A stretch of 64,000 bases of DNA from NCBI GenBank assembly GCA_965217895.1, contig CBDCJV010000002.1, forward strand, positions 5,142,100 through 5,206,099. The letters are read 5' to 3'. Source of the DNA: Waterburya sp. (lineage in GTDB: Bacteria > Cyanobacteriota > Cyanobacteriia > Cyanobacteriales > Xenococcaceae). How positions within the stretch are numbered: the stretch's first letter is position 1; the number at the start of each line of letters is the position of its first letter. Made by a program: the position numbers and the translations under genes. Positions 1-64,000 of the stretch are shown in pieces. Below the pieces are notes generated by a model. The model ran no database searches. It was given only the letters and a program-made list of their open reading frames with translations, and was not told the origin of the DNA.

Positions 1-63
1 CAAATATTTACATCAAGGAATTATCTCATCAATCAAAAGAAAATCATTACCAGAGATAGCCAA

Positions 64-107
64 CTCGCGCGTTCCCTAGCGTCTTGAAAAGACGCGGGGT
101 CGCTCGT
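64..107 (+). repeat. Small GC-rich hairpin dispersed repeat, copy 1
   Basis: CTCGCGCGTTCCCT-hairpin(GCGTCTT GAA AAGACGC)-GGGGTCGCTCGTC with CAA at 61-63 and 108-110. Confidence 0.85.
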
Positions 108-684
108 CAAAGTAGTAGGAGTATCTTCATCTCAATCATTACATCATTTCGTAGCTAATTCACCTTGGTCAATAACAGAATTAAGAACTAGAAGATTAAC
201 TTTATTAACTTTAACTAAAAATACTTTAAAAGAACGAAAAATCACGTTGGTAATTGACGAAACAGGAGATAGAAAAAAAGGAAAGAAAACCGATTATGTA
301 GCTAGGCAGTATTTGGGAAGCGTAGGCAAAATAGACAACGGTATAGTATCGGTAAATGCTTATGGTGTTTATGAGAATATAACTTTTCCTCTATTGTTTA
401 AAATCTTCAAACCTAAAGGAACATTAAAAGAGTCAGATACTTACAAAACAAAGATTGAGTTAGCATCTTCTATCGTGACTGAGCTAATAGAATTCGGATT
501 TAAAATTGGATTAGTATTAGCCGATAGTTTATATGGCGAAGCTAGTTCATTTATTAGAACATTGGAGAAATATCAACTACCTTGGGTTGTGGCAATTAGA
601 AGCAATCATGGAGTCTGGCTGTCTCAAGAACAAAAGGTCAGAGCTAACAAATGGTGTAAATTTAAGAGAACTTTTAGCAACCAA

Positions 685-734
685 AAAGCGGTGCGACCCC
701 GCGCCGACGTAAGGCGCAAGGGAACGCGCACCAA
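685..734 (-). repeat. Small GC-rich hairpin dispersed repeat, copy 2 (in-frame in transposase)
   Basis: Reverse complement GCGCGTTCCCTTGCGCC..GGCGCGGGGTCGC matches copy 1; adds AVRPRADVRRKGTRTK to the protein. Confidence 0.8.
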
Positions 735-1480
735 GACATCTGAAATAAGGTATATCAGAGAAATAATTGATGGTCGAAGAAATCATAGAACTTATTGGGA
801 AATAACTACCGACCCTGAAACTATGCCAGAGAATTCCACTTCTTTTGTAATGACTAATATTCAGTTAAGTCGGAACAAAATGAAACAAACTTTAGGTAAT
901 CTATACGGAATGAGAACATGGGTAGAATATGGATTTCGGCAATGCAAACAAGAATTAGGATGGACTGATTATCGATTTACTAGTTTTCAGGAAATTAATA
1001 AGTGGTGGGAAATAATTTTTTCAGCTTACTGGATGGTCAGTTCCCATTCCAAAGTCTTCTGTGACTTAAATCAATCTCAGACTTTATCTACTTCCAAAAT
1101 TCCAAGTGAAAAATTCATTCCTAATTTTAATCTTCATCAACAATGGTCAAACGAAGGGGGATGGAAAACGACCTTAAACAATTTACGTCTAATTATTCAA
1201 CCAACAATTGTATTCTGGATGATTATGCCCTGGTTAGATGTTTTTCCCAATCGTTCTTTGCTACTTGGTTTTCATCAACTCATTGCTGTCATGAATCAAT
1301 TTTATTTTTCTTTTCCTGATGGATAGATTTTGTTTTTGCTATTTTTAAATCTCGGAAAGTGACATAAGAGGGCTAAGATGGAGACTTGAAAAAATTTTTA
1401 CTCGATCGCGAAGGTGGCTTGTATCAATCGAACTTTAATATAAGGTGCGATCGCAATGGTCGTTTTGACTATAAAACCTA

Positions 1481-1831
1481 TTATATTGGTTTTCCTAGCA
1501 ACTGCGTTAATTTACTCTTGTCAATCTCATGTCTCATAGCTTCGTTATTGATGACAAATACTTGAAAATAGGTATCTCGATTGGGCAAAATACTTGGTGG
1601 ATAATGCTCAACTAACATCATCTTATTCGGAAATAGATCGTAAAGATTGCTGACAAAATTAATTATTTCTTGAGTGACATTAGCGATTTTCTTGCCAGGA
1701 TTGTCGGTAATATCTGTGGCAATAACTATGGCTTTTTCCCAAGTAACCCAATAAATGCGTATACGACACTTATTAGGTCGATCGTCGCCCTCTGACTCCC
1801 AAAAGAGAACTGTATCTATATTATCGGTCAC
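1481..1831 (-). CDS. Hypothetical protein
   Basis: 116-aa ORF with GTG start and plausible composition; no family recognised. Confidence 0.55.
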   Translation of the reverse strand: MTDNIDTVLFWESEGDDRPNKCRIRIYWVTWEKAIVIATDITDNPGKKIANVTQEIINFVSNLYDLFPNKMMLVEHYPPSILPNRDTYFQVFVINNEAMRHEIDKSKLTQLLGKPI

Positions 1832-2120
1832 GATAACTCAAAATTTTTTAGCTTGTATAGCAGAGATAAACATTTGGTTTAAATAGCCAACTCTTAACTT
1901 TTGCATATTATTTAAAGAATGTCTGACCGTTAGCGGACATAGAAGTAACCCTTGCCAAGAGAATATTTCCAATCTCCTGTTAATCTTTCTTATACTGTTC
2001 TGTACTGTAACAGCAACTATAAATTTAAAATAAGACAAAATTAAGACACTTACATAGCAAAATAATGTTGTAGCATACAAAAAGTATATTATAATTCTAA
2101 AAGTTCCAGTTTAATTAAAA

Positions 2121-2156
2121 TAGACCAAATCATTTTGGACAAAATGATTTGGTCTA
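2121..2156. promoter_or_regulatory. Perfect 17-bp-arm inverted repeat upstream of the Crp/Fnr gene (operator or hairpin)
   Basis: TAGACCAAATCATTTTG-GA-CAAAATGATTTGGTCTA. Confidence 0.5.
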
Positions 2157-2199
2157 GGTTTCCTAGCTAACTCCAATAAAGTTTAGAGATATACACAAA

Positions 2200-2907
2200 T
2201 TGTCCTCACCAAATTTAAGCAAGCCAGTCAATCGGCTATTAGCTGCTCTACCAGCCGAAGACTATCAACGCCTTTCCCCTCATTTAGAGCCAGTAAAGTT
2301 GCTTCAGCATCAAATTCTATTTAATGCTGGAGAAAACTATAAATATGCTTACTTTCCCTCCCACTCAATTGTTTCTACCGTGGTGACTATGGAAAACGGT
2401 TCAACAACAGAGATTGGAGTCATTGGCAATGAAGGCATGGTGGGGTTGCCAATCGTCTTAAATACTAGTTATACAAACTCTACAGCTATAGTTCAGGTGG
2501 GTAACGGTGGCTATCGAATTGCTGCCAAGCGACTACAAGAAGAGTTCAATCGTCAAGGAGCGTTAAATCGTCTGCTGATGCACTACGTTCAAGCTCGCAT
2601 CATCCAGCTTGGTCAAACTGCTGCCTGTAATCGCTATCACCACCTTGAGCAGCGATTTGCTCGTTGGTTGCTCACCCTACGAGACAATCTTCAACAAGAT
2701 GAATTCCAGTTAACTCAAGAATTTATCTCCCAAATGCTGGGAATGCGCCGTACTGGTGTAACCGAGGTAGCTAGCAAATTTAAAAAAGCAGGCATTATTA
2801 ACTATAAACGTGGCACGATACGTATTGTCTCTCAAGAAAAGCTAGAAGCTCATACCTGCGAATGTTACTGGCTAATTGCTGAAGAGTTTTCTCGGTTGCT
2901 CGATTGA
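2200..2907 (+). CDS. Crp/Fnr family transcriptional regulator
   Basis: NRLLAALP..., IGNEGMVG cNMP-fold; ACNRYHHLEQRFARWLL; LTQEFISQMLGMRRTGVTEVA helix-turn-helix. Confidence 0.92.
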   Translation: MSSPNLSKPVNRLLAALPAEDYQRLSPHLEPVKLLQHQILFNAGENYKYAYFPSHSIVSTVVTMENGSTTEIGVIGNEGMVGLPIVLNTSYTNSTAIVQVGNGGYRIAAKRLQEEFNRQGALNRLLMHYVQARIIQLGQTAACNRYHHLEQRFARWLLTLRDNLQQDEFQLTQEFISQMLGMRRTGVTEVASKFKKAGIINYKRGTIRIVSQEKLEAHTCECYWLIAEEFSRLLD

Positions 2908-3012
2908 TCTTGAAAGCTAAAAGCTAAGAGCTAGTAATGTTCTGTACATCATTACTTAAATCAGCAACGCCGAAAGAGTTATACTACTGAGTTGTTGTTT
3001 TGTTGCTGAAAA

Positions 3013-5160
3013 ATGTCTATGGTTGACTTGTTGCGATATTGCGCTGGAATAACTTTATGGGCGTGTTTTCTACAAACATCTTCTTTAGCTTCGCAATTGT
3101 CTGAAGTTAAGACAAAAGCGAGTTTTCTGCCTAGCAAATTAAATTTATTAACCACGCAGCCAGATTCAGACATTACAACAAATTCTCCTCGTTATTTAAT
3201 TACTCAAGAACGTCAAGGTGAGCAAAGAAAATTTCAAATACCGACTAATCAGGAGTTTCAACCATCAATTCCCATTGAAGAAATTAAAGTAATCGAGGTA
3301 ATTGCCGATCGCCAAGAATATGACGAACAAAGAAAAGTAATTACGGCGAAAGGTAATGTAGTCATGCGTTTTGCTCAATCTGTCATGACTAGCGATCGCT
3401 TGGAAATAAATTTAAGCGATCGTCTTGCAGTTGCCAAGGGTAATGTCGTCCTTAAACGAGGTCAACAGGTATTGCGGGGAGCAAAGTTTGAATATTATCT
3501 AGTTAGCGATCGCGGTATGATTTTTAATGCCAGAGGCGAAATCTATCAGCCTAGTTTAAATCAAGATACCAACGTTAACCAAAGATTAGCACCAGAACAA
3601 ACAATCTTCGATCGGGCTTTGAGCGATCGCCTGATTAACGCCCAACCCTTAACAGGTGTAACTGCTGGTGAGGGTATTGGGGCTACTATAGGCAGCAGCA
3701 GAGATACAAATTTAGGAACTAGCAATAATTCTATAGGCGGGACAATTAATCGTCTGCGCTTTCAGGCTAATCGCTTAGACTTTGCTGGAACTAACTGGAA
3801 AGCAAGCAATCTGCGTCTGACTAACGATCCTTTTTCTCCGCCTGAACTAGAATTACGCGCCAAAACCGCTACTTTTGAGCAAGCTGCTCCTTTGGTAAAT
3901 AAACTGACTACCAAAAAGTCTCGTGTAGTAATTGACGATAGTTTAGCCTTACCACTTTTAGCTAGTACGTATGTCTTTGATGGTCGCCGTGGTCGAGGTG
4001 GTGGATTGTTTAGTCTGGGTTTTGACGGGCAAGACCGAGGCGGTTTATATATTGAGAGAACTTGGCGCATTCTTGACGGGACAAAATATAGCTGGAATAT
4101 TACTCCACAATACTTTTTAGAGCGAGCTTTATTTCCTACTACCTTTAGCTTTAGCAATGCTGAGGATGGAGGCTTTGATTTAGCAACGTTGGGCTTAAGA
4201 AGCGATTTTCAGGCAAATTTGACCCCCCGCAGCAATTTTGAAGCTAATTTTTCCTTAAGCAGCTTTAATTTTAATAATCTAGAAGATAATTTACGAGCCA
4301 AGGTTGGCATACAGCAAACCCTAGGTAATGTAGCTAATCCTTATACATTCGATCTGGCATACAACTATCGCGATCGCCTGTTTAATGGTTCTTTGGGCTT
4401 TCAAACAGTTAGAAGTAGTATTGGTGGGGTGCTGACTTCGCCAAATATTGCGATCGCTAATACTGGCGTTAATCTAAGATATCAGGCTTCAATTCAAAAC
4501 ATCAATGCCGATACCGATAGGCAAGACCTCTTTAACGTAGATAGAAACAATAACCGCATCAACCTTACTCGTTATCAGGGAGCGGTGTTTCTCAATAAAA
4601 GCTTTCCTATCTGGTCGGGAACAGCATTGCCAAGTAATCAATACCAAGGATTGCGCTATACTCCCGTGCCTGTAGTTCCCTATTTAGAAATATATACGGG
4701 AATTTCAGGAGTAGGTAGCTTTTATAGTAATAGTGATACTCAGCTATCTTTAGAAGGAACTATCGGTATTCAAGGGCAAATAGGTCACTTTTCTCGTTCT
4801 TGGCTCGACTATACAGGATTTAAGCTTGGTTACTCGCAAAATCTTCGTGGAGATGAATCGCCTTTTCTCTTTGATCGTTTAGTGGATCGTCAAGTTCTCG
4901 ATCTGGGATTGACTCAACAAATTTATGGACCAATTCGTTTGGGGGTTCAGACATCTATTGATTTAAATAATAATCAGGAAATCAGTACAGATTACCTTGT
5001 AGAATACAGTCGTCGAACTCACAATATTACTCTACGCTACAATCCCGTGTTACAAGTTGGTTCTTTTAGCCTCCGCATCAGCGACTTTAACTGGCAGGGA
5101 AATCCTCAACCTTTTGATAATGAAGGAATTAGCCCAGTTATTCAGGGAGTTAAACAATAA
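3013..5160 (+). CDS. LptD/OstA-like outer-membrane LPS assembly protein (DUF3769 type)
   Basis: OstA-like IEVIADRQEYD..AKGNVVMRF; TNDPFSPPELELRA; C-terminal YSRRT..LRYNPV..GSFSLRISDFNW. Confidence 0.8.
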   Translation: MSMVDLLRYCAGITLWACFLQTSSLASQLSEVKTKASFLPSKLNLLTTQPDSDITTNSPRYLITQERQGEQRKFQIPTNQEFQPSIPIEEIKVIEVIADRQEYDEQRKVITAKGNVVMRFAQSVMTSDRLEINLSDRLAVAKGNVVLKRGQQVLRGAKFEYYLVSDRGMIFNARGEIYQPSLNQDTNVNQRLAPEQTIFDRALSDRLINAQPLTGVTAGEGIGATIGSSRDTNLGTSNNSIGGTINRLRFQANRLDFAGTNWKASNLRLTNDPFSPPELELRAKTATFEQAAPLVNKLTTKKSRVVIDDSLALPLLASTYVFDGRRGRGGGLFSLGFDGQDRGGLYIERTWRILDGTKYSWNITPQYFLERALFPTTFSFSNAEDGGFDLATLGLRSDFQANLTPRSNFEANFSLSSFNFNNLEDNLRAKVGIQQTLGNVANPYTFDLAYNYRDRLFNGSLGFQTVRSSIGGVLTSPNIAIANTGVNLRYQASIQNINADTDRQDLFNVDRNNNRINLTRYQGAVFLNKSFPIWSGTALPSNQYQGLRYTPVPVVPYLEIYTGISGVGSFYSNSDTQLSLEGTIGIQGQIGHFSRSWLDYTGFKLGYSQNLRGDESPFLFDRLVDRQVLDLGLTQQIYGPIRLGVQTSIDLNNNQEISTDYLVEYSRRTHNITLRYNPVLQVGSFSLRISDFNWQGNPQPFDNEGISPVIQGVKQ

Positions 5161-5167
5161 CTAATAA

Positions 5168-5384
5168 CTTAAGTAGCAAGTAGCAGATAGCAGATAGCAA
5201 TGCTTTAAAGTAGTAATTAGCAGATAGCAGATAGCAATGCTTTAAAGTAGTAATTAGCAGATAGCAGATAGCAATGCTTTAAAGTAGCAAGTAGCAGATA
5301 GCAGATAGCAGATAGCAATGCTTTAAAGTAGTAATTAGCAATTAGCAGATAGCAATTAAGAAAGTTCAAAATTTGCTACTTAAG
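5168..5384 (+). repeat. Tandem array of ~37-bp units built from TAGCAGA/TAGCAAG heptamers, closed by a 12-bp inverted repeat
   Basis: Units at 5171, 5208, 5245 (37 bp), 5282 (44 bp) and 5326 (partial); CTTAAGTAGCAA (5168) / TTGCTACTTAAG (5373-5384). Confidence 0.92.
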
Positions 5385-5430
5385 TAAAGCTTGTCAATGA
5401 TAAAATTAAGTTACACAACTTAATTTTATC

Positions 5431-5650
5431 ATGAATAATCATAACATTTCGATACAAGATAGAACTAGAAATTTTGCGAATAGAGTAATAAAAGTCTATG
5501 TAGAATTAAACAAGAGAAAATACGATGATGCTGGTAAAGTTTTGTCTAAACAATTTCTTAGAAGTGGCACTAGCATTGGTGCAAACTGCTGTGAGGCTGA
5601 GTTCGCACAATCGAGAGCAGATTTTAGATCTAAACTAACTATTGCCTTAA
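5431..5650 (+). pseudogene. Four-helix-bundle protein (23S rRNA IVS / Avd-like family), 5' part, interrupted by integrated element
   Basis: RTRNFANRVI..LSKQFLRSGTSIGANCCEA..AQSRADFRSKLTIAL; family similarity stops at TTAAA 5647-5651. Confidence 0.9.
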
Positions 5651-5775
5651 ATTATATAACCCTCAATATTAATAATAAACAACAACAACAATGGTTGTAT
5701 TTTTTTCTGTTGAGTAAAGTTACAATTACCCAAATTCTATATTCTTTTACGAGTATTATGGTGTATAGTTAATAC

Positions 5776-6870
5776 ATGATGCTCACACTACAGAAAGGAA
5801 CTGACCCACACACAAATAAAACCATCTGGATAATGCTGGATGAAGACTATCAGGTAATCGAACCGATACAGCGTTATTTGACTTCTTTATGCGCTACCAA
5901 GTCGCCTAATACTGTACAAGCCTATGGAACAGATTTAAAGCGATGGTGGGAATTTCTCGACCATAAGTGCTTGGATTGGCGTAATGTAAATATTCATCAG
6001 GATTTAGAGGACTTTGCTTATTGGTTGAGAGTAGGAGATACAAAGGTGATTTCTCTACAGCCAGTAGAAGCCGATAGATCGGAGAAGACTATTAATAGAG
6101 CGATTACTGCTGTGTCAACTTTCTACGACTATCACCTGTGCAACCAAACAGTTGATTTTAGCGAGTTTGAGAGGTTTCATGCGATCTATAAAACGGGGAA
6201 CACCAGAGTCGGTACGACAGGTATATTGACTGGTATTGCCAAAGCAAAACCAACCAGGGAAAAGTTAGTCAAACTCAAAGAAACTAAGAAATTCCCAGGC
6301 TGTCTGACCGATGAGCAAATAGAAACATTAGTTGATGCCTGTAGCAATCTTAGGGACAAGCTAATGATTCTGATGTTTAACGGAACTGGCATACGTAAAG
6401 GTGCGCTTTGTGGCTTAAAACACGAAGACGTTGGGGATTTTGGAGATTACTTTATTCGAGTAGTCAGAAGAGAAGACAACCCTAATGGAGCATTAGTTAA
6501 GACAAAAGAGAGGACAATTCCAGTAACTAAGGAGCTGCTCCAACTATATGACGAGTACTTAATGAATGAGTATCCAGGCGTGGATTCAGAATATGTGTTT
6601 GTCAATATCTGGGAAGGGGATATCGGTGCGCCAATAATGCTGACATTGCCTAACAAAATACTTACAGGCTTGGAAGAAAAAACAGGTATTAGAGTTTATC
6701 CACATTTATTTAGACATACTTATGCCACTCGTCTTTTGAAAGCGGGATATTCACCAGAGAGAGTCAAATATTTGTTGGGTCACGCTAGTATTGCTACCAC
6801 TTTGGATGTCTATTCTCATGTCATCAACGAAACAAATCTATGGGAAGTAATCGAGAGAGAAGAAAAATGA
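5776..6870 (+). CDS. Tyrosine recombinase/integrase (TnpA-like)
   Basis: SPNTVQAYG SAM-like N-terminus; catalytic GIRKG, HLFRH, LGH...DVY. Confidence 0.93.
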   Translation: MMLTLQKGTDPHTNKTIWIMLDEDYQVIEPIQRYLTSLCATKSPNTVQAYGTDLKRWWEFLDHKCLDWRNVNIHQDLEDFAYWLRVGDTKVISLQPVEADRSEKTINRAITAVSTFYDYHLCNQTVDFSEFERFHAIYKTGNTRVGTTGILTGIAKAKPTREKLVKLKETKKFPGCLTDEQIETLVDACSNLRDKLMILMFNGTGIRKGALCGLKHEDVGDFGDYFIRVVRREDNPNGALVKTKERTIPVTKELLQLYDEYLMNEYPGVDSEYVFVNIWEGDIGAPIMLTLPNKILTGLEEKTGIRVYPHLFRHTYATRLLKAGYSPERVKYLLGHASIATTLDVYSHVINETNLWEVIEREEK

Positions 6871-8345
6871 GCTTAAATCAATTTGATTGGCTAGACGATT
6901 ATCAAGATCTATTTGAAGAAAAGCTACCGTCGCAATTATTATTAAATCCTCTGCTACAAAAAAATATATGGCATACAGTTAATGATTTAAACTTGAAGAT
7001 TAGTCCGCATCAAAAAGTATGGACTCTTAACTTTCAGAGTATTTCTCAAGATTGGTTTAGACTTCTTGTCAAGCTATACATATTAGTCAAAGCCAAACCA
7101 AATCAGCCTGGTAATACCATCAAAGGGTTTGTTATTTATTTGAGAGGATTCTCTAAGTTTTTAGACAAAAGAAATATTTACAGTCCCAAACATATAGATA
7201 ATCAAGTATTTGAAGAATTTGACTATTATCTAAAAGCTAAAGGGCTAAAAGATAGCTCTCTGGGACATTATCGAAGTACAATCTGCAATTTTTTCGATAC
7301 CTGCCGTACTGAAGGATGGATTGATGTTAATACTTATTGGTTTAGAGGCAAGCGCAACAGAGTTCATGTTAACAACGATGAAGTTGACTACATTCCCGAA
7401 GAAGTTTGGCATCAACTAGAAGAAAATCTACATTACTTGCCAGAACCAGTACAGAGGATGATCCTGGTAATAAAAACAACAGGTATTCGAGGTGGCGAAC
7501 TTTTAAATTTACCATTGGACTGTCTGAGGAAAAGAGGTAAGCAATGGAGGCTTCGTCTTACAACAGAGAAATACGACATTAAAGATGAAATACCAATAAC
7601 TGTTCCAGAATTAGTTGCAGTAATTAAAGAACAACAAAAATACATAAAACAAATTTTCGGTGATAAATTTGATAATTTATTTTGTAGCAATCATCCTGGT
7701 CATCATCGCAAAGATGGAACTCTTTCTTTTTCTCCTAACTCTAGTGTGATGAGTACAGGTACTTTTAACTTATGGCTGAATAGATTAGCCGAAAAAATTA
7801 ACATCCTTACTTCAGAAGGTGAAATCTACGAGTTTAAATCTCATCAATTTAGAAGGACAGTGGGTACTGTTATGACCAATGCAGGTGTCAGAGATTTAAT
7901 TGCTCAAAAATATCTCAGACATCGTAGTCCAGATATGTTGCCCCATTATCAACATCTTCTTAAGCAAACATTAGGAGATGAATTTGAGGAGTTGATTAAG
8001 GATAAAAAATATCATGATATATCGGGAAAAGTAGTCGAAATAATTAAAGGTAAAAATCCGATTACTGAATTTATTCGTCGCAAAATGTATCCTTTTACAA
8101 CCCAATACGGGGAATGCCATCGACCAATTTTAAAATCACCCTGTCAAACAGTTAATGCTTGCTGGAGATGCGAATATTGGCGAATAACCGATGGTGATTT
8201 GAATTATCTCAAAGAAGATTTTGCGAGAGTCGAGGAAGAATTAAAGGTAGCCAAAACACTTTCTATGACTAGGCAACAACAAGGATTAGAAGATGACAGG
8301 AATAACTTAAGTGCGATTATTCAAGGTGTAGAAGAAAACAGATGA
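6867..8345 (+). CDS. Tyrosine recombinase (TnpB of Tn554-like) with C-terminal Cys cluster
   Basis: TGIRGGEL, HQFRR, LRH.SPDM..HY; ECHR..PC...NACWRC; ATGA overlap with the upstream gene. Confidence 0.9.
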   Translation: MSLNQFDWLDDYQDLFEEKLPSQLLLNPLLQKNIWHTVNDLNLKISPHQKVWTLNFQSISQDWFRLLVKLYILVKAKPNQPGNTIKGFVIYLRGFSKFLDKRNIYSPKHIDNQVFEEFDYYLKAKGLKDSSLGHYRSTICNFFDTCRTEGWIDVNTYWFRGKRNRVHVNNDEVDYIPEEVWHQLEENLHYLPEPVQRMILVIKTTGIRGGELLNLPLDCLRKRGKQWRLRLTTEKYDIKDEIPITVPELVAVIKEQQKYIKQIFGDKFDNLFCSNHPGHHRKDGTLSFSPNSSVMSTGTFNLWLNRLAEKINILTSEGEIYEFKSHQFRRTVGTVMTNAGVRDLIAQKYLRHRSPDMLPHYQHLLKQTLGDEFEELIKDKKYHDISGKVVEIIKGKNPITEFIRRKMYPFTTQYGECHRPILKSPCQTVNACWRCEYWRITDGDLNYLKEDFARVEEELKVAKTLSMTRQQQGLEDDRNNLSAIIQGVEENR

Positions 8346-10120
8346 TGGAAATAAATTGGTCTAGAGATTATCAGCATGAATTTATTTGTCCTCATTGCGA
8401 TATTCAAGGTTTACGTTTAGCTGGCAAAGACAATTATACAAATAGGAAACTATTTAGATGCTCCAAATGTAGAAAAAGAATTTCTCAGTGTGTAAATATA
8501 AAATTTCCTAATAGTAATACTGGTATTAATTGGAACAAAGATTATAAAATAGGAGAGTTTGCTTGCCCCAATAAAGAATGTAATTCAAGGGATATCAGGC
8601 TTGCTAGCCAATCTAAAAAAAAGCAGCGTTTTACGTGTAATATTTGTGGAACTAAAACTAGAGAATCAATAGATCTTACGGAAAGCAATTTAGGTCAATA
8701 TGCTCATAAAAGACCAGTTAAGCCATTTTCTTTTCAAGACGATAAATGGGATATTAGGGCAATTAAATCACCAGCAAATAAACAAGAGAAGATTCTAATT
8801 GCTAACTTTCATACTGTAAAAACAAACTGGTTTAGAAATTTAACCAAGCACTACACATACCACCTCTGTAAGCTCAATAAACCTATAGGTGCAATTGAGT
8901 ATCATTTGATTAATCTTCGTATTTTTTCTCGGTATTTAGTAGAGAAAAATATAACTAATATAAATTTAATTAGCCGAAGTTTAATTCTTGATTTTCTCGC
9001 TTGGGATAATACGGGTGTAGACGCTACCAGAAAAAGACTCTCGACACTTAGAGATTTCTTCTGGACTGGTAATGTGCAGAATTGGTTTGTACTTGACCCA
9101 GATCTTGTAAGAGATAATGATTATCCTAAAGCGAAGGTAAGCAATCCTGACCCAATACCAGATAGCGTTCGAGAACAGATTGAAAGCAATTTACATAAGC
9201 TACCAGAGCCTATTGCTAGAATGTGGATTATTGCTTTTTTCACAGCAATGCGACCTGGAGAACTAGCTTTATTAAAGAAAGGCTGTTTGGTACAAGAGGG
9301 TAGCCACTGGAGCATTACTTGGCAACGTGGAAAAAACCGAGATTTTCACACAGTTCCAATTACAAGAATCATTGCCAAAGTAGTTCAAGAACAGCAGGAT
9401 TACATAGAGCAATTATGGGGAACTGAATGGGATTACTTGTTTTGTCATTATCAGCGACCTTCAAGCACAAGGCAATATAGCAATATAGATCCTGTTCAAA
9501 AAGTAATACCGAAAAATAATAGCCTGTTTTATGGAGCGATTGAATATCTAATCGAAACAGAAGATATTCGGGATGATAATGGTAAGTTAGCGACATTTAG
9601 TCCACATTTAATTAGGCATACACGCCTAACTCAATTATTTGAGCAAGGACACGACTTGTCAGTAGTTAGTGCATGGGCTGGACACAAAAGATTGGCAACA
9701 ACGAGTAATTTTTACACTCAAGTTAGTTGTGAACTAATTGAAAAAGAAGCAGGTCATATTCAAAAAGCTCTGTTTAATGCAGATGGTCAATACCATCAAT
9801 ATGAATCATTACCTAAATCCTTCTGGAAAGATCCTCAAGCTCATAAATTAGATCTTCCTGGCGACCATATTAACACACCTATTTATGGCTACTGTGGGCT
9901 ACCGTTAAATGAGCGTTGCAACAAGTTTAGAGCTTGTTATACTTGTCACTCTTTTGTTGCCTTCCCTGAGAAACTTGGACAATACATCAAACTCCGTGAT
10001 GAATTGAGAGCCAAAGAGTCACGAGCTTTAGCGAATGGTCAAGGTGTATTAGTAGAACAATTTAGTAGACAAGCCGACCAACTAGACAAAATAATTGCAT
10101 CGTTACAGGAGGCAGCATGA
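8342..10120 (+). CDS. Tyrosine recombinase with N-terminal zinc-ribbon repeats
   Basis: CPHC/CSKC/CPNKEC/CNIC; AMRPGEL, HLIRH, AGH..LATTSNFY; C-terminal YCGLP..CNKFRACYTC; ATGA overlap. Confidence 0.9.
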   Translation: MMEINWSRDYQHEFICPHCDIQGLRLAGKDNYTNRKLFRCSKCRKRISQCVNIKFPNSNTGINWNKDYKIGEFACPNKECNSRDIRLASQSKKKQRFTCNICGTKTRESIDLTESNLGQYAHKRPVKPFSFQDDKWDIRAIKSPANKQEKILIANFHTVKTNWFRNLTKHYTYHLCKLNKPIGAIEYHLINLRIFSRYLVEKNITNINLISRSLILDFLAWDNTGVDATRKRLSTLRDFFWTGNVQNWFVLDPDLVRDNDYPKAKVSNPDPIPDSVREQIESNLHKLPEPIARMWIIAFFTAMRPGELALLKKGCLVQEGSHWSITWQRGKNRDFHTVPITRIIAKVVQEQQDYIEQLWGTEWDYLFCHYQRPSSTRQYSNIDPVQKVIPKNNSLFYGAIEYLIETEDIRDDNGKLATFSPHLIRHTRLTQLFEQGHDLSVVSAWAGHKRLATTSNFYTQVSCELIEKEAGHIQKALFNADGQYHQYESLPKSFWKDPQAHKLDLPGDHINTPIYGYCGLPLNERCNKFRACYTCHSFVAFPEKLGQYIKLRDELRAKESRALANGQGVLVEQFSRQADQLDKIIASLQEAA

Positions 10121-10962
10121 GCAGCGGTAACGATGATACAAGAGAGTTTAGAGTCAATAACCTCAAAAAGACTCAGGAACAGAGGAAGCAAGAATCTCAG
10201 GATCGAGTTTATCAAGCTATTGAGCGATTGCAGAAACTCAATGCCAAGATCAACTTTCACACTATAGCTAGAGAAGCGCAGGTTAGTGTTAGTTATCTCT
10301 ATAAATATCCAGAGATAAAGCAACATATAGGAGTGCTAAGAAGCAAACAAAACTCTTTACCTGTTTCTCCTGTAGCCAAACCTAATTCTACGTCTCATGG
10401 CAAAGTAGTCACCCGTCTTCAAGAGAGAATCAAAAAGCTGGAAGCGGAGAATAAAGAACTCAAACGTAAGTGTGAAGCTTTAGCTGGTCAAGTTTATCGA
10501 GTTCATTATTTGGAATCTCAGGTAGAAAGATTACAGAAACAAAATGAAGACTTGAAAAGTAAATTGGGCGAACAAGAAATTGCCAGAAAAGTTACACCTA
10601 TTGACAAAAAGAGAAAGACCAAATCTGCTGCTTTCAAGGATGTCCAATCGGAATTAGATGAGCTGGGAATTACTCTGAATCCAACTCTCACTAAAACTAT
10701 TAAGGTAGCCAGCGAAGAAACTGTATTAGCTGCAATTGAAGCACTCAAAGAGCAATCTTTCAAACAAGATATTCCTAACCCTGGCGGTTGGCTGAACAAG
10801 GCAATCAAAGAAGGTTGGATAAAAGCAGAACCCACCTCTAGTAAGCCATCAGTTTCCCCACAACCAAAAATCGTTACTGCTACAGATAAAGCAAATAAGA
10901 AATTAATTTCTCCTAACAAGCTCAAGCAATTAAGCAATTTATTCAACAATCAAGATGACTGA
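10117..10962 (+). CDS. TnpC/DUF6262-like coiled-coil DNA-binding protein with extra C-terminal domain
   Basis: AIERLQKLNAKINFHTIAREAQVSVSYLYKYPEIK plus a long coiled coil; C-terminal NPGGWLNKAIKEGW; ATGA overlap. Confidence 0.75.
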   Translation: MSSGNDDTREFRVNNLKKTQEQRKQESQDRVYQAIERLQKLNAKINFHTIAREAQVSVSYLYKYPEIKQHIGVLRSKQNSLPVSPVAKPNSTSHGKVVTRLQERIKKLEAENKELKRKCEALAGQVYRVHYLESQVERLQKQNEDLKSKLGEQEIARKVTPIDKKRKTKSAAFKDVQSELDELGITLNPTLTKTIKVASEETVLAAIEALKEQSFKQDIPNPGGWLNKAIKEGWIKAEPTSSKPSVSPQPKIVTATDKANKKLISPNKLKQLSNLFNNQDD

Positions 10963-12274
10963 TAACAAATTCCCCCCCACTAACATAGAAGCTGAAGAAG
11001 CCATATTAGGAAGCATTTTATTTGACCCTGGTGCTATTAGTATTGCTGCTTCTATCCTCCCTGTTGAGGCATTTTATGTTGCTGCCCATCGTCATATTTA
11101 CAAAGCAGCATTAGAGTTACATAATAAAGACAAGTTGACAGACTTTATGGGCATTTCTACTTGGTTAAAAGACCATAAATCATTAACTAAAGCAGGAGGT
11201 ACAGCCAAGTTATCTCAACTGCTTAATCGTACTGTCTCAGCAACTAATATTGACCGCTACATTAATCTGGCTTTAGAAAAGTATCAGCGTCGTCAACTCA
11301 TAGCAACAGCTAATGAAATTGAGGCTTTGGGATATGATAATGCTACCGAACTAGAAACAGTTTTCAATACCTCAGAAGAGAAAATATTTAACCTTACTAC
11401 CAACAAGCAAGACAAATTCAAACCTATACCGATTGACGATTGTCTGGCATCAGTATTCAACAAAATAGAACAAGGTTCATCTCCTGCCTATTCTACTGGA
11501 TTAGATGATTTAGATGCTCTGATTGGGGGATTAATTAAACAAGATTTGATTGTAATTGCTGCTAGAGCTTCTATGGGCAAAACTTGGTTGGCTTGCCATC
11601 TGGCTAATCACATTGCCAGCGAGCAACAAAAGCCTGTAGTCTTCTTCTCGGCTGAGATGTCGAGCGAACAGCTAACTAAAAGATTCCTCTCAATGCACTC
11701 TGGTATTGATTCTCATAGGCTAATACACAATGAAATTTACGAGGATGAATATGATGTTTTAGTTAATGGTTTGACTCAATTGGCTGAATTACCTATCATC
11801 ATCGACGATACTCCTGCTACTCAGCTAACACCTTCTAAAGTTCGTTCTGTCCTGCGCAGAATCGTTTCTGAGAAAGGCGAACTAGGCTTAGTAGTCTTAG
11901 ATTATATTCAGAAGCTTGGCGACAGAGCAGCAGGGAATAGAGCGCAGACAGTAGGTAAGTTTTCAGGGGCATTTAAAGACATTGCTAAAGAGTTTGACGT
12001 TCCTTTTGTGGCATTGGCTCAAATCAATCGAGGTGTTGAATCTCAGGCAAATAAACGCCCTTTAATGTCTGATATAAAAGACAGTGGTGATATCGAGCAG
12101 GACATGGATTTGGGTTTGATGCTGTATCGGGACGATTACTACAACGATGATACTGACAACTTAAGCATAATGGAGATAATTGTAGGAAAGAATCGTAACG
12201 GTGGAACAGGGACTTGTAAAATTTTGTTTGAGCTAGATACAGGGATTTTCAAAAGTTTAAACAGTGTAAAATAA
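10955..12274 (+). CDS. dnaB: Replicative DNA helicase DnaB (element-borne copy)
   Basis: PPTNIEAEEAILGSIL; Walker A AARASMGKT; SAEMS; VVLDYIQ; AQINRGVE..KRPLMSDIKDSGDIEQD; KNRNG. Confidence 0.93.
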   Translation: MTDNKFPPTNIEAEEAILGSILFDPGAISIAASILPVEAFYVAAHRHIYKAALELHNKDKLTDFMGISTWLKDHKSLTKAGGTAKLSQLLNRTVSATNIDRYINLALEKYQRRQLIATANEIEALGYDNATELETVFNTSEEKIFNLTTNKQDKFKPIPIDDCLASVFNKIEQGSSPAYSTGLDDLDALIGGLIKQDLIVIAARASMGKTWLACHLANHIASEQQKPVVFFSAEMSSEQLTKRFLSMHSGIDSHRLIHNEIYEDEYDVLVNGLTQLAELPIIIDDTPATQLTPSKVRSVLRRIVSEKGELGLVVLDYIQKLGDRAAGNRAQTVGKFSGAFKDIAKEFDVPFVALAQINRGVESQANKRPLMSDIKDSGDIEQDMDLGLMLYRDDYYNDDTDNLSIMEIIVGKNRNGGTGTCKILFELDTGIFKSLNSVK

Positions 12275-12398
12275 TCGCAAGTAATTCAATATATTTTAAT
12301 ATATATTAAACAGTACAAATGTATACTAGACTAGGCTTCCTAGTTTGCAACTCTGAAGTGAGCATTGAATTTACAATTATTTTTTATAAGAATTTTAA

Positions 12399-14444
12399 AT
12401 GATAACCACAGATATATTTAACACAGATGTTGTAAACAAAGTTAGAAAGATAAAGCTCCCTATTTCCAAAGTTATGCTTCCATTATTTGAAGCAGTAGTA
12501 AATTCAATTCAATCTATTGAAGAAGTTAAAAAAGAAAGCATCAAAGATGGTGTTATTCAAGTTATTATCAACAGACCTTTTGAGGAGATAAGACTTCTTG
12601 ACGGTGGAGATACCTCTCCAGTAGAAGGATTTACTGTTATAGACAATGGAATAGGGTTTAATACGCAAAATTATAAATCTTTTCTAACTGCGGATAGCTC
12701 ACACAAACTTGTCAAAGGATCTAAAGGTGTAGGTAGATTCTTATGGCTAAAAGCATTTACAAATGTAGAAGTAGAAAGCTATTACCAAGAATTAGGAAAA
12801 TACTATCATCGTAAATTTAATTTTACAAGTGCAGAAAAACCAATATCTTTTCATGAAAATAAAGTTATTGATTCTACAGATATTAAAAATAAGACTACTA
12901 TTAAGCTGAAAGGTCTACAAGGTCACTATAAAATAAAATGTCCTCAAGATATAGAAAAAATAGGACTTAAAATCTTTGAGCATTGTATTTCATATTTTTT
13001 ACTAGAAAATGTCCCTACTATAGAAGTTATTGACGGAGAAAAGAGTCTAGATATTAATAAATTCTTTGCTGAGGATATAAAAAAATATACTGAAACTAAA
13101 GACATTAACATTGGAAAATGTAATTTTAATATTAAAAGCCTTAGATTTTATAACAGCAGTACATCCGATCACAGACTATTTTTCTGTGGACATCAGAGAG
13201 TAGTTTTAGATGAAGATCTCAGTCAGTATATAGTTGACTTATCACCTACAAGAAAAATCAGAGATGAAAATGGAAAGTTGTTTAAGTATTTAGCTTTTGT
13301 TTCTGGAGAATATTTAGACAATAATGTTAACTCTGAAAGAACTAGCTTTACTATCTCTGAAGATTATGATTTGTTGACTTCTAAAGAGTTTGGAGATGTA
13401 TCTTTTTATGATCTTAAAATGGCAGTAACAGAAGTTATTGACAATACATTGTCTCCATATCTCAAACAAATACAAGAAAACAAAATAGAAAGGTTTAAAC
13501 AGTATATTCGGAAAGATGCTCCCGAATATCGTCCTTTATTAAAATATGCTTCAAAAGAATTAGAGCATCTTTCTCCTAGTTTAAATGATACTCAGCTTGA
13601 GTTTCAGCTACATGGATTAATGTCCCAGTTTGAGATTTCATTAAAAGAGACTGGAAAACAAATATTAAGCGATCCAATTGATTGCTTTGAAAAATATCCT
13701 GAATATAGTCAGAAATATCACGAATTTTTAGAGCAGTACACAGATTTTGGTCAGGCAAAATTAGCAAAATACGTAGTTCACAGAAAAATAATTCTGGAAC
13801 TTTTCAAGAAAAATCTTAGAAAAGATGATGACGGCAGATTTAAGCTTGAAAAGGATATTCACGAAATAATTTTTCCTTTGAGACGAACATCTGATGAGAT
13901 CAATTTTGATGAGCAAAACCTTTGGATTATTGATGAAAGGCTAACATATCATAGATATTTATCTTCAGATCAGGCATTAGATAGTCTAGAAGATCTAAGT
14001 GTAAATAGTACTAGACGACCAGACCTACTTGTATTCAATAATCCTATAGCTTTGGTGGAAGGAGAACAACAGCCTTACTCTTCCGTAGTTATAGTTGAAT
14101 TTAAACGTCCTATGAGAGATGGTTATTCTGAAAAAGAAAATCCAGTAACTCAAGTTTACGATTATGTAAGAAAAATCCAGTCTGGCAATTATGAAGACGA
14201 GAACGGTAGGCTAATAAGCCTAGCAAATAGCACTCCCTTTTATGTATACATAATTTGTGATTTAACATCGAAAATAAAAGAATTTGCTGAAAATGCCACT
14301 TTTTTCCCGACACCAGATTTAGGGGGATATTTTGGATACAATACAAGACTTAATACTTACGTCGAGATTATTTCTTTCACAAAATTAATCAATGATGCAG
14401 AAAAAAGAAATAGTGTATTGTTTAAGAAACTTCATATAAATTAA
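12399..14444 (+). CDS. GHKL (HSP90/MutL-like) ATPase fused to a C-terminal PD-(D/E)xK-type nuclease; candidate defence protein
   Basis: LFEAVVNSIQS, IDNGIGF, GSKGVGRF (Bergerat fold); RPDLLVF..VIVEFKRP..TQVYDY. Confidence 0.75.
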   Translation: MITTDIFNTDVVNKVRKIKLPISKVMLPLFEAVVNSIQSIEEVKKESIKDGVIQVIINRPFEEIRLLDGGDTSPVEGFTVIDNGIGFNTQNYKSFLTADSSHKLVKGSKGVGRFLWLKAFTNVEVESYYQELGKYYHRKFNFTSAEKPISFHENKVIDSTDIKNKTTIKLKGLQGHYKIKCPQDIEKIGLKIFEHCISYFLLENVPTIEVIDGEKSLDINKFFAEDIKKYTETKDINIGKCNFNIKSLRFYNSSTSDHRLFFCGHQRVVLDEDLSQYIVDLSPTRKIRDENGKLFKYLAFVSGEYLDNNVNSERTSFTISEDYDLLTSKEFGDVSFYDLKMAVTEVIDNTLSPYLKQIQENKIERFKQYIRKDAPEYRPLLKYASKELEHLSPSLNDTQLEFQLHGLMSQFEISLKETGKQILSDPIDCFEKYPEYSQKYHEFLEQYTDFGQAKLAKYVVHRKIILELFKKNLRKDDDGRFKLEKDIHEIIFPLRRTSDEINFDEQNLWIIDERLTYHRYLSSDQALDSLEDLSVNSTRRPDLLVFNNPIALVEGEQQPYSSVVIVEFKRPMRDGYSEKENPVTQVYDYVRKIQSGNYEDENGRLISLANSTPFYVYIICDLTSKIKEFAENATFFPTPDLGGYFGYNTRLNTYVEIISFTKLINDAEKRNSVLFKKLHIN

Positions 14445-14524
14445 AAACTTATCGTATAAAGTATATACAACGATATAATCTATGTCACAAAATATGTGTG
14501 GAATTTTTAGGTCATATAATTTAA

Positions 14525-14667
14525 AAGAAGCAAGTGAAACTCGCTACTGGATATTACTTTTAATTGATAATAATATTGTCTCAGAAACAAAATTGGCAAT
14601 GATGCTAGATGAATTAAATCAAATAATAAAAATTCTGATTGTAACAACGAAAAAGCTGAAAGAGTAA
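14525..14667 (+). pseudogene. Four-helix-bundle protein, 3' part
   Basis: (K)EASETRYWILLL..ELNQIIKIL..KKLKE* continues KLTIAL; the join gives 120 aa. Confidence 0.9.
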
Positions 14668-14717
14668 TTGCTACTTGTTATCTGCTATCTGCTACTTTAA
14701 AGCATTGCTACTTTAAA
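14665..14717 (-). repeat. Heptamer/37-mer array inverted relative to 5171-5360
   Basis: TAATTGCTACTTGTTATCTGCTATCTGCTACTTTAAAGCATTGCTACTTTAAA. Confidence 0.9.
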
Positions 14718-14725
14718 CCCATTTA

Positions 14726-15478
14726 TTACTCGATAAAAACAAAGTAGCTTAGAGTACACACAGTAAAAATCAAAAATAGATTAACAATAAGCTGTACTTT
14801 AATAGCCAAACTAGTACTTTTTTCAAACTGATTCATTTGATGTCTCAAACGATCGAGCCTGAATTGCAGATTGGCATCTCGCTCTCTACGCAGAGACATT
14901 TCTTGTTTAACAATACTTTCTACGGTTTCGTTTAGGTTGTGGGGCGTTAACTGTTCAAATATACTAACTTTTTGTTCGATTTTAGCCAAAACCTTATCAA
15001 CGACGTTTAATTTATGGCTTAGGGCAGAATCTTGTGGCAAAGAGTTTTCTGTTGTAGACTTGCTAAAGTGTTTTTCTACCAATTTCAACGCTAATTGGAA
15101 ATAGCCTTTGTGAACGTGTCTAATTGCATCGGCTAATTCTTGGGCAGTGGTGTTTTTTAGCCAATAGCCTTTTGCCCCCAACTCCAAAGCATCAGCAATA
15201 TCCTGCTTTCGGTCATGGATACTAAGCATTAGAACTTTGGTATCGGCAAATTTTTGGGCAATGGCTTTGGTAGCAGCAAAACCATCCATCACTGGCATCT
15301 CAATATCCATTAAAACTATGTCTGGCTTGAGTTTTTCTACCTGAGCGATCGCAATTTCTCCGTTTTCAGCAAAACCAATTACATTTAGGTCTAACTCTGA
15401 TTCTAAATATGATGCTAAAGTTTTGCGGACAAAATTTTGATCATCGGCTATAAGGACATTAATCATCGCCATCTTCAT
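14726..15478 (-). CDS. Response regulator receiver protein with coiled coil and C-terminal TM helix
   Basis: VLIADDQ..PDIVLMDIEMPVMDG..GAKGYWLK; hydrophobic C-terminus; start uncertain. Confidence 0.85.
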   Translation of the reverse strand: MKMAMINVLIADDQNFVRKTLASYLESELDLNVIGFAENGEIAIAQVEKLKPDIVLMDIEMPVMDGFAATKAIAQKFADTKVLMLSIHDRKQDIADALELGAKGYWLKNTTAQELADAIRHVHKGYFQLALKLVEKHFSKSTTENSLPQDSALSHKLNVVDKVLAKIEQKVSIFEQLTPHNLNETVESIVKQEMSLRRERDANLQFRLDRLRHQMNQFEKSTSLAIKVQLIVNLFLIFTVCTLSYFVFIE

Positions 15479-15756
15479 CTCTATTCTTGGTAAATTAAAC
15501 AAGTTTTGAAAAACTATCGAAAAACTGACCAAATTATAATGTATAAATCTCTAGTTGAAGTATTAACAATTTATTAGCAAAGTACATCTCGAAAATAAGT
15601 TTGGTTTTAAGCTTTAAATCGTCAACGTAAGATCTTAAGTAATATAGGGTAATTGAATGTTAGCTTCATGACAATAGACTTAAAATAAAAACAAGCTTAA
15701 ATAGCCTTTTATCGGCGGTAATCTCCATATACCATATACTAGAATCAATAATCATT

Positions 15757-18700
15757 GTGACTTCACTATCCTTGTTATCTAATGTTGAACAATTTTTAGA
15801 ATATTGCAGTCATTCTAGTGCCGATGCTTTTGCTGCCTTTAGCGAACTTTTAAATAGCTTGAAATCTCCTGAGACGCAGGCTCAAAATAGGCGGTTTTTT
15901 GGCTTAATTTATCAGACTTGGCAGTCGAAAAATCAGCAAGATTATTACTTTTCTTTTGTTACTCAAACGGTTAAAACCTATAGTGGCGATCGCCGTGAGC
16001 TTTTACTTTTATTATTTCCCAGTATTTTTGCCCCTGAAGAATGGTCGTTTACCTTTTATGAAGGCATATTACGCTATCCTGCCGAGGAATTTTATACCCG
16101 TCGGGTGGTAGAGTTAGGCTGTGGCAGTGGCTGGATTACTCTGGCGATCGCCTTAAATTCTTTGCCTGAAGTTATCTATGGAGTTGATATCAATCCACGG
16201 GCGATCGTCTGTTCGCAATTAAATCTATATTTGAACGCTTTAGACGAACAGGGAAATCCCATTTTAGATAGGGAACAAAAGACTTTAATTGACCGCGTTA
16301 AATTTGCTCAATCAGATTTACTAGAATTTTTTGACGATTATCCTCATCCCCTCGATCGCATTGTGGGCTGTATTCCTCAAGTACTCAATCCAGAATTGGA
16401 AGTAATGCGAGATTTGGTTAATCAAGGTGCTAATGACGAATTTCTCCATTCTTTGAGCAATTATTGCGAAAAACAGGGCTATGTAGAAGATCAATTTGGC
16501 TTAGGCTTGTTAGCTAAGGCGATCGAGCAGTCAATTCAATTACTCAGACCTACGGGTAAAGTTCTCTTTAACTTTGGGGGCAGACCAGGTGCATCAGTAC
16601 TAGAGCGATTGATGACTAGAAGAGGGTTAGAAATTCGCCATATCTGGCAAACCAGAGTCGAACAAGATCCTGATACGGATATTTCTAGCTTAGTAAAGAT
16701 CGAACAGGCTACAGGTCATCGGTTTGAGTTTTTTATGACCTCCCGTAGTAATGTGCCAATTAGTGCTGCTACCGCCCAAGTTTACAGCCAGCATGGAGGC
16801 AGAATATATCACTCTGTCTCCGTATACGAAGGGGTTTTGGCTTATCCTAACTGGCTCAAGCAAATTTTCGCCGTACTACAGCATCCTAGTTTGCAGGGGG
16901 TAAAAAGCGCACTAGATTTGACGGAAAATGATGCAGATGTGGCAGAAGAAAGATTTTACTGGCTAGCATCCTTATTTAGTTATCTTAATAACCAGAGCCA
17001 TTTTCCCTATGGACTGACAGCAGGAGAACCAGGATTACGCGATCGCATTACGGCTTATTTTCGCAACTATCATTCAATTCTTTGGCAGCCTGATGATTTA
17101 ATTATTACCCCATCTAGAAAAGAACTAATTGCTAATCTGTTAACAATTTATGAGCCATCGTTAATTGTTATCGATGAGGGATTACAGCAGCTACTACCCG
17201 TAAGTTGGCATGGCAGTCAGCAGGTTATTGAAGCACCGCGACGCATCCCCTTAGTTGGCAAATTAATGGTCAAGCTACGTCCGCAGCTTGTAATTACAGG
17301 ACTCAAAGCTTTTGAAATGACTGCACAAGAGCCTTTTGAATCTTTAGTCAATACAGCCAAAGAAATTGGCGCACTATTGATAGTGGATATTTCTGATAAT
17401 TTAAATCTTTCTAGCAACCCCGTTGATAATGGTTTGTTTGAATATCTAGCAGATCGCGGCTTGCCCGATCATGTAATTTTAGTTGCAGACTCGATCAAAA
17501 ATAGACTTTATCCAAGCTTATCTTTATGTATCTGCATAACTAACTCAGAGCCAATTCAACAAGACTTAATTAGAGCAGCAGAGTTGAGCTACAGTCGCGT
17601 TTGCCTGATTACCCAATATTTCTATCAGCAGCTTTTAGAACAGTTATTACACTTCCAGACTACCAGAGTGCAGCCAGCTAATAGGGAGCTTGATAAGTCT
17701 CAAAGCTTTTTTACCTTAGATCGTTCAGCCAATGCCACAAGAGCCTTTGCTCATCCTGCAATTAAAGAAAGTGAATTACCTTTTAAACCATCAACTATTC
17801 GCCTAGACTATGGTGAAAACTGTTTGCCATCTCCTAAAGCACTCAATAAAGCGATCGCCGAAGCCTTTGCCAGACAGGAGATCACCTCAGAAGAATGTGA
17901 AGTATACAAACCCCTATCTGCTATCTGTTCGCAAAAATACGGAATTAAATACGGCGATCGCGATAATTTTATTTATGGTTCAGGAGTAGCATCATTATTT
18001 AGTGCGGTGGTGCAGCAATGCCGTCAAGAACAAGGAGCTTTTATCTTTCCCCAAGGTGCTTACGGTTATTTCCGAGCAACCCTAGATTTCTATGGAGTTG
18101 GAGTACAAACGGTATTGGGAAACCCAGCCCAAGGTTTTAAAATCGATTTATCTAACCTAGAACAGATTCTCAAAACCACTGCTAATCCTTGGCTTTATCT
18201 TAATGCACCCATTTCTAATCCCACAGGAGCGTTATATTCTGCTCCAGAATTACAGTCAATTATTCAATTAGCTTGGCGGTATCAAGCAAAAGTTGTCTTA
18301 GACACGATTTTTTCTGGTCTAGAATTTGACCAGTCCCAACCCAAAACTGATTTATCATGGCTGCAAGATCGCCGTCACAGCAACTCTAGTAACTTAATCT
18401 TACTAGGTGGCATTTCCAAGGAATTTTCCGCAGCAGGGATACGTTTTGGCTATTTATATTCTCCCAGTGCCACTATAGTTAGACAAATAGCAGAATTTAT
18501 TCCTGGTCAGCTTCCCCAGACTACTATGTATGCTATGCGTCGATTTTTTGAGGGGGTGGTCAAAGACGATGCTGAACTTATTCAACATAGAGAAGCTCAG
18601 AGTCAACTTCTACAGCAAAGAGCCAAACAGCTAACAGCAGTATTGCAGCAATCTGGTTGGACAGCCATTGACCCACGAGGCGGATTGTTTTTAGTAGCAA

Positions 18701-18945
18701 AACCAAGTTTCCTCTTAGGCAAAACAGTATCTTACAAACAAGATAATGTTAGATATGAGACAGTCATTGATGGAGATTCTATTACTACCGTTTTATTTTC
18801 AAGTGTTGGACTAACGATCAATGGTGCTACCTGGACTGGGTTGCCAAACTATTGCCGTTTTGTCTTATCAGTTTCCGAATCTGAGTTTCAGGAGGCTTTG
18901 CAGCGAATTAAAGAGTTTTACAGTTCATTTGAGGTTGAACTATAG
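15757..18945 (+). CDS. Methionine S-methyltransferase, plant-type two-domain (SAM methyltransferase + PLP aminotransferase-like)
   Basis: PSIFAPEEWSFTFYEG, ELGCGSGWI, YGVDINPRA, RIVGCIPQVLNP, SLSNYC..QGYVEDQFGLGL, FNFGGRPG; C-terminal ISNPTGALYS, LDTIFSGL, GGISKEFSAAGIRFG. Confidence 0.88.
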   Translation: MTSLSLLSNVEQFLEYCSHSSADAFAAFSELLNSLKSPETQAQNRRFFGLIYQTWQSKNQQDYYFSFVTQTVKTYSGDRRELLLLLFPSIFAPEEWSFTFYEGILRYPAEEFYTRRVVELGCGSGWITLAIALNSLPEVIYGVDINPRAIVCSQLNLYLNALDEQGNPILDREQKTLIDRVKFAQSDLLEFFDDYPHPLDRIVGCIPQVLNPELEVMRDLVNQGANDEFLHSLSNYCEKQGYVEDQFGLGLLAKAIEQSIQLLRPTGKVLFNFGGRPGASVLERLMTRRGLEIRHIWQTRVEQDPDTDISSLVKIEQATGHRFEFFMTSRSNVPISAATAQVYSQHGGRIYHSVSVYEGVLAYPNWLKQIFAVLQHPSLQGVKSALDLTENDADVAEERFYWLASLFSYLNNQSHFPYGLTAGEPGLRDRITAYFRNYHSILWQPDDLIITPSRKELIANLLTIYEPSLIVIDEGLQQLLPVSWHGSQQVIEAPRRIPLVGKLMVKLRPQLVITGLKAFEMTAQEPFESLVNTAKEIGALLIVDISDNLNLSSNPVDNGLFEYLADRGLPDHVILVADSIKNRLYPSLSLCICITNSEPIQQDLIRAAELSYSRVCLITQYFYQQLLEQLLHFQTTRVQPANRELDKSQSFFTLDRSANATRAFAHPAIKESELPFKPSTIRLDYGENCLPSPKALNKAIAEAFARQEITSEECEVYKPLSAICSQKYGIKYGDRDNFIYGSGVASLFSAVVQQCRQEQGAFIFPQGAYGYFRATLDFYGVGVQTVLGNPAQGFKIDLSNLEQILKTTANPWLYLNAPISNPTGALYSAPELQSIIQLAWRYQAKVVLDTIFSGLEFDQSQPKTDLSWLQDRRHSNSSNLILLGGISKEFSAAGIRFGYLYSPSATIVRQIAEFIPGQLPQTTMYAMRRFFEGVVKDDAELIQHREAQSQLLQQRAKQLTAVLQQSGWTAIDPRGGLFLVAKPSFLLGKTVSYKQDNVRYETVIDGDSITTVLFSSVGLTINGATWTGLPNYCRFVLSVSESEFQEALQRIKEFYSSFEVEL

Positions 18946-18987
18946 ATTATCTTCTTTGAATTTGCGATCGCTCTTTTTGTCCCGTTT

Positions 18988-19541
18988 TTGGTTAAGGTGT
19001 CAGGAACAAATCTCCTGATAACTTGGCAAATGGTAATTTCAGCACTACTTATATTTGCTGTCCCCGTATTAGTTTATCGGCTAGTAAAGCAAGATTATCG
19101 ATTATGCCTTGGTGCGATCGCCTTATTTTCTATCTTGGCGTTTATTATCTATAGTGGCTATCTCATTGGCGCAAATGAGCTAGCCTTCGGTGGGACTCGT
19201 CCCCTAGCTGAATTCATTCAGAGTGAAGGGTTAGCAGATCGACCTATTTTAGTTTACGACAGGCTTCTGCCGTCCCTTGCTTTTAACCTCGACCGCAATA
19301 TTATTACCTTAACAACGGCGAAGTAGAGCGTGAAACTCAGTTTGAGATCGACGATAAGTGGAAACAATATTGGCTCGATATCCGTGAACCAGTTTCAGTA
19401 GAACAGCTAAGAAGTCTTGTCCAGTCTCCTTCTGTTCTAGTAACAAAAAAGCTGCCCGATGAGTGGAGTTGGATCGCCCAAAACTATAGCCAGTCTCAAT
19501 CCTTGGCTAAATGGGTCATTTACTATCAACCCAAAATTTAG
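18988..19541 (+). pseudogene. C-terminal remnant of a membrane protein (ArnT-like glycosyltransferase?), frameshift near 19310
   Basis: TM segment, ILVYDRLLPSLAFNLDRNIITL; continues in another frame as EVERETQFE..WVIYYQPKI*. Confidence 0.45.
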
Positions 19542-19825
19542 GAGTTACCTCTAGAAGCACGTCGCGTCTTCCACCACATCGAAATACCTGTTGTTGCCAA
19601 AAACAACAGGCCAATTCCGTTGAGAAAAGGATAGCTTTTTTGAAAATCGATAAAGCCAAAGTCGCCCTTATGCCAGTTAATAGCCCAACTAACCTGCTCT
19701 TCAAAACCTCCGAGATCGCCAATCTGATAAACGATTCCAGTAATGAGAGTAAGCAAGATTGGCAAAATCATAATTGGTGCCAACCAGCGATGCCATTGAC
19801 GTATTTTTGCAGGTTTAATTTTCAT
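19538..19825 (-). CDS. PepSY-associated TM-helix small membrane protein
   Basis: RQWHRWLAPIMILPILLTLITG; WH.G; LATTGISMWW. Confidence 0.75.
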   Translation of the reverse strand: MKIKPAKIRQWHRWLAPIMILPILLTLITGIVYQIGDLGGFEEQVSWAINWHKGDFGFIDFQKSYPFLNGIGLLFLATTGISMWWKTRRASRGNS

Positions 19826-19830
19826 CTTAG

Positions 19831-19863
19831 ATTACAAATTAAATGAGGTAGAAATGAGGGTAG
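19831..19863 (-). promoter_or_regulatory. Putative OmpR-type direct-repeat box plus -10 element, copy A
   Basis: Minus strand CTACCCTCATTTCTACCTCATTTAATTTGTAAT; 30/33 identical to 23183-23215. Confidence 0.7.
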
Positions 19864-19899
19864 AGAAAAAACATTTTTGCTGTTAAATTGTAATTAAAT

Positions 19900-20340
19900 T
19901 TAGGTAATCTTAACTAAAATTGAATCTCCTTCTACCTTGACTTCATAACTAGTAAGGGGTTCTGTGGCTGAACCTTTTAAGACTTCTCCACTACTACTAA
20001 ATTCAGAATCGTGACAAGGACAAAGAAATTTTTGCTGGTCTGATTCCCAATTCACGGCACAGCCTGCGTGGGGACAGGTAGGATTGACAGCAATTAATTT
20101 TTCTGCGTTAGTTGGGTCTTTAATAATTAAAGCTGGTTCATTTGCTGATTTTTTATTGAGAATTTGTCCTGTTTGCTCCAATTCGCTTACATTGCCAACT
20201 TGTTGAAAACCGCTTGCAGAAGCAGTAGTTTCAGCAGTAGCCTTGTCTTTAGTTTGGGTATCACAAGCAGTCAAAGCTGCTGGTAAGATACTCATTCCTA
20301 CTCCGATACCTACAAAACTGGTAAATTCTCGACGCTTCAT
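19900..20340 (-). CDS. Rieske 2Fe-2S protein with Tat-like signal
   Basis: MKRREF signal; CPHAGC..CPCHDSEF. Confidence 0.9.
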   Translation of the reverse strand: MKRREFTSFVGIGVGMSILPAALTACDTQTKDKATAETTASASGFQQVGNVSELEQTGQILNKKSANEPALIIKDPTNAEKLIAVNPTCPHAGCAVNWESDQQKFLCPCHDSEFSSSGEVLKGSATEPLTSYEVKVEGDSILVKIT

Positions 20341-20822
20341 TTGATAAAACCTGTTGCTAAGATGAATAAAATTTTTGGCTAGTAATTGATTGGGGAACAG
20401 TGCCGTTAAATCGAGCTAGAATAATTCCCCAATATAACCTTAGTTTTAGTGACAAAATGTCCAGACATACTTTAAATTACCTGTTCCAAAGGAAGAAAAT
20501 TATGAGTAATAGCTCCTTGAAGTAAAAATACTATTTGAAAACCATTTTTCTCTTCTCCTCTATAGTTGTGAAACTTTTTTTTCCAGGATCTCTTAAATCT
20601 GCGGTTTTTGTGGTCTAATTTTACTTGTTTTTTTAGGTTAGAGGAATGAGAAAATAAAGGCATTTTTAAAGTTATAAAAAAACGACATGATAAAAAAACT
20701 AGGCGAACATTTCTGCTGCAATTTCGGTCATACCCGTAGATAGCCAAACGTTAATAAATGATGTTTTTGATAATTCTGATTTATTTAAGAAGTAGAGCTC
20801 AAATTATCTACTGCCAGGGATT

Positions 20823-21428
20823 TCAAAATTTGAATGATGGAACTTGCATATCTTTGATTAGACCAGTCTTGAAATTAATTATCCAACCATGAATTTGAGG
20901 TGCATTATCTTTTTGTATACACTTACGCATAATTGAGGTTTGATAAAGGTTTTTTACTTGAACCATGACATTTAATTCCGCTAGACGATTAATCTTCTCT
21001 TCTTGGGTAGATAAAGAGTCTATTTCTCCTTGTTTATGAAGATATATCTCTCGGATGGGATTAACCCAATTATCAACCAATCCAGTGGTGTTTCCTTCTA
21101 AAGCAGCTTCGATACCTCCGCAGCCATAATGTCCACAGACAATAATATGCTGTACTTTTAAATGAGCGATCGCGTAATCTAAAATAGATAAGAAGTTGAA
21201 GTCTGTCAGAGATACTTGATTGGCAATATTGCGATGAACAAAAGTTTCTCTAGGTTCGGTTTGAGTAAACCTAGTCAAAGGCATTCGACTATCGGAACAA
21301 CCAACGTATAAGTAAGGTGGTTTTTGTCCTGCACCTAATTCGTTAAAGTATTCTGGTTCTGAGGCAAGTTTTTGAGCAGCCCAGTATTGGTTATTTTTCA
21401 GTAATTCTTCTATAGTGTAGTGAATCAT
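20823..21428 (-). CDS. Beta-class carbonic anhydrase
   Basis: GCSDSR, FVHRNIANQV, CGHYGCGG. Confidence 0.93.
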   Translation of the reverse strand: MIHYTIEELLKNNQYWAAQKLASEPEYFNELGAGQKPPYLYVGCSDSRMPLTRFTQTEPRETFVHRNIANQVSLTDFNFLSILDYAIAHLKVQHIIVCGHYGCGGIEAALEGNTTGLVDNWVNPIREIYLHKQGEIDSLSTQEEKINRLAELNVMVQVKNLYQTSIMRKCIQKDNAPQIHGWIINFKTGLIKDMQVPSFKF

Positions 21429-21564
21429 TTACAGTACTTAACGTTATTCAGCTTAAATAGTTGAAAAAATTGTCGGCATCAAGTTTTTGCTCGGAAATAA
21501 CCGTTTTTTTTCTTGTTTCTTCAGAGTTAGGGACATGACTCTTTTGATTTGGGATGTCGATAGC

Positions 21565-22266
21565 TTACGCTACTGTCCCGAAAAGTGTTCCGACGACTAT
21601 CGTAAGAGCCATTGCCAACGCTCCTAAAATTGTCATTCTCGCAACTCCGACAGCAATATTTGCACCACCAGTACGCGCAGCTAATCCCCCTAAAACTGCC
21701 AAGAATACCAATGAACCTATTGCTACACCGGGAATCATTAAGGTTTTTGGACTTAGTATGACTAGAATTAAGGGTAAACTTGCTCCCACTGCAAACGTAA
21801 CAGCAGATGCCAGCGCAGCCTGAATCGGTCGGGCTTGGTGTATTTCTGACAACCCCAGTTCATCACGGGCGTGAGCAGAAAGGGCATTGTGAGCCATTAG
21901 CTGACTAGCTACTTGTCGAGCTAGAGAGGGCGTTAAACCTCTATCTACATATATTTTAGCTAGCTCTTCTTGTTCAGAATCTTGGTCTTCCTCCAGTTCG
22001 CGCCTTTCGCGAGCTAGATCGGCCAATTCTGTATCGGCTTGAGAACTGACCGACACATATTCTCCTGCTGCCATAGACATGGCTCCAGCCACCAGTCCTG
22101 ATACTCCAGCGACAAGTACACCGCTCTTGACAGTATTAGCAGCAGCAACTCCTACGACTAAACTAGCGGTTGAGACAATGCCATCATTTGCACCAAGCAC
22201 TGCTGCTCGCAACCAACCAATTCGGTCTGTGTAGTGACGTTCAAAATGTTTACCTGTCTTGGGCAT
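21565..22266 (-). CDS. VIT1/CCC1 family metal transporter
   Basis: WLRAAVLGANDGIVS; GAMSMAAGEYVSV. Confidence 0.93.
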   Translation of the reverse strand: MPKTGKHFERHYTDRIGWLRAAVLGANDGIVSTASLVVGVAAANTVKSGVLVAGVSGLVAGAMSMAAGEYVSVSSQADTELADLARERRELEEDQDSEQEELAKIYVDRGLTPSLARQVASQLMAHNALSAHARDELGLSEIHQARPIQAALASAVTFAVGASLPLILVILSPKTLMIPGVAIGSLVFLAVLGGLAARTGGANIAVGVARMTILGALAMALTIVVGTLFGTVA

Positions 22267-22377
22267 ATTTTCTTTCTTTCCTCGTAGATCCTCTTATTCC
22301 AATGGGTTCGAGGGTTGTGTCGCTAATAATCAACAGGACAAGAATATTTTCGAGCAGGTAAACCAATAAAAATGCTG

Positions 22378-23112
22378 TTACCTGCTGGCAGGTTGCCTAT
22401 TTTCTAATTCAGCAGCTCGAACTATTGCTCCGCGCTTATCTTCAAGTACATGATGATAAAGTAAAGCAGCAGCGGCACCGCCAGCCAAAGGACCGAGCCA
22501 GTAAAGCCAAAAATATTTTAGTCCACCTCCCATCAACGCTGGTCCTAAATAACGAGCGGGGTTCATTGCCGCACCGCTTAAAGGACCACCCGCAAAAATA
22601 TCGAGAGCTACAGTCAAACCAATAAACAATCCACCCATTTTAGGAGCGCGAAAATCGATCGCCGTGCCAAAGACAACAAATACCAAGAAAAAGGTGAGGA
22701 TAAATTCCATCACCAAACCCATTATAGGAGTTTCTGCATTCCCCAGACCTGGAGTTCCCATGCTAACTGCTTGAAGTACATCCAGAGGAATTGCTAGCTT
22801 AAGCAAACTGGCAGCAAAAATTGCTCCTAAACATTGAGCCACAATATACCCAACAGCGTTTTTTGGGTCGATTTTGTTGGTTAGCCAAGCACCAAAGGTA
22901 ACGGCTGGATTGAGATGACCGCCACTAACCGCAGCAGTAGCACTAACCATAACTGCAATAGTAAAACCGTGTGCCAGGGCAATAGCAGCCAAGTCTACTG
23001 CCGTTCCCGTTATTCCTCCTCTAACAATATAGTTAGTGGCGATCGAGCCTACCCCAACAAAAATCAGGGCAAAAGTACCGATAAACTCTGCTATTAAAGC
23101 TTTGGAATTCAT
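22378..23112 (-). CDS. Aquaporin / MIP channel
   Basis: Two NPA motifs (SGGHLNPAVT, GAAMNPARY). Confidence 0.93.
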   Translation of the reverse strand: MNSKALIAEFIGTFALIFVGVGSIATNYIVRGGITGTAVDLAAIALAHGFTIAVMVSATAAVSGGHLNPAVTFGAWLTNKIDPKNAVGYIVAQCLGAIFAASLLKLAIPLDVLQAVSMGTPGLGNAETPIMGLVMEFILTFFLVFVVFGTAIDFRAPKMGGLFIGLTVALDIFAGGPLSGAAMNPARYLGPALMGGGLKYFWLYWLGPLAGGAAAALLYHHVLEDKRGAIVRAAELENRQPASR

Positions 23113-23182
23113 GATTTTTAGTTCCTCAGAAGTTTACAATTTGTTCTACCGATTTATCACTCTATTTAAGCTACTCGCTCAA

Positions 23183-23215
23183 ATTACAAGTTAAATGAGG
23201 TAGAAATTGGGGTAG
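23183..23215 (-). promoter_or_regulatory. Putative OmpR-type direct-repeat box plus -10 element, copy B
   Basis: Minus strand CTACCCCAATTTCTACCTCATTTAACTTGTAAT upstream of the aquaporin. Confidence 0.7.
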
Positions 23216-23223
23216 GAATAGCT

Positions 23224-24570
23224 TCAATTAATCGGTAATTTGACTTCAAAACAACTACCAATATTAAGTTGACTAGTTACTGAGATTCTGCCATGATGAT
23301 GCTCTGCGATCGCTTTAGCAATAGCTAATCCCATCCCCATACCTCCAGCCCTTCTGGTTCTAGCTTTATCTGCTCTCCAGAAGCGATCGAATACTAAGGA
23401 TAAATGTTTTGGTGCAATCCCAATTCCAGTATCTTCGATCCTGACCAAGACACTTTGTCGCTCTCGTGTCATGGTTACAGTGACTTTTCCGCCTGAAGGT
23501 GTATATTGCAAGGCATTTTCGATCAGATTTCTAAATAAACGCGATAGTTCGCTGTCATCTCCTTTGACTATGACTTCAGGTAGCAAATTAGATTCAAGAT
23601 TAATATTTTTTTCTTGAGCCGAAGATTCAAAAAGTTCGAGTAAATCTTCTAATATTTCAGTTAATGAAAGCTCAACCCAGGTTGTTTGATTCTGGAAATC
23701 GTCTGAATCCATTCTGGCTAACAACAACAAATTTTCTACTAGTTGGATAGTGTGGTCTGTGGTTGAGGCGATCGCGCCAATTTTTTTGAGGTCTTGAGGA
23801 TGCAGTCGCTCTGGATAATACTCCATCACCTGAACCGAGGTTTTAATAGCTGCTAAGGGACTACGCAGTTCGTGAGCAGCATCGGCAGTAAACTGTTTAA
23901 GTTGCTCAAAGCTTTGCTCGATTGGTTTAAGCGACTGCTTGGTCAGCCAGATGCCTCCCAAGCCTGTTAAGCCAATGATGCCAATCCCACCGACTCCTAG
24001 ACCCCAACGTAGGCGAGTCAAAATAACTTCGATCTCGTCAGTAACCTGACTAGCACGAATGTATCCTTCCAATTGTTTTCGATCATTACTACCGCTATAG
24101 GCTGGTAGAGTTAGAGTTCTAATTTTCTTTTGCCGTCCAAACTGCCATCCTGGCTGTAGAGGTAGTTCGTTTAATAATTTACCAGCATTTCCGACTAAAC
24201 GTTTTTGAGCATCAAACCACTCGACACCTTGATCTGGTTGACGCAAATCTTGCCAAGGAATATCTAAGTCGCCATCATTGTCGAGATAGCATCTAGTTTT
24301 GGCAGATGTCGGATTACCGATTAATCCTCGTTGCTGACGTTTTTCATAGTGAGCTTTAACTCCTACTAAATTATGAGAGGCAGCCTGGGCTAAAACTTCT
24401 AAACGCCGATCCATCTGTTCGTAGAGATTATGACGGGTATATTTATAGATTGCCAAAGCTGAAATACCCAAAATCGTCATCATTACAGTCATGTAAGACA
24501 GCAGCAGCCGCCATCTTAGTGCTTGGGAATGCTGAGGGTTAGATTTGTTGCAGACGATATCCAAAACCAT
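23224..24570 (-). CDS. Membrane sensor histidine kinase
   Basis: Two TM segments; FTADAAHELRSPL; NLIENALQY; DTGIGI; GMGMGLAI. Confidence 0.93.
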   Translation of the reverse strand: MVLDIVCNKSNPQHSQALRWRLLLSYMTVMMTILGISALAIYKYTRHNLYEQMDRRLEVLAQAASHNLVGVKAHYEKRQQRGLIGNPTSAKTRCYLDNDGDLDIPWQDLRQPDQGVEWFDAQKRLVGNAGKLLNELPLQPGWQFGRQKKIRTLTLPAYSGSNDRKQLEGYIRASQVTDEIEVILTRLRWGLGVGGIGIIGLTGLGGIWLTKQSLKPIEQSFEQLKQFTADAAHELRSPLAAIKTSVQVMEYYPERLHPQDLKKIGAIASTTDHTIQLVENLLLLARMDSDDFQNQTTWVELSLTEILEDLLELFESSAQEKNINLESNLLPEVIVKGDDSELSRLFRNLIENALQYTPSGGKVTVTMTRERQSVLVRIEDTGIGIAPKHLSLVFDRFWRADKARTRRAGGMGMGLAIAKAIAEHHHGRISVTSQLNIGSCFEVKLPIN

Positions 24571-25219
24571 AAACTGTTTCTATTAGATTGGCAGGCGCAC
24601 CAACCGCTTTTAGCTTTCTGCGTAATGTCTTCAGATGTACTTTTACCGTTTCTTCTGAAGGAGGATCGTCAAATGTCCACAGGCGATCGATAATCGTACT
24701 ACGACTTACTAATTTACCTTGTTGGCGCAACAATAAGTCCAATAAGCCATATTCTTTAGGAGTTAAGTGTATTGGTTGTTCTTGATAGGTAACTTGGCAA
24801 CTACTACCATCTAGCAGTAAATCTCCCCATTCAAGTACTGGAAGTAAATTGATGCTGCCACGTCTTAGTAAAGCGCGAATCCGAGCTAATAGTTCAGGTA
24901 GATCGAAGGGTTTGACCACATAATCATCTGCTCCCACATCCAAACCGATAACGCGATCGCTACTCATATCCCTAGCTGTTAACATTAATACAGGAGTCAT
25001 ACTACCAGTTCGTCGTAATCGCTTACATAAACTAATCCCATCTAATTTAGGTAGCATAATGTCGAGAATAATTAGATCGTAAACAGCAACTTCCATAAAC
25101 GCCCATCCTATCTCCCCGTCGGTTGCAGCATCTACAGCGTAATGTTGCCTATCAACTAAAACCTCTATTAATGCTGCTGCTAGTTGTTCGTCATCTTCTA
25201 CCAACAAAATTTTCATCAC
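24539..25219 (-). CDS. OmpR-family response regulator
   Basis: ILLVEDD, LDIMLP, GADDYVVKPF, winged helix LTPKEYGLL..ETVYGFGY. Confidence 0.93.
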   Translation of the reverse strand: MMKILLVEDDEQLAAALIEVLVDRQHYAVDAATDGEIGWAFMEVAVYDLIILDIMLPKLDGISLCKRLRRTGSMTPVLMLTARDMSSDRVIGLDVGADDYVVKPFDLPELLARIRALLRRGSINLLPVLEWGDLLLDGSSCQVTYQEQPIHLTPKEYGLLDLLLRQQGKLVSRSTIIDRLWTFDDPPSEETVKVHLKTLRRKLKAVGAPANLIETVYGFGYRLQQI

Positions 25220-25271
25220 AGTTTCTTGACTTCGACCAACAATTTAGAATAAGAGAATAAGCTCTGAGACT

Positions 25272-25437
25272 ATGGTAACTCCTTCAAGAGATGCAGCTTC
25301 AACAGTAGGTTTTTCGACCATTATTGCCTGATTTATCGCAGCTTATTTAGGGAAGTTAGACAGTTTGAATGCTTTAAATATCTTCATTAATGATTGATGA
25401 AACAGGAGACGCTGAGAAAGGAAAAAGTACTGATTAT
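25272..25437 (+). pseudogene. Internally deleted IS701-family transposase remnant
   Basis: Fragments read MVTPSRDAASTVG / DHYCLIYRSLFREVRQFECFKYLH / MIDETGDAEKGKSTDY, matching motifs of the transposase at 2-1326. Confidence 0.7.
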
Positions 25438-25843
25438 TGAAGAAAATGGTATAAGAGGCGACGAAATCGCTCTCTCGGAAATTATTATTGTCATGAGAGA
25501 TTAATAATTGTTACCAGATAAATTAATAAGATTAAATTTACAAATACCTTAGTAAAAGTCTGAATTTTCAAGATAAATAAAAAGATACTCTTCTAAAAGA
25601 AGCTTAAACTAGCAACTAAGCCTATTATGCCAATATGAGCTGGTTTTTTAACTATTTAATCTAGTTTTGCTCTTATAGAACCCATTTGGTATTTAATTAA
25701 CTGCTAATCTTTTGAGCATGAGTCAAGGTTTACCCATATGCACTTACCGCAAGCGTGGAATAAGCTTGGGTTTCCCAAGCATTTCCGCTTGTTAAGACCG
25801 CGCTCGTTCGCTGAATTAGCAACGCCATAAATTTTTTCACTGT

Positions 25844-26182
25844 TCATGGTTTACTGTTGATGGAAGATTGAGAAACTTTAGTTTCATTATGACGAGAGGC
25901 TTTCCAGATTCCCCAAGCAGCAATACAAACTGTAAAATTTCCCACTACGGTCATAGATGCCTGCAAGACAACCAGCCATTTAAGAGATTGAGTATTATCA
26001 AAAAAGTGCCAGGTACAGGCACACATAGCACTGACTAAAGCTGGTAACATAGCAAACGACAAGTTGTACCAAGCGCGATCGCCTGTAATTTCTCCATACT
26101 GCCAAATATAGTAAATAGCAGCAGCCCACTCAAGGACGCTTGATACATGAACTATCCAGGTTGGAATTGATAATGCGTGCAT
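25844..26182 (-). CDS. ycf49: Ycf49/DUF2499 membrane protein
   Basis: MHALSIPTWIVHVSSVLEW..MLPALVSAMCACTWHFFDN. Confidence 0.85.
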   Translation of the reverse strand: MHALSIPTWIVHVSSVLEWAAAIYYIWQYGEITGDRAWYNLSFAMLPALVSAMCACTWHFFDNTQSLKWLVVLQASMTVVGNFTVCIAAWGIWKASRHNETKVSQSSINSKP

Positions 26183-26191
26183 TACTGATGT

Positions 26192-26216
26192 ACGGGCGAA
26201 CGGCCGTTCGCCCCTA
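26192..26216. repeat. REP-like palindrome
   Basis: ACGGGCGAACGGCCGTTCGCCCCTA. Confidence 0.6.
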
Positions 26217-26238
26217 ACTGATTACTGATTTAATAGCA

Positions 26239-27207
26239 CTACTTAGATAGCTTATTTTCTAGCCATTCTATAACTTGCTTACCTAAGCCGACATTATTTA
26301 GGCGATCTATTTCTCTAATTCCTGTTGGACTAGTAACATTAACCTCTGTTAAATAGCCACCAATTACATCAATACCTACAAAATAGAGAGCGTCAGCTTT
26401 TAATTGAGGTGCAACCAAGGCACAAATTTCTTTTTCTCGCTCGGTAATATCTACCTTGACAGCTTTTCCTCCCACTGCCATATTGCCTCTAAAATCATTA
26501 CCGCTGGGAACACGATTAACTGCACCGATGGGTTCACCATCGAGCATAATAATTCTTTTATCTCCTTCTTTGGCAGCAGGTAAATATTCTTGAACCATTA
26601 CTGGTTCTCGCCCTCGGTAAGTGCTAACTTCAACTATAGAGTTAAAATTGCGATCGCCCGCTTCTAAAAATAAAATTCCCTCGCCTCCTTTACCGCCTAA
26701 AGGTTTTAAAACAGCAGATTTTTTCTCATCTACAAATTTGGCAATTACTAACTTATCCTGGCTGACAATAGTTTCAGGGATTATAGAAGTAAATTGTAGG
26801 GCATATACTTTTTCGTTAGCAGTTCTTAACCCTTGAGGAGAATTAACCACTAAAGTTTTACGGCGATCAATTAAGTCTAATATGTATGTCGTATACAAAT
26901 AAGGAACAGTAACAGGAGGATCGCTGCGCATAAATATAGCGTCCATTTCCTCCAAACAAGTTAAAATTTTGCCCTGAACTTGATACCAATCGGCTTCTGC
27001 CTGCCAATGTTCATCCACTAACTTCACGGGTTTAAGATCGACGGCTTGTAAATATCCCCAAGCTTTTCCCTCAATAATGCTCAATTGATTGGCAACCGTA
27101 ATCCAAACTTGATGACCTAATAACTGCGCTGCTTCCATCATGGCAACACTGCTATCATGTCCAGGATCTAGTTTGGCTATTGGATCGATGATAAATGCCA
27201 GCTTCAC
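26239..27207 (-). CDS. gshB: Glutathione synthetase
   Basis: MKLAFIIDPI..DSS; FMRSDPP; KEGDKRI; FVGIDVIGGYLTEVNVTSPTG. Confidence 0.96.
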   Translation of the reverse strand: MKLAFIIDPIAKLDPGHDSSVAMMEAAQLLGHQVWITVANQLSIIEGKAWGYLQAVDLKPVKLVDEHWQAEADWYQVQGKILTCLEEMDAIFMRSDPPVTVPYLYTTYILDLIDRRKTLVVNSPQGLRTANEKVYALQFTSIIPETIVSQDKLVIAKFVDEKKSAVLKPLGGKGGEGILFLEAGDRNFNSIVEVSTYRGREPVMVQEYLPAAKEGDKRIIMLDGEPIGAVNRVPSGNDFRGNMAVGGKAVKVDITEREKEICALVAPQLKADALYFVGIDVIGGYLTEVNVTSPTGIREIDRLNNVGLGKQVIEWLENKLSK

Positions 27208-27279
27208 TCTGTTTCCTTTGAGTAATTTCTTAATTTAGCTTCTAACTTCATAAGTAATAAGATACAGCTTCAGAATACC

Positions 27280-27537
27280 TCAATTCAACAAAGCGTCTAA
27301 TTCTCCATTGCTTTCTAGAGCATAAACATCCTCGCATCCGCCAATATGGCGATCGTTAATAAATATTTGCGGTAAGCTAGATTTGCCATTAGCTCTTGCT
27401 TTCATCTTATCTCTGGCATCTTCGTCTCCATCAATACAATATTCACTATATTCAACTCCTTTTTCGTCCAATAGACCCTTAGCACGAATACAAAACGGAC
27501 AACGACTCCAGGTATATATTTCTACTTTTGCTGTCAT
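27280..27537 (-). CDS. grxC: Glutaredoxin 3
   Basis: CPFC active site; LPQIFI..HIGGC. Confidence 0.93.
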   Translation of the reverse strand: MTAKVEIYTWSRCPFCIRAKGLLDEKGVEYSEYCIDGDEDARDKMKARANGKSSLPQIFINDRHIGGCEDVYALESNGELDALLN

Positions 27538-27707
27538 AGCTATAGTGAATATTAAGTATTATTACATTTTCTCCATTTTAGACTGATTTGTTAACTGAGT
27601 GAAACTTTTTTGCTAAATATCTTAGCAATGGTTCGGACAATTTTTGTAAAAGAGAGAAAAAAAGCCATCCACTGAATTAAGGTAAAAGTGTTGAAAGATT
27701 ACCTGCA

Positions 27708-29168
27708 ATGGATAGCGTCAAAACAATTATACAAAGCTTACTGATCTCGATGGGGGATTTAACACATCCTCAAAAGAAATTTATCTTGACCTTATTTTCA
27801 ACTCTGCTTGTAGGTTGCGGTAGAGCTAATTTTGTTAACTTAAGTCGTTATAGTCAAATCAGTGAGCGAACATATCGGCGACAATATCAACGTTCTTTTA
27901 ACTTCATCCAATTCAACCAAAAGCTAATAGAGCAAGCAATTGACTCTAAATCAGAGGTAATCCTAGCGGTAGACTGTTCTTTTATTCCCAAAAGTGGAAA
28001 ACGAACCTATGGTCTGGATCGCTTTTACAACGGCAGTGCATCAAGAGCAGAGAAAGGATTAGAGATTTCGGCAATGGCAGTAGTAGATGTAGGCAAAAAA
28101 AGGGGATACAGCCTCAGTGTTCAGCAAACACCAGCCAAGAACTCATCTTTAGAGAAAAATGAGCAACCAGAAACGACTAGGATTAATCACTATCTAGCTC
28201 AATTAGAAGTAACTGTTCCTTATTTACCCAGCTCCTTTGGAGCAAAAGTAACAAGTAGCAGATAACAGATAGCAATTAAGTAACTCCGAAGTTGGTCTAA
28301 AGCGCAGAGCCTGAAAGGCTCAGATCGTCGTCGAAGACGACTGGCAACGCGCAAGCGTTGCGCTCTTTAAAGACGAAAAAAAATAAAACACATTTCTTTG
28401 TTTCAATCCTCTTGTTTTAACGAGAGGTAAAATTGCTACTTGCTACTTGCTACTTGCTACTTGTGAACCAGCTCCCTTCGCTATGTAGTCAGTGATGGAT
28501 TCTACAGCAAAATTAAATGGGTCGAAGGAGTCACCAACCTCAAGCTAGAAGCAATCGGAAAATTACGACGGGATGCCAATTTACGTTATCCCAACCGAGA
28601 AGAATATTCAGGAAGAGGACGACCTCGTAAGTATGGCAAAAAAGTCGATTTAACCAACCAAAATAACTTTGAGTTGGTCACTCAATTATCTAACGGTATA
28701 GATCTTTACACCGCCGTTGTTTGGTCTATCAGTCTTAAACGCCAAGTTCGGATAGTCTATTTACTCAATAATTCAGCTTCTTCAAGCTATGCTGTTTTAT
28801 TTTGCACTCATCTTGAGCTTGATGCTTACTCGATTTATCTCTACTATAAATCTCGCTTCCAAATCGAGTTTGTGTTTCGTGATAGTAAACAGTTTACAGG
28901 GTTAGCTGATTGTCAGGCTCGCGATCTAAGCAAGCTTGATTTTCATTTTAATGCTTCACTCACTGCGCTCAATCTTGCCAAATTGGATACTGTTCAACAG
29001 CATAATTGTTCGACTAATTTTGTTTTTTCAATGGCAAGTTACAAACGCCGTGCGCTTAACTACCATCTGCTTGAACGATTTATTGACAAGTTAGATCTAG
29101 AGCCTACTTTAATTAAATCCCATCCCAATTACTCAAACCTTTATGACTACGGAGCTATTGCTGCCTAA
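27708..29168 (+). pseudogene. DDE transposase interrupted by a 240-bp insert; removal restores a 406-aa ORF
   Basis: AVDCSFIPKSGK..; join reads YLPSS|LRYVVSDGFYS; YKSRFQIEFVFRDSKQFTGL. Confidence 0.9.
28236..28475. mobile_element. 240-bp non-coding insert with heptamer-repeat inverted arms and an 8-bp duplication
   Basis: CCAGCTCC at 28228-28235 and 28468-28475; arms AAGTAACAAGTAGCAGATAACAGATAGCAATT / AATTGCTACT(TGCTACT)3; three-hairpin core. Confidence 0.85.
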
Positions 29169-29690
29169 TTTTGTCCGAACCATTGTAACTAATAACTAAC
29201 GTTTATCTAATCTTTTTTAAAGGCTAATAGCTAATAGCTAAAAACTAGCCACCACGAATGAAGGTAATTCACATTAAGCGTTACTTATTCCCATACTTGC
29301 GATCCAATTTGTCCATTTGAACGGCATAGACAAAAACTAGTACGTACTTTCTTCTATAATTTAAATTTTGAAATTAAGTTTATCTTGGTTTACTCTGGTA
29401 ACTTAGGCATTTGTAAATTTTGTAACTATTTTTACCAAACTTTGGCTCAAGAGATTTATAGGATTGTGCCATCAACTTGCGATCAACACCAGGGGAAAAA
29501 CTCAGGTATTTTGTTTAAATAGGAAATTGATAGTTCGTCGCTTACCGTTTTGTGGTTTTAAAGAACAAATTTTGTATAAACAATTGTCATATCAGGCTCT
29601 CTAATTCAGATTGAAGGTGCGAAATAAATGTTAAAACTCCTTTAGTTAATCAGATTATCAAATAAGAGCGATCGCAAGTAACTCATAAAT

Positions 29691-30767
29691 ATGAACAAAA
29701 TGAAGAACAAGATTTTGCTCACGGGTGGCGGTTCTGCTGGACATATTACGGTCAATTTGGCTTTAATTCCTCTATTGATTGAGTCTGGATGGAAAGTTGT
29801 CTATATTGGCTCTTTTGCAGGAATTGAGCGGGAACTCATTGCCGATTTTCCTGAAGTTACTTATCATGCAATTCCCACAGGTAAACTGCGACGCTACTTT
29901 GACAGGCAAAACTTTAGCGATGTTTTTCGCGTGCTAAAAGGCATCATTGAAGCTTACAAAATTATTCGTCAGGAGCAACCAAAGATTGTTTTTTCTAAAG
30001 GTGGTTTTGTTTCTGTTCCTGTAGTGCTGAGTAGTCGATTAAACAATATACCTGTAATTACCCATGAGTCTGATTTGACACCTGGACTAGCAAACCGCAT
30101 CAATATGAATTTTGCTCAGAAAATTTGCGTTACATTCTCTGAGACTTTGCAGCATTTACCCAAAGATAAAGGAGAATTTATCGGTGCCGTAGTACGTCCA
30201 GAGTTAAAGCAGGGCGATCGCGAAAGAGGCAGGATTTTTTGCCAATTTGATTCTACTAAACCAGTAATTTTGATTGCTGGTGGTAGTCTTGGCTCTGTAT
30301 ATATTAATCAAACAGTACGTTCGCTGCTTAATAAATTGCTCCAAGAGTTTCAAATTATTCATATTTGTGGCAAGGGCAATATAGATCGAAGTTTAGAACA
30401 CCAAGGCTATAAGCAATTTGAATATGCAGCTAATGAACTGGCAGATTTAATGTGTTTAGCAGATCTGGTGATTTCTCGCGCCGGCTCGAATTTTCTTTTT
30501 GAATTTCTAGCTCTTCAAAAACCGATGATTTTAATTCCTCTGTCGAAAAAGTCTAGTCGTGGCGATCAGATTGACAATGCTAAAGTCTTTGAAAGACAGG
30601 GATATGCCGAAGTGATTTTAGAAGAAAACTTAACTGAAGATAGCTTGTTGGACACAATTAACACTGTTTATAGTAATCGAGAAAACTATATCAAGAAAAT
30701 GGACAATTGGAATAGCGATCGCTCTCTAGCTAAATTATTCGATTTGATTACTAATTCAGTCAATTAA
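29691..30767 (+). CDS. murG: MurG family glycosyltransferase
   Basis: [47 protein letters not shown]. Confidence 0.88.
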
Positions 30768-31441
30768 GCAGCAAAAATTTCAGTCAAATTTAAAGCAAAC
30801 CCTGGTAGTACGTCTTCTCCGAATAGAGTTTGCGGATTATTTAATACTTCTACGGGTTTTCCTAGGCGATAAATTTCGACTATTTTCGCTGATGGCTCAA
30901 TTAACCAGCCTAACTTAACTCCATTGTCTAGATACTCTTGCATCCTCGCGCGTACATGCGGCTAAAGCCTTTGTCTTGCGCCTATCGGCGACGCGGGGTC
31001 GCTCGTCATCTTTGTCTGTAAGTCTTCGTATCGCTGATTTTTTAAATCGCTTGGACTAACAAGCTCAATTACAAAATCTGGGGCAATGGGGGGAAATCCG
31101 TCTTGCTGTGCTTGAGTCAGTTGATTCCAACGCTCTAATCTAATCCAGCTAACATCAGGACTTCTTCTTACGCCACTAGGCAAAACAAATACGGTAGAGG
31201 AATCAAATACTTCTCCTTGACCATGTCGATCTGCCCAGTTTCTCAATTTTTGAGTCAGCCGACTATTTTTTCTGCCTGCTGTTCCAACCGTAGGACTCAT
31301 GACAATTAATTCTCCATTCTCGGTTAACTCTAATCTTGCTAGTTGTTCGGCATCAGCCAACTGCTCAAACTGTTCTGGAGTTATACGAAATCCTTGAGGA
31401 ATAGTAAAGGGGAAAGTCATGCCTTCGACGATCGCTTCCAT
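30764..31441 (-). pseudogene. Uma2 family endonuclease broken by a 66-bp hairpin insert containing a stop
   Basis: RSPDVSWI, APDFVIELVSPSD; after the insert resumes [29 protein letters not shown]. Confidence 0.88.
30945..31006 (+). repeat. Small GC-rich hairpin dispersed repeat, copy 3
   Basis: CTCGCGCGT...CGCGGGGTCGCTCGT flanked by CATC (30941-44, 31007-10). Confidence 0.85.
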
Positions 31442-31474
31442 TTTGCTTAATTAATATATTTAATTATTATTTTA

Positions 31475-31774
31475 TTATTTCTGAAACAGATTACACACAA
31501 GTTCACCTGGGCTATTGACCTTGAAAGGAATAGGATATTTACCTTTGCGGGTTAAAGTGCGATCGCGACAGTTATAAATTTCTTTGTCTCTCTGCTTTTG
31601 CCCGTCAATACTTACTTTAGCTCGATATTCCCAGTAGTTTTTAGCACTCCGCTTGAGCTTAAGGATACACACCTGTTGCCCGTTGCGATCGCCACACATT
31701 GAAGCATCTGCCACGGTTGTAAACCCTAGCCAAAATATTAGCAATACTAACAAAAACAACTGTCTATATTTCAC
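31475..31774 (-). CDS. Conserved cyanobacterial secreted hypothetical protein
   Basis: Signal peptide; CILKLKRSAKNYWEYRA. Confidence 0.7.
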   Translation of the reverse strand: MKYRQLFLLVLLIFWLGFTTVADASMCGDRNGQQVCILKLKRSAKNYWEYRAKVSIDGQKQRDKEIYNCRDRTLTRKGKYPIPFKVNSPGELVCNLFQK

Positions 31775-31801
31775 TACCTCAAATCACTTCTTACTTCTCA
31801 C

Positions 31802-32644
31802 TTAAGCTGGAGGTAACTCCAAGGAAATCTGTCCCATGTTACCTGTACGAAAATCATACAGTATTTGGCGGGCGACTCTTTCTTTGTCTCCCTTGAAGGA
31901 GCGATCGCTCACCGACTGAATAAAAGCTTCTCCTGTCATTCCTGTAGGCTCAAAATTAAAGCGAGATTGTAATGTTTTCTCAAAGCCTAATTCTAAGAGT
32001 AAATCTACTGCTGCTGCTGCTACAACTTGATTGTCATAAGAAGCCTGACCAATATCTTCGCAAATAGCTAATTTTATCGCATCCTGCTGATTTTCTAATC
32101 TCCAGGGAATTACCCCAGGAGCATCTAGCAGTTCAATTTCATCAGAAATTTTTACCCAACGTAACTGACGGGTTACACCAGCGCGACGTTCACTAACAAC
32201 AATTTTTTGACCCACTAAACGATTAATTAAGGCAGACTTGCCCACGTTGGGAAAGCCAATTACCACAGCCCTTACAGGACGAGGACGCATACCGCGATCG
32301 CGTCGTCGTTGATTTGTTGCCACACCTGCTTCTTGAGCAGCACTTTTAATGGCTTTGATGCCCTTTCCCTGTTTGGCATTAGTAAAAAATGGTTGTTTTT
32401 CCTGTGCTTGAAACCATCTTGTCCAATCCTGTTGTGCTGATTCAGGAATCATATCCAGACGATTTAAAACTACAATTCGCGGTTTATTGCCGATCCAGCT
32501 ATCGATTTGCGGATGATGAGAAGCCAAAGGAATTCTGGCATCTAGTATTTCTAAGACCACATCAACTTTCTTTAGCTGTTCTTTTAGTTGCCTTTCGGCT
32601 TTGGCAATATGACCTGGATACCATTGAATCGGAGGAGCAGACAT
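31802..32644 (-). CDS. ylqF: Ribosome biogenesis GTPase YlqF/RbgA
   Basis: IQWYPGHIAKA, DARIP, GFPNVGKS, LLDAPG. Confidence 0.95.
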   Translation of the reverse strand: MSAPPIQWYPGHIAKAERQLKEQLKKVDVVLEILDARIPLASHHPQIDSWIGNKPRIVVLNRLDMIPESAQQDWTRWFQAQEKQPFFTNAKQGKGIKAIKSAAQEAGVATNQRRRDRGMRPRPVRAVVIGFPNVGKSALINRLVGQKIVVSERRAGVTRQLRWVKISDEIELLDAPGVIPWRLENQQDAIKLAICEDIGQASYDNQVVAAAAVDLLLELGFEKTLQSRFNFEPTGMTGEAFIQSVSDRSFKGDKERVARQILYDFRTGNMGQISLELPPA

Positions 32645-32801
32645 ACGTATTTAAGAATAAAATAATAAAAAACCCCATAGATTACTCTAGGGGCTATGGT
32701 TATCGGTTGGCATAACTATCATCATGGCTCAGATATAACTACTAGCTATAGCTTGAAAATAGAATTCTGAAGTAAAGATGCGATCGCCCTTAAAATAAAT
32801 T

Positions 32802-34019
32802 TTACGGTTTAAGAATATATTTAGACTCCAAAGGTTTTAGTTTTCCTTCTTGGACTAAAGCTTGGTGAATCATAGCTGCAACCTCACCGCGAGTTGCTGA
32901 TTTATTAGGCATAAGAGAATCTTCAAAACCAGGACGATTAACAATTAATTTTGCTTCATAAGCAGCAGCTACCTGTTCTTTTGCCCAATCGGGTAGGTTT
33001 TCACTACCCTTAAGTTTTTGAAGAGCTTGGTCGGCATTTTGAGATGGTTTTAAACCTAGTCCTGTTGCCAGAGCAACCAATACCTGATAGCGAGGGATAT
33101 TTTCTAAAGGACGAAACGTATTTTTAGAATAGCCTTTCATAAAGCCAAGGCGAACTGCTTTATCAATATCGACCGCGATCTCATTTCCATTACTTACGTC
33201 ATTAAATTTTCTAATTCCTTGAGTTTCAGGCTGCATATCAAAAGCTCGGCTAATTAAAGTAGCCATACTAGCTCTGGTAATCAGCTTATTTGGTTCAAAG
33301 TTTTTATCGCCTATCAAGGTACTAGCTAACCCATTATCACTCATCTGCTTTACAAACGGATAAATCCAATTGTCCTTGGTAATATCTTTAGGTATTCCAA
33401 TGGGAACAATTGCCTGTGGCTTTTTCTTAGCGGGAGGTTCAACGAAAGCAGGTGGCTGTGGCTTTTTCTTAGGAGCTTCAATGGGAGCAGGTGACTGTGG
33501 CTTTTTCTTGGCAGGAGCTTGAGTAGTAATATTATTTTTATTTTGCTCTGGTTTAGCTGTCAGAGCAGGGACAGCAACTCCAGCTAAAGGAACTAGCTTT
33601 GCTCCAGAATCAAGCTGATAAGATTGCTTTTTGACTTTAGGGGGTAAATTAAGTTCTTGAGATGGAGGAACAAAAGCAACGGGTGATTCTGACTGACGTA
33701 ATTTATTAATTATTTCTCGCTCATCAGATTTTGTGATGCTAGCGTTGGTATTGGATTTTGAGTTACTAATAACTCCATTATTTAAACCAAAACCAGTTGA
33801 GGTGGTATCAGAGTTAGAAAGTAAGCTATTGCCTCCAACTAAACCCCCAAAATTGGCAAGACCGCCTTTTTTTCCGCCTAGCGTCCAAAATAATATTGCC
33901 CCAATAGTTGTAAAGGCGACAATTATGCCGATCATTTCATCAAAAGTTACACCAGAGGCAGGTCTTCTTCTGCGTTCTGGAATCGGGTTTTGCGGATCTT
34001 GAGGAGATGGATTTGTCAT
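32802..34019 (-). CDS. S-layer homology domain protein with N-terminal TM and Pro/Lys linker
   Basis: FEPNKLITRA, FRPLENIPRY, PNKSATRGEVAAMI; three KKKPQ repeats. Confidence 0.85.
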   Translation of the reverse strand: MTNPSPQDPQNPIPERRRRPASGVTFDEMIGIIVAFTTIGAILFWTLGGKKGGLANFGGLVGGNSLLSNSDTTSTGFGLNNGVISNSKSNTNASITKSDEREIINKLRQSESPVAFVPPSQELNLPPKVKKQSYQLDSGAKLVPLAGVAVPALTAKPEQNKNNITTQAPAKKKPQSPAPIEAPKKKPQPPAFVEPPAKKKPQAIVPIGIPKDITKDNWIYPFVKQMSDNGLASTLIGDKNFEPNKLITRASMATLISRAFDMQPETQGIRKFNDVSNGNEIAVDIDKAVRLGFMKGYSKNTFRPLENIPRYQVLVALATGLGLKPSQNADQALQKLKGSENLPDWAKEQVAAAYEAKLIVNRPGFEDSLMPNKSATRGEVAAMIHQALVQEGKLKPLESKYILKP

Positions 34020-34202
34020 AAATAATAAACTACTAATTTAAGAATGATATTTAAAAAGTAAACTACGCTGAAGATATTGTCCTAAAAATAAACTTAAGTT
34101 TCTATGTTTTAACTTGTAGCAGGATTATTAGAGGTTTTCAAGGTTAAAGCTAAAATCAAACAATTGTTTACTAAAAGTCGGCGTATGAGCAGAATATCAA
34201 AA

Positions 34203-34234
34203 AGGGCGATCGCAGTTTAACTGAAAATCGCCCT
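34203..34234 (-). terminator. Putative intrinsic terminator after glutamate synthase
   Basis: AGGGCGAT...ATCGCCCT stem with an A-run on the + strand. Confidence 0.5.
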
Positions 34235-34273
34235 GAACTATTAAGATTAAGGTATTTAATGCTCGATTGTGGA

Positions 34274-37200
34274 CTACACAGAGGTCAAAGTCTTGGTTTC
34301 TGCTGCACCAGTTTCTGGACTATCTGCTTCTGATGGAGGAACTACCTGCCAAAATTGACCTAAATAATTGTTCCAATCAGCTAGAATAGTTTTTCCTTTG
34401 GGGCTGCCAGTTTTCTCAACGTGCTTTTGGATCATTTCTTTTAGCTGTTTTTCTCCTGCGGGAGAATTAACTCGTTGAATTTTGACAATTTCGGGATTAA
34501 CTTTATCAGAAAAAGTATTATTTTCATCTAGGAAGTAACCTAAACCGCCTGTCATCCCTGCGCCAACATTACGCCCGGCTTCTCCCAAGACTACTATTAA
34601 ACCGCCTGTCATATATTCACAACAGTGATCTCCCGCACCTTCGATCACAGCTTTTGCTAAAGAATTACGGACTGCAAACCTTTCTCCAGCCCGTCCATTG
34701 GCATATAATGCGCCTCCAGTTGCCCCATAAAGACAGGTATTACCCACAATTACGTTGGTAGCAGCATCATAGGTAGATTTGGTATGGGGAGCAATAATAA
34801 TTTCGCCCCCGTGCATTCCTTTGCCAACATAGTCATTCGCTTCACCAGAGAGGATCATCTTCATTCCTGGTAAATTAAATGCTCCAAAGCTTTGACCAGC
34901 AGAACCTTTGAATATTAAAGTGATCTCTCCCTCAAAACCGCTGTTGCCATATTTTGAGGCGATCGCACCTGATATTCGCCCGCCTACACTGCGATCGGTA
35001 TTGATAATAGTTACGTCTTTGATGACTTGACTTTGATTAGCGATCGCTTCAGCTACTCGGTCATCGGCTAAGATCTCCTCATCTAGTACTTTGCCATTGG
35101 TATGAACCTCTTCATGCTTTAACCAACTGCGATCGCTTTTAACACTTGGCAAATCGATTAGGCAGCTTAAGTCTAAAGCATTGGTTTTAGCAATCTCTAC
35201 TTCAGAATTTTGAACCAGTAAATCAGTACGTCCAATAATTTCATCTAAATGGCGATAGCCTAATTTTGCTAACAACTGTCTTACTTCTTCGGCCACAAAG
35301 TAAAAGAAGTTAACCACATTTTCAGGAATACCTTTAAAGCGATCTCGCAAATGCTGCTGTTGAGTCGCCACGCCTACAGGACAGGTGTTCATGTGACAAA
35401 CTCTTGCCATGATACAGCCTTCGGCAATCATCGCAATTGAACCAAAGCCATATTCTTCTGCGCCCATCAGCGCAGCCATAATCACATCCCAGCCAGTTTT
35501 TAAGCCACCATCAGCCCGCAATAAAACGCGATCGCGCAGTTGATTCTCTAGCAATACTCGGTGTACTTCTGTTAGCCCTAATTCCCAAGATACCCCTGCG
35601 TGTTTGATAGAACTTAAGGGTGATGCCCCTGTACCTCCATCATGTCCTGAAATTTGAATCACATCAGCATTAGCCTTGGCTACCCCTGCTGCGATCGTGC
35701 CTATGCCTATTTCTGCTACTAATTTGACTGAAACTTTGGCACTAGGGTTTATTTGGTGGAGATCGAAAATTAGCTGTGCCAAATCCTCAATCGAGTAAAT
35801 ATCATGGTGCGGTGGAGGAGAAATTAAGGTTACTCCAGGTTTAGAACGACGCAGAGAAGCAATATAAGGGCTGACTTTTTTCCCTGGTAACTGTCCTCCT
35901 TCTCCTGGCTTTGCCCCTTGAGCTAGCTTGATTTCTAGCTGTTTGGCACTCATTAAATATTCAGGAGTAACTCCAAAACGTCCTGATGCCACCTGCTTGA
36001 TGGCAGAACTAGCAGTATCGCCGTTTTGCAAACCATTAAGATGAGGTAAGGTAGGAGACTTTCCATCTGCTGCAACGTCGTTTAATACTTTGAAGCGAAC
36101 TGAATCTTCCCCTCCTTCTCCTGAATTAGACTTTCCGCCAATTCGATTCATAGCTACGGCTAAGGTTTCATGAGCTTCCCGCGATAAAGAACCAAGGGAC
36201 ATTCCTCCAGTACAAAAGCGTTTGACGATACTTTCTACTAATTCTACTTCTTCAATGGGAATAGATTTACGGTCTGGTTTAAAGTCCAATAAATCCCGTA
36301 GTGCCGTTGCTGGTCGTCCATGAAGATGTTTTTTATAAAGCTCGTAGTGGTCATAATCTCTACTGGCTACAGCTTGATGCAATGCCTTGGACATTTCAGG
36401 GGAGTTCATATGATATTCTCCACCTTTTTTGTACTTGACAAAGCCGTAGTTTTCCAGCTTTTTACCGTGAATTTCTGGAAAAGCCTTGTGGTGAAAAGCA
36501 ACAACTTCTTGAGCCAACTCAGATACGGTTAAACCACCCAAACGAGAAGTTGTACCAGCGAAAGCTAAGTCAACTAAATCTACTCCTAAACCTAATGCTT
36601 CAAAGATTTGCGCTCCATGATAGGAGGACAGCAAAGAAATTCCCATTTTAGAAAGAATTTTAAGTAATCCCGCTTCAATAGACTTGCGATAGTTCTTCTG
36701 AGCTTTGTCCAAACTTACAGACTCAATCCGCTCATTCTGCATTAATTTTTGCGTTTTAGGATCGTTCCACCATTGACGGACACTTTCCAAGGCTAAATAA
36801 GGACAAATTGCTGAGGCACCATAACCAACCAAGCAAGCAAAGTGATGAGTACTCCAGCATTGAGCCGTATCTACCACTAAAGATGTTCTTAGGCGTAATC
36901 CTTGACGTATTAAATGATGATGCACTGCTCCAACTGCCATTAAGGGAGGAATATAGCTATATTCTGTGCCAATCTTTTGCGTACCAGAGCGATCGCTCAA
37001 AATAATTATTTCCACTCCAGTCTGCACCGCAGCAGTAGCTTTTTGACAAAGCTGGTTTACCGCCTCTTTTAATCCATCTGGGCCTGTAGAAATTTTGTAG
37101 AGGGTTGATAATTCTTGAGTTTTAAAGCCCGAAGCCTTGATACCAGCTAATTCTTCATCATTTAGCACAGGAGATTCCAACTTCAGCAGTCTAGCATCTT

Positions 37201-38944
37201 CAGGTTTTAAGTTGAGCAGATTTCCCTTGCCTCCTAGCTGCATCGACAAAGACATAACTAAGCTTTCTCGCAAAGGATCGATCGCGGGATTTGTTACCTG
37301 AGCAAATCTTTGTTTAAAGTAGTCATATAATAGCCTTGGCTTGTCTGAAAGCACCGCTAAAGGAATATCATCCCCCATACAAAAAGTTGGCTCTTTACCG
37401 TTAATTGCCATTGACTGAATAATCAATTCGAGATCTTCAGCGGTGTAGCCAAAGGCAGTTTGCCGTTGTAATAACTTCTCAGAAGTTATGAGGTTTTCAG
37501 TCCCAAAATATTGAGGTTCAACGGACTGGCGATGTTGCTGTATCCACTTTCCATAAGGATTCGCTTTAGCAACACGCTGTTTTACCTCCCAGTTGCGCAA
37601 CACTTCTTTTGTTTGCAGATCGACTACTATAGTTTGACCAGGGCCTAATCTACCTTTTTCTACTATCTCCTCGTCGGGCAAATCTACAACCCCTGTCTCT
37701 GAACCTACAACTACATAACCATCTTTGGTAATGCAATAGCGGGCAGGACGCAAGCCATTGCGATCTAAAACTGCACCAACGGTTTTGCCATCGCTGTAAA
37801 CTAGTAGTGCAGGGCCGTCCCAAGGCTCTTGCTGTCCACTATGATATTCATAAAAATCAACTATCTCAGGATATTCTTTGAGGGATGGTTGATTTTTATA
37901 TGCTTCTGGAACTAGAATCATAGTTGCTTCAGGAATGCTGCGACCAGTTCGCACTAATAATTCCATTGCGCTATCTAAATTATAGGAGTCGCTATTATCA
38001 TTGTTGACAATAGGCGTTAATCCTTCAATTTCAGCTTGAGTCCAACCAGGCAAAGATGCGTCCCCAGAGTTGGAAATTAGTTCTTTCTCCCGATTGGACA
38101 TCCAGTTAATATTGCCCAAGAGAGTGTTTATTTCGCCATTATGACCCAACATCCGCATTGGTTGAGCGAAGGGCCATTTGGGCATTGTATTCGTGCTGAA
38201 GCGACGATGGTAAACAGCAAAGCTACTTTCGTAATCTGGGTTGGCTAAATCTTGATAAAATTCACCTAGAATAACCGAGCGCACCATGCCTTTATAGACA
38301 ATAGTACGGCACGAAAAAGAGCAGATATAAAAATCATCCGATAGTCTTTTGCCCACGCGCGATCGCGCTATATAAAGTTTGCGCTCTAAATCATCCCCCG
38401 TCAGATTGTCTGGCGAACTAACAATAATTTGCTCAATATGAGGCTGATAGGCTCTTGCCTGTTCCCCCAATACTTCGGGACTAACTGGAACTTTTCGCCA
38501 ACCTAATACCGTTAGATTCTCCTGCTTTACTGTTTCTTCGATAAACCTCTTTAATTCTTCAGCCTGACTTTTTGCTTGAGGTAAAAATACCATTCCCACA
38601 CCCCAAGCTTCTTCTGGTGGCTGAAGGATATTATTATTTGCAAACCAAGCAGCAAAAATCTTGAGAGGCAATGAAGTCATAACACCTGCACCGTCTCCAG
38701 AATCGCGATCGGCACTGCATCCGCCACGATGCTCCATACATCCTAAAGCTTTAAGAGCCTGCTGTACTAGCTTATTGCTTTGCCGACCATCTTGGTAAGC
38801 AATAAACCCTACACCGCAAGCGTCTCTTTCTTCTACTAACCAACGTTGACCCTGAAAAGGCTTGTTTACTAACTTACCAGATAATTGAGATTGATGCACA
38901 TTACTACCTATTGCTTCTTTTGATTCCATTTCTTGCTTGCTCAT
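34274..38944 (-). CDS. glsF: Ferredoxin-dependent glutamate synthase
   Basis: [57 protein letters not shown]-terminal domain. Confidence 0.95.
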
Positions 38945-39791
38945 ACAGATGTAATAAATTATTTTAGATAACTTTTAAACAGTCGATCGCTATTTCAGTT
39001 TTGTTTTTAAAGCTAAAAATATAAAAATTGATTAAATACTGATAAAAATGATGCACATTCAGTTATTCACAGAATACAAATGGATATCGTACTTTATCGG
39101 TATAAGATTTTACAAACTAGCTTTTGATAGTTGAGTAATTGAAGAGTAATCAAATAGGTAGCTAAAGATAATTATTAGAATATTCCAGATAGTATAACAC
39201 TACCGATAATTTGTTACTCGCTACTGCATAATATCTTTAGGCTCGAATATGCCAAAATTTCGATATAGTCATTTGTGTGCATTATCGAATCAGCATAATA
39301 AAAGCATAAATTCTTTTCATACCTAAATTTTAATAATATTTGGTTACATAAAGTACGGAAATTATTAAAGATCGTAGAGGAATATCCGCAGACCAGTTTA
39401 GATATTTAGCGATTTTAGCTTAAATTTTCCTATGCCCAAAGAGCAGCAGTAATGCGATCGCGCACCTCTAATTTACTTAGAATTTGGGTAATGTAATTTT
39501 TTACTGTTCCCATACTTAAATATAGGGTGTTGGCGATTTTACGGTTGTTTTTGCCCCGACCAACCAACTGCAAAACCTCTAACTCTCTGGGGCTAACTGC
39601 ATCTAGATATTTAGTATTCTTTGGGTTACAAGCAAAGATACTTTAACACTCCCCGAAGGCGTAGATGTTTATGCAGGATTGTTTGCAATTAGCTATCAAG
39701 AAAAAGATCTCAGGCGATCGCTTCTTCACACCATTCAACCCATTCTGTCTCATAGCGAATTCCCTGTCGTAGAGTTAAATACATACATTTT

Positions 39792-40100
39792 TTGGCTAAA
39801 GACAATTCGGACGAATCAGCAAACAAACAAATTGCCCGTTTAGCTGTTACCCAAACTAACAATGCCGATGGCTACTGGTTGCCCATTAACGCTTTGGTAA
39901 AAGGCGATCGCGGTTTGTGGTCTTGTCACGCTTTAGTAAAGTCATCAGACGGTAATAATAAAGCAGAACGCAGATATGTAGAGATATTAAAAACCCAAGG
40001 CGATCGTGTTTTAGTCCGAGGCACACTTCAAACGGGAGATGAAATCATTACAGGCGGTACACATCGTTCAGTACCAGGTCAATTAGTAAAAAAGATCTAA
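39792..40100 (+). pseudogene. RND efflux periplasmic adaptor, C-terminal fragment
   Basis: GYWLPINALVKGDRGLWS..VRGTLQTGDEIITGGTHRSVPGQLV; N-terminus missing. Confidence 0.7.
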
Positions 40101-40105
40101 GGTAA

Positions 40106-40687
40106 TTAAACTTCAGCAAACTCAATATTTTCATACAGATCGGCAATTTTAAGCTGTATATCTACCGAATTTAAAGTCAACTTTACTTGAGGATCTGTGT
40201 ATTCAGATAGCAACCATTGATTAGCAGCAGTTCTAACGTAATGTTCGACATGAATCCGATATTGGTCAATCAAAATATACTCCTGAAAAGTCTCAATGGT
40301 TCGATAGGCGATGAATTTTTCACTGCGATCGTAATCTTTGGTCGATTTTAATAATACTTCCGCTATTAGACAAGGATTCATTACCGTATCGGTTCTTCTT
40401 TCCTGAAGCTGAATCGGTTGTTCTAAAACCATAATATCGGGATAAGTATATAGATTGCGTTCAGGAATCCAAAGACGCTGATCTGTAAAGAAAGTTTCAT
40501 ATGGCTGTTGCTTAAAAGCAAGTTCAAGAGCAATCAGTAAATTACGGCAAATTCTATTGTGGTTTGGTGTACCCCCTGTCATTAACCTTATTTCTCCATT
40601 GTTGAACTCATGGCGTTCTTTTGAACCTAACTCAAATTCAAAATACTCTTTGGTTGTATAAGTCTTTTTTTCAAGTGCTTGTGTCAT
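40106..40687 (-). CDS. Uma2 family endonuclease
   Basis: HEFNNGEI.LMTGGT.NHN; YTYPDIMV; IAEVL; FQEYILIDQ. Confidence 0.9.
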   Translation of the reverse strand: MTQALEKKTYTTKEYFEFELGSKERHEFNNGEIRLMTGGTPNHNRICRNLLIALELAFKQQPYETFFTDQRLWIPERNLYTYPDIMVLEQPIQLQERRTDTVMNPCLIAEVLLKSTKDYDRSEKFIAYRTIETFQEYILIDQYRIHVEHYVRTAANQWLLSEYTDPQVKLTLNSVDIQLKIADLYENIEFAEV

Positions 40688-40717
40688 TTCATTTAGTGTT
40701 CAACATCATAAATAATT

Positions 40718-42723
40718 ATGTTTACCCTGTTTTATCGCAACAGTCGCTTACTAATCCTCACTATTATCTTAATCTGCGTTTGGGGTATCTCTTCTTATTT
40801 TGCGTTACCCAAATTAGAAGATCCAGAATTAGTATCTCGTAATGCTGTAGTCAAGACTTTTTTACCTGGTGCTGATTCCGCCAGAATTGAGGCATTAATT
40901 ACAGATAAGATTGAAAATAAGCTGACAGAAATAGAAGAAATAAAGGACTATGAATCGACCTCTATTTCTGGTAAGTTCGATTATTAATATTGAGTTACTA
41001 GACAGCGTGCAAAAAGAAGAGGTAGAGGGGATTTGGTCGCGGGTACAAAATAAAATTGATGAGGTTAAGCCAGAGTTACCCGCAGATGCTAGTCAACCAG
41101 AATTAGAAAAGCTCAAAATTAAAGCTTATGCTCTAATTACAGCTTTAACCTGGCAACAGGACAATCGCCCCAACTATGGAATTTTAGATCGTCAAGTGGA
41201 AGTCTTAAAAGATCGTATTCAAGGTATTGTAGGAACAGAAGAAGTTGAACTATTTGGCGATCGCCCAGAAGAAATTCTTGTGGAAATTAACCAGGAAGCG
41301 ATCGCTAGTTACAACCTCACCGCAGCCGATATTTCCCCGCAGCAGATCGCGATCAGTTACAGATTCAGTTAGGGCTACCCGCAGCAACTTCCATCGCCCA
41401 AACCCAAGTCGTAACTAAACAAATACGCGATCGCCTGTTACTCTATGAAAATATTACTGATGTCTACTAATTTATTGGTAGAAGTGCGCCTCGATTTTAT
41501 TACAACGTAGCGGGAAGCAGGGAACAAGAAGCTAATTATGCTCAAGCTATAGTTCAGCTAGATACTCTAGCTAAGAGCGATCTAGCCAAGAAAATGCAAG
41601 GTGAATTTAGAGAGTAACTTTCCTACTGCTCGTATTTTAGTCCGACAGTTAGAACAAGAACCGCCTTTTGATGCGCCAGTGGAAATGCGAATCTCTGGTT
41701 CGGACTTGAATATATTACAGCAACTAGGGGAAGAAGCCAGAAGTTTGTTATTAGGTGTAGATAAAATAACTCATACCCGCGCTAGTTTGGCTGAAATCAG
41801 ACAGATGAAGAAGAAGTTCGTTTAGCTGGCTTAGATCGTAGTGCGATCGCCCAACAGTTAGATTCTGATTTGGAAGGGGCAACTGGAGGATCTATTCTAG
41901 AATCTACGGAAGAATTACCCGTTAGAGTTAGATTATCAGCAGGCGATCGCGCTGGGTTAAATAATATTACCTCGTTGGATTTGTTACCCGATCAAGATGG
42001 TTCGAGTGATGCAGTTCAAAGTATTCCCCTATCGTCTTTGGGCAAGATAATTCTCAAACCAGAACTAGCAAAAATTACTCGCTACAACGGACAAAGAGTT
42101 AATACGGTTCAAGGCTTTCTAACCGCAGGAACTCTACCCGATGAAGCATTAACTGATTTTAAACAGCAGCTAACCGAAGCTAACTGGCAACTTCCCAATG
42201 GCTATAGCTATGAATTTGGCGGGGAAGCAGAAGAAAAGAATAATGCCCTCAGTGGGTTGGTTTCCACTGTAGGAGTCTTGCTCGTCCTGATGGTAGCAAC
42301 TTTAGTTTTATCTTTGAGTTCTTTTCGTCTAGCTGCTGTTATGGGTGTAGTGGAGATCGCCTCTTTTGGTTTCAATCCGATTATCGGTACGGTGGGCTTA
42401 ATTGGGGTAGCAATTAATGATTCGATTGTGGTATTGGCTGCTATTCAACAACATCCCATTGCCAATACAGGTAATAAAAAAGCCATTAGAGAAGTAGTTT
42501 TACATTCTACTCGTCACGTTATTGCCACCCCACGTTAACTACTGCTATCGGTTTTGTACCTCTGTTATTAGGTGGTGGGGAATTTTGGCCACCTTTAGCA
42601 ATTGCGATCGCTGGAGGAGTCATGGGGGCAACTTTGCTCGCACTGTATTTAATTCCTGCGGCATATTTAATTGTCATCCGAGGGAAAAGTAAGAAATTTT
42701 GCGCTGAGGCGATTGTTAATTAG
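40718..42723 (+). pseudogene. RND (AcrB-like) efflux permease, fragmented and internally deleted
   Basis: Pieces LPKLEDPEL..TFLPGA, PPFDAPVEMRI, ITRYNGQR, GVAINDSIVV, then GFVPLLLGGGEFWPPLAIAIAGG across several frames; ~2 kb versus ~3 kb expected. Confidence 0.85.
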
Positions 42724-42983
42724 AATTGGGGTTAAATATAAATTTCACTTAAAGTTTACTGGTAGTTTTTCCATGTTTTCCATTGAGCTGTATGAAGATT
42801 CGGTGTAAATATTTTAGTAGCTTCAATAATTTACTAAGATTTTAGTTAATTGATTTGTTATCTTTGTTATCTTTGTTATCAGCTTAACTAAGCAAGCTTA
42901 GAAAAAAGCAGGCAGGTTAGTTTGATTTCTCGCTTAAATTTAAGTCTATATCTATACTACTGTTGTCACCAAATTTAGTTATT

Positions 42984-43406
42984 ATGCCTCAATCAACTGA
43001 AATTAAGTCCCACCTAAATAAGCAAGCCAAAGCGATCGCCACTCCTCAAAATTCACTAGGAATTACTGCCACAGAAATTCGTCCCTGGGGTTCTTTTACC
43101 ACCTTAGAGGAAGGAGCGGGATATAAAATTAAAAGAATAGAAGTTAATCCTGGTCACCGCTTAAGCTCACAAATGCACCATCATAGAAGTGAACATTGGA
43201 TTGTAGTTTCTGGTACGGCAAAAGTTAACTGTGGCGACCAAGAAATGATTCTAGGTAGCAATCAATCTACATATGTTCCCCAATGTACCACTCATCGATT
43301 AGAAAATCCTGGCGTAATCAAGCTAGTTTTAATCGAAGTTCAAAATGGTCAATATTTAGGCGAAGATGACATTATTCGTTTTAGTGATGATTATGCTCGT
43401 CAATAG
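42984..43406 (+). CDS. Mannose-6-phosphate isomerase type II-like cupin
   Basis: RPWGSF..KRIEVNPGHRLSSQMHHHRSEHWIVVSG..YLGEDDIIRF; ATG start assumed. Confidence 0.9.
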   Translation: MPQSTEIKSHLNKQAKAIATPQNSLGITATEIRPWGSFTTLEEGAGYKIKRIEVNPGHRLSSQMHHHRSEHWIVVSGTAKVNCGDQEMILGSNQSTYVPQCTTHRLENPGVIKLVLIEVQNGQYLGEDDIIRFSDDYARQ

Positions 43407-43545
43407 TTGATTTTTAGTTTTGCCTCATAAATAATTTTAACTAAGATGAAAGATTTTTTTAACTAAAGCCACGTAAATTGAAGCTGTGAAAGTGTTTTGC
43501 TGTAGCATAGTCTAAAGATTAAGGCGTTATAAGCAAAGCATTTTC

Positions 43546-43887
43546 ATGGTTGATATTAGTCCATCCGCAGTCAAAGAAATACAGCGAATCCAACGGAATA
43601 GAAAAACAAGCAGTTTTTTGCGACTAGCTGTTAGTCCAGGAGGCTGTTCTGGTTGGTATTACCAGCTAAAATTAGAGAATGCTCATGTTCCCACTTTATC
43701 TTCAGAACAGATTTTAGAAATTGGAAATATCACAATATTAGTCGATGCCAATTCTTGGAAATATATTGGAGATTTAGAATTAGACTATTCTGAGGATCTT
43801 ATAGGAGGCGGATTTAGGTTTCATAATCCCAAAGCGAAGAACATTTGTGGTTGTGGCATATCTTTTGCTATTGCTAAAGAAAAATAA
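43546..43887 (+). CDS. IscA/HesB iron-sulfur cluster assembly protein
   Basis: GGCSG; GGGFRFHNP..CGCGISF. Confidence 0.92.
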   Translation: MVDISPSAVKEIQRIQRNRKTSSFLRLAVSPGGCSGWYYQLKLENAHVPTLSSEQILEIGNITILVDANSWKYIGDLELDYSEDLIGGGFRFHNPKAKNICGCGISFAIAKEK

Positions 43888-44070
43888 GATATTAGCCAAG
43901 CCCAATATTGTTTCTGTTATGCCCATAATCATAAGCTGATGATAATGCTATACTCAAGGTTGACAGAGCGACGCTTTTCAAAATAGTATTGTAATTTGTC
44001 TGCTACTCTGTTAGCTTATTTCGACATCAACAAACTTAAGAGGATTTCAAACCACTCAAGCTAATAACTC

Positions 44071-44445
44071 ATGCCCACTATTCAGCAACTAATTCGTAGC
44101 GAAAGATCTAAGTCGCAAAAGAAAACTAAATCTCCTGCTCTCAAGGAATGCCCTCAGCGTCGTGGAGTTTGCACCAGAGTATATACGACTACCCCTAAAA
44201 AACCCAATTCAGCACTAAGAAAAGTAGCTAGGGTACGTCTAACTTCAGGGTTTGAAGTAACCGCTTACATTCCTGGAATTGGACACAATTTACAGGAACA
44301 CTCGGTTGTGCTAATTCGTGGAGGTCGGGTTAAAGATCTGCCAGGAGTAAGATATCATATAGTTCGCGGTACTTTAGACACAACTGGAGTAAAAGACAGA
44401 TCTCAAAGCCGTTCCAAGTATGGAACTAAAAAACCTAAGTCTTAG
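44071..44445 (+). CDS. rpsL: 30S ribosomal protein S12
   Basis: [27 protein letters not shown]. Confidence 0.99.
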
Positions 44446-44783
44446 GGCTTGTATCAATGTTTTTATCGCTAAATAGTGTAGACTAAGCGCATCCTCATCT
44501 GAAGAGTTGCTATTGCAGACAAGGATGCTATTTTTAGTGAGAAGCAGATTTACGAACTTCTTTGTTTTTCTGGACAGTAGAGCAGTAGTATTTAGTTCAA
44601 ACATTATTATTGCTCTTAATCTCAAACTCAGTTTAATAAACTTAAAATAAATTAGCCTAAATGGTAGCAGTCTCTTGAGTTTAAACAAGTTTGTTATTTC
44701 CTGGTCGTGATCAGTAGCATTAATTTATTGATTGAAAATGACCAAAACACAATTTTATAATCCTCAACTTAACTAGTAAGCAA

Positions 44784-45254
44784 ATGTCTCGTCGTTCAAC
44801 TAAGAAAAAACGCCCCGTCCCCCCAGATCCAGTTTATAATAGCCGTCTTTTGAGCATGACTATTAGAAGAATTATGCGTAGTGGGAAGCAGTCTTTAGCG
44901 TCTCGAATAATTTATGATGCTATGTCCATGATTGGCGAAAGAACTGGCAACGAACCAATAGAGGTATTTGAACAAGCTATCAAAAACCTGACTCCCTTGG
45001 TAGAAGTTAAAGCGCGTCGTGTTGGTGGGGCTACATATCAAGTACCTATGGAGGTCAGGCAAGGTAGAGGTACAACCTTGGCTTTACGCTGGTTAATTCA
45101 GTTTTCTCGTTCTAGAGGCGGTCGTACAATGGCAGGTAAGTTAGCCAGCGAAATTATGGACGCTGCTAATGAAACTGGAGGAGCTATGAAAAAGAGGGAT
45201 GAAACTCATCGTATGGCAGAGGCAAACAAGGCTTTTGCTCATTATCGTTATTAA
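44784..45254 (+). CDS. rpsG: 30S ribosomal protein S7
   Basis: [23 protein letters not shown]. Confidence 0.99.
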
Positions 45255-45594
45255 ATCTAAACTGAGTTGTTTTAGCCTTGATTAGATAAATTAAATAAGA
45301 TAGCCTGGTAATTTATTCAGAGTCAGGAAAAATGCTAAGGCGTATAGCTGGATTTGCCCTATTCCATCTTTGATTTAAGCTCAAACAACTCAATGCTTCT
45401 ATATTTTTATGCCCACTGCTTACGGTAATCCCCATAGTAAAGCAGTTCAATTTTAAATAAAATTTAATAAAAGTATAGAATTATAAGCGACGTTAAAAAA
45501 GGTCACAGATTACTCCGCCCTACACGGGCGAAGCCTGCTGTGACTGTAGGTAAACATTTAGCAATTTCATCCTGCAAGATGCAAGGAGGTACTT

Positions 45595-47676
45595 GTGGCA
45601 CGTACTATACCGCTTGAGCAAGTGCGAAACATAGGCATTGCTGCTCACATAGATGCGGGCAAAACGACAACAACAGAACGTATTCTTTTTTACACGGGCA
45701 TCGCCTACAAAATGGGAGAAGTTCATGATGGTGCAGCCACTATGGACTGGATGCAGCAAGAGCAGGAAAGAGGAATTACCATTACCGCTGCTGCCATCAC
45801 TACAAGCTGGAAAGATCATAAAGTCAATATTATTGATACCCCAGGTCACGTAGACTTCACAATTGAAGTTGAGCGTTCGATGCGCGTGCTTGATGGTGTG
45901 ATTGCTGTATTTTGTTCTGTAGGCGGTGTACAGCCACAGTCTGAGACTGTTTGGCGGCAGGCAAATAGATATAATGTGCCAAGAATCGCTTTTGTCAACA
46001 AAATGGATCGTACAGGAGCAAATTTCTTTAAAGTTCATGAGCAAATTAAAGATCGCCTTCAAGCCAATGCAGTGCCAATTCAGATTCCTATTGGCAGTGA
46101 GGGAGAGTTTGAAGGGATTGTAGATTTGGTTGAGATGAAAGCTATCATCTACAAAGACGATTTAGGAAAAGAGATAGAAAATATTGAAATTCCCGAACAG
46201 CTACAGGCTAAAGCTAAAGAATATAGAGCTAAGTTAATCGAATCTATTGCCGAAACTGACGAAGCACTCCTCGAAAAATTTTTGATGGAGGAGGAGTTCA
46301 GTACAGCAGAAATTAAGGCAGCAATCCGTAAGGGTACGATTGATGGTTCTATTATGCCTATGCTGTGTGGCTCTGCGTTCAAAAACAAAGGAGTTCAAAT
46401 CCTTCTAGACGCGGTAGTAGATTACTTACCTGCTCCTACTGAAGTACCTCCTATTACGGGTGAGCTACCTGATGGCGAAGAAGGCGTAAGGCATTCTAGT
46501 GATGAAGAACCTTTTGCAGCATTGGCATTTAAAATTGCCAGTGATAAATTTGGTCGCTTGACTTTTGTAAGAGTCTATTCAGGGGTTTTGGAGAAAGGTA
46601 GCTATGTTTACAACGCTACCAAGCAAAAAAAAGAGCGCATTTCGCGCTTGGTGGTTTTAAAATCTAACGACCGTATTGAAGTAGATGAACTTAGGGCTGG
46701 TGATTTAGGCGCAATTGTTGGCTTGAAATTGGCCTCTACCGGGGATACTCTGTGTGATGATAAACAGCCGATCATTTTAGAATCTTTATTTGTTCCTGAA
46801 CCAGTAATCTCTGTAGCAGTAGAACCTCAGACTAAGAGCGATGTAGAAAAGCTATCAAAGGCTTTACAAACTCTTTCAGACGAAGATCCCACTTTTCGCG
46901 TCAGCACTAATCCTGAAACTAACCAGACTGTAATTGCGGGAATGGGAGAACTTCATCTAGAAATTCTCGTAGATAGAATGTTAAGGGAGTTTAATGTTGA
47001 GGCTACGGTAGGTAAACCTCAAGTAGCTTATCGTGAGACGATTTGTCAAAGCAGTCGAGCCGAAGGTAAATACATCAAGCAGAGTGGCGGGAAAGGTCAA
47101 TATGGTCATGCCGTATTAGAAATTGAACCTGCTGAAGCGAAAAGTGGTTTTGAGTTTGTTTCCAAAATTGTCGGTGGCACTATTCCCAAAGAATATATCC
47201 CTGCCATTGAACAAGGGGTGAAACAAACCTGTGAATCTGGTATCTTGTCAGGATATCCTTTGATAGATGTCAAAGTTACTTTAGTTGATGGCTCATACCA
47301 CGATGTAGACTCAAATGAAATGGCTTTTAAGGTTGCTGGTTCGATGGCAGTCAGAGAAGCAGTAAAAAAAGCTTCTCCTGTGGTCTTAGAGCCAATGATG
47401 AAAGTTGAGGTTGAAGTTCCTGAAGATTTCTTAGGAGATGTGATCGGAGACTTGAATTCTCGCCGAGGCAACATTGAAGGTATGAACTCCGAAGCTGGCA
47501 TAGCAAAAATAGATGCTCAAGTTCCTTTGGCCAAGATGTTTGGCTATGCTACTGATATCCGCTCAAAAACCCAAGGACGCGGTATATTTTCAATGGAGTT
47601 CAGCGAATATAGCGAGGTTCCTCGTAATGAAGCAGAGGTAATTATCGCTAAAAATAAAGGGAACACACTAATTTAA
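45595..47676 (+). CDS. fusA: Elongation factor G
   Basis: [24 protein letters not shown]. Confidence 0.99.
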
Positions 47677-47695
47677 ATAAGGAATAAGTACATTA

Positions 47696-48925
47696 ATGGC
47701 ACGCGCAAAGTTTGAACGTAATAAAGAACACGCTAATATCGGTACTGTGGGTCATGTAGACCATGGTAAAACTACTTTAACAGCAGCTATTACTCTAGCT
47801 TTGGCTGCTACGGGCAATGCTAAAGCGAGAAAATATGAAGATATTGATGCTGCTCCTGAAGAAAAAGCGCGTGGCATCACGATCAACACTGCTCACGTAG
47901 AATACGAAACAGAAAATCGTCACTACGCTCACGTGGACTGTCCTGGACACGCTGATTATGTAAAAAATATGATTACTGGTGCTGCTCAAATGGATGGCGG
48001 TATTCTAGTAGTATCAGCAGCAGATGGCCCCATGCCTCAAACTCGCGAACACATTCTTTTGGCTAAACAAGTTGGTGTTCCTAGCTTGGTAGTGTTTATG
48101 AATAAAGAAGACCAAGTAGACGACGAAGAGCTACTTGAATTGGTTGAACTGGAAATTCGTGAGCTATTAAGCGAATACGATTTTCCTGGTGACGATATTC
48201 CTATCGTTGCTGGTTCTGCTCTTAAGGCAGTAGAAGCATTGACCGCTAAACCCGACACCAAGCAAGGTGAAGATCCATGGGTTGATAAAATTTACGATCT
48301 CATGGAGCAGGTAGATACCTATATTCCTACTCCTGAGCGTGAAATCGACAAGCCTTTCTTGATGGCTGTAGAAGATGTCTTCTCCATTACAGGTCGTGGT
48401 ACTGTGGCTACTGGCCGTATTGAGCGTGGTGTAGTAAAAGTAGGAGAAACTATTGAAATTATTGGTATTAGAGATACCCGCAGCACTACAGTCACTGGCG
48501 TAGAAATGTTCCAAAAAACTTTGGATCAAGGTATGGCTGGAGACAACGTAGGTGTACTTCTTCGTGGTGTACAGAAAGAAGATATTGAACGGGGTATGGT
48601 TTTGGCTAAACCTGGTTCAATTACTCCTCACACTGAATTTGAAGGAGAAGTTTATGTACTAACTAAAGAAGAAGGTGGTCGTCATACTCCTTTTTTCAAA
48701 AACTATCGCCCTCAGTTCTACGTTCGTACAACTGACGTAACTGGCACCATTACTGACTACACTGCTGATGATGGCAGTGCAGTGGAAATGGTAATGCCTG
48801 GCGATCGCATTAAAATGAACGTAGAGCTAATTAACGCGATCGCTATTGAGCAAGGAATGCGCTTTGCGATTCGTGAAGGTGGTCGTACTATTGGTGCTGG
48901 TGTAGTCTCTAAGATTATTAAGTAG
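47696..48925 (+). CDS. tuf: Elongation factor Tu
   Basis: [26 protein letters not shown]. Confidence 0.99.
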
Positions 48926-49125
48926 TCCGTAGGACAACCTAAATAGAACGAATAACTCAACCCTATGGGAGTAGACTTTGTTAGTCAAATAGCTTGACTG
49001 ATATCGTCTCCTCCCCTAGCTTTTGTGAGAGAATAATGTGTATATTTAGCATTAGTGGTGAATTTCATAACCGACTCTTAAGCTATAATCCTTTTTAAAC
49101 ATCCGTACCTCGACAACCAAACAAC

Positions 49126-49443
49126 ATGGCAACGATTCAACAACAAAAAATCCGCATTCGCCTCAAAGCTTTCGATCAACGTCTACTTGATACTTCCTGT
49201 GAAAAAATTGTAGACACGGCCAATAGAACCAATGCTTCTGCTGTTGGCCCAATTCCTTTACCGACTAAAAGAAGAATTTACTGTGTATTGCGATCTCCCC
49301 ACGTAGATAAAGATTCTCGCGAACACTTTGAAACTCGTACTCATCGCCGTATTATTGACATCTACAAGCCTTCTTCTAAAACTATTGATGCTCTAATGAA
49401 GTTGGATTTGCCTGCTGGGGTTGATATTGAAGTCAAACTTTAA
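49126..49443 (+). CDS. rpsJ: 30S ribosomal protein S10
   Basis: [24 protein letters not shown]. Confidence 0.99.
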
Positions 49444-49585
49444 TATTTAGATTTTTAGGCTATAAATAAATGATTCTGCCCTTTAGATTTTCTCTGGAGG
49501 GTTTTTAAGTATGTACGTTCTGATTAAAAATCCGTTAAAGTAAAGAATAAGTAACAATACTAGCTATAAATATAAACAAGTTTAG

Positions 49586-50227
49586 ATGGCACCTTCTTCA
49601 ATCGCAGTCAGAGAACTACCCTTATTTCCCCTTCCTGAAGTCGTTTTGTTTCCCAGCCGTCCGCTACCGCTGCATATATTTGAGTATCGTTACAGAATTA
49701 TGATGAATACAATTCTGGAAAATGATCGCCGTTTTGGAGTGTTGTCTATCGATCCCACTACGGGAGAAATTGCCGAATATGGTTGCTGTGCCGAAATTTT
49801 ACATTTTCAGAAACTACCTGATGATCGGATGAAAATGCTAACTTTTGGGCAACAAAGGTTTAAAGTTTTAGAATATGTTCGTGAAAAACCCTATCGTGTT
49901 GGCTTAGTAGAGTGGATTGATGATAAACCACCGACTCAAGACTTAAGACCTATGGCAACTGAAGTTGAAGAACTACTAAAAGATGTAGTTCATCTATCTG
50001 CTAAGCTCACCAGCCAGAAAATAGAGCTTCCTAATGATTTACCAAATTCTCCTACCGAGCTATCTTACTGGGTAGCCAGCAACTTGTATGGTGTAGCATC
50101 TGAACAGCAGGCATTGCTAGAAATGCAGGACACTTTAGAGCGTTTACAAAGAGAACAAGAAATTCTTGCTTCTACCCGTAATCATTTAGCAGCCCGCACG
50201 GCACTTAAAGATGCTTTGGATAATTAA
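49586..50227 (+). CDS. LON peptidase substrate-binding domain protein
   Basis: ELPLFPLPEVVLFP..LPLHIFEYRYR. Confidence 0.92.
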   Translation: MAPSSIAVRELPLFPLPEVVLFPSRPLPLHIFEYRYRIMMNTILENDRRFGVLSIDPTTGEIAEYGCCAEILHFQKLPDDRMKMLTFGQQRFKVLEYVREKPYRVGLVEWIDDKPPTQDLRPMATEVEELLKDVVHLSAKLTSQKIELPNDLPNSPTELSYWVASNLYGVASEQQALLEMQDTLERLQREQEILASTRNHLAARTALKDALDN

Positions 50228-50330
50228 CCTAATTTGAATCAATGAATAAATTAGGCAAGTGTCATCAACAGTGGCAAGTCTTATAATACCAAATTAAATA
50301 GCGTTTCTTACATATACCTTATAGGGCTTA

Positions 50331-50357
50331 TAGGGGCTATTTGCCAATAGCCCCTAC
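50331..50357. repeat. REP-like palindrome
   Basis: TAGGGGCTATTTGCCAATAGCCCCTAC. Confidence 0.6.
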
Positions 50358-50456
50358 ACAAATCACCTGTCATATTTAAAATTAAAATTGGTATCATCTT
50401 ATATAGATTTAAATGATATTAACGACTCCGTTTCTTATAAGCTTTAATTGTCTGCT

Positions 50457-50732
50457 CTAAATTGGATAGGTTAGCGGAGAAACTACTAATACAGGAATAT
50501 TTGCAGGGGTTAGACAAATATCGCCGTGGCTGAAGCAATCGCCTCGTAGATGAGCATTTAATAATTGCTCTTTGAGTACTGCCGTATGATTGAGATGAAT
50601 TGTGATCAAGTGTTGCGAAAGACAATGCTTAAGGGTCTCAAAGGGGTTAGGATATTTGTGATAGCTAACTTTGACTCCTTTTACATCATTAAAGAGGTCT
50701 GTCTTCTGGTTATTATCACTTAAGCTTATCAT
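50457..50732 (-). pseudogene. Possible truncated AraC-family regulator N-terminus
   Basis: QHLITIHL..GDICLTPANIP resembles cyanobacterial AraC N-domains; no HTH follows. Confidence 0.35.
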
Positions 50733-50848
50733 AGTAATTAATAAATAGTAATTTACAAAGTATTGATTTCAATCTATAGTATTTTTTAGAATCAACTTAG
50801 TAAACTACTTAGTTTTAAACCAGCAGTTAACAACGGCATCATTATATT

Positions 50849-52678
50849 ATGCAGATATTTAGTGAAAGTATCTGGCTAGTACCTTGCTATGCACTAGTCG
50901 GGACGACATTAGCCTTAATGTGGTCGCCAGGAATTATTAAAAAAACTGGCTCCAGACCAGCAGGATATATTAATTTAGCAATAACCTGTATAGCTTTTGC
51001 TCACAGCATCTTAGCTTTACAAGAAATTTGGCAGCAGCCAGTCCAAGAAATAAGGTTTCCTTGGCTAACGGCAGCAGGTTTATATATATCCTTTGATATT
51101 AAAATCTCAGCTATTACTGTCGGCGCATTAGTTTTAATCACGGGTTTAAATATCCTGGCACAGCTATATGCCGTGGGCTATATGGAAATGGACTGGGGTT
51201 GGGGCAGATTTTATGCCTTGATGGGCTTTTTTGAAGCAGGTTTATCTGGACTGGCTTTATGTAATACCCTCTTTTTTAGCTATGTGTTTTTAGAATTGCT
51301 CACCTTAGCTACTTACTTAATTGTCGGCTTTTGGTTTGCTCAACCTCTGGTAGTTACAGGGGCAAGAGATGCCTTTTGGACAAAGCGGGTAGGAGATTTA
51401 TTGCTACTGATCGGTATAATATCCCTTTGGTCTTTTACAGGTACATTGAACTATGACGACTTGGCAGAGTGGTCCAAGGTGACTAACTTAAGTCCCTTGA
51501 CGGCTAATTTGCTATGTTTGGCTTTGATTTCAGGTCCTTTAGCTAAATGCGCTCAGTTTCCCTTGCAGCTATGGCTAGATGAAGCGATGGAAGGACCAGT
51601 TCCCGCCTCCATGCTACGTAACTCGATTGTGGTAGCAACGGGGGCTTATGTTCTTATCCAGCTACAGCCTGTGCTAGCACAGTCAACTATTTCTAATTTA
51701 GTAATGATTGGCGTGGGTTCGTTTACAGCCATTAGCGCGTCTTTAATTGCGATCGCTCAAGTAGACATTAAGCGGACTTTATCTTATTCCGTCAGTGCCT
51801 ATATGGGTTTTGTCTTTATTGCCGTAGCGGTGGGGGCAAACCATGCAGCCTTACTCTTGATTTTAATTCATGCTGTGGCGATGACCTTGTTGTATATGAG
51901 TGCTGGCTCAATTATTATCAGCAATATTACCCAAAATATTACACAGTTAGGTGGTACATTTGGTCGTCGTCCCGTAAGTGGTACAGCTTTTTTAGTTGGT
52001 GCTGCTAGCTTAATTGCCGTTCCTCCTTTAGGTGGCTTTTGGGCATTACTGGAATTAGGGGATTATTTACTAGATGCACAGCCCATCTTATTTGCAGTAC
52101 TGATCTTGGTAAACGGGTTAACTGCTTTTAGTTTAATGCGGGTATTTGGCTTAGTATTTGGCGGTAAAATCCAGGCAATGAGTAAACGTTGCCCCGAAGT
52201 TTTGTGGGCAATGATCTTGCCAATGACTATCTTAACGGGAGTTGTCCTACATTTTCCTTTGATTTTGCAGCAGTTTAACTTACTTCCCACCTGGGCTGAT
52301 TTAGATCAAAAGGTAGCGTTGCTTTTAATTGGTTCAAGTATTACTGGTCTTAGCTTGGGTGCATTTTTCTATCTAAAAGAAAGCAAAAATAAACCTGTCG
52401 AGTTAGTTCCTCCGTTTCTGCAAAAATTACTGGCTAACGATCTTTATATTCAAGATATTTATCGTTTAACAGTTGTCAGTTTAATTGGAATAACTTCTAG
52501 AATTGTTGCCTGGTGCGATCGCTATATTGTTGATGGCGCAGTAAATTTAGTGGGTATCAGTACTTTATTTAGCGGACAGACACTTAAATATAGTACTTCT
52601 GGTCAATCACAATTTTATTTCCTGTCAATTGTGCTGGGAACTATTTTGCTGGGCTTAATGTTTGCTTTAACACTCTAA
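50849..52678 (+). CDS. ndhF3: NDH-1 CO2-uptake subunit NdhF3
   Basis: GYMEMDWGWGRF, ARDAFWTKRVGD, AQFPLQLWLDEAMEGP; operon with cupA. Confidence 0.88.
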   Translation: MQIFSESIWLVPCYALVGTTLALMWSPGIIKKTGSRPAGYINLAITCIAFAHSILALQEIWQQPVQEIRFPWLTAAGLYISFDIKISAITVGALVLITGLNILAQLYAVGYMEMDWGWGRFYALMGFFEAGLSGLALCNTLFFSYVFLELLTLATYLIVGFWFAQPLVVTGARDAFWTKRVGDLLLLIGIISLWSFTGTLNYDDLAEWSKVTNLSPLTANLLCLALISGPLAKCAQFPLQLWLDEAMEGPVPASMLRNSIVVATGAYVLIQLQPVLAQSTISNLVMIGVGSFTAISASLIAIAQVDIKRTLSYSVSAYMGFVFIAVAVGANHAALLLILIHAVAMTLLYMSAGSIIISNITQNITQLGGTFGRRPVSGTAFLVGAASLIAVPPLGGFWALLELGDYLLDAQPILFAVLILVNGLTAFSLMRVFGLVFGGKIQAMSKRCPEVLWAMILPMTILTGVVLHFPLILQQFNLLPTWADLDQKVALLLIGSSITGLSLGAFFYLKESKNKPVELVPPFLQKLLANDLYIQDIYRLTVVSLIGITSRIVAWCDRYIVDGAVNLVGISTLFSGQTLKYSTSGQSQFYFLSIVLGTILLGLMFALTL

Positions 52679-52699
52679 AATTATTAACTTTCTAAAAAC

Positions 52700-52825
52700 A
52701 TGAAATACAGTTTATCAACTTCTAAAAGACGACTATTACAATTAAAAATCCTTTTCGACCAGGGATTTGGCAATATTTTTGTAGTTCGCAATGTAGGAAA
52801 TATTGTTATCCCCGCAGGAACTTGA
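52700..52825 (+). pseudogene. Beta-carbonic anhydrase remnant (41 aa)
   Basis: ILFDQGFGNIFVVRNVGNIV matches the beta-CA FDQG.GD.FVVR.AGN segment; Zn ligands absent. Confidence 0.6.
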
Positions 52826-52881
52826 ATCAAAGCCTTTTAGGGCGGCGAACAGTCAATTATTCATTTTCAATACTTTAACTC

Positions 52882-54429
52882 ATGCTTAGTTTATTAGTTT
52901 GGCTTCCCATTCTGGGAGCGTTAATTATTACCTGTTTACCTCAACAGAAATTGCAATTAATGCAAACGGTGAGTTTGGTCATAGGTGGTATTTCTTTAGC
53001 ACTTTCCCTGCTATTAATTCCTAATTACGACTTCCAACTTCAGGGGATGCAGTTTACTGAATTTTTACCTTGGATTGAGGTTTTAGGCTTAAATTACAAT
53101 TTGGGAATTGATGGTTTATCTTTACCTTTAGTTATCCTCAATAACCTATTAATTTGTCTTGCTATATATAGTAGTGATATAGCTCAGAAAGATAAAAATA
53201 CTTTGGCTCGACCTAGACTTTTTTACGGTCTAATCTTAATTTTGGCAGCCTGTATTAATGGGGTATTACTAGCGCAAAACCTGCTTTTATTCTTCATCTT
53301 CTACGAAGTAAAATTAATTCCTACCTACCTCTTAATTAACATTTGGGGTGGCGAAAATCGCAGCTATACAGGTACAAAGTATCTACTATATACGGCATTT
53401 TCGGGTATTTTTGTGCTGGCGGGATTTTTAGGAATTGCCTTTTTAACCGACAGTAGCTTTGACTATGGGATGGTTCAAACTCAGGTTTTACCCTATGGCA
53501 AACAGCTAATTCTTTTAATTACTTTAATCATCGGTTTTGCTATCAAAACCCCCCTTGTCCCCCTGCATACCTGGTTGCCCGATGCCTATACAGAATCATC
53601 CACGCCAGTATCAATAATTTTAGGAGGAATACTTTCAAAATTAGCAACTTACGGCTTAATCCGCTTTGGTTTAGGATTATTTCCTCAGTTATGGAATGAT
53701 GTTGCTTTTTGGCTAGCGGCGATCGCGGCGATCAGTGCTTTGTATGCTTCCTTTGTTGCCATTTCCCAAACTGACATCAAAAAAATGGTGGCATATAGTT
53801 CCATTGCCCATATTGCCTTTGTGGTTTTGGCAACGGCAGCAGGTACTTCTATCGCTATATCTGGGGCAATTTGCCAAATGTTTGCTCACGGCTTGATTGT
53901 GGCACTCTTATTTTACCTAGTTGGGGTTGTGGAAACCAAAACTGGGAGTCGCGATCTCAATGTCCTCAAAGGCTTGATGAATCCCCAACGGGGTTTACCC
54001 CTCATCGGTGGCTTGATGATTCTAGCTGTCATGGCGAGTGCAGGAATACCTGGGATGGTTGGTTTTATCGGCGAATATATTTCTTTTCAAGGAAGTTTTA
54101 CCGTATTTCCGATTTTTACAATACTTTGCTTAATTGCTACTGGTTTAACTTCGGTTTACTTTGTCATTATGCTAAATAAAGCATTTTTTGGCAAAATTGA
54201 CTGTCGCCAGACTCCAAAGGCATATCCTCAAGTAAGATTAGCCGAACGTTTGCCCGCATTGATTTTGGCTTTAATCATAGTCATTTTGGGAATACAACCA
54301 ATTTGGTTAACTAACCTTGCTGAGTTTAGTATTATCGCCAGTCATCCAATCAATACAACTATTGTGGCAGTGAACAATGAACAACTACGATATTCGCCTA
54401 CTCTTCACTCTCCACTTGGAAACCAATAA
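52882..54429 (+). CDS. ndhD3: NDH-1 CO2-uptake subunit NdhD3
   Basis: KTPLVPLHTWLPDAY; KKMVAYSSIAH; GLMNPQRGLP. Confidence 0.88.
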   Translation: MLSLLVWLPILGALIITCLPQQKLQLMQTVSLVIGGISLALSLLLIPNYDFQLQGMQFTEFLPWIEVLGLNYNLGIDGLSLPLVILNNLLICLAIYSSDIAQKDKNTLARPRLFYGLILILAACINGVLLAQNLLLFFIFYEVKLIPTYLLINIWGGENRSYTGTKYLLYTAFSGIFVLAGFLGIAFLTDSSFDYGMVQTQVLPYGKQLILLITLIIGFAIKTPLVPLHTWLPDAYTESSTPVSIILGGILSKLATYGLIRFGLGLFPQLWNDVAFWLAAIAAISALYASFVAISQTDIKKMVAYSSIAHIAFVVLATAAGTSIAISGAICQMFAHGLIVALLFYLVGVVETKTGSRDLNVLKGLMNPQRGLPLIGGLMILAVMASAGIPGMVGFIGEYISFQGSFTVFPIFTILCLIATGLTSVYFVIMLNKAFFGKIDCRQTPKAYPQVRLAERLPALILALIIVILGIQPIWLTNLAEFSIIASHPINTTIVAVNNEQLRYSPTLHSPLGNQ

Positions 54430-54462
54430 CTTTACTGTTCTAACTAATTAACTGCGATCGCC

Positions 54463-55572
54463 ATGATTCAAACTCAAACCAAACTACCACCTTTAAAACA
54501 TCCCTTTGCCGATGTCATTCATCGTTTAGAGGCGGGAGGGTCAATGCTACCCGATACCCCCGAAAACTTAATGCAAATCATCGGTATCTATAAAGCCTAT
54601 GCTATACCAATGGACTTTTACTGGCGGGATTTACTTTATATTGCCGAACGAGTTTTCTTAAATCCTCTACCTTTTTTCAAATACTTTTTGCCACAGAAAT
54701 ATCTCGACTTACCCAATCACTATGCAGGCAAGAATGCAGATCTCCAGGTATGGCGCGGTGAAGCATCGGCACACCCCGAACTATTAGAGTTTATTGCCAA
54801 AGGTGAAACAGGTAAAATGTCCAAGTTACTGCATCACCTCAATCACGATCGCATTAATATGGAGTTTGCTGAAGCCTGTATGCGGGCAATGTTTTGGCAT
54901 GAGGATACAAATCCCACGTTCAACGCTTATCTAGATAGCGATGAATATAAAGCCAATGCAGATCGGGCAATCAAAGCATACTTTAAATCTAATCCCGTAA
55001 TGTTGGGAATGTATAGGCTGTTTCCTGATATGTTTCTCGAACAGGTGCGACAGCTATCTTACTATTCTAATTTGGGACTATTTTGGGAAGTGATGTGTCC
55101 TGTGTTTCTCGAAATGTCCGATCTCTACGACGAGGGTAAAATGACCACCGTTAAAGAAGCAATGGATTTCCTAGTTAACGGCATTTTTGCTGTGGCAGGT
55201 AGACCAATCTACCATCATGTCTATATTGGAGATGAATGCTATGAAATCATTCCTAAATCCCAGGGCTTTACCTGGTTATACGAGGCTGCCTTACCTTATG
55301 TAGAAACTGTTTTTTATCGTACTTCGCCCTTTCGTGGCACAAAATCTTATAACGCTCAAGCCAAACAAGTACCAGATGAGCAAAAAGATTTCCACTATGG
55401 CATTCTTTACGCTGATGTTATCCCTGTGGGCATGGCGGGAATTCCGCCTACACTGCTAATGGATGATATGTGGCATTTTCTACCCGACTATTTAGTTGAA
55501 TATTATCAACAACACTGTCGCGGGGAGGACGATATGCTGGTGCAGTTAGGAATTACTTTCCAGCGATCAATG
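54463..55572 (+). CDS. cupA: CO2 hydration protein CupA (ChpY), truncated at the sequence junction
   Basis: RLEAGGSMLPDTPENLMQIIG; PFRGTKSYNAQA; GIPPTLLM; homology ends at ITFQRSM. Confidence 0.9.
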
Positions 55573-55573
55573 C
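55572..55573. other. Junction between cyanobacterial and Bacteroidota-like DNA
   Basis: Abrupt GC rise, loss of HIP1 sites, and both cupA and susC cut mid-gene. Confidence 0.9.
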
Positions 55574-55912
55574 GGCACTTTCGTGCCCAACACGAAGAGT
55601 GTCCCCGCCAGCTCGTACTACGACAACTACTACGCGCTCAGCAACGCCGAGACGAACATCTTCGACGCCTCCTTCCTTAAAATCCGGGAGGCACGGGTCG
55701 AGTACAACCTGCCGCCCGCCTTGCTGGGCCGCGTGGGCGTACGCTCGGCCAGCGTGGCCCTCTTCGGCCGCGACCTGTTCAACTTCACCAAATTCCCCGG
55801 CTTCGACCCCGAAGGCGGCAATCTCAACAACGGCACGCTCACGCCGGGCGTGGAACTGGCCCAGTTCCCCTCCACCCGCTCGATGGGGGCCAACCTGACT
55901 TTGAAATTCTAA
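55574..55912 (+). CDS. SusC/RagA TonB-dependent transporter, C-terminal fragment
   Basis: IFDASFLKIREARVEY..FGRDLF..GFDPE..QFPSTRSMGANLTLKF. Confidence 0.88.
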   Translation, partial: GTFVPNTKSVPASSYYDNYYALSNAETNIFDASFLKIREARVEYNLPPALLGRVGVRSASVALFGRDLFNFTKFPGFDPEGGNLNNGTLTPGVELAQFPSTRSMGANLTLKF

Positions 55913-55924
55913 CCGACCGATTCC

Positions 55925-57403
55925 ATGTTCAAGCGCATTTCCACCAGTTGCCTCCTGTTCCTTAGTCTATTGATTTCCTGCACCAATAACTTCGAGGAAC
56001 TCAACACCGACCCCAACCGCCCCAAGGAAATCACGCCCGGCGTGATGCTGGGCCAGTTGCAGTACCAGCTCGTCAACACGACGATCAACGCCGGCCGCAA
56101 TTTCACGCACGAGCTCATGCAGGTGGACGCCCCGCGTTCCAGCGCGGGGGGCACCGGGCTGCACCGCTACGTGGTCAATCCCGGCGCGGGCGTCTGGACG
56201 AACTTTTACACCTACCTGACCGACATCGAGGACATCTATGCGATCTCCGACCGCTTGAAGGAGAACAACTACAAGGCCATCGCACTGGTGTACAAGAGCT
56301 GGACCTACTCGATCCTGACCGACCTGTACGGCGACATCCCCTATTCCCAGGCCACCAAGGCCTTGGAAGGGAACTTCAAGCCGACTTTCGACAAGCAAAA
56401 GGACATTTACCCTAAGTTGTTGCAGGACCTGGAAACGGCAAATACGCTCTTCGACGATACCAAAGCCCTGACTTACGGCGGCGATATGCTCTACAACGCC
56501 AACGCGCTGTCGGGCGGGAAGAATCTCGGTATAGTCAAGTGGAAAAAATTCTGCAATTCACTGCGGCTGCGGCTGCTGTTGCGGATTTCCAAGCGGGAGG
56601 GGGAAGTCAATGTCAAAGAGCGCATCGCGGCCATCCTGTCCGATCCGGTCAAGAATCCCGTTTTCACCAGCAACGCCGACGAGGCCATTTTCCGCTATCC
56701 CGGCACGTTTCCGTTCTACAACCCCTACTTCAACGCCCGGCAGGTGGACTGGCGCGACGGCACGTACTTCACCAAGTTTTTTCTGGACAAGCTGAACGCC
56801 ACCAACGACCCGCGCCGGGCGGTGTGGAGTACCCAGGTCAAGGTGGGGGCGGAGAACGTCTATCGCGGTATCGACAGCGGGTACCCTGCTTCCCAGGAAT
56901 ACACCGTGGGCAGTAATTCCAGCTACACGGACGCGCTCAAAACGCTGCCGCAACTGGGCGTAATGATGCCCTACGCCGAAGTCGAGTTCATCAAGGCCGA
57001 ACTGGCTCTGAAAGGCTTCACTACCGGGGCCACGCCCGAAAAACACTACGAAAACGGCATCGCGGCCTCCCTCACGCAGTGGGGCGCGGCCATGCCCGCC
57101 GGATTCCTCAAGCAGCCCGGCATCGCCTACGACGCCAGTCAGAGCCAGGAGCAGCAGTTGGAACAAATCATGCTGCAGAAGTACTACGCCTATTTCTTCG
57201 TAGATTACCAGGCCTGGTTCGAGAAACGGCGGACGGGCTACTCCGTGCTGCCGCGCGGCGCGGGCATTCCGGCGGAGAACAAATTCCCCGTGCGGGTGCC
57301 GTACCCGACCTACCTGCAATCGCTGAATCCCGAGGCCCTGGCCGGGGCGGTGGCCTCGATGGGCGGCGACAACAGCGACATTAGGGTTTGGTGGGATAAG
57401 TAG
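55925..57403 (+). CDS. SusD/RagB lipoprotein
   Basis: Lipobox LLISC; FEELNTDPN; TDLYGDIPYSQA; AWFEKRRTGY; VWWDK. Confidence 0.9.
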   Translation: MFKRISTSCLLFLSLLISCTNNFEELNTDPNRPKEITPGVMLGQLQYQLVNTTINAGRNFTHELMQVDAPRSSAGGTGLHRYVVNPGAGVWTNFYTYLTDIEDIYAISDRLKENNYKAIALVYKSWTYSILTDLYGDIPYSQATKALEGNFKPTFDKQKDIYPKLLQDLETANTLFDDTKALTYGGDMLYNANALSGGKNLGIVKWKKFCNSLRLRLLLRISKREGEVNVKERIAAILSDPVKNPVFTSNADEAIFRYPGTFPFYNPYFNARQVDWRDGTYFTKFFLDKLNATNDPRRAVWSTQVKVGAENVYRGIDSGYPASQEYTVGSNSSYTDALKTLPQLGVMMPYAEVEFIKAELALKGFTTGATPEKHYENGIAASLTQWGAAMPAGFLKQPGIAYDASQSQEQQLEQIMLQKYYAYFFVDYQAWFEKRRTGYSVLPRGAGIPAENKFPVRVPYPTYLQSLNPEALAGAVASMGGDNSDIRVWWDK

Positions 57404-57415
57404 TGGTTTTGTTTT

Positions 57416-58286
57416 ATGAAAAATATGATTGGTAAAAAATTGATAATCAGCGGCAAGCGTATCTTGCTATCCTGTCTTGCGAGTCTTCTTCCGGCTCTGG
57501 CTTTCGCCCAGGAAACCGCCGTGATCATGCCGGAGCGGGGGCTATGCGCCCACCGGGGCTGCCTGGACACGCACCCCGAGAACACGCTCCCCGCCTTCCG
57601 GGAGGCGATCCGGCTGGGGGCGCAGATGATCGAGTTCGACATCCAGTTAACGATCGACAGCGTACTGGTGCTGATGCACGACGAAACCGTCGACCGCACC
57701 ACCGACGGTCCACGGAAGCGTTGGGGAACTGACCTTTGCCGAAATCAGAAAGCTGGACGCGGGCAGGAAGAAAGACCCCGCCTTCGCCGGAACGCCCATC
57801 CCGACCTTCGAGGAAACCCTCGCCATGATGCCCCGCAACGTGTGGCTCAACTGCCACCTCAAAGGCGACGAGGCGGTGGGCCGGGCGGCGGCGGCAATGC
57901 TGGCCAGGTCGGGGCGGATGCACCAGGCGTTCCTGACCTGCGGGGAAAAGGCGGCCAGGGCGGCGCGGGCCGAAGTGCCGGGCGTTTCGATCTGCAACGG
58001 CGAAAACCGCTACCGGGCCAACACGCCGCTGTACGTCGATGAGACCATCAAAATGAAAGCCAGTTTCATCCAGCTTCTGCGGGCCAAGCCGGGCGAAGAC
58101 CGCCGGGAAATCATGGAGAAATTGCGGCAAAACAAAGTGACCGTCAACTACTACTATGCCCAATCGACCGATGAACTGGCGGGACTGTTCGCCGAGGGCG
58201 TCGATTTTATTTTGGTCAACAACCTGGCGGAAGCAAGCCGTGAGGTGGCCAGACTGGGCATTCCGGCCTGGCAACCGAAATTCTGA
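57416..58286 (+). pseudogene. Glycerophosphodiester phosphodiesterase, frameshifted near 57715
   Basis: CAHRG..HPENTLPAF, IEFDIQLT..LMHDETVDRTT; continues in another frame (IPTFEETL..GVDFIL). Confidence 0.75.
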
Positions 58287-58324
58287 GCGGGCGTACTGAC
58301 ACTTTCTTTTCTTGAAAACTACTA

Positions 58325-60796
58325 ATGAGACTATACCTAACCCTTGCCTTTTTTCTTGCCTTTTTCTCCGCCCTTTTGGCCCAGAAAAAAGGCGACCCGC
58401 TGCAAAAGCTGGACGCGGCACTCGAAGCGCGGCGGGTGATGCTGCCCAACGGCTGGTCGCTGACCCCGGTGGGCCGCTCTGTCGCGCTGGGCGACCTGCC
58501 ACTGAACATTGCCGTGGCCCCGTCGGGCAAGCTGCTGGCCGTCACCAACAACGGCCAAAGCACCCAAACGATCTAGTTGATCGACGCCGTGGGCGAGAAA
58601 ATGCTGCACAGCGTCGAGATACCGAAGTCCTTTTACGGGCTGAAATTCAGCGGCGACGGCAAGTTTCTCTACGCTTCCGGCGGCAATGACAACGTGATCC
58701 GGCAATATGCGGTAGCGAACAATCGACTAGCATTACGTGACAGCCTGGTGTTGGGCAAAGCCTGGCCGGAAAAAATCTCGCCCGTGGGCTTGGAAATCGA
58801 CGACCGCCGAAACCTGCTCTACGTAGTGACTAAGGAAAACAATTCACTGTACGTGCTGGACCTGAAAACCAAAAGCATCCTGCACCATGAGGAGCTGGGA
58901 TACGAGGGCTACACCTGTGTATTGTCGCCCGACGGGAAAACGCTTTACATCTCGTATTGGGGCGGGAAGCAGGTCGGGATTTTCGACACGAATACGAGAA
59001 AGATAATGGGTACTATTGATGTTGGCACCAATCCCAATGAGTTGATTCTAAATAAAACTAAATAAAAAAGGTTCGTTCCTGTTCGTGGCCAACGCCGGGG
59101 ACAACAGCGTGTCCGTCATCGACACGCGTCAAAAACGGGTGGTGGAAATCCTCAACGCCGCCCTCTACCCCGATTCCCCCTCGGGAACGGTGACGAACGG
59201 CCTGGCGCTTTCACCTGACGAAAAAACGCTCTACGTCGCCAACGCCGACAATAACTCACTGGCTGTCTTCGACGTGAGCGAGCCGGGCGACAGCCGCTCG
59301 AAGGGCTTCATCCCGGTGGGCTGGTACCCGACCAGCGTGCGTGTGGCGGGCCGACGGATATTCGTGGCCAACGGCAAGGGGTTCACCTCGTTCGCCAACC
59401 CGCTGGGGCCGCAGCCGGTTAGTCCCGAAGTACGATCGGAGTCGCATCTGGGAGAAATTCCCAGGGCCAACAATCGTCTACAGTACATCGGTAGTTTGAT
59501 GCAGGGCAGCCTGAGCGTCATCGACGCCCCGAGCGAGGGAGAACTAGCCATCTATTCTAAAAAAGTGTACGCCAATACGCCCTACAAGAAAGAGCGGGAA
59601 CTGGTCACGGAGGGAGAAAAGGGCAACCCCATCCCGATGAAGGTAGGCGATCCCTCGCCGATCAAGTACGTTTTCTACATCATCAAAGAAAACCGCACCT
59701 ACGACCAGGTGTTCGGCGACATGCCCGAGGGCAACGGCGACTCCACGCTCTGCCTTTTCGGCGAGAAGTACACGCCCAACCAGCACAGGCTGGCGCGGGA
59801 GTACGTGCTGATGGACAACTTCTACGTCGATGCCGAGGTGAGCGCCGACGGCCACAACTGGAGCCTGGGCGCCCACGCCAATGATTACCTCGAGAAGACC
59901 TGGCCCACGGGCTACGGCCGCCGGGGCGGCGTGACCGAGGGCCTGGGCCGCCGGGGCGTGGCCAATAACAAGGAGGGCTACCTGTGGGACTTTTGCAAAA
60001 AGGCCGGGCGTCAGCTACCGCAGCTACGGGGTGTTCGTTGACACCAACAAGGGCAATATCCCGGCCCTGGATGCTGCCCACGTCTGTTCCTATTTCGATA
60101 CTTATTACAAGCAGAACGTGCGCGACACCACGCGCGTGAACCAGTGGAAACGCGACTTCGACTCGCTGCTGGTGGCCGGGGCCGTGCCCGCTTTCAACTC
60201 CATCCGCCTGGGGGCCGACCACACGCAGGGGCTGGCCGTGAGCCGACCGACGCCCTACGCCTGCGTGGCCGACAACGACCTGGCCGTCGGAATGCTGGTG
60301 GAACACCTCAGCCGAAGCTCCATCTGGCCTCAGACCGCCGTCTTCGTCGTGGAGGACGATGCCCAGAACGGCCCCGACCATGTGGACGCCCATCGGTCCA
60401 ACGTGCTGGTGGTGAGTCCCTACGTCAAGCGAAAATCAATCGACCACACCATGTACTCCACCTCGGGAATGCTGCGCACGATGGAGCTGATCCTGGGGCC
60501 TGCCGCCCATGACGCAGTACGACGCCGCCGCCACGCCCATGTTCCGCAGTTTCACGGCCCAGGCGGACGCCACCCCCTACGTATCAGTTCCCGCTAATGT
60601 CGACCTCGGCACCGTCAACCTGGCGCTCACGCCCAGCGCGAAGCGTTCCGAAAAGCTGGACTTCACGGACGTGGACCGCATCGACGACCGGATTTTTAAC
60701 GAAATCCTATGGAAGGGACTGAAAGGCGAGGACTCCCGTGTACCCGCGCCCCGGCGCAGCGCCTTCGTGCAGGTGACGCAAAAGGACGAGGACTGA
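58325..60796 (+). pseudogene. YncE-like beta-propeller / phosphoesterase bifunctional protein with several stops and frameshifts
   Basis: LPNGWSLTPVG; GFIPVGWYP; IKYVFYIIKENRTYDQVFGD; EVSADGHNW; EDDAQNGPDHVDAHRS. Confidence 0.8.
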
Positions 60797-60881
60797 ACGG
60801 CGTTTTGGCCCGGAAAAAGTTTGTTCGTACTAATCCCATTTTCTAAAAAGGATGTTTATTTGAGATAAAGATCAAATGAAC

Positions 60882-61594
60882 GTGTGGTTACCATACCTCA
60901 CTCAATTTACCGCAGCCTGCCCTCGAAGCCCGTTACGAGGCCAAGTTGGAGGAAGGGAAAAATTGGCAGCCCGTCAGACTGGCCGCTCGTTACAGTTCAG
61001 CAACCGAAGGTGCTTTCCCTGCTGGAATGGGGTTTGATTCCCCTATGGGTCACGACCGCGCCGGACGCTAAAAAGCTGCGGACCATGACGATCAACTGCC
61101 GCTACGAGACGATGTTTGAAAAGCCCGCTTTCCGGTCGGCCGCCAGGGCGGGGTGACGCTGCCTGATCCCGGTGTAGGGGTTTTTCGAGTGGCATACCGA
61201 GGGCAAACAGAACTACCCGTTCTACATCTATCCCAACGACGCGGAGAAAGAGATTGTCAGCATTGCTGGACTTTGGGACGAGTGGGCCGATCCCGAAACG
61301 GGAGAGGTGCGCATCACTTATACCATGCTGACCCGGCCTGCCAGCGAATTGATGGTCAAAATTCATAACAGCGAAAAAAGGATGCCCTGTCTGCTGACGC
61401 CAGAACTGGAAAGGGCTCACCTGGGGGAGTCGCTGAAAAAGGACGAAGTGCTGGAACTGCTAGGGGCTCCCTACGAATCAGGAAAGCTAAACGCTCATCC
61501 CATTTGCCGCCGCATAACGTTCCGCAAGAAGTCGGTGGATCTGCCGGAGGTGTTAGAGCTGCGTGAGTACGCTGACATTAAATATCTTGATTGA
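60882..61594 (+). pseudogene. SOS response-associated peptidase (SRAP/HMCES), disrupted
   Basis: WGLIPLW; TINCRYET; RCLIPV*GFFEW; IAGLWDEW; IHNSEKRMP. Confidence 0.75.
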
Positions 61595-61780
61595 CCGGTT
61601 TTGTGCCGTATTTCGCTGGCAGACCAAAGATGCTTGTTACCTATTCATTTACTAATCCCAAATCCAATTTTTTTCGTCCTGTCAATAAATCAAGTGATCA
61701 CGTTGTGTAGGCGTATTTCGAGGGGACGATGTCCACGACTGCTGACAATCCAATTTCTTTCTGTACTCAAGATCACGGTA

Positions 61781-63036
61781 ATGGGCCTCTTCGATAAAGC
61801 CAAAGCACAATTTGCAGAAGTCTCGAATGACCTCAGCAAAGCAACTGCATCCCTAGGCCTAGGAGATAAGAAGCCGGAATCCTCGACCGCCAGACCCACT
61901 GAAGATCAATCAAATACTACCCCACCTAGCAGCAACTCTACTGCTCCCATGGCTTCCAGTACGGCAGGAGCACCCAAGGCCAAATTGCCGCTTGCTATTC
62001 GAAAAAACAGTATGGCACCATTGAATAGACGCTTTCGTGTAGTTTTTGTCGCAACGCTGACCGGACTTTTTAGGCAGAGATAACTGGGGAACTCAGCAGT
62101 CCAACCTCGAGAAAAAGCTCTCAGACCTTTTAGGCGTGCCGTGGAAGGTAGATATCGATATTCCATACATATACACGTTCGCCCAAAATGGTTATGCCAA
62201 GGACAACCCCAGTGATATGGTTAAATCGTAAGTGCATCGTTCTCGGTGTTGTGGCAGTAGCCTTAATTCTCTGTTACCTGTGACTGGACTAACAATCTGC
62301 TAGATATGTCGAAGGAGCCCTGAACAGCCTCGAAAAATACATTGACAACCATGGCGAGGACGGCAAGTCTGAACTCAACAAGCTCGCGAGTTCTCACGCA
62401 ATCTCCCTGGATGTAACCACCAAGGACGGTATTACCTACACTGGATGCGAGATCGCTAATGGAATGCTCCGCATCCTCTTCACAAAGGACTATCTCGGCA
62501 CCAACATCAACGACAGTTTAGACAAACTCTCCGAAGCGGTCAACCAGGCCGGCACCTCTCCCAACGACAACTCCCTCGACTTCAACGCCCGCAGCGGCAT
62601 CAAAAATGACTACGACCCCAAAGTCGGTCCTGTAAAAGCCAAATGGCAAAAGATCCTCGCTCTAGACAACGTTGACCTTGACCCCAATTTCGAGGCAAAC
62701 TACGCCGCCATTGCCGCTTACACCAAAAACGGTAAGCAAAGCAACACCTATCCGCAAGAATGGCAAAAGTCCCTCGGCCGTTTCACGCTCGAATATTTCT
62801 CCGGCTTTATTGAGGTTATGGAAAATAAGGGTTTTGGTGACGATGATATGGTGCAGGAAGGATTCAAGGAATCTGTCGAGCGGAACAAAGTCGTCCTCCG
62901 GATCATGGATAAGCTCAACAAGGGGCATTACAACGAGCCGCTTATTGAAGACGGGGTGCTTTATATACAGACGACGGCTGAGTTCTGGGCGACGAATGTC
63001 AATGATCCGGCTTATGAGTTGATGGATCTTTTATAG
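61781..63036 (+). CDS. Fungal-like hypothetical protein, 3 exons (61781-62009, 62074-62227, 62304-63036), 371 aa
   Basis: Introns GTATGG..GCTGAC..TAG (62010-62073) and GTAAGT..ACTAAC..TAG (62228-62303); splicing gives one open frame. Confidence 0.8.
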
Positions 63037-64000
63037 ATTACCTCGAGAGGTCAAACTTGGGATTGAGGGGGAGACAGGTCAAAATATTTTGGAAGTCTTG
63101 ATGTAGATGAAACTACATCATCCAGTGTGCGCAGCATAAGAAATTCGGGGTTCAAAATGTCCTGAAATTCTACAGGCCTAAAGCCCGCTTCCCTTGATGA
63201 CAACATCACTGAAACTTGACAATTAGTGTATGGGATCTTTCCCATTTTTGTCGTCGCTATGCGAGTACAGGATATCCAGGTGCATGACAAGACGAAAGCC
63301 AAGTTGGCCGCATGGTAGCGGACCTCCCTTTACACATTCTAAGACATGTCATCCTGATATTTGAAAAGATGTGACCTCATTCTGATACATGATAGCAAGA
63401 GGGCACTGTATGTCCTATGACGAGGGTGAATCTGACAGTATCTCTTTGGGAGGACGTATTGGAAAGAATTTCATGATTGAGGTGGGAGTGTGTCGGCCAT
63501 CCGTCTAGTGATGCACGGATAGGCTCCGTGAATCATGCCTAGGTTGTCACCGAGCATGTCCGGGGCCAGCTAGGAAATATTGTATGCATGCTCGGTCCAC
63601 CGAAGCTAGATAGGCGCGTTGCCTTGTCCGAAGTTGCACCAATGAAGCAGGCATACTTTATAATCTTCCTTGCGCTGGTATTGGAGGCCACGTTCGCCGC
63701 TGCAGGTGCCTTCGCGTCGATTATTGCTGTCAAAATGTGTGTTCTATTTCTTCAGTCACCAAACACCCTGTTGGGCACACTTTCGGAATCTTCGACTGAT
63801 CTAAGATACAGTGACTCTCTGATGCCGACGGTAGATGTCGCGGAGTGACGTGGCCGGCAATGATACAGAGGGATCAGGCAGTCGAGAAAGCAGGTGAGAG
63901 CTGATCCTCGGACACTTTAGACACTTCCAGGGTACTGAAATACAAAGTAGTTCTAGCTGTACCTTGCTGTTCACTTCAGATACCCACGCTGGAACATCCG

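Follow-up and report, generated by a model that had tools for sequence, protein, structure and literature searches.

In the 64,000-nucleotide stretch of Waterburya sp. DNA analyzed here (the window), a gene of the four-helix-bundle family and the inverted heptamer arrays on both sides of it likely constitute a small, non-autonomous mobile cassette. The complete interpretation, to which we assign a probability slightly better than even (about 0.55), is that this armed cassette is likely mobile, that its protein likely binds the heptamers, and that the gene was split by a GInt-type island homing to one codon. The proposal of the earlier note that the gene and its arms form one insertable unit is supported by the enrichment of arms at genes of this family, the absence of the unit in sister genomes, homologs with the same unit elsewhere, and arm pairs devoid of the gene.

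Profile searches identify the gene as a member of PF05635/TIGR02436, a large family of functionally uncharacterized proteins, broken into two pieces by an 8,871-bp island. Codons 1-73 (5431-5649, + strand; PF05635 4-66, TIGR02436 2-62) match PDB 2RLD with E=1e-12, codons 74-120 with the stop follow at 14524-14667 (+ strand; PF05635 67-104, TIGR02436 63-109), and the two halves together cover the length of the family. The gene is not intact: it is split after codon 73, and this copy is very likely inactive. The match to 2RLD, a structure of five chains, holds at the level of sequence alone, and an intact homolog modeled from its single sequence came out helical, with a pLDDT of 48 that made the model too poor a query for structure search. 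The host neighbors are a DUF3769 (LptD-like) gene on the left (3013-5160, + strand; PF12600, E=1e-184), present in 37 of the 39 genomes of the genus, and a response regulator on the right (14726-15532, - strand; PF00072).

The arms are as first described, with 37-bp units of TAGCAGA/TAGCAAG upstream and an inverted array at the stop codon. The left arm (5167-5360, + strand) consists of these heptamers in a 37-bp higher-order unit that has been amplified (period 37 across 5171-5356), ends in GATAGCAATTAAG (5348-5360), and is shorter in G019 and different in G020. The right arm (14666-14712, - strand) starts with AATTGCTACTTG at 14666, within the stop codon (14665-14667). Also present is the 12-bp inverted repeat that closes the upstream array, formed by 5167-5178 and a short inverted arm copy at 5374-5385 (- strand); several homologs have a similar inverted unit ahead of the gene. 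The longest exact match between the arms, which in the split gene are now 9.3 kb apart, is 21 bp. The junction words GATAGCAATTAAG and AATTGCTACTTG, which the earlier note also placed at an insert at 28 kb, do recur there (28268-28280 and 28431-28442) but are not private to the two loci, with 25 and 23 occurrences in the genome, respectively.

Matched inverted arms were detected at 46 of the 67 family genes compared to 6 of 1,200 random control ORFs. Together with the empty sites, same-unit homologs and gene-less arm pairs described below, this enrichment contradicts the refuting condition of the earlier note, under which the arrays would be generic repeats not enriched at these genes and the gene would be syntenic without arms in relatives. 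The direct-orientation control gave 7 of 67 family ORFs; the 21 family ORFs below the arm threshold include some with 8- or 9-base units or at contig ends. All four family genes in the genome of the window (G000) are armed, with four different units, one per gene. Of the other 618 arrays, 132 are matched exactly by these four units, and 344 if one mismatch is allowed; quartets drawn at random from the units of relatives gave means of 20 and 128, and none of 5,000 draws reached either figure, although this comparison pertains to one genome with arrays multiplied by miniature transposons. Close pairs of arrays on opposite strands face inward in 30 cases and outward in none. The count of three-unit TAGCARR matches is 109, 85 and 24 in the three cassette carriers versus 0 and 9 in the sister genomes G017 and G023. 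The unit changes on both sides together between proteins that are 70-80% identical.

Empty sites between the LptD-like gene and the response regulator, which the earlier note proposed to look for, are found in G017 and G023: neither the gene nor the arms are present at this locus, and DUF3769 lies directly beside the response regulator. About 60 bp of the spacer of these sisters is missing at the cassette site. In G020, the whole cassette is inverted between its arms; close homologs with the same unit occur at other loci (G022, G053, G024, G641 and L232), and arm pairs without a gene exist as well. A clean insertion junction was not found at the cassette: there is no target duplication, as had been cautioned, and of the two IS605-type ends the cassette has only the left one (14711-14732), its left edge lacking a right end in G000, G019 and G020 alike.

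The island that splits the gene (5650-14520, + strand) has short AT-rich inverted ends and a 3-bp duplication of codon 73. All its genes are on the + strand: tyrosine recombinase 1 (5776-6870, 364 aa; PF00589 and PF02899, with the catalytic R-H-R-H-Y read from the sequence); recombinase 2 (6840-8345, about 500 aa; PF00589), which diverges with the target gene; recombinase 3 (8342-10120, 592 aa; PF00589); a DUF6262 protein that takes the place of GinD/TnpC (10117-10962; PF19776, E=2e-12); a DnaB-like helicase also carried by several relatives (10955-12274); and a 681-aa HATPase-domain cargo protein (12399-14444), with a weak match to PF13589 and matches to unnamed ATP-binding clusters, behind which lies the 76-bp, AT-rich 3' end. 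A defence role of the cargo was rejected: neither the recombinases nor the HATPase had a PADLOC hit, and DUF6262 and DnaB had only weak ones.

The succession of three PF00589 proteins and DUF6262 in overlapping frames is likened to GinABCD by layout. The GInts (ginABCD) described in PMC5385486 similarly have three tyrosine recombinases and a TnpC-like fourth gene at the 5' end, followed by cargo and a short AT-rich end, and both kinds of elements insert site-specifically into a conserved gene as well as into its divergent homologs (ssb in the case reported there). However, the same source describes 10-17-nt imperfect direct repeats at the GInt termini, in contrast to the short inverted ends and 3-bp duplication seen here; moreover, unlike in GInts, all three recombinases of the island retain the first Arg, and the target is hit mid-gene and disrupted. 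Because the island lacks such direct repeats, we denote it GInt-type only and do not class it as a GInt, its ends not matching. The main text of the GInt paper, as far as it was covered here, mentions neither cyanobacteria nor a four-helix-bundle target.

The island is inserted at codon 73/74 in five different paralogs of the four-helix-bundle family, namely that in the window, two more in G019 at 45-48% identity, and two more in contigs of one sample; a 93% relative occupies the equivalent codon of a sixth paralog, that of L232. Thus, the island finds one codon in family genes that are only 45-50% identical. The proteins of the three island copies in G019 are 100% identical. Relatives of the island with a 92% identical first recombinase and an about 52% identical second recombinase are inserted in other genes, which points to a putative swappable targeting module. 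No circle junction was found among the contig loose ends of this mixed sample, in which contigs drop rare forms, and the search for a guide-like copy of the target within the island yielded only chance-level local matches.

The insert at 28 kb, which the earlier note placed at 28236-28475, is a miniature element of the IS605 type, 240 bp long and carrying the same heptamer arms, that occupies 28228-28467 (+ strand; fold z=-6.5), directly behind TTAC (28224-28227), and splits an IS701-family transposase gene, the halves of which were identified by profile search. It belongs to a family of 26 copies with TTAC in front of all 26, a fixed right end and 15 distinct right flanks; every copy has an AAAG guide, hairpins and a right end in TGAA, with abnormal spacing. 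A target duplication at this insert was rejected, given that the 8-bp 'duplication' from which the earlier coordinates derive occurs at only 1 of the 15 distinct insertion sites. In these respects, the element resembles IS608 of the IS200/IS605 family, for which PMC3201880 describes insertion 3' of TTAC, an AAAG guide before the left hairpin, a right hairpin with a fixed right cleavage word, and no target duplication. Unlike IS608 as presented there, where the cleavage sites lie 19 and 10 nt from the hairpins, the 26-copy family is gene-less, its arms hold both cleavage sites at a long distance from the hairpins, and its right end reads TGAA. That the cassette is the coding version of this insert was rejected, because the IS605-type ends of the latter are absent from the cassette, and the two share only the unit and short junction words; nearer gene-less relatives of the cassette form another IS605-ended family.

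An intact IS200/IS605 transposase was not found in G000, where the sole Y1 hit is a frameshifted gene that, judging by its motifs, we take to resemble a REP-associated transposase. Y1 genes are present in G019, G023 and G054, with ends that do not match the 26-copy family, and a search of 61 genomes from the family turned up no transposase-bearing parent of the 26-copy elements.

A candidate link between the protein and its unit came from residue 57. Glutamate at this position accompanies C at base 4 of the unit in 6 of 6 cases, and other residues go with units lacking C in 29 of 29. Among the rows examined after this prediction had been noted, C-type arms were present in 3 of 4 Glu rows and absent from 12 of 13 non-Glu rows; two mixed rows, L283 and L333, go against the link, and a phylum-wide search for further clade members added one new row. 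The link was found after the fact and, with 1 independent pair on well-supported branches and 3 on the best tree, is not significant; it does not extend to the clades with TCA/TTC units, and no residue-base code that holds for every clade emerged. The apparent tracking of the C in the repeat unit by Glu-57 is suggestive only.

Under the model that we favor, the protein would form a pentamer like its relatives, which are described as such (2RLD, five chains; PMC4990558), and the pentamer would bind tandem units of single-stranded nucleic acid with each subunit taking up one of them; protein and unit would then be expected to change together. Avd, a pentameric barrel similar to S23 proteins, is reported to bind RNA, with the bases held in crevices between protomers (10.1101/2023.10.23.563531); the ORFs scanned around the gene include neither a reverse transcriptase nor the template and variable region of a diversity-generating retroelement. 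Having no enzyme of its own, the cassette would move by host recombination or through the ends of resident transposons, here an IS605-family end. Loss of the gene would leave behind arm pairs and arrays that several miniature-transposon families might then multiply, and these leftovers would become the commonest heptamer repeats of the genome. For the island, in turn, the four-helix-bundle gene would serve as a dispensable landing pad present in multiple copies, with the choice of target likely set by its second and third recombinases. A bolder version of this model, which we consider tentative and clearly less probable, holds that the rings of the family recognize specific sequences through a residue-to-base code and seed or lengthen their own arrays, each paralog thereby founding a cyanobacterial STRR family, and that the cassettes are so common and dispensable that one lineage of three-recombinase islands has come to target the conserved codon of the gene by swapping its second and third recombinases.

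These observations have to be weighed against several rival accounts. The repeats might be merely slippage-prone sequences inherited with the gene and unread by the protein, the genome-wide arrays being due to miniature transposons alone. Because the arms and the gene are physically linked, shared descent alone would produce agreement between clade and unit; furthermore, most of the TAGCAAG arrays of G000 fall within a handful of miniature-element families, the residue-base link lacks significance, and TAGCARR arrays abound in genomes (G049, with 119 matches, as well as G014, G015, G013 and G011) in which no TAGCAAG-armed gene was found, all of these being fragmented assemblies. Nevertheless, we deem this account unlikely since it leaves unexplained the inverted, inward arms at more than two-thirds of the family genes, the two-sided change of the unit between closely similar proteins, and the residue-base agreement in the new rows. 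Somewhat less probable still, in our estimate, is an element or regulator acting at the RNA level, with arms that pair in a read-through transcript followed by RNase III excision, or with the ring serving as an mRNA attenuator, and with mobility of the DNA being incidental. The arms can form a duplex of -63.7 kcal/mol, compared to -23.6 +/- 3.5 when the left arm is mononucleotide-shuffled (300 shuffles). The gene upstream is encoded on the same strand, and Avd binds RNA. The 23S rRNA intervening sequence of Coxiella burnetii, as described in PMC4990558, likewise consists of a PF05635 (S23p) ORF, prone to decay, between complementary ends, with tandem heptamers (GACAGAT) of variable copy number before the ORF and in a stem that is cut by RNase III; in the open-access literature searched, it is the only case of the gene-plus-arms layout that we found. 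The cassette, however, lies between two protein genes and not in a 23S rRNA helix, with no Rfam match in 4500-30000; it occurs at many unrelated loci with a different unit for each paralog, and it is gained, inverted, lost and split by an island at the level of DNA. Moreover, an extended -10-like box (5398-5406, + strand), the predicted promoter of the gene, is located between the left arm and the start codon, so that the gene's own transcript would not include the left arm and its duplex would weaken to -6.7 kcal/mol. Among 29 clade members, 13 have a -10-like hexamer behind the arm, although a promoter scan gave 3 sites against 3.5 expected, the box at 5398-5406 not being among them. The long terminal RNA stem proposed in the earlier note thus appears doubtful.

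We attach the lowest probability to the view that the arms belong to a transposon, a non-autonomous member of the IS200/IS605 family that carries the gene as its cargo. The right edge of the cassette is indeed an IS605-family left end (14711-14732, - strand) that retains the AAAG guide, has lost the hairpin and provides the stop codon of the response regulator; it is flanked by TTAT (14733-14736) where the TTAC target is expected. More of this end is retained in G020, and the same end is found at the head of a tnpB-type element in G049 (L188) and of numerous miniature elements. In addition, the C2:1097700 paralog has both IS605-type ends, and of the 21 pattern hits for right ends in G000, 9 were judged real, 8 of which abut heptamer arrays of several units. 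Against this view, end motifs show no enrichment at the family, occurring near 8 of 146 family loci compared to 142 of 4,164 control ORFs, with both ends in only 2 (and, under strict patterns, likewise in only 2 of 73), and the same-unit cassettes of G022, G053, G024 and G641 are armed without such ends. As a general vehicle, IS605 ends were rejected; this route is largely refuted but stands for single loci.

The arrays themselves resemble the STRR heptamers of cyanobacteria and Xanthomonas (PMC4692102, PMC4679880), which are intergenic, tandem and often arranged in convergent pairs, and the origin of which is left unexplained there; the main texts of these papers contain the words 'four helix' and 'intervening' 0 times and no passage tying the heptamers to a protein family. 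Beyond the cited papers, our search of the open-access literature found nothing that links the PF05635/TIGR02436 family to heptamer repeats or to GInt-type targeting. What the present results add to the layout itself is evidence of mobility, a targeting island and a residue-base lead, and the locus supplies natural experiments in the form of cassette-free sisters, a flipped copy and gene-less derivatives. For the PF05635/TIGR02436 family, they offer a testable candidate ligand, its own flanking heptamer, along with a candidate specificity residue, and they suggest a possible source of cyanobacterial tandem heptamers, a mechanism for which is absent from the cited papers.

The window does contain the inverted heptamer arrays, the junction words and the 12-bp inverted repeat described in the earlier note. 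Between these arrays (arms), a profile search recovered the four-helix-bundle family gene as two halves, 5431-5649 and 14524-14667, which cover consecutive parts of PF05635 and of TIGR02436 and match structure 2RLD (five chains). The halves are separated by an 8,871-bp island (5650-14520) whose ends are short, AT-rich and inverted; codon 73 is duplicated, and this cyanobacterial genome (G000) has one copy of the island. In the related genome G019 (L100/L255), the 5' half at the corresponding site next to the DUF3769 (LptD-like) gene is further interrupted by a stop at codon 57, as expected if the gene decayed once the island had arrived. Nearby, 15757-18945 encodes a 1,062-aa protein in which a methyltransferase domain is fused to a class I/II aminotransferase.

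The repeat-armed unit proposed from the sequence is real. Each of the four family genes of G000 lies between inverted arrays of a unit of its own (in the downstream reading, AAAGCTA, TAACTAC, TGCTTAA-like and TTGCTAC), and when at least two matched inverted units were required on each side of the ORF, arms were found at 46 of 67 family ORFs of relatives (73 found, 6 excluded as island-split or with too little flank) compared to 6 of 1,200 random G000 ORFs, far above chance; direct-orientation arrays, the control, occurred at 7 of 67. The four resident units match 132 of the 618 other G000 arrays exactly and 344 at no more than one mismatch, as against means of 20 and 128 for random quartets from 43 units of relatives (0 of 5,000 draws reach the observed values), a comparison that covers one genome and includes many arrays inside miniature elements. 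Opposite-strand arrays lying close together in G000 face inward in 30 pairs and outward in none. A literature search found a sole printed case, the Coxiella intervening sequence, with heptamers beside a family gene.

Several variants of this arrangement were observed. At G000 C2:1413977, a family gene that has lost an internal part and is flanked by TAACGAG-type arms is the relic of a fifth cassette (gene plus arms); in one protein clade (L029, L030, L031, L032, L034) the units, by eye, have 8 or 9 bases instead of 7; and an apparently chimeric gene (L126/L169, G017:C7:30174-30463) has a CATTGAG-type arm upstream and a TAAAAAG-type arm downstream, a sequence pattern that suggests recombination of two cassettes. 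In at least five unrelated miniature-element families of G000, a TAGCAAG array whose length varies occupies a constant internal position, and no array-free members of these were seen in that genome.

Genome comparison supports the suspected mobility of the unit. Among 30 genus loci, the DUF3769 neighbourhood is kept only in G017, G023, G019 and G020; the site holds neither family gene nor TAGCAAG arms in G017 and G023, the split cassette as in the window in G019, and the same cassette reversed in G020. Because the G020 alignment of window 5227-14697 runs opposite to that of the two flanks, the break points lie inside the arms; compared with G000 and G019, this locus (L254, G020:C1:4057600-4068600) has the whole 9.5 kb of cassette and island flipped between the arms. 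Homologs with the window cassette's unit occur at unrelated loci in G022, G053, G024, G641 and at L232, and no clean insertion junction is visible at the window site. The G022 homolog (L253, G022:C45:5000-6300) is 83% identical, with about codons 34-77 swapped for a roughly 95-nt inward pair of the gene's own arms. The carriers have 109, 85 and 24 three-unit TAGCARR matches, sisters G017 and G023 have 0 and 9, and G053, where the same-unit gene is present, has 129; counting against an array-gene link are 119 matches in G049 and 16-37 in G014, G015, G013 and G011, where a same-unit armed gene was sought and not found.

The earlier note had also suggested that the cassette may be the coding version of a mobile unit represented by the non-coding insert here placed at 28228-28467 (240 bp). 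The shared unit stands and anything more does not, the insert's IS605-type ends being absent from the cassette. The insert is one of 26 copies (164-359 bp, counted from the left hairpin) at 15 distinct sites, each lying directly behind TTAC and closing with a constant word that contains TGAA, traits that resemble those of IS608 (PMC3201880). The right edge of the cassette (14711-14732, minus strand) is a left end that belongs to a different IS605 family; this end also heads a G049 element with a tnpB-like ORF (named by eye) and many gene-less elements with paired arms of several units just inside both hairpins. In one mixed sample, contigs connect window 5378 to 14711 over 30 other bases, a gene-less form that keeps the cassette's own left-arm closure, and a G000 paralog at C2:1097700 has IS605 ends on both sides. 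However, such ends lie near 8 of 146 family loci versus 142 of 4,164 control ORFs and are therefore only an occasional vehicle of cassettes. A PF01797 search found no intact IS200/IS605 transposase in G000 and had matches in 3 of 5 sister genomes. The IS701-family element carrying the insert exists in three near-identical copies (window 27708-29168; G000 C2:4960712; C1:45686, on the small contig); none of the copies found is full-length and uninterrupted, so the splitting came before the spread. At G000 C2:2354836, a frameshifted Y1 gene resembling REP-associated transposases is followed by inverted GGTGGGCA-type repeats.

The island runs through three tyrosine recombinases, a DUF6262 gene and cargo to an AT-rich end, an order that matches the GInt layout, although the flanking direct repeats differ from those of GInts (PMC5385486). 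In G019 the island occurs three times, with identical proteins, each time in a different family gene and at the same codon; two of these genes are 45-48% identical to the window gene. In sample S1, contigs run from the island's left end into two further paralogs, again at this codon, with 35-39 matching bases; island depth there is about 2.7-fold the depth of the flanks, only a hint in a mixed sample. Recombinase 1 is 93% identical at L232, inserted at the same codon, and 92% at L071/L212, where a family gene is hit at a different codon. The remaining loci with a readable left end lie outside family genes; where the interrupted gene could be named by eye, it encodes a tnpB, methylase, IS4 transposase, P-loop or integrase product. 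Islands that share 84-92% identity in recombinase 1 but target other genes show only 46-52% in recombinase 2 and 52-58% in recombinase 3; recombinase 2 is 97% identical between two methylase-targeting islands. These identities suggest that target choice may lie with recombinases 2 and 3. The DnaB-like helicase (10955-12274) follows the four core genes in L213, L215, L219, L220 and L229 as well (59-88% identical) and may be part of the element and not random cargo.

As for the proposed terminal RNA stem, the arms could pair (-63.7 kcal/mol), but between left arm and start codon lies an extended -10-like box, a candidate promoter absent from the calls of the promoter scan; of 29 clade members, 13 have a -10-like hexamer behind the arm. 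The stem would need transcription read-through from the upstream gene.

Among relatives of the family protein, both pentamers and base binding between protomers have been described. We compared residues and units in 35 clade members with units starting TA (units from computed counts, phasing partly manual). All 6 members with Glu at residue 57 have C at unit base 4, C being found in 0 of 29 others; Lys or Arg is matched by a purine in 6 of 10 members, and Ile, Val, Leu or Phe by T in 17 of 18, one ambiguous row being excluded. On a tree with the residue-57 column masked, residue and base each change three times, well-supported branches leaving one independent pair, too few for significance. 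In rows examined after the prediction, all kin of the first set, C-type arms occur in 3 of 4 Glu rows (the missing one is a pseudogene) and are absent from 12 of 13 non-Glu rows. The rule does not carry over to other clades of the family, and the agreement is a lead to specificity.

Taken together, we give somewhat better than even odds (about 0.55) to a non-autonomous cassette: the four-helix-bundle ring would bind the cassette's own heptamer and, lacking mobility enzymes, the cassette would borrow those of other elements to move.

Follow-up and report, generated by a model that had tools for sequence, protein, structure and literature searches.

A Tn554-related transposon of cyanobacteria that carries a dnaB helicase gene and interrupts four-helix-bundle genes

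The Tn554 family (Tn554, Tn558 and Tn559) has exactly three transposition genes and targets radC in Firmicutes only (TnCentral preprint), and actinobacterial relatives of the family have been described (PMC3414803). In Tn554 and in the SEs (gamma-mobile-trio), the left 6 bp of the donor become the new right junction, and SEs leave no empty site (PMC10214605). Circle formation is reported for GInts and for relatives of Tn554, and empty sites for some GInts (PMC5385486). The main text of PMC5385486 mentions neither a helicase nor cyanobacteria, and the word helicase has no occurrences in PMC10214605.

A window of 64,000 nucleotides from Waterburya sp. was analysed. It contains an 8,868-bp element, of which a literature search found no description, inserted in a four-helix-bundle gene. 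The features of the locus are as follows.

5171..5356, no strand: left repeat arm of the four-helix-bundle cassette, AGCAGAT-type heptamers with a 37-bp unit
5431..5651, + strand: 5' part of the four-helix-bundle gene (TIGR02436 / PF05635), from profile match and homologues
5646..5651, + strand: left crossover hexamer CTTAAA, from junction comparison, with its direction from intact homologues
5652..14519, + strand: whole element, 8,868 bp, identical across five copies
5652..5661, + strand: left end TTATATAACC, an imperfect inverted repeat of the right end (9/10 matching)
5678..5691, + strand: (AAC)n run, 26 bp in from the left end, from left-end comparison
5776..6870, + strand: tnpA, tyrosine recombinase, 364 aa, by homology to Tn554-family TnpA
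6867..8345, + strand: tnpB1, tyrosine recombinase, 492 aa, TnpB paralogue (27%, E 1e-39)
8342..10120, + strand: tnpB2, tyrosine recombinase, 592 aa, TnpB paralogue (27%, E 2e-24)
10117..10962, + strand: extended tnpC, 281 aa, by TnpC/DUF6262 homology
10897..10944, + strand: codons for residues 261-276 of TnpC, the tail motif found together with dnaB
10955..12274, + strand: dnaB, full-length replicative helicase (TIGR00665 above cut-off; tree)
12399..14444, + strand: cargo, GHKL ATPase, 681 aa, 30.5% GC, by domain match
14510..14519, + strand: right end GGTCATATAA, from junction comparison among copies
14520..14525, + strand: right crossover hexamer TTTAAA, identical to the left hexamer of copy L029
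14526..14667, + strand: 3' part of the four-helix-bundle gene, from the frame across the joint and homologues
14668..14717, no strand: right repeat arm of the cassette, in the opposite orientation to the left arm

By protein comparison, the element is plainly Tn554-related at TnpA, TnpB and TnpC. TnpA is 34-35% identical to a protein annotated as transposase A of the Tn554 family (E 6e-49), the homology of both TnpB paralogues to TnpB extends to a C-terminal cysteine motif, and TnpC matches Tn554 TnpC at 36% identity over 106 aa (E 6e-18). The tnpA-tnpB-tnpC order is the same, as are the imperfect inverted ends, the fixed target within a coding sequence and the left-to-right 6-bp footprint without target duplication. 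In contrast to the three genes of the Tn554 family, the element has four plus dnaB: tnpB is duplicated, and dnaB is coupled to the operon. Its TnpC of 281 aa carries an added helical domain and a tail where that of Tn554 has 125 aa, and its targets are TIGR02436 genes of cyanobacteria rather than radC. The target motif differs from relative to relative.

The layout is that of the GInts (ginABCD), in which three recombinase-fold genes and then a TnpC-like gene lie at the 5' end with cargo behind, insertion in genes is site-specific, and the crossover is 6 nt (PMC5385486). This comparison is one of layout. GinC is without the first catalytic arginine (PMC5385486), whereas alignment with Tn554 TnpA/TnpB shows the catalytic R, H-x-x-R, H and Y to be intact in all three recombinases of the element, as originally predicted. 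Unlike in the GInt description, the two long recombinases are TnpB paralogues, and the flanks share 6 bp where GInts have repeats of 10-17 nt. RIT elements also have three adjacent, overlapping and catalytically complete tyrosine recombinase genes, but their proteins are 315-410 aa long, their inverted repeats are 34 bp and they have no TnpC (PMC10214605, Table 1 note), compared with proteins of 364, 492 and 592 aa, 10-bp ends, TnpC and DnaB here. SEs obey the same footprint rule as the element and likewise have short, imperfectly inverted ends, a core of four coupled genes and a small choice of targets (PMC10214605). They differ in that they are reported from Gammaproteobacteria and that the element has no Tfp-like inactive protein. 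At family level the element shows no homologues of IntA, IntB, Tfp or Srap: the NCBIfam models GmtY, VPA1267 and GmtZ, which represent genes of the SEs, gave 33.9 bits (cut-off 340), 17.5 bits (cut-off 90) and no row, respectively. The proteins of Tn554 itself score equally weakly or slightly better. The claim of the original prediction that the module fits no known family cleanly is correct in that nothing matches exactly, but it has to yield on kinship, which is to Tn554 at all three genes, and on layout, which is already that of GInts (PMC5385486).

The original prediction noted TTAAA at 5647 and 14521, and it does occur there, but the word is common by itself (191 occurrences on the + strand of the window). 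The element itself runs from 5652 to 14519, flanked by unequal 6-mers and not by a TTAAA repeat. A 5-bp target duplication is ruled out; the words are 6 bp long and often unequal between the sides. The 15-bp inverted repeat seen earlier is present as sequence, but just 10 bp of it lie within the element. The hexamers follow the site, and copies in other paralogues are flanked by TTACAA. From the junction comparisons, CTTAAA on the left would be derived from the target and TTTAAA on the right would be the footprint of a donor. An (AAC)n run was found in all 59 left ends examined and is likely a protein-binding site. Rfam searching gave no match, and promoter-like sites occur at chance level.

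Five copies of the element are present without a single difference in three species-level genomes, namely G000, G019 (three copies) and G020; the element has moved very recently. All five sit at one codon, in three different four-helix-bundle genes that are paralogues; over the 221 nt of the 5' half, the target genes agree at 213-217 positions between orthologues and at 121-163 between paralogues. In G019 a further four-helix-bundle gene is occupied at this codon by the right end of a decayed relative (L120). Relatives have other fixed motifs as targets, among them IS605 tnpB and RecD2, and these include IS genes and other mobile genes. The prediction of a mobile, precisely inserted module of TnpA, two TnpBs, TnpC and DnaB is borne out, and the module recurs across cyanobacteria.

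When 8,874 bp are deleted in silico, an open 120-aa gene with IALKEA over the joint results, as had been predicted. This frame is not due to chance, since 22 of the 25 loci retrieved with the 5' half carry homologues without an interruption, which run on through the joint and reach 80% identity; the other three are element-bearing copies. In the interrupted state the 5' part runs on into the element as a chimeric frame of 113 aa. The cassette that hosts the element is missing in the close relative G023 and inverted in G020, and the orthologous target in G019 has acquired a stop codon in its 5' half. A term search of PMC4679880 for a connection of heptamer repeats with four-helix-bundle genes gave no hit. 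Taken together, the comparison suggests that insertion inactivates the four-helix-bundle gene rather than switching it, and that this gene, dispensable and present in several copies, serves as a landing site.

The five overlapping genes described originally are present and coupled, but a sixth at 12399-14444 had been overlooked. The open frame of tnpB1 begins at 6840; its start is more likely at 6867, on the basis of the ATGA overlap and the homologue in L042. The N terminus of TnpB2 contains cysteine (zinc-ribbon-like) repeats, and some relatives have one tnpB only. Where TnpA is 84-92% identical but the targets are different, TnpB1 and TnpB2 are at 52-75%, and in L038 and L040, which have the same target, they are 96% and 92% identical. 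The element of G028, for instance, has a TnpA 92% identical to that of the window and a tnpB gene as its target. This pattern suggests that TnpB1 and TnpB2 read the target and that TnpA serves the ends of the element. At moderate distance, likeness of TnpB is a poor predictor of target: TnpB1 of L042 is 71% identical to that of the window, yet the insertion site is different, and L038 and L062 have a target motif in common with a TnpB identity of just 63-65%. Palindromic targets were considered for the single-TnpB elements and not retained; they are seen in L025, L027 and L073 (8-9/14) but not in L047, L074-L077 and L080 (3-4/14).

TnpC consists of the TnpC/DUF6262 domain, a coiled coil, a four-helix domain (residues about 169-232) and a C-terminal helix, the part beyond the Tn554 match being an extension of 155 aa. 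In Foldseek the extension found nothing at E 0.001 or better. With VIA, using a model of pLDDT 61, the top Z of 7.0 belonged to unrelated helical proteins and a DnaD domain ranked 24 (Z 5.0); the Atlas leads DnaB_2 and RepB_C (0.80-0.82) are weak likenesses that serve as leads only. A search of the host genome for a second copy of the extension domain gave none but one weak 20-residue match, and no TnpC relatives were confirmed in viral contigs.

Among metagenome loci, dnaB directly follows a TnpC with the helix tail in 37 of 39 cases and a TnpC with an alternative C-terminal domain, such as that of L080, in 0 of 15. Of the 18 metagenome rows that lack both dnaB and the helix tail, 15 have this alternative domain, and in these the loss of the helicase is no simple deletion. 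The tail/dnaB label switches at least four times on the TnpA tree. Because the type of tail pairs with the presence of dnaB, TnpC is suggested to recruit the helicase through a predicted helix at its C terminus.

The dnaB gene is under purifying selection, with a dN/dS of 0.045-0.135 in the 11 pairs, out of 12, that allowed an estimate. In the DnaB tree, 25 element DnaBs separate from 15 others (SH-aLRT 100), the latter being the best DnaB_C match of each genome, taken as chromosomal; on this tree, the DnaB of the element belongs to an element-borne lineage. Linkage of DnaB to the homologues is common in the family but not universal or obligatory, since 11 of 56 rows are intact-looking relatives that lack dnaB. 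L045 and L046 are 32-34% identical to the window in TnpC and 83-84% in DnaB; here the tail and dnaB have shifted together as a block into distant clades.

The downstream cargo differs freely among relatives. In the window it is a GHKL ATPase, which is a candidate defence gene, and its C terminus carries a PD-(D/E)xK-like motif. The cargo had no match in PADLOC or in a single-sequence search of the PDB; a profile search gave a weak match to MLH1 (E 0.002), and SduA_C was found in 2 of 34 members of the cargo family (E 0.004).

The crossover hexamers bear on how the element moves. They are unequal in 12 of 30 elements with both ends mapped and equal in 18, where the right ends of single-copy elements were chosen partly by hexamer likeness, a bias towards equal words. 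The equal ones are uninformative on direction. In six of the unequal cases the right word is the left word of another copy still in place, and for the other six no donor is in view. That the left word belongs to the target and the right word to the donor rests on three cases: the pairs L022/L024 and L025/L027, in each of which the right word is common and the left word different, and L032, whose left word encodes the same residues as are found in L131, an intact tnpB homologue. The matches listed from four runs included no empty-site or circle joint among contigs, which drop rare forms, and no RNA data set that contains the sequence was among those listed. Read depth was considered as a sign of replication, the element lying at about 7-fold the depth of single flank contigs (X1/X2: 241-260 versus 31-35; 1465-1582 versus 174-232). 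It was left out as evidence because depths are summed over organisms, several carriers are multi-copy, and X1 and X2 are one sample, maybe the source of the window.

We consider it probable that the element is a recently spread, site-specific Tn554-related transposon with one conserved codon of four-helix-bundle genes as its insertion site, and that it moves by copy-out, with the TnpC tail predicted to recruit the element's own DnaB. The right word often equals the left word of another copy, as in the footprint of Tn554 and SEs, and copy-out is therefore favoured. The mechanism we propose is taken from the copy-out model for SEs (PMC10214605). By this analogy, the recombinases would join both ends of the element on one strand only, and the nicked bridge would then be replicated to a double-stranded circle bearing the left 6 bp of the donor, which stays in place. 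The circle would recombine with a new target, leaving the 6 bp of the target on the left and those of the donor on the right. From comparison of relatives, TnpC would couple the recombination joint to DnaB and so drive the copying, and dnaB-less relatives, with their different TnpC tail, would presumably use a host helicase. All of these steps are inferred, and copy-out is likely; the earlier suggestion of a possibly replicating element was a fair guess.

It is less likely that the element is an integrative element of the cut-and-paste kind, leaving by excision of both strands as an IME or Tn916 does, with the site repaired, and that DnaB maintains or amplifies the circle or aids transfer. Cut-and-paste, too, would be expected to leave a donor in place in cells with several chromosome copies, as in cyanobacteria. 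Three complete tyrosine recombinases would suit such a route, and the helical domain added to TnpC is weakly like DnaD/RepB-type domains, as leads only. GInts are excised by 6-nt staggered cuts with some empty sites (PMC5385486), and circles of the Tn554 family are cited in TnCentral. Heteroduplex excision, however, predicts donor words on either side, and the informative cases have them on the right; moreover, the gene inventory of the element includes no primase, relaxase or iteron-type initiator gene. We regard as unlikely to a greater degree that dnaB is an accessory passenger of a Tn554-like transposon, for example one that modulates host replication, with the pairing of tail and dnaB reflecting linkage only. 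The dnaB-less relatives look intact, tail and dnaB overlap by 8 nt and could be kept together by linkage alone, and they were transferred as a block in L045/L046. Against this, the position and translational coupling of dnaB are constant in single- and double-TnpB clades while the cargo downstream varies freely, the leucines of the tail are conserved in at least 90% of 30 sequences, and loss of dnaB is mostly accompanied by a different C-terminal domain of TnpC.

In the xis-type elements of heterocysts, programmed excision restores a needed gene. The original prediction that excision likewise switches the four-helix-bundle gene on and off appealed to the exact frame left by removal of the element, and the difference between CTTAAA and TTTAAA is silent, at a third codon position. 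We consider such control very improbable. In-frame rejoining is expected of any such insertion, one codon is hit in three paralogues, relatives lie in IS genes and other mobile genes, the target in G019 has a nonsense codon and the gene is lacking at the G023 locus, and the junction words are of the SE/Tn554 type.

Beyond the copy-out transposon that we favour lies a broader proposal, which we offer tentatively and as less than probable. These may be the first tyrosine-recombinase transposons to carry and load their own replicative helicase, with TnpC as a loader, coupled to recombination, that through a swappable C terminus engages the DnaB of the element or a partner from the host, and tnpB1-tnpB2 as an exchangeable target reader that redirects one chassis to new conserved motifs in coding sequences, here the genes of another mobile cassette.

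The movement of Tn554, SEs and GInts is stated to be unresolved, down to replication during copy-out and what the individual proteins do (PMC10214605). Among the products of the element is a candidate for the replication factor that is lacking, and the natural variants with and without helicase and with swapped targets make copy-out, the function of TnpC and the choice of target testable. If the TnpB pairs set the target, the family would offer site-specific integrases for a wide range of conserved motifs. The element itself is a transposon that uses a family of mobile gene cassettes as its landing site.

The original prediction placed TTAAA at 5647 and 14521 and derived an intact 120-aa gene from deletion of 8,874 bp; both motifs are present, and the deletion restores an open frame. 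The rejoined host gene belongs to the four-helix-bundle family (TIGR02436, PF05635). Besides the expected three recombinases, TnpC-like gene and dnaB, the element contains a sixth gene, which encodes a GHKL ATPase (681 aa, 30.5% GC). Alignment confirmed that all three recombinases retain the catalytic residues R, H-x-x-R, H and Y. The terminal inverted repeat is also present, but the element's own part is only 10 bp. An (AAC)n run lies just inside the left end in 59 of 59 left ends examined.

The genome contains a single copy of the element. Further copies were found in two genomes of the same genus, three in G019 and one in G020, and the 8,868 bp at 5652–14519 are identical across the five copies, with zero differences. 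The hexamers outside the left and right ends read CTTAAA/TTTAAA in the window, TTTAAA/CTTAAA at locus L029, CTTAAA/CTTAAA at L031, and TTACAA/TTACAA at L028 and L030. Because they vary between copies, these flanks are crossover words and not a duplication. The element is real and has been recently mobile. Contigs of a marine metagenome (run X4) match the dnaB end of the element and its cargo gene (window 12200–13600 region) at ~92–97% identity, which indicates that this cargo is also present in a diverged element elsewhere. Among the other window genes, 247–1326 is a DDE transposase gene (PF13546) not related to the element, and 15757–18945 encodes 1,062 aa, presumably a methyltransferase and aminotransferase-like fusion resembling plant methionine S-methyltransferase.

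TnpA shares 34–35% identity with an annotated transposase A of the Tn554 family, the two long recombinases (TnpB1 and TnpB2) each share 27% with Tn554 family TnpB, and the N-terminal part of TnpC is 36% identical to Tn554 family TnpC. The closest known systems include Tn554, SEs and GInts. Tn554 has homologous genes and the same footprint, but as defined in the TnCentral preprint it has three genes, a radC target and a Firmicutes host range. GInts have the same layout, but GinC, as described in PMC5385486, is without the catalytic arginine that the element's three recombinases keep. On these comparisons, the element is classed as Tn554-related and not as a strict Tn554 member. The literature searched, mostly titles and abstract openings with few subscription papers, revealed no cyanobacterial Tn554-like element with DnaB or a four-helix-bundle target; a cyanobacterial comM gene that houses an uncharacterised tyrosine-recombinase element is mentioned in PMC9881144.

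A TnpA search of 401 genomes of the order gave hits in 47 (E ≤ 1e-50), and a TnpC profile, with 6 candidates scored per genome, found 10 positives among 401 genomes from the phylum. From part of these matches, picked on score and contig size, 60 stretches were fetched, and both double-tnpB and single-tnpB forms were found among the relatives. At L040 (4884–17202, G026), two distantly related family elements lie tail to tail, each with its own dnaB. At L025 (8640–13720) and L027 (6980–14420), a single-tnpB element sits inside the perfect palindrome CCGCTAA-N6-TTAGCGG beside another integrase gene, possibly that integrase's own recombination site. In L068 and L069 (G305), tnpA is interrupted at an identical position by an identical ~5-kb insert with three large ORFs.

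The left and right words are unequal in 12 of the 30 elements with both ends mapped; the other 18 have equal words and are uninformative. For half of the unequal cases (6/12), the right word is the one that another copy has on its left: L024 from L022, L032 from L033, L057 from L056, L069 from L054/L068, and the window and L029 each from the other's type. The remaining six have no donor in view. L022/L024 and L025/L027 share a right word and differ in the left word, and L131, an intact homologue, carries the residues that the left word of L032 encodes. These three cases give the footprint its direction, from left to right.

All five copies occupy the same codon, IA-L/Y-KE, in each of three distinct four-helix-bundle genes: the one next to lptD, occupied in three genomes; a gene flanked by cas4 and cas2 with a repeat array close downstream (L028, 3158–13346, G019), where the insertion could alter cas2 expression; and another at L030. 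The latter two paralogues have just 123–125 of 221 nt in common with the window's 5' half. With this 5' half as DNA query, 33 of 61 genomes of the bacterial family matched. Among the 25 loci that it returned, three are copies bearing the element; the other 22 are homologues without interruption that span the joint at ≤80% identity, a few bearing stops or small inserts away from it. The right end of a decayed relative lies at the identical codon of another such gene (L120, G019), and L100, an intact paralogue whose word is similar, remains unfilled in the window's genome. Sequencing runs X1/X2 contain loose contig ends (at 5639 and 14552) that resemble a further paralogue joined to the element, which is suggestive. 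A relative with a 92% identical TnpA (L067) occupies a different codon of a four-helix-bundle gene. Otherwise intact four-helix-bundle genes at L126 (8785–9153), L150 and L151 carry in-frame inserts of 8–17 codons near the motifs SIGAN or KEASET, not far from the two codons at which these transposons insert.

The lptD-adjacent gene is itself a cassette flanked by inverted heptamer-repeat arms (window 5171–5430 and 14668–14717; loci L031/L124/L125 and L273). It is missing from the lptD locus of G023 (lptD 95% identical) and inverted along with the element in G020, and a contig joint 5158–14735 in runs X1/X2 bypasses it. In nine other genomes checked, the lptD locus is not syntenic and no such gene lies within 1.5 kb. 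The original prediction also suggested that the element may switch its host gene on and off. Because several paralogues are targeted, the G019 target has a nonsense codon and G023 lacks the cassette, we consider a regulated switch very improbable.

Left flanks with fixed motifs place the relatives in IS605 tnpB (several positions), RecD-like helicases, a group II intron maturase, a photolyase, a CoiA-domain gene and an integrase, Pfam naming having assigned 13 of 28 flanks. From their peptides, we take further targets to be methyltransferase motif I, DUF932, endonuclease V and GIY-YIG genes. By sequence comparison, each relative has a separate target, and it is TnpB1/B2 that vary. The window and L032, with different targets, share 92% identity in TnpA, 52% in TnpB1, 59% in TnpB2, 83% in TnpC and 85% in DnaB; the values are 84, 70, 69, 74 and 94% for L058 and L060, and 93, 96, 92, 97 and 95% for L038 and L040, which have a common target. 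Against a simple link between TnpB and target, L042 uses a different site although its TnpB1 shares 71% identity with the window's, and L038 and L062 have a common target motif at 63–65% identity. At its left end, the metagenome element L243 is apparently inserted in a dnaB gene that belongs to this family.

The element DnaB scores above the TIGR00665 cut-off, and its dN/dS is 0.045–0.135 in 11 of 12 pairs, one pair being saturated. In a quick tree, a fully supported branch splits 25 element copies (the rest of 30 element loci were removed by a length and motif filter) from 15 others taken as chromosomal. The predicted linkage of dnaB is frequent but not universal: it directly follows tnpC in 45 of 56 rows, including two for places fetched twice. 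Where dnaB follows, TnpC ends in a short helix (consensus KKLxSxDKLKxLSNIF, predicted at 266–276); TnpCs without dnaB end in a different 70-residue domain. This was tested on 79 metagenome loci from the best 80 of 201, with 21 dropped as cut or near a contig end and 1 as a duplicate; two kept rows agree in length with contigs already in the genome set. The gene immediately after tnpC was dnaB at 37 of 39 loci whose TnpC has the helix tail, compared with 0 of 15 whose TnpC has the other domain and 0 of 3 lacking both. In one of the two exceptional helix-tail loci, dnaB lies another 186 bp downstream; in the second, the next sequence opens like dnaB before being truncated. On a TnpA tree of 36 rows, the tail label requires 6 changes, of which strong branches force at least 4, and distant clades have the window's tail with DnaB 83–84% identical. 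Related loci are not independent, and adjacency alone could preserve the pairing. The window's genome also has a separate integrated element (C2, 4237575–4249536) in which an integrase gene and a 332-aa initiator-like gene accompany a split/frameshifted dnaB, and its host dnaB (296423–299242) carries a large intein-like insert.

The reading we favour, and consider fairly probable, is copy-out transposition of the SE/Tn554 type, in which TnpB1/B2 would read the target, TnpC is predicted to link the joint between the ends with the DnaB that the element encodes, and the four-helix-bundle gene would simply be inactivated. PMC10214605 states the rule of donor left word to new right word for SEs and Tn554; for SEs it also describes double-stranded circles that are nicked and the lack of an empty site, and it regards the Tn554 route as unresolved. 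Two-strand excision, in which DnaB would serve the excised circle, appears unlikely, and that dnaB is a passenger seems less likely still. The element offers a tractable system for the open mechanism of Tn554 and SEs and for target reprogramming, and not a gene switch.

Follow-up and report, generated by a model that had tools for sequence, protein, structure and literature searches.

A plant-like methionine S-methyltransferase gene in a Waterburya cyanobacterium and a predicted one-chain PLP pseudo-dimer in its product

The window, that is, the whole stretch of 64,000 nucleotides from Waterburya sp. that was analysed, carries on its + strand an open reading frame at 15757..18945 that begins with GTG, contains no internal stops and encodes a protein of 1062 aa (~115 kDa class). 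By homology, we assign it as a Group III (plant-like) methionine S-methyltransferase (MMT) gene. The motifs ELGCGSGW and GVDINPR lie at the N-terminus of the protein, Pfam methyltransferase models match weakly over residues 102–190, and PF00155 matches residues 681–1051 (E 5e-35). A sequence-only reading of this DNA had described a 1062-aa protein with N-terminal SAM-methyltransferase motifs and a C-terminal SK lysine in GGISKEF; the open reading frame and the Pfam matches confirm the former, and the latter is K888, encoded at 18418..18420. A scan of 15400–15800 for a promoter or terminator found none.

The same reading had proposed a two-domain layout, of which the methyltransferase and the PLP-type C-terminus were recovered but not the number of domains, because the structure model, Foldseek and VIA divide the protein into three predicted domains: a methyltransferase, a partial PLP-fold domain and a complete PLP-fold domain. 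All parts are encoded on the + strand. In the structure model, a helical extension (residues 1–62, 15757..15942) precedes the domains and is poorly conserved, with 0/60 columns reaching 95% conservation. The SAM-dependent methyltransferase domain (residues 63–361, 15943..16839) contains the GxGxG motif at 16111–16134 and is supported by a match to MmtN (7VVV) and by identity to plant MMTs. The middle domain (residues 362–648, 16840..17700) resembles the large domain of PLP fold-type-I enzymes and is predicted to be an inactive partner half, and the C-terminal class I/II aminotransferase-fold domain (residues 649–1062, 17701..18942) is recognized by PF00155, fold matches and site residues.

To place the protein, we took 408 homologues with E values no higher than 1e-20 from 7993 scored candidates. 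The closest Atlas clusters were plant methionine S-methyltransferases (0.99–1.00) and a Myxococcota cluster rather than other methyltransferases, and the best PDB match of residues 1–380 was MmtN (7VVV, E 2.7e-9). The protein is collinear with named plant MMTs over its full length, at 36.6–39.6% identity, and the methyltransferase domain shares the core motifs and is 54–58% identical (residues 80–362). The plant-type methionine S-methyltransferase identity proposed earlier is thus supported. The domain is also homologous to that of MmtN (Groups I and II) and keeps equivalents of its GxGxG, D69 and C121: D144 and C205 align directly with D69 and C121, as counted by hand from the pairwise alignment. 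D144, C205 and Y236 are identical in 166/166 non-plant and 30/30 plant proteins, and E324 is kept in 165/166 and 30/30, respectively. The counterpart of MmtN S101/L102 is ambiguous in the alignment, and S186/L188 are conserved in 119/120 homologues. The Met-binding residues E127, R132 and E250 of MmtN have no one-to-one counterparts in the pairwise alignment, in which E127 aligns to N211 and the phosphate-pocket residue P169 to V243; plant MMTs carry N, T or S at the E127/N211 position, and the query agrees with plants across the Met-binding segments. Whereas MmtN is a trimeric, single-domain protein of ~305 aa, the protein described here has 1062 aa and three predicted domains, and the clustering of Group I MmtN genes with genes for an SMM (S-methylmethionine) decarboxylase, an aminotransferase and a dehydrogenase is also lacking here.

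On sequence grounds, the gene is a member of the already published Group III MMTs, which, in the accessible parts of Peng 2022 (PMC9135737), comprise plant MMT together with plant-like enzymes from certain Deltaproteobacteria and Oligoflexia, the genes of which are not linked to those for DMSP. The bacterial Group III proteins have the same length and layout as the protein here, which is 39–40% identical to those of Silvanigrella, Fluviispira and Spirobacillus, and their genes are likewise described as unlinked to DMSP and Met-cycle genes. The earlier premise that the short MmtN is the sole bacterial form is wrong, because long bacterial forms were already published (Peng 2022) and are among our 408 homologues. 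Two differences from that account concern the layout, which its accessible parts describe as dual-domain, unlike the three domains found here, and the host, which here is a photosynthetic cyanobacterium. The word "cyanobacteria" has no occurrences in the main text and searchable supplements of Peng 2022, and we found no report of a cyanobacterial Group III MMT in the literature text searched. As far as that literature goes, the host lineage is new and the family itself is known.

The homologues fall into tiers. Relatives at 93% identity come from Waterburya sp. and a Chroococcales cyanobacterium and one at 70% from Pleurocapsa sp.; a group with Pleurocapsa/Xenococcus names at 63–79% is followed, at 38–47%, by Aliikangiella, Pleionea, a Moorea MAG, Bacteroidota, a rotifer and others. 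The gene is present in 10/61 genomes of the host family and 6/39 of the genus, in 7/401 genomes of the order, all seven in the host family, and in 5/401 genomes of the phylum, three of which have distant forms (28–44% identity); 0/373 sampled genomes from other families of the order carry it. It is therefore patchy within one cyanobacterial family, which belongs to Pleurocapsales judging by the names of relatives. For phylogenetic analysis, we selected 56 of 203 proteins of at least 900 aa (26 by hand and 30 by a 58% identity filter), leaving out Group I/II MmtN, and built quick trees with SH-aLRT as the only support measure. The four Pleurocapsales sequences nest among bacteria, beside unnamed proteins and the Aliikangiella/Pleionea group, and several starred branches separate them from the ten plant sequences in both the full-length and the methyltransferase-only trees. 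A clade of plants plus Pleurocapsales was rejected after removal of the longest branch, with p-AU 1.7e-12 for the full length and 1.4e-5 for the methyltransferase only. Given this nesting and these tests, the Pleurocapsales gene is not the source of plant MMT, so the suggestion that it could inform on the origin of the plant enzyme did not hold, and an endosymbiotic origin of plant MMT is rejected on the trees, the AU tests and the 0/373 genomes of other families. Finding the gene in a cyanobacterium extends the known range modestly and gives no clue to plastid origin. As a separate observation, the tree places a Mesotaenium protein with those of land plants, which is earlier than the land-plant origin proposed for MMT in the accessible text of PMC6284425.

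At least five HIP1 sites had been read as a sign of long residence in this host. Exactly five octamers (GCGATCGC) lie inside the gene, at 15986, 16144, 17039, 17851 and 17954 (15986..17961). Across the window, 51 were observed versus 0.45 in shuffled windows; the genome mean is 3.55 per 3189 bp, and 30% of such blocks have at least five. Five is thus an ordinary number for this genome, and we rejected the count alone as weak proof of residence in favour of shared positions and codon use. The GC3 and codon bias of the gene are at the 49th and 48th percentiles of 1107 long ORFs of the genome. Comparison with orthologues gave results for 11 of 13: all 11 share the HIP1 site at codon 130 and 10/11 that at codon 699, including pairs with saturated synonymous sites, and dN/dS of 0.03–0.21 indicates purifying selection on all three domains (0.03–0.07 for the methyltransferase and 0.10–0.21 for the C-terminal PLP-fold domain). 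Sequence comparisons of this kind support long residence in the host lineage, and that part of the earlier argument stands. An integrase island adjoins the gene. Recent arrival together with this island was rejected, as the gene and the neighbour on its upstream side occur in two relatives with no island present, and composition is genome-average. Gene neighbours vary from clade to clade, and we rejected a conserved operon since no partner genes are common across lineages among the clustered loci; only one sister clade has a Sulfotransfer_5 gene 3′ of the MMT gene, and a search of the host genome for it found none.

A Pfam search of residues 362–648 gave no match, and in a divergent homologue PF00155 matches the middle domain at E 8e-4. 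The structure model of this domain (pLDDT 92.7) resembles class I aminotransferases and C-S lyases in fold (Foldseek E 1.3e-10; VIA Z 18.4, rmsd 2.9, 202 aligned residues), and the VIA alignment stops at about residue 290 of targets that are 370–390 residues long. The position of its own lysine is variable, with lysine in 65/166 non-plant proteins. We therefore predict that the middle domain is a PLP-fold large domain that has neither a small domain nor a conserved catalytic lysine. In the full-chain model (pTM 0.90), the last domain resembles complete aminotransferases (target TM ~0.8). When the halves were folded as two chains with PLP, the score was 0.92 versus 0.00 for the best control, with contact agreement of at least 96% and partner pLDDT of at least 86; the score mark is reached by roughly 116/157 solved versus 2/215 mismatched pairs, and resemblance to aminotransferase dimers of solved structure may account for a pass. 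The predicted interface sets residues 413–419 and 609–619 against 687–692, 742–746, 771 and 891–896. From conservation and this interface, Y418-x4-G423 (17008..17025, +) likely lends a tyrosine to the PLP site of the other half, and the E609-x2-Y612-S-R614 loop (17581..17598, +) is predicted to line its substrate pocket.

Fold-type-I PLP enzymes need a second subunit to complete the active site. In the model, the two PLP-fold domains sit against each other as the subunits of an aminotransferase dimer do, within one chain and with a single predicted active site. Both share the fold of aspartate and prephenate aminotransferases, ACC synthase, C-S lyases and GntC, and the canonical site residues of these enzymes are also found in the last domain, at an identity of only ~15–20%; whereas those enzymes are homodimers with two sites, the model here predicts a fused asymmetric pair with one. 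In ACC synthases, Tyr85 and Gln98 of the other subunit complete each site, according to the accessible parts of PMC1282579 and PMC8580319. A search among proteins of 235–751 aa for a stand-alone tandem PLP protein without the methyltransferase returned a sole candidate, P0229, which was rejected because it begins within the final strand of the methyltransferase and appears to be a truncated form.

The PLP-site residues of the C-terminal domain (within 17701..18942, +) were identified from alignments and comprise K888 (the predicted Schiff-base lysine), D849 (ring Asp), N821 (O3′ Asn), Y769 (stacking aromatic), R896 (phosphate Arg) and R1034 (carboxylate Arg). The usual Tyr three residues past the ring Asp is missing, with F852 in its place in 166/166 non-plant proteins. 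We counted these residues in 166 non-plant and 30 named plant proteins, with seven unnamed plant-like proteins counted apart. K888 is found in 163/166 non-plant proteins (two gaps and one Gln) versus 0/30 plants, nine of which have a lysine one column past that position; the corresponding counts are 166/166 versus 0/30 for Y769, 164/166 versus 1/30 for R896, 166/166 and 30/30 for D849, and 165/166 and 25/30 for R1034, and N821 is present in 166/166 non-plant proteins. The residues contributed by the middle domain follow suit: Y418 in 166/166 versus 14/30, Y612 in 162/166 versus 0/30 and R614 in 166/166 versus 4/30. The seven unnamed plant-like proteins have the plant pattern. Among the long 50%-cluster representatives (82 of at least 880 aa among 150 listed), K888 is kept in 75 and R896 in 77, and each of the six site residues in 75–79. 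Exceptions include the close homologue P0003, which carries K888Q, and one sister clade with drift in the DYGEN and TYSR motifs. These conserved residues make PLP binding by the C-terminal domain likely, as had been suggested, and the retention of cofactor residues in bacteria and their loss in plants make a second reaction likely.

The residue types match those of the ACC-synthase site as given in the accessible parts of PMC8580319 and PMC1282579. The best solved relative of the domain is at only E 3e-10, the best NCBIfam score is 83 bits versus a cut-off of 415, and an Atlas search with the C-terminal domain returned generic aminotransferase clusters only; with no close solved relative, the substrate is not readable from homology. 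Acidic residues conserved near the site are E609, D684, E687 and E889. We considered E687 as the ACC-synthase Glu47 sulfonium signature and dropped this, since no residue-level alignment ties the two together and many aminotransferases have this Glu; E687 lines up with their usual "GE" and is not diagnostic for sulfonium.

If the enzyme makes SMM, the genome offers few outlets for it. Plants pair MMT with a homocysteine S-methyltransferase (HMT), whereas a PF02574 search of the 99.9% complete host genome matched only MetH (a 1192-aa frame) and no stand-alone HMT. Stand-alone frames of HMT size (313–354 aa) occur in 12/61 genomes of the family and in 0/10 of the MMT-bearing ones, an exclusion that is only suggestive because kin are not independent. 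The PF02784 matches in the host genome are LysA and SpeA only, and PF16867 lyase and PF01053 enzyme searches gave no match, so that SMM has no other obvious sink. With neither a stand-alone HMT nor an extra gene of the SMM-decarboxylase type, the plant-type SMM cycle that had been suggested is unlikely. No downstream DMSP-pathway genes, also anticipated, were found at the locus or in genome profile searches; four PF00891 proteins have no NCBIfam match at E 1e-20, a comparison that included no DsyB/DsyG reference sequence.

Our tentative reading, which as a whole we hold at somewhat under an even chance, is that MMT makes SMM and that the one-chain PLP pseudo-dimer, with its one likely active site, consumes it, most likely releasing DMS. 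Judging from the motifs and homology, the N-terminal domain very likely methylates the sulfur of methionine with SAM to give SMM. Very probably, the modelled middle domain replaces the second subunit, lending Y418 and the E609–R614 loop to the K888 site, and this site probably binds PLP and turns over. That its substrate is SMM is a guess with an even chance of being right. By a further guess, abstraction of the alpha proton would lead to elimination or transamination, with DMS (or dimethyl selenide), ammonia and an oxo acid of four carbons as products. ACC synthase turns SMM into DMS, 2-oxobutyrate and ammonia. DMS elimination is our preferred chemistry: the arginine that binds the carboxylate would steer the site towards alpha-proton chemistry, and sulfonium groups leave readily. 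Over all steps, DMS release is a possibility that we consider rather doubtful. A precedent for a methyltransferase fused to the next-step enzyme supports the two-step reading: in the accessible parts of PMC11306096, DsyGD of some cyanobacteria is an S-methyltransferase fused to a second enzyme domain, although it differs in belonging to the transamination route, in its substrate MTHB and in the nature of its second domain.

Proteins of the MocR/GabR type have retained a PLP site although they are not enzymes, and such proteins are among the fold matches here. The PLP pseudo-dimer could accordingly only sense PLP and an amino acid and tune the methyltransferase, in the manner of GabR or MalY, leaving SMM as the end product. 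GabR, PdxR and MalY among the fold matches, the activity of plant MMT without K888 and the rigid packing of the domains in the model (pTM 0.90) are in keeping with a sensor; the whole catalytic set, including R1034, is nevertheless near-invariant in deep branches and the genome has no detected SMM sink, and we regard a sensor as unlikely. Slightly less probable still, the PLP site would convert SMM to DMSP-amine by decarboxylation or to DMSP-aldehyde by transamination, with housekeeping enzymes finishing DMSP. Threonine-phosphate decarboxylases share the fold, and DsyGD is again a fused precedent in cyanobacteria (PMC11306096, accessible parts). According to the accessible parts of Peng 2022, PLP enzymes for both reactions are encoded in Group I mmtN clusters, and one of four tested Group III strains made DMSP but the other three made none. 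No DMSP-pathway genes lie next to the MMT gene here, and R1034, conserved at the alpha-carboxylate position, would speak against decarboxylation.

The PLP site could instead work one step before the methyltransferase, supplying it with methionine formed by transamination of the corresponding oxo acid. The top sequence and fold matches are indeed ordinary aminotransferases, including the methionine aminotransferase YbdL, but the acidic residues E609, D684, E687 and E889 would fit a cation better and SMM would still be without a sink, which makes this reading improbable. A plant-style SMM cycle with a cyanobacterial (endosymbiotic) source of plant MMT draws on the full-length identity to plants and the long residence of the gene in the lineage; it is already largely refuted by the missing stand-alone HMT in MMT-bearing family genomes, the confinement of the gene to one family of the order and the rejected joint clade, and we consider it highly improbable.

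According to the accessible parts of Peng 2022, the purpose of SMM in bacteria with Group III MMT is hard to predict, and no paper that we found gives the last 700 residues of an MMT a function. With the contrast between the bacterial and plant sites, one specific lysine and the predicted partner domain to work from, both questions are directly testable. Under the two-step reading, a single gene would provide an outlet for surplus Met/SAM or selenomethionine. Selenium disposal is a plausible use, because E. coli with plant MMT is cited as giving off tenfold more volatile selenium (PMC10585787, accessible parts). Plants would have retained the methylation and lost turnover at the K888 site. It is conceivable, if doubtful, that the long-form bacterial MMT in general is a two-step one-chain enzyme taking Met via SMM to DMS or dimethyl selenide, of which plant MMT is a half-disabled descendant. 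Were this true, the loss of the site in plant MMT would let SMM accumulate, and some Pleurocapsales and many other bacteria would have a single-gene route from Met to DMS with neither DMSP nor methanethiol along the way. Should the enzyme yield DMS or DMSP, surveys of sulfur-gas genes would be missing a family with hundreds of members.

The MMT gene is preceded in the window by an island at about 5200–14700 that is free of HIP1 sites and lowered in GC (zero HIP1 sites and a GC content of 0.353 in the region 6000–14500) and that contains two phage-integrase genes, a DUF6262 gene, a DnaB helicase gene, and a HATPase-like gene. The island site is empty in two loci from other genomes, L006 and L086, and in a third, L007, the island segment corresponding to 5227–10141 is inverted. 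Within its 99%-identical part, L007 also has a third integrase-like ORF, an arrangement reminiscent of a recombinase-in-trio element.

The genes directly adjoining MMT are a divergent response-regulator gene (14726–15532, minus strand), which stays next to MMT only in the 93–95% relatives, and a 112-aa ORF (18988–19326) without a Pfam match. Because this ORF and the DNA beyond it match another region of the same genome (G000:C2:1627730–1628308) at 55–73% with shifting frames, the ORF probably derives by decay from a longer gene. One sister clade has a Sulfotransfer_5 (PF19798) gene immediately downstream of MMT (L020:4575–5420, L083:9947–10867, and L085:3812–4618), and all three genomes of that clade's genus have a match; a search of the genome under study for Sulfotransfer_5 found none. 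At L082 (G458:C61), in this one genome, metH is encoded approximately 4.7 kb from MMT; a second MetH-like match is present in the same genome.

The MMT ortholog at L085:6003–9311 (genome G457) has an in-frame insertion of approximately 30 residues where the middle domain begins. A divergent MMT (29%) at L004:1417–4647, from a 69%-GC genome (G070) of the same phylum as the genome under study, retains a PF00155 score in its middle domain. Thirteen proteins (P0325, P0327, P0328, P0330, P0331, P0333, P0334, P0341, P0343–P0345, P0354, and P0355) are 1,200–1,800 aa long and consist of a complete MMT module preceded by 250–870 additional N-terminal residues that did not match any Pfam model at an E value of 1e-5.

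In the table of a 2025 review (PMC12489301), the entry for methionine S-methyltransferase reads "Not present in microbes," which is at odds with Peng 2022 and with the present homolog searches. P0116, a long-form MMT labeled as from the rotifer Rotaria, has an intact PLP site and nests among bacterial sequences in the tree, which may reflect transfer or contamination. P0211 from Mesotaenium has Asn in the K888 column and Lys in the R896 column; these two columns aside, its motif is the most bacteria-like among plants. P0211 may represent an intermediate in the loss of the PLP site.

Follow-up and report, generated by a model that had tools for sequence, protein, structure and literature searches.

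In the window, by which the whole analysed stretch of 64,000 nucleotides is meant here, the transposase gene of an insertion sequence (IS) is split by a short non-coding insert with two complementary heptamer arms, and the question raised by this locus is whether the insert is a mobile element in its own right and, if so, what kind of enzyme has moved it. A preceding sequence-only reading had described it as a discrete mobile unit at 28228..28475 with an 8-bp duplication as its insertion footprint, and had left the mobiliser blank.

The insert and its host insertion sequence

The host IS is bounded by perfect 15-bp inverted repeats at 27626-27640 and 29171-29185, as first reported, and both halves of its gene match DDE transposase families, IS701_3 being the best NCBIfam match, which on the 3' fragment lies below the cut-off. 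Leaving out 240 nt restores, again as claimed, a transposase frame of 406 codons, which is stopped at codons 186, 192, 221, 241 and 253 when the insert is read through. There are three near-identical copies of the host IS in the genome (two on C2, one on C1), all three of them loaded with the insert, and the window's transposase has no intact copy in the genome. The sequence CCAGCTCC, noted as occurring twice at a distance of 240 bp, has exactly two occurrences in the window, at 28228 and 28468. The features of the locus are compiled in Table 1.

Table 1. Features of the interrupted insertion sequence and of the element that it carries, in window coordinates
Feature	Position	Strand	Basis
Host insertion sequence, IS701/IS4-like DDE type, 15-bp terminal inverted repeats	27626..29185	+	Inverted ends, gene halves, copy search
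Interrupted transposase gene, 5' part	27708..28227	+	DDE_5 match
Target tetranucleotide TTAC, left cut motif, host sequence	28224..28227	+	17/17 genome sites; 44/48 core-anchored sites
Non-coding element, 240 nt, PATE-like; longest open frame 46 codons	28228..28467	+	Family comparison, empty alleles
Small 5' terminal hairpin	28231..28243	+	Fold prediction; stems of two types among family copies
Outer AAAG at +18 to +21, possible replacement guide at the base of the arm stem	28245..28248	+	Position across copies; IS608 spacing of 19 nt
Left heptamer arm	28246..28277	+	Arm pairing, arm typing
Segment complementary to loop and 3' strand of the 5' hairpin	28282..28295	+	Varies together with 5' hairpin type
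Inner left guide AAAG	28299..28302	+	Core comparison
Nested three-hairpin module, net +56 nt, breaking the inner left hairpin (approximate boundaries)	28304..28363	+	Missing from L052
Inner left hairpin, remaining 3' half, IPL-like	28364..28376	+	5/6 pairs changed on both sides in 9 module-less cores
Right guide CAAT, fitting the TGAA end by the IS608 pairing rule	28404..28407	+	Core comparison
Inner right hairpin, IPR-like	28408..28427	+	Fold prediction, covariation count
Right heptamer arm, mirror of the left arm	28431..28462	+	Arm pairing, arm typing
Terminal TGAA, right cut motif	28464..28467	+	Common to family copies
Interrupted transposase gene, 3' part	28468..29168	+	DDE transposase family match; NCBIfam best IS701_3
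Target-side CCAGCTCC, host coding sequence within Pro-Ser-Ser-Leu	28468..28475	+	Relatives vary (near-)synonymously here

The arms of the insert pair at 78% over 40 nt and at 79% over 28 nt, in agreement with the roughly 26 of 33 positions that had been counted by eye. The 248-nt stretch folds far better than expected from its composition, both as RNA (z = -7.0) and as DNA with its flanks (z = -6.6), none of 200 shuffles being as good in either case. Group I or II introns were considered and rejected: the insert has no Rfam match at the curated threshold, and its junctions do not fit the junction bases of such introns (exon U and terminal G; GUGYG..AY) on either strand.

Heptamers and related fragments are also found elsewhere. 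A short TAATAGC-type heptamer run lies at window positions 29221-29250, just past the right end of the host IS, and an isolated left end of 117 bp at C2:542206-542322 is related to that of the host IS, with 86% identity. Further upstream in the window, a gene for a PF05635 (four-helix-bundle) protein (about 5172-5650 plus 14505-14700) is split by an insertion of about 9 kb which opens with an integrase-like frame; this gene has the element's heptamer arms, the left arm standing before its 5' piece and the mirror arm after its 3' piece.

A family with a fixed target and clean empty alleles

The insert belongs to a family with 28 related copies of 167-363 nt at 17 sites in this genome, all of which end in TGAA, and at 17/17 sites the copies are preceded by TTAC, the 3' flank being unconstrained. 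The left-end pattern used in the search did not require TTAC; it gave 28 matches, 27 of them with a right end, and 27/27 follow TTAC, while one further copy with a flipped hairpin loop was recovered from its right end. TTAC also precedes 44 of the 48 sites of a core-anchored set, which was built with anchor motifs taken from known copies and with TGAA demanded at the right end. Inspection of empty alleles, as the sequence-only reading had proposed, gave a gap of 0 in all five relative IS loci in which both flanks were matched (11 non-own loci fetched), and a filled/empty allele pair within the genome likewise shows a clean insertion. From the family ends and the clean empty alleles it follows that the element comprises 28228-28467 and has no fixed target duplication. 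The start first given therefore holds and the end has to be moved back from 28475: the left CCAGCTCC forms the first 8 nt of the element, and the right one is target sequence, where relatives show synonymous or near-synonymous variants.

A target-site duplication was accordingly rejected as a feature of the family. The start of the element and the 3' flank agree in 8/8 positions at only one of 41 sites, with a mean of about 2/8, and the longest flank-to-flank repeat measures 0-2 nt in 17 of 18 flank sets, the remaining set having a 7-nt repeat within a heptamer run. The nearest left-end relative of the window copy already matches the target at 7/8 positions, and the 8/8 match of the window copy, which had been taken for the footprint of insertion, reflects either chance or one-off templating.

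Conventional terminal inverted repeats are lacking, as had been stated: the element begins with C and ends in TGAA. An ordinary MITE, named beforehand as the reading that would undercut the proposal, does not agree with a family in which neither terminal inverted repeats nor flanking direct repeats are found, and a classical MITE was rejected for want of both inverted repeats and a target-site duplication. Nezha-type MITEs are similarly small, gene-less, strongly folded and multi-copy, but they are described as having terminal inverted repeats that match an IS as well as flanking direct repeats (PMC3184786). With 28 copies at 17 sites and precise empty alleles, the insert is a discrete mobile unit and not a product of slippage. 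The presence of the same segment in other IS copies had been named in advance as speaking against mobility, and it is literally what was found (3/3); mobility stands nonetheless because the same family occupies 16 other sites.

Copies of the family are heterogeneous. Hairpin loops occur in both orientations among otherwise matching copies (e.g., C2:2503167), and a 58-nt copy without a core (L100) may be a deletion product. As to replichore bias, the chromosome shows no clear GC-skew switch.

The loading of IS genes by the family is nearly uniform. In three IS families every detectable copy of the site is loaded (3/3, 3/3 and 8/8), a fourth IS site is loaded in one copy and empty in another, and the inner modules vary among the eight copies at one IS site. 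That all copies of the window's IS carry the insert is likely to result from copying of a loaded IS by a transposase since lost, or from recombination between copies; transient removal or homing at the host IS genes are minor possibilities. The three copies of the window's IS (C2:5169725, C2:4961561 and C1:46535) have exchanged their five-base flanks, which points to recombination between them, C1 with C2 included, so that recombination can explain the uniform loading. A different explanation would have the element tolerated or even driven at these genes, either by its transient removal from single-stranded DNA or mRNA or by TnpB homing that converts empty alleles. Such an explanation would fit the three fully loaded IS families, the lack of an intact window transposase in the genome and the predicted fold, which brings both junctions together, but it is very improbable in view of the mixed fourth site, the flank exchange, the lack of a curated Rfam match and the different ends of the genome's single tnpB.

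At the level of the genus, a core covariance model detects the family in 17 of 39 genomes, with a sensitivity that is possibly lowered by the second helix of the model (R1) being set in shifted columns, and the exact left-end pattern is found in 5/39. The exact two-armed left-end pattern was absent from 400 other genomes of the class, one of them from the same genus. The same left end occurs in records titled Pleurocapsa, Waterburya and Calothrix, the Calothrix record being a MAG with one decayed copy; a plasmid collection gave only two short partial matches, and a pattern scan of metagenomes gave 103 stretches, with about 10 family members among the 80 listed and the rest looking like chance or unrelated matches. 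In a relative's copy of the window IS, an independent insertion of the family is found at a different TTAC (L079:2465-2798). No published description of the family was found in the main-text literature, and an earlier description is possible.

Core hairpins, guides and IS200/IS605 relatives

The core of the element consists of AAAG plus a hairpin, followed by (G/C)AAT plus a hairpin. In the inner left hairpin 96% of cells are paired and five of six pairs are changed on both sides, as counted in nine hand-picked cores without nested modules, which as kin are not independent. The mobiliser can be assigned to a kind, because the TTAC target, the TGAA end and the guide-plus-hairpin core are traits of the IS200/IS605 group.

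Of the three pairs that join a guide to its cut motif in IS608, one is formed between base 4 of each. The others join guide base 1 to motif base 2 and guide base 2 to motif base 1; the four-base guides, AAAG on the left, thereby read the cut motifs, and insertion takes place 3' of TTAC, with the donor restored without gain or loss (PMC3201880, PMC5027513). Cleavage takes place 19 nt upstream of the left hairpin and 10 nt downstream of the right one (PMC3201880). Similarly to IS608 (ISHp608), the element stands 3' of TTAC without target duplication, has an AAAG guide 5' of a hairpin with a spacing of 19-21 nt in its armless forms and a right guide followed by a hairpin, and has cut motifs with T in first and A in third position. 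In contrast to IS608 it is gene-less, it ends in TGAA instead of TCAA, its guides are often altered, and its linkers are long, with about 70-130 nt from TTAC to the inner guide and 16-100 nt from the right hairpin to the end in two-armed copies.

The guides of the window copy fit their motifs (AAAG/TTAC and CAAT/TGAA). Among 48 copies, a hand count of the inner left guide gave 24 intact, 7 followed directly by a nested module and 17 altered, and all 17 copies with an altered guide, which occur at many separate sites in two genomes, still stand at TTAC. On the right, 33 of 48 two-armed copies have GAAT as their guide even though they end in TGAA, so that one pair required by the IS608 rule is lost. 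In a set of 41 copies chosen for having TTAC and TGAA ends, 40 have an outer AAG that ends at +19 to +21, but the first base of this candidate guide is T in 18/40 and cannot pair with the invariant T of TTAC, so that neither candidate guide fully explains the TTAC target. Within the IS200/IS605 family the spacing between guide and motif is reported to be flexible, and a mismatched end was seen to run on to a downstream motif (PMC10055086).

Several relatives connect the two-armed copies with standard elements. Two copies from the genus (L213 and L230) lack the left arm and have standard left ends of 19-21 nt; L213 starts directly at the counterpart of segment 28282..28295, which in the window copy is likely to be a remnant of the ancestral left-end linker, as judged from the sequence comparison. 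In another relative (L052) the core is near-identical to that of the window copy without the nested three-hairpin module. The same kind of left end stands before tnpB in 4 of 29 tnpB loci (strict pattern; tnpB by Pfam), where the right ends are mostly GAAT..TCAA. Cyanobacterial tnpB elements of the IS1341 group (L235/L264, L268 and L284) share a near-identical left end consisting of TTAC, about 15 nt ending in a GGTCT-type motif, AAAG and a hairpin; they differ in carrying tnpB and in the right ends seen, which comprise GAAT, a hairpin and AG..TCAA with a short linker. Gene-less mini-elements with standard TTAC/AAAG and GAAT/TCAA ends are also present in this genome, one of them with a near-identical left hairpin. 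A gene-carrying element with a TGAA right end was not found among 121 genomes of the order with one strict pattern.

In one-armed relatives (L236-L263, from G241, G100 and G177), found in two other families, the same core is combined with a heptamer run of TGTCAAC or TAACTGA type between the right hairpin and the terminal TGAA, with 22-58 nt from the hairpin to the end of the array. The array ends in TGAA at 10 of 14 loci with the guide CAAT and at 0 of 3 with GAAT or AAAT, a count based on 20 loci from two genomes with array ends read from sequence rather than from empty alleles.

There is a second gene-less family in this genome (C2 near 553732, 1097656, 1420273, 1492975, 1779339, 2848275 and 4907929), with IS608-type right ends (GAAT..TCAA) and mostly TTAC/AAAG-type left ends. 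It holds heptamer hairpins, and once a four-helix-bundle gene, between the end hairpins and is an inside-out counterpart of the two-armed family.

With respect to classification, the family shows a fixed tetranucleotide target, no target duplication and a precise empty site, it has neither terminal inverted repeats nor a transposase gene, and its left palindrome, which in the window copy is broken by a module, is homologous to that of tnpB elements. All of this is as expected of PATEs. A palindrome near the terminus, however, is found only in the armless L213 and L230 and not in two-armed copies; because of this distance the family is filed as a PATE variant and not as a plain member. The PATEs of Haloquadratum walsbyi are likewise gene-less and heterogeneous, with near-terminal palindromes that are targeted by smaller repeats and no target duplication, and are mobile in a genome without intact tnpA; they differ in phylum and sequence, and mirrored repeat arms outside the palindromes are not among the features given in the parts of that report used here (PMC3119063).

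Mirrored arms and the source of the transposase

The arms are of four heptamer types, and both arms are of the same type in 35 of 36 copies that could be typed on both sides, the sole exception being a copy whose left arm has decayed. Two sequence types likewise exist for the 5' hairpin and for the stretch preceding the inner guide, and the two switch together. The predicted fold consists of a small 5' hairpin followed by a long stem, which mostly ends shortly before the 3' end (of 39 copies, 31 at 3 or 5 nt and one at 6 nt); for the window copy folded as DNA, most of the arm stem is missing from the centroid structure. In this model the arms are predicted to pair and to leave both cut motifs single-stranded at one junction.

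When the right and left ends are joined, reverse-complemented and compared with the left insert, the agreement is best with the last 5 nt dropped (14.3/16, against 9.3-10.8 for offsets 0-3 and 8-11) and is exact in two copies, a test that in part restates the complementarity of the arms. The left insert may therefore, going by this sequence match, be a fossil circle junction from which the right cut motif is missing and which now possibly serves as a splint.

The element is probably, at moderate confidence, a non-autonomous member of the IS200/IS605 group (IS608-type) that would move as single-stranded DNA by a Y1 TnpA acting in trans, with its arms pairing at one junction; what has been observed of this is the family with its ends and empty alleles, the core of guides and hairpins, the mirroring of the arms and the predicted fold. 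In the proposed history a short ancestor with standard ends would first have gained a heptamer run between right hairpin and TGAA, the state of the one-armed relatives. The right and left ends, joined and minus the last 5 nt, might then have been copied in inverted orientation into the left linker, giving rise to the left arm. TnpA would excise a single-stranded circle and insert it 3' of TTAC, and in copies with decayed inner guides the arm stem would determine where the cuts fall. What speaks against such a course is that a TnpA dimer bound to the inner hairpins of an arm-paired element would, in this model, sit a full stem length away from the cut sites.

Alternatively, the element may take the same TnpA route with passive arms, the inner guides and hairpins being used across long unpaired linkers, the mirroring being kept by template-switch hairpin repair, and the broken guides having arisen after insertion or by gene conversion. 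The linkers of the one-armed relatives suggest that long linkers need no partner arm, loops flipped between copies are a sign of template switching, the differing modules of the eight copies at one IS site point to conversion, and the inner hairpins keep compensatory change. We nevertheless consider passive arms unlikely: the inner guides are altered at many sites in two genomes (17/48), nested modules in one arm of a copy mostly have no mirror counterpart in the other, and a GAAT guide without a positional cue should, following what is described for mismatched ends (cf. PMC10055086), extend the element to a downstream TCAA, whereas the ends stop at TGAA.

As for the TnpA required by the preferred reading, no intact Y1 TnpA is present in this genome (G000), which is 99.9% complete, nor was any Y1 TnpA found in a second one (G020) with three core matches. 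The sole Y1 homologue of G000 is a frameshifted gene of the REP type (L001:1462-1993), followed by a different, GTAG-led palindrome, and the ends of its one tnpB differ from those of the element. In turn, a third genome (G019) has an intact IS608-type TnpA together with 18 core matches, and the left end of its TnpA element pairs TGAC with CAAG by the same pairing rule. Element-like sequence near tnpA was limited to two weak matches in 27 loci, and an IS91-type Y2 transposase was found in 0/5 genomes, with the control likewise blank. The left ends of two Y1 tnpA elements (L025 and L034) pair a TGAC target with a CAAG guide, and one copy of the family in G019 (L294) also follows TGAC.

Considering these absences, it has been weighed whether the ends, although derived from IS200/IS605, are now moved by a REP-associated tyrosine transposase or by an unrecognised host enzyme, which might also move the small nested hairpins. 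REPINs have a long end-to-end stem. The stem of the element recalls it, GTAG repeats occur in the arms, and many copies violate the guide rule at both ends, in line with another enzyme; however, REP or REPIN sequences moved by a RAYT were rejected because the only such gene is frameshifted and precedes a different palindrome, and the intact TnpA of G019 also argues for the IS608 route. Moreover, PATEs moved in a Haloquadratum strain in which every tnpA was disrupted (PMC3119063), so that a recent loss of tnpA has a precedent. A different enzyme is therefore rather improbable, and on the simplest reading the transposase would have acted in trans and been lost recently.

The heptamer repeats of cyanobacteria (STRR, TAACTGA) are of the same kind as the runs in the arms, and one of the one-armed relatives has a TAACTGA run; the runs of the element differ in sitting inside a unit with fixed mobile ends, and one study states that no transfer mechanism is evident for such repeats (PMC4679880). 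The family would be a concrete carrier for them, explaining only part of their spread, as these copies hold 9 of the chromosome's 39 arrays of the element's heptamer family. The small multi-hairpin modules within arms and core also resemble the small dispersed repeats of cyanobacteria, on which Elhai reportedly wrote in 2008.

Regarding what is new, the working of the element is likely to be of the IS608 type, and it is the stretching of both ends by heptamer arms that is unusual. Should the arms prove passive, the family would be one of ordinary PATEs whose history is unusual. A possible but still doubtful proposal, put forward tentatively, goes further and sees a self-splinting transposon, in which an inverted copy of the circle junction pairs both ends, takes the place of the guide-and-hairpin code and presents the TTAC and TGAA flaps at one point, whatever the length of the interchangeable arms and nested hairpins that it carries; together with the one-armed relatives it would be a vehicle that spreads heptamers. 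TnpA normally aims by short guides at set distances from hairpins, and precision in spite of decayed guides and of linkers 4-10 times longer would reveal a second way in which this enzyme can be aimed.
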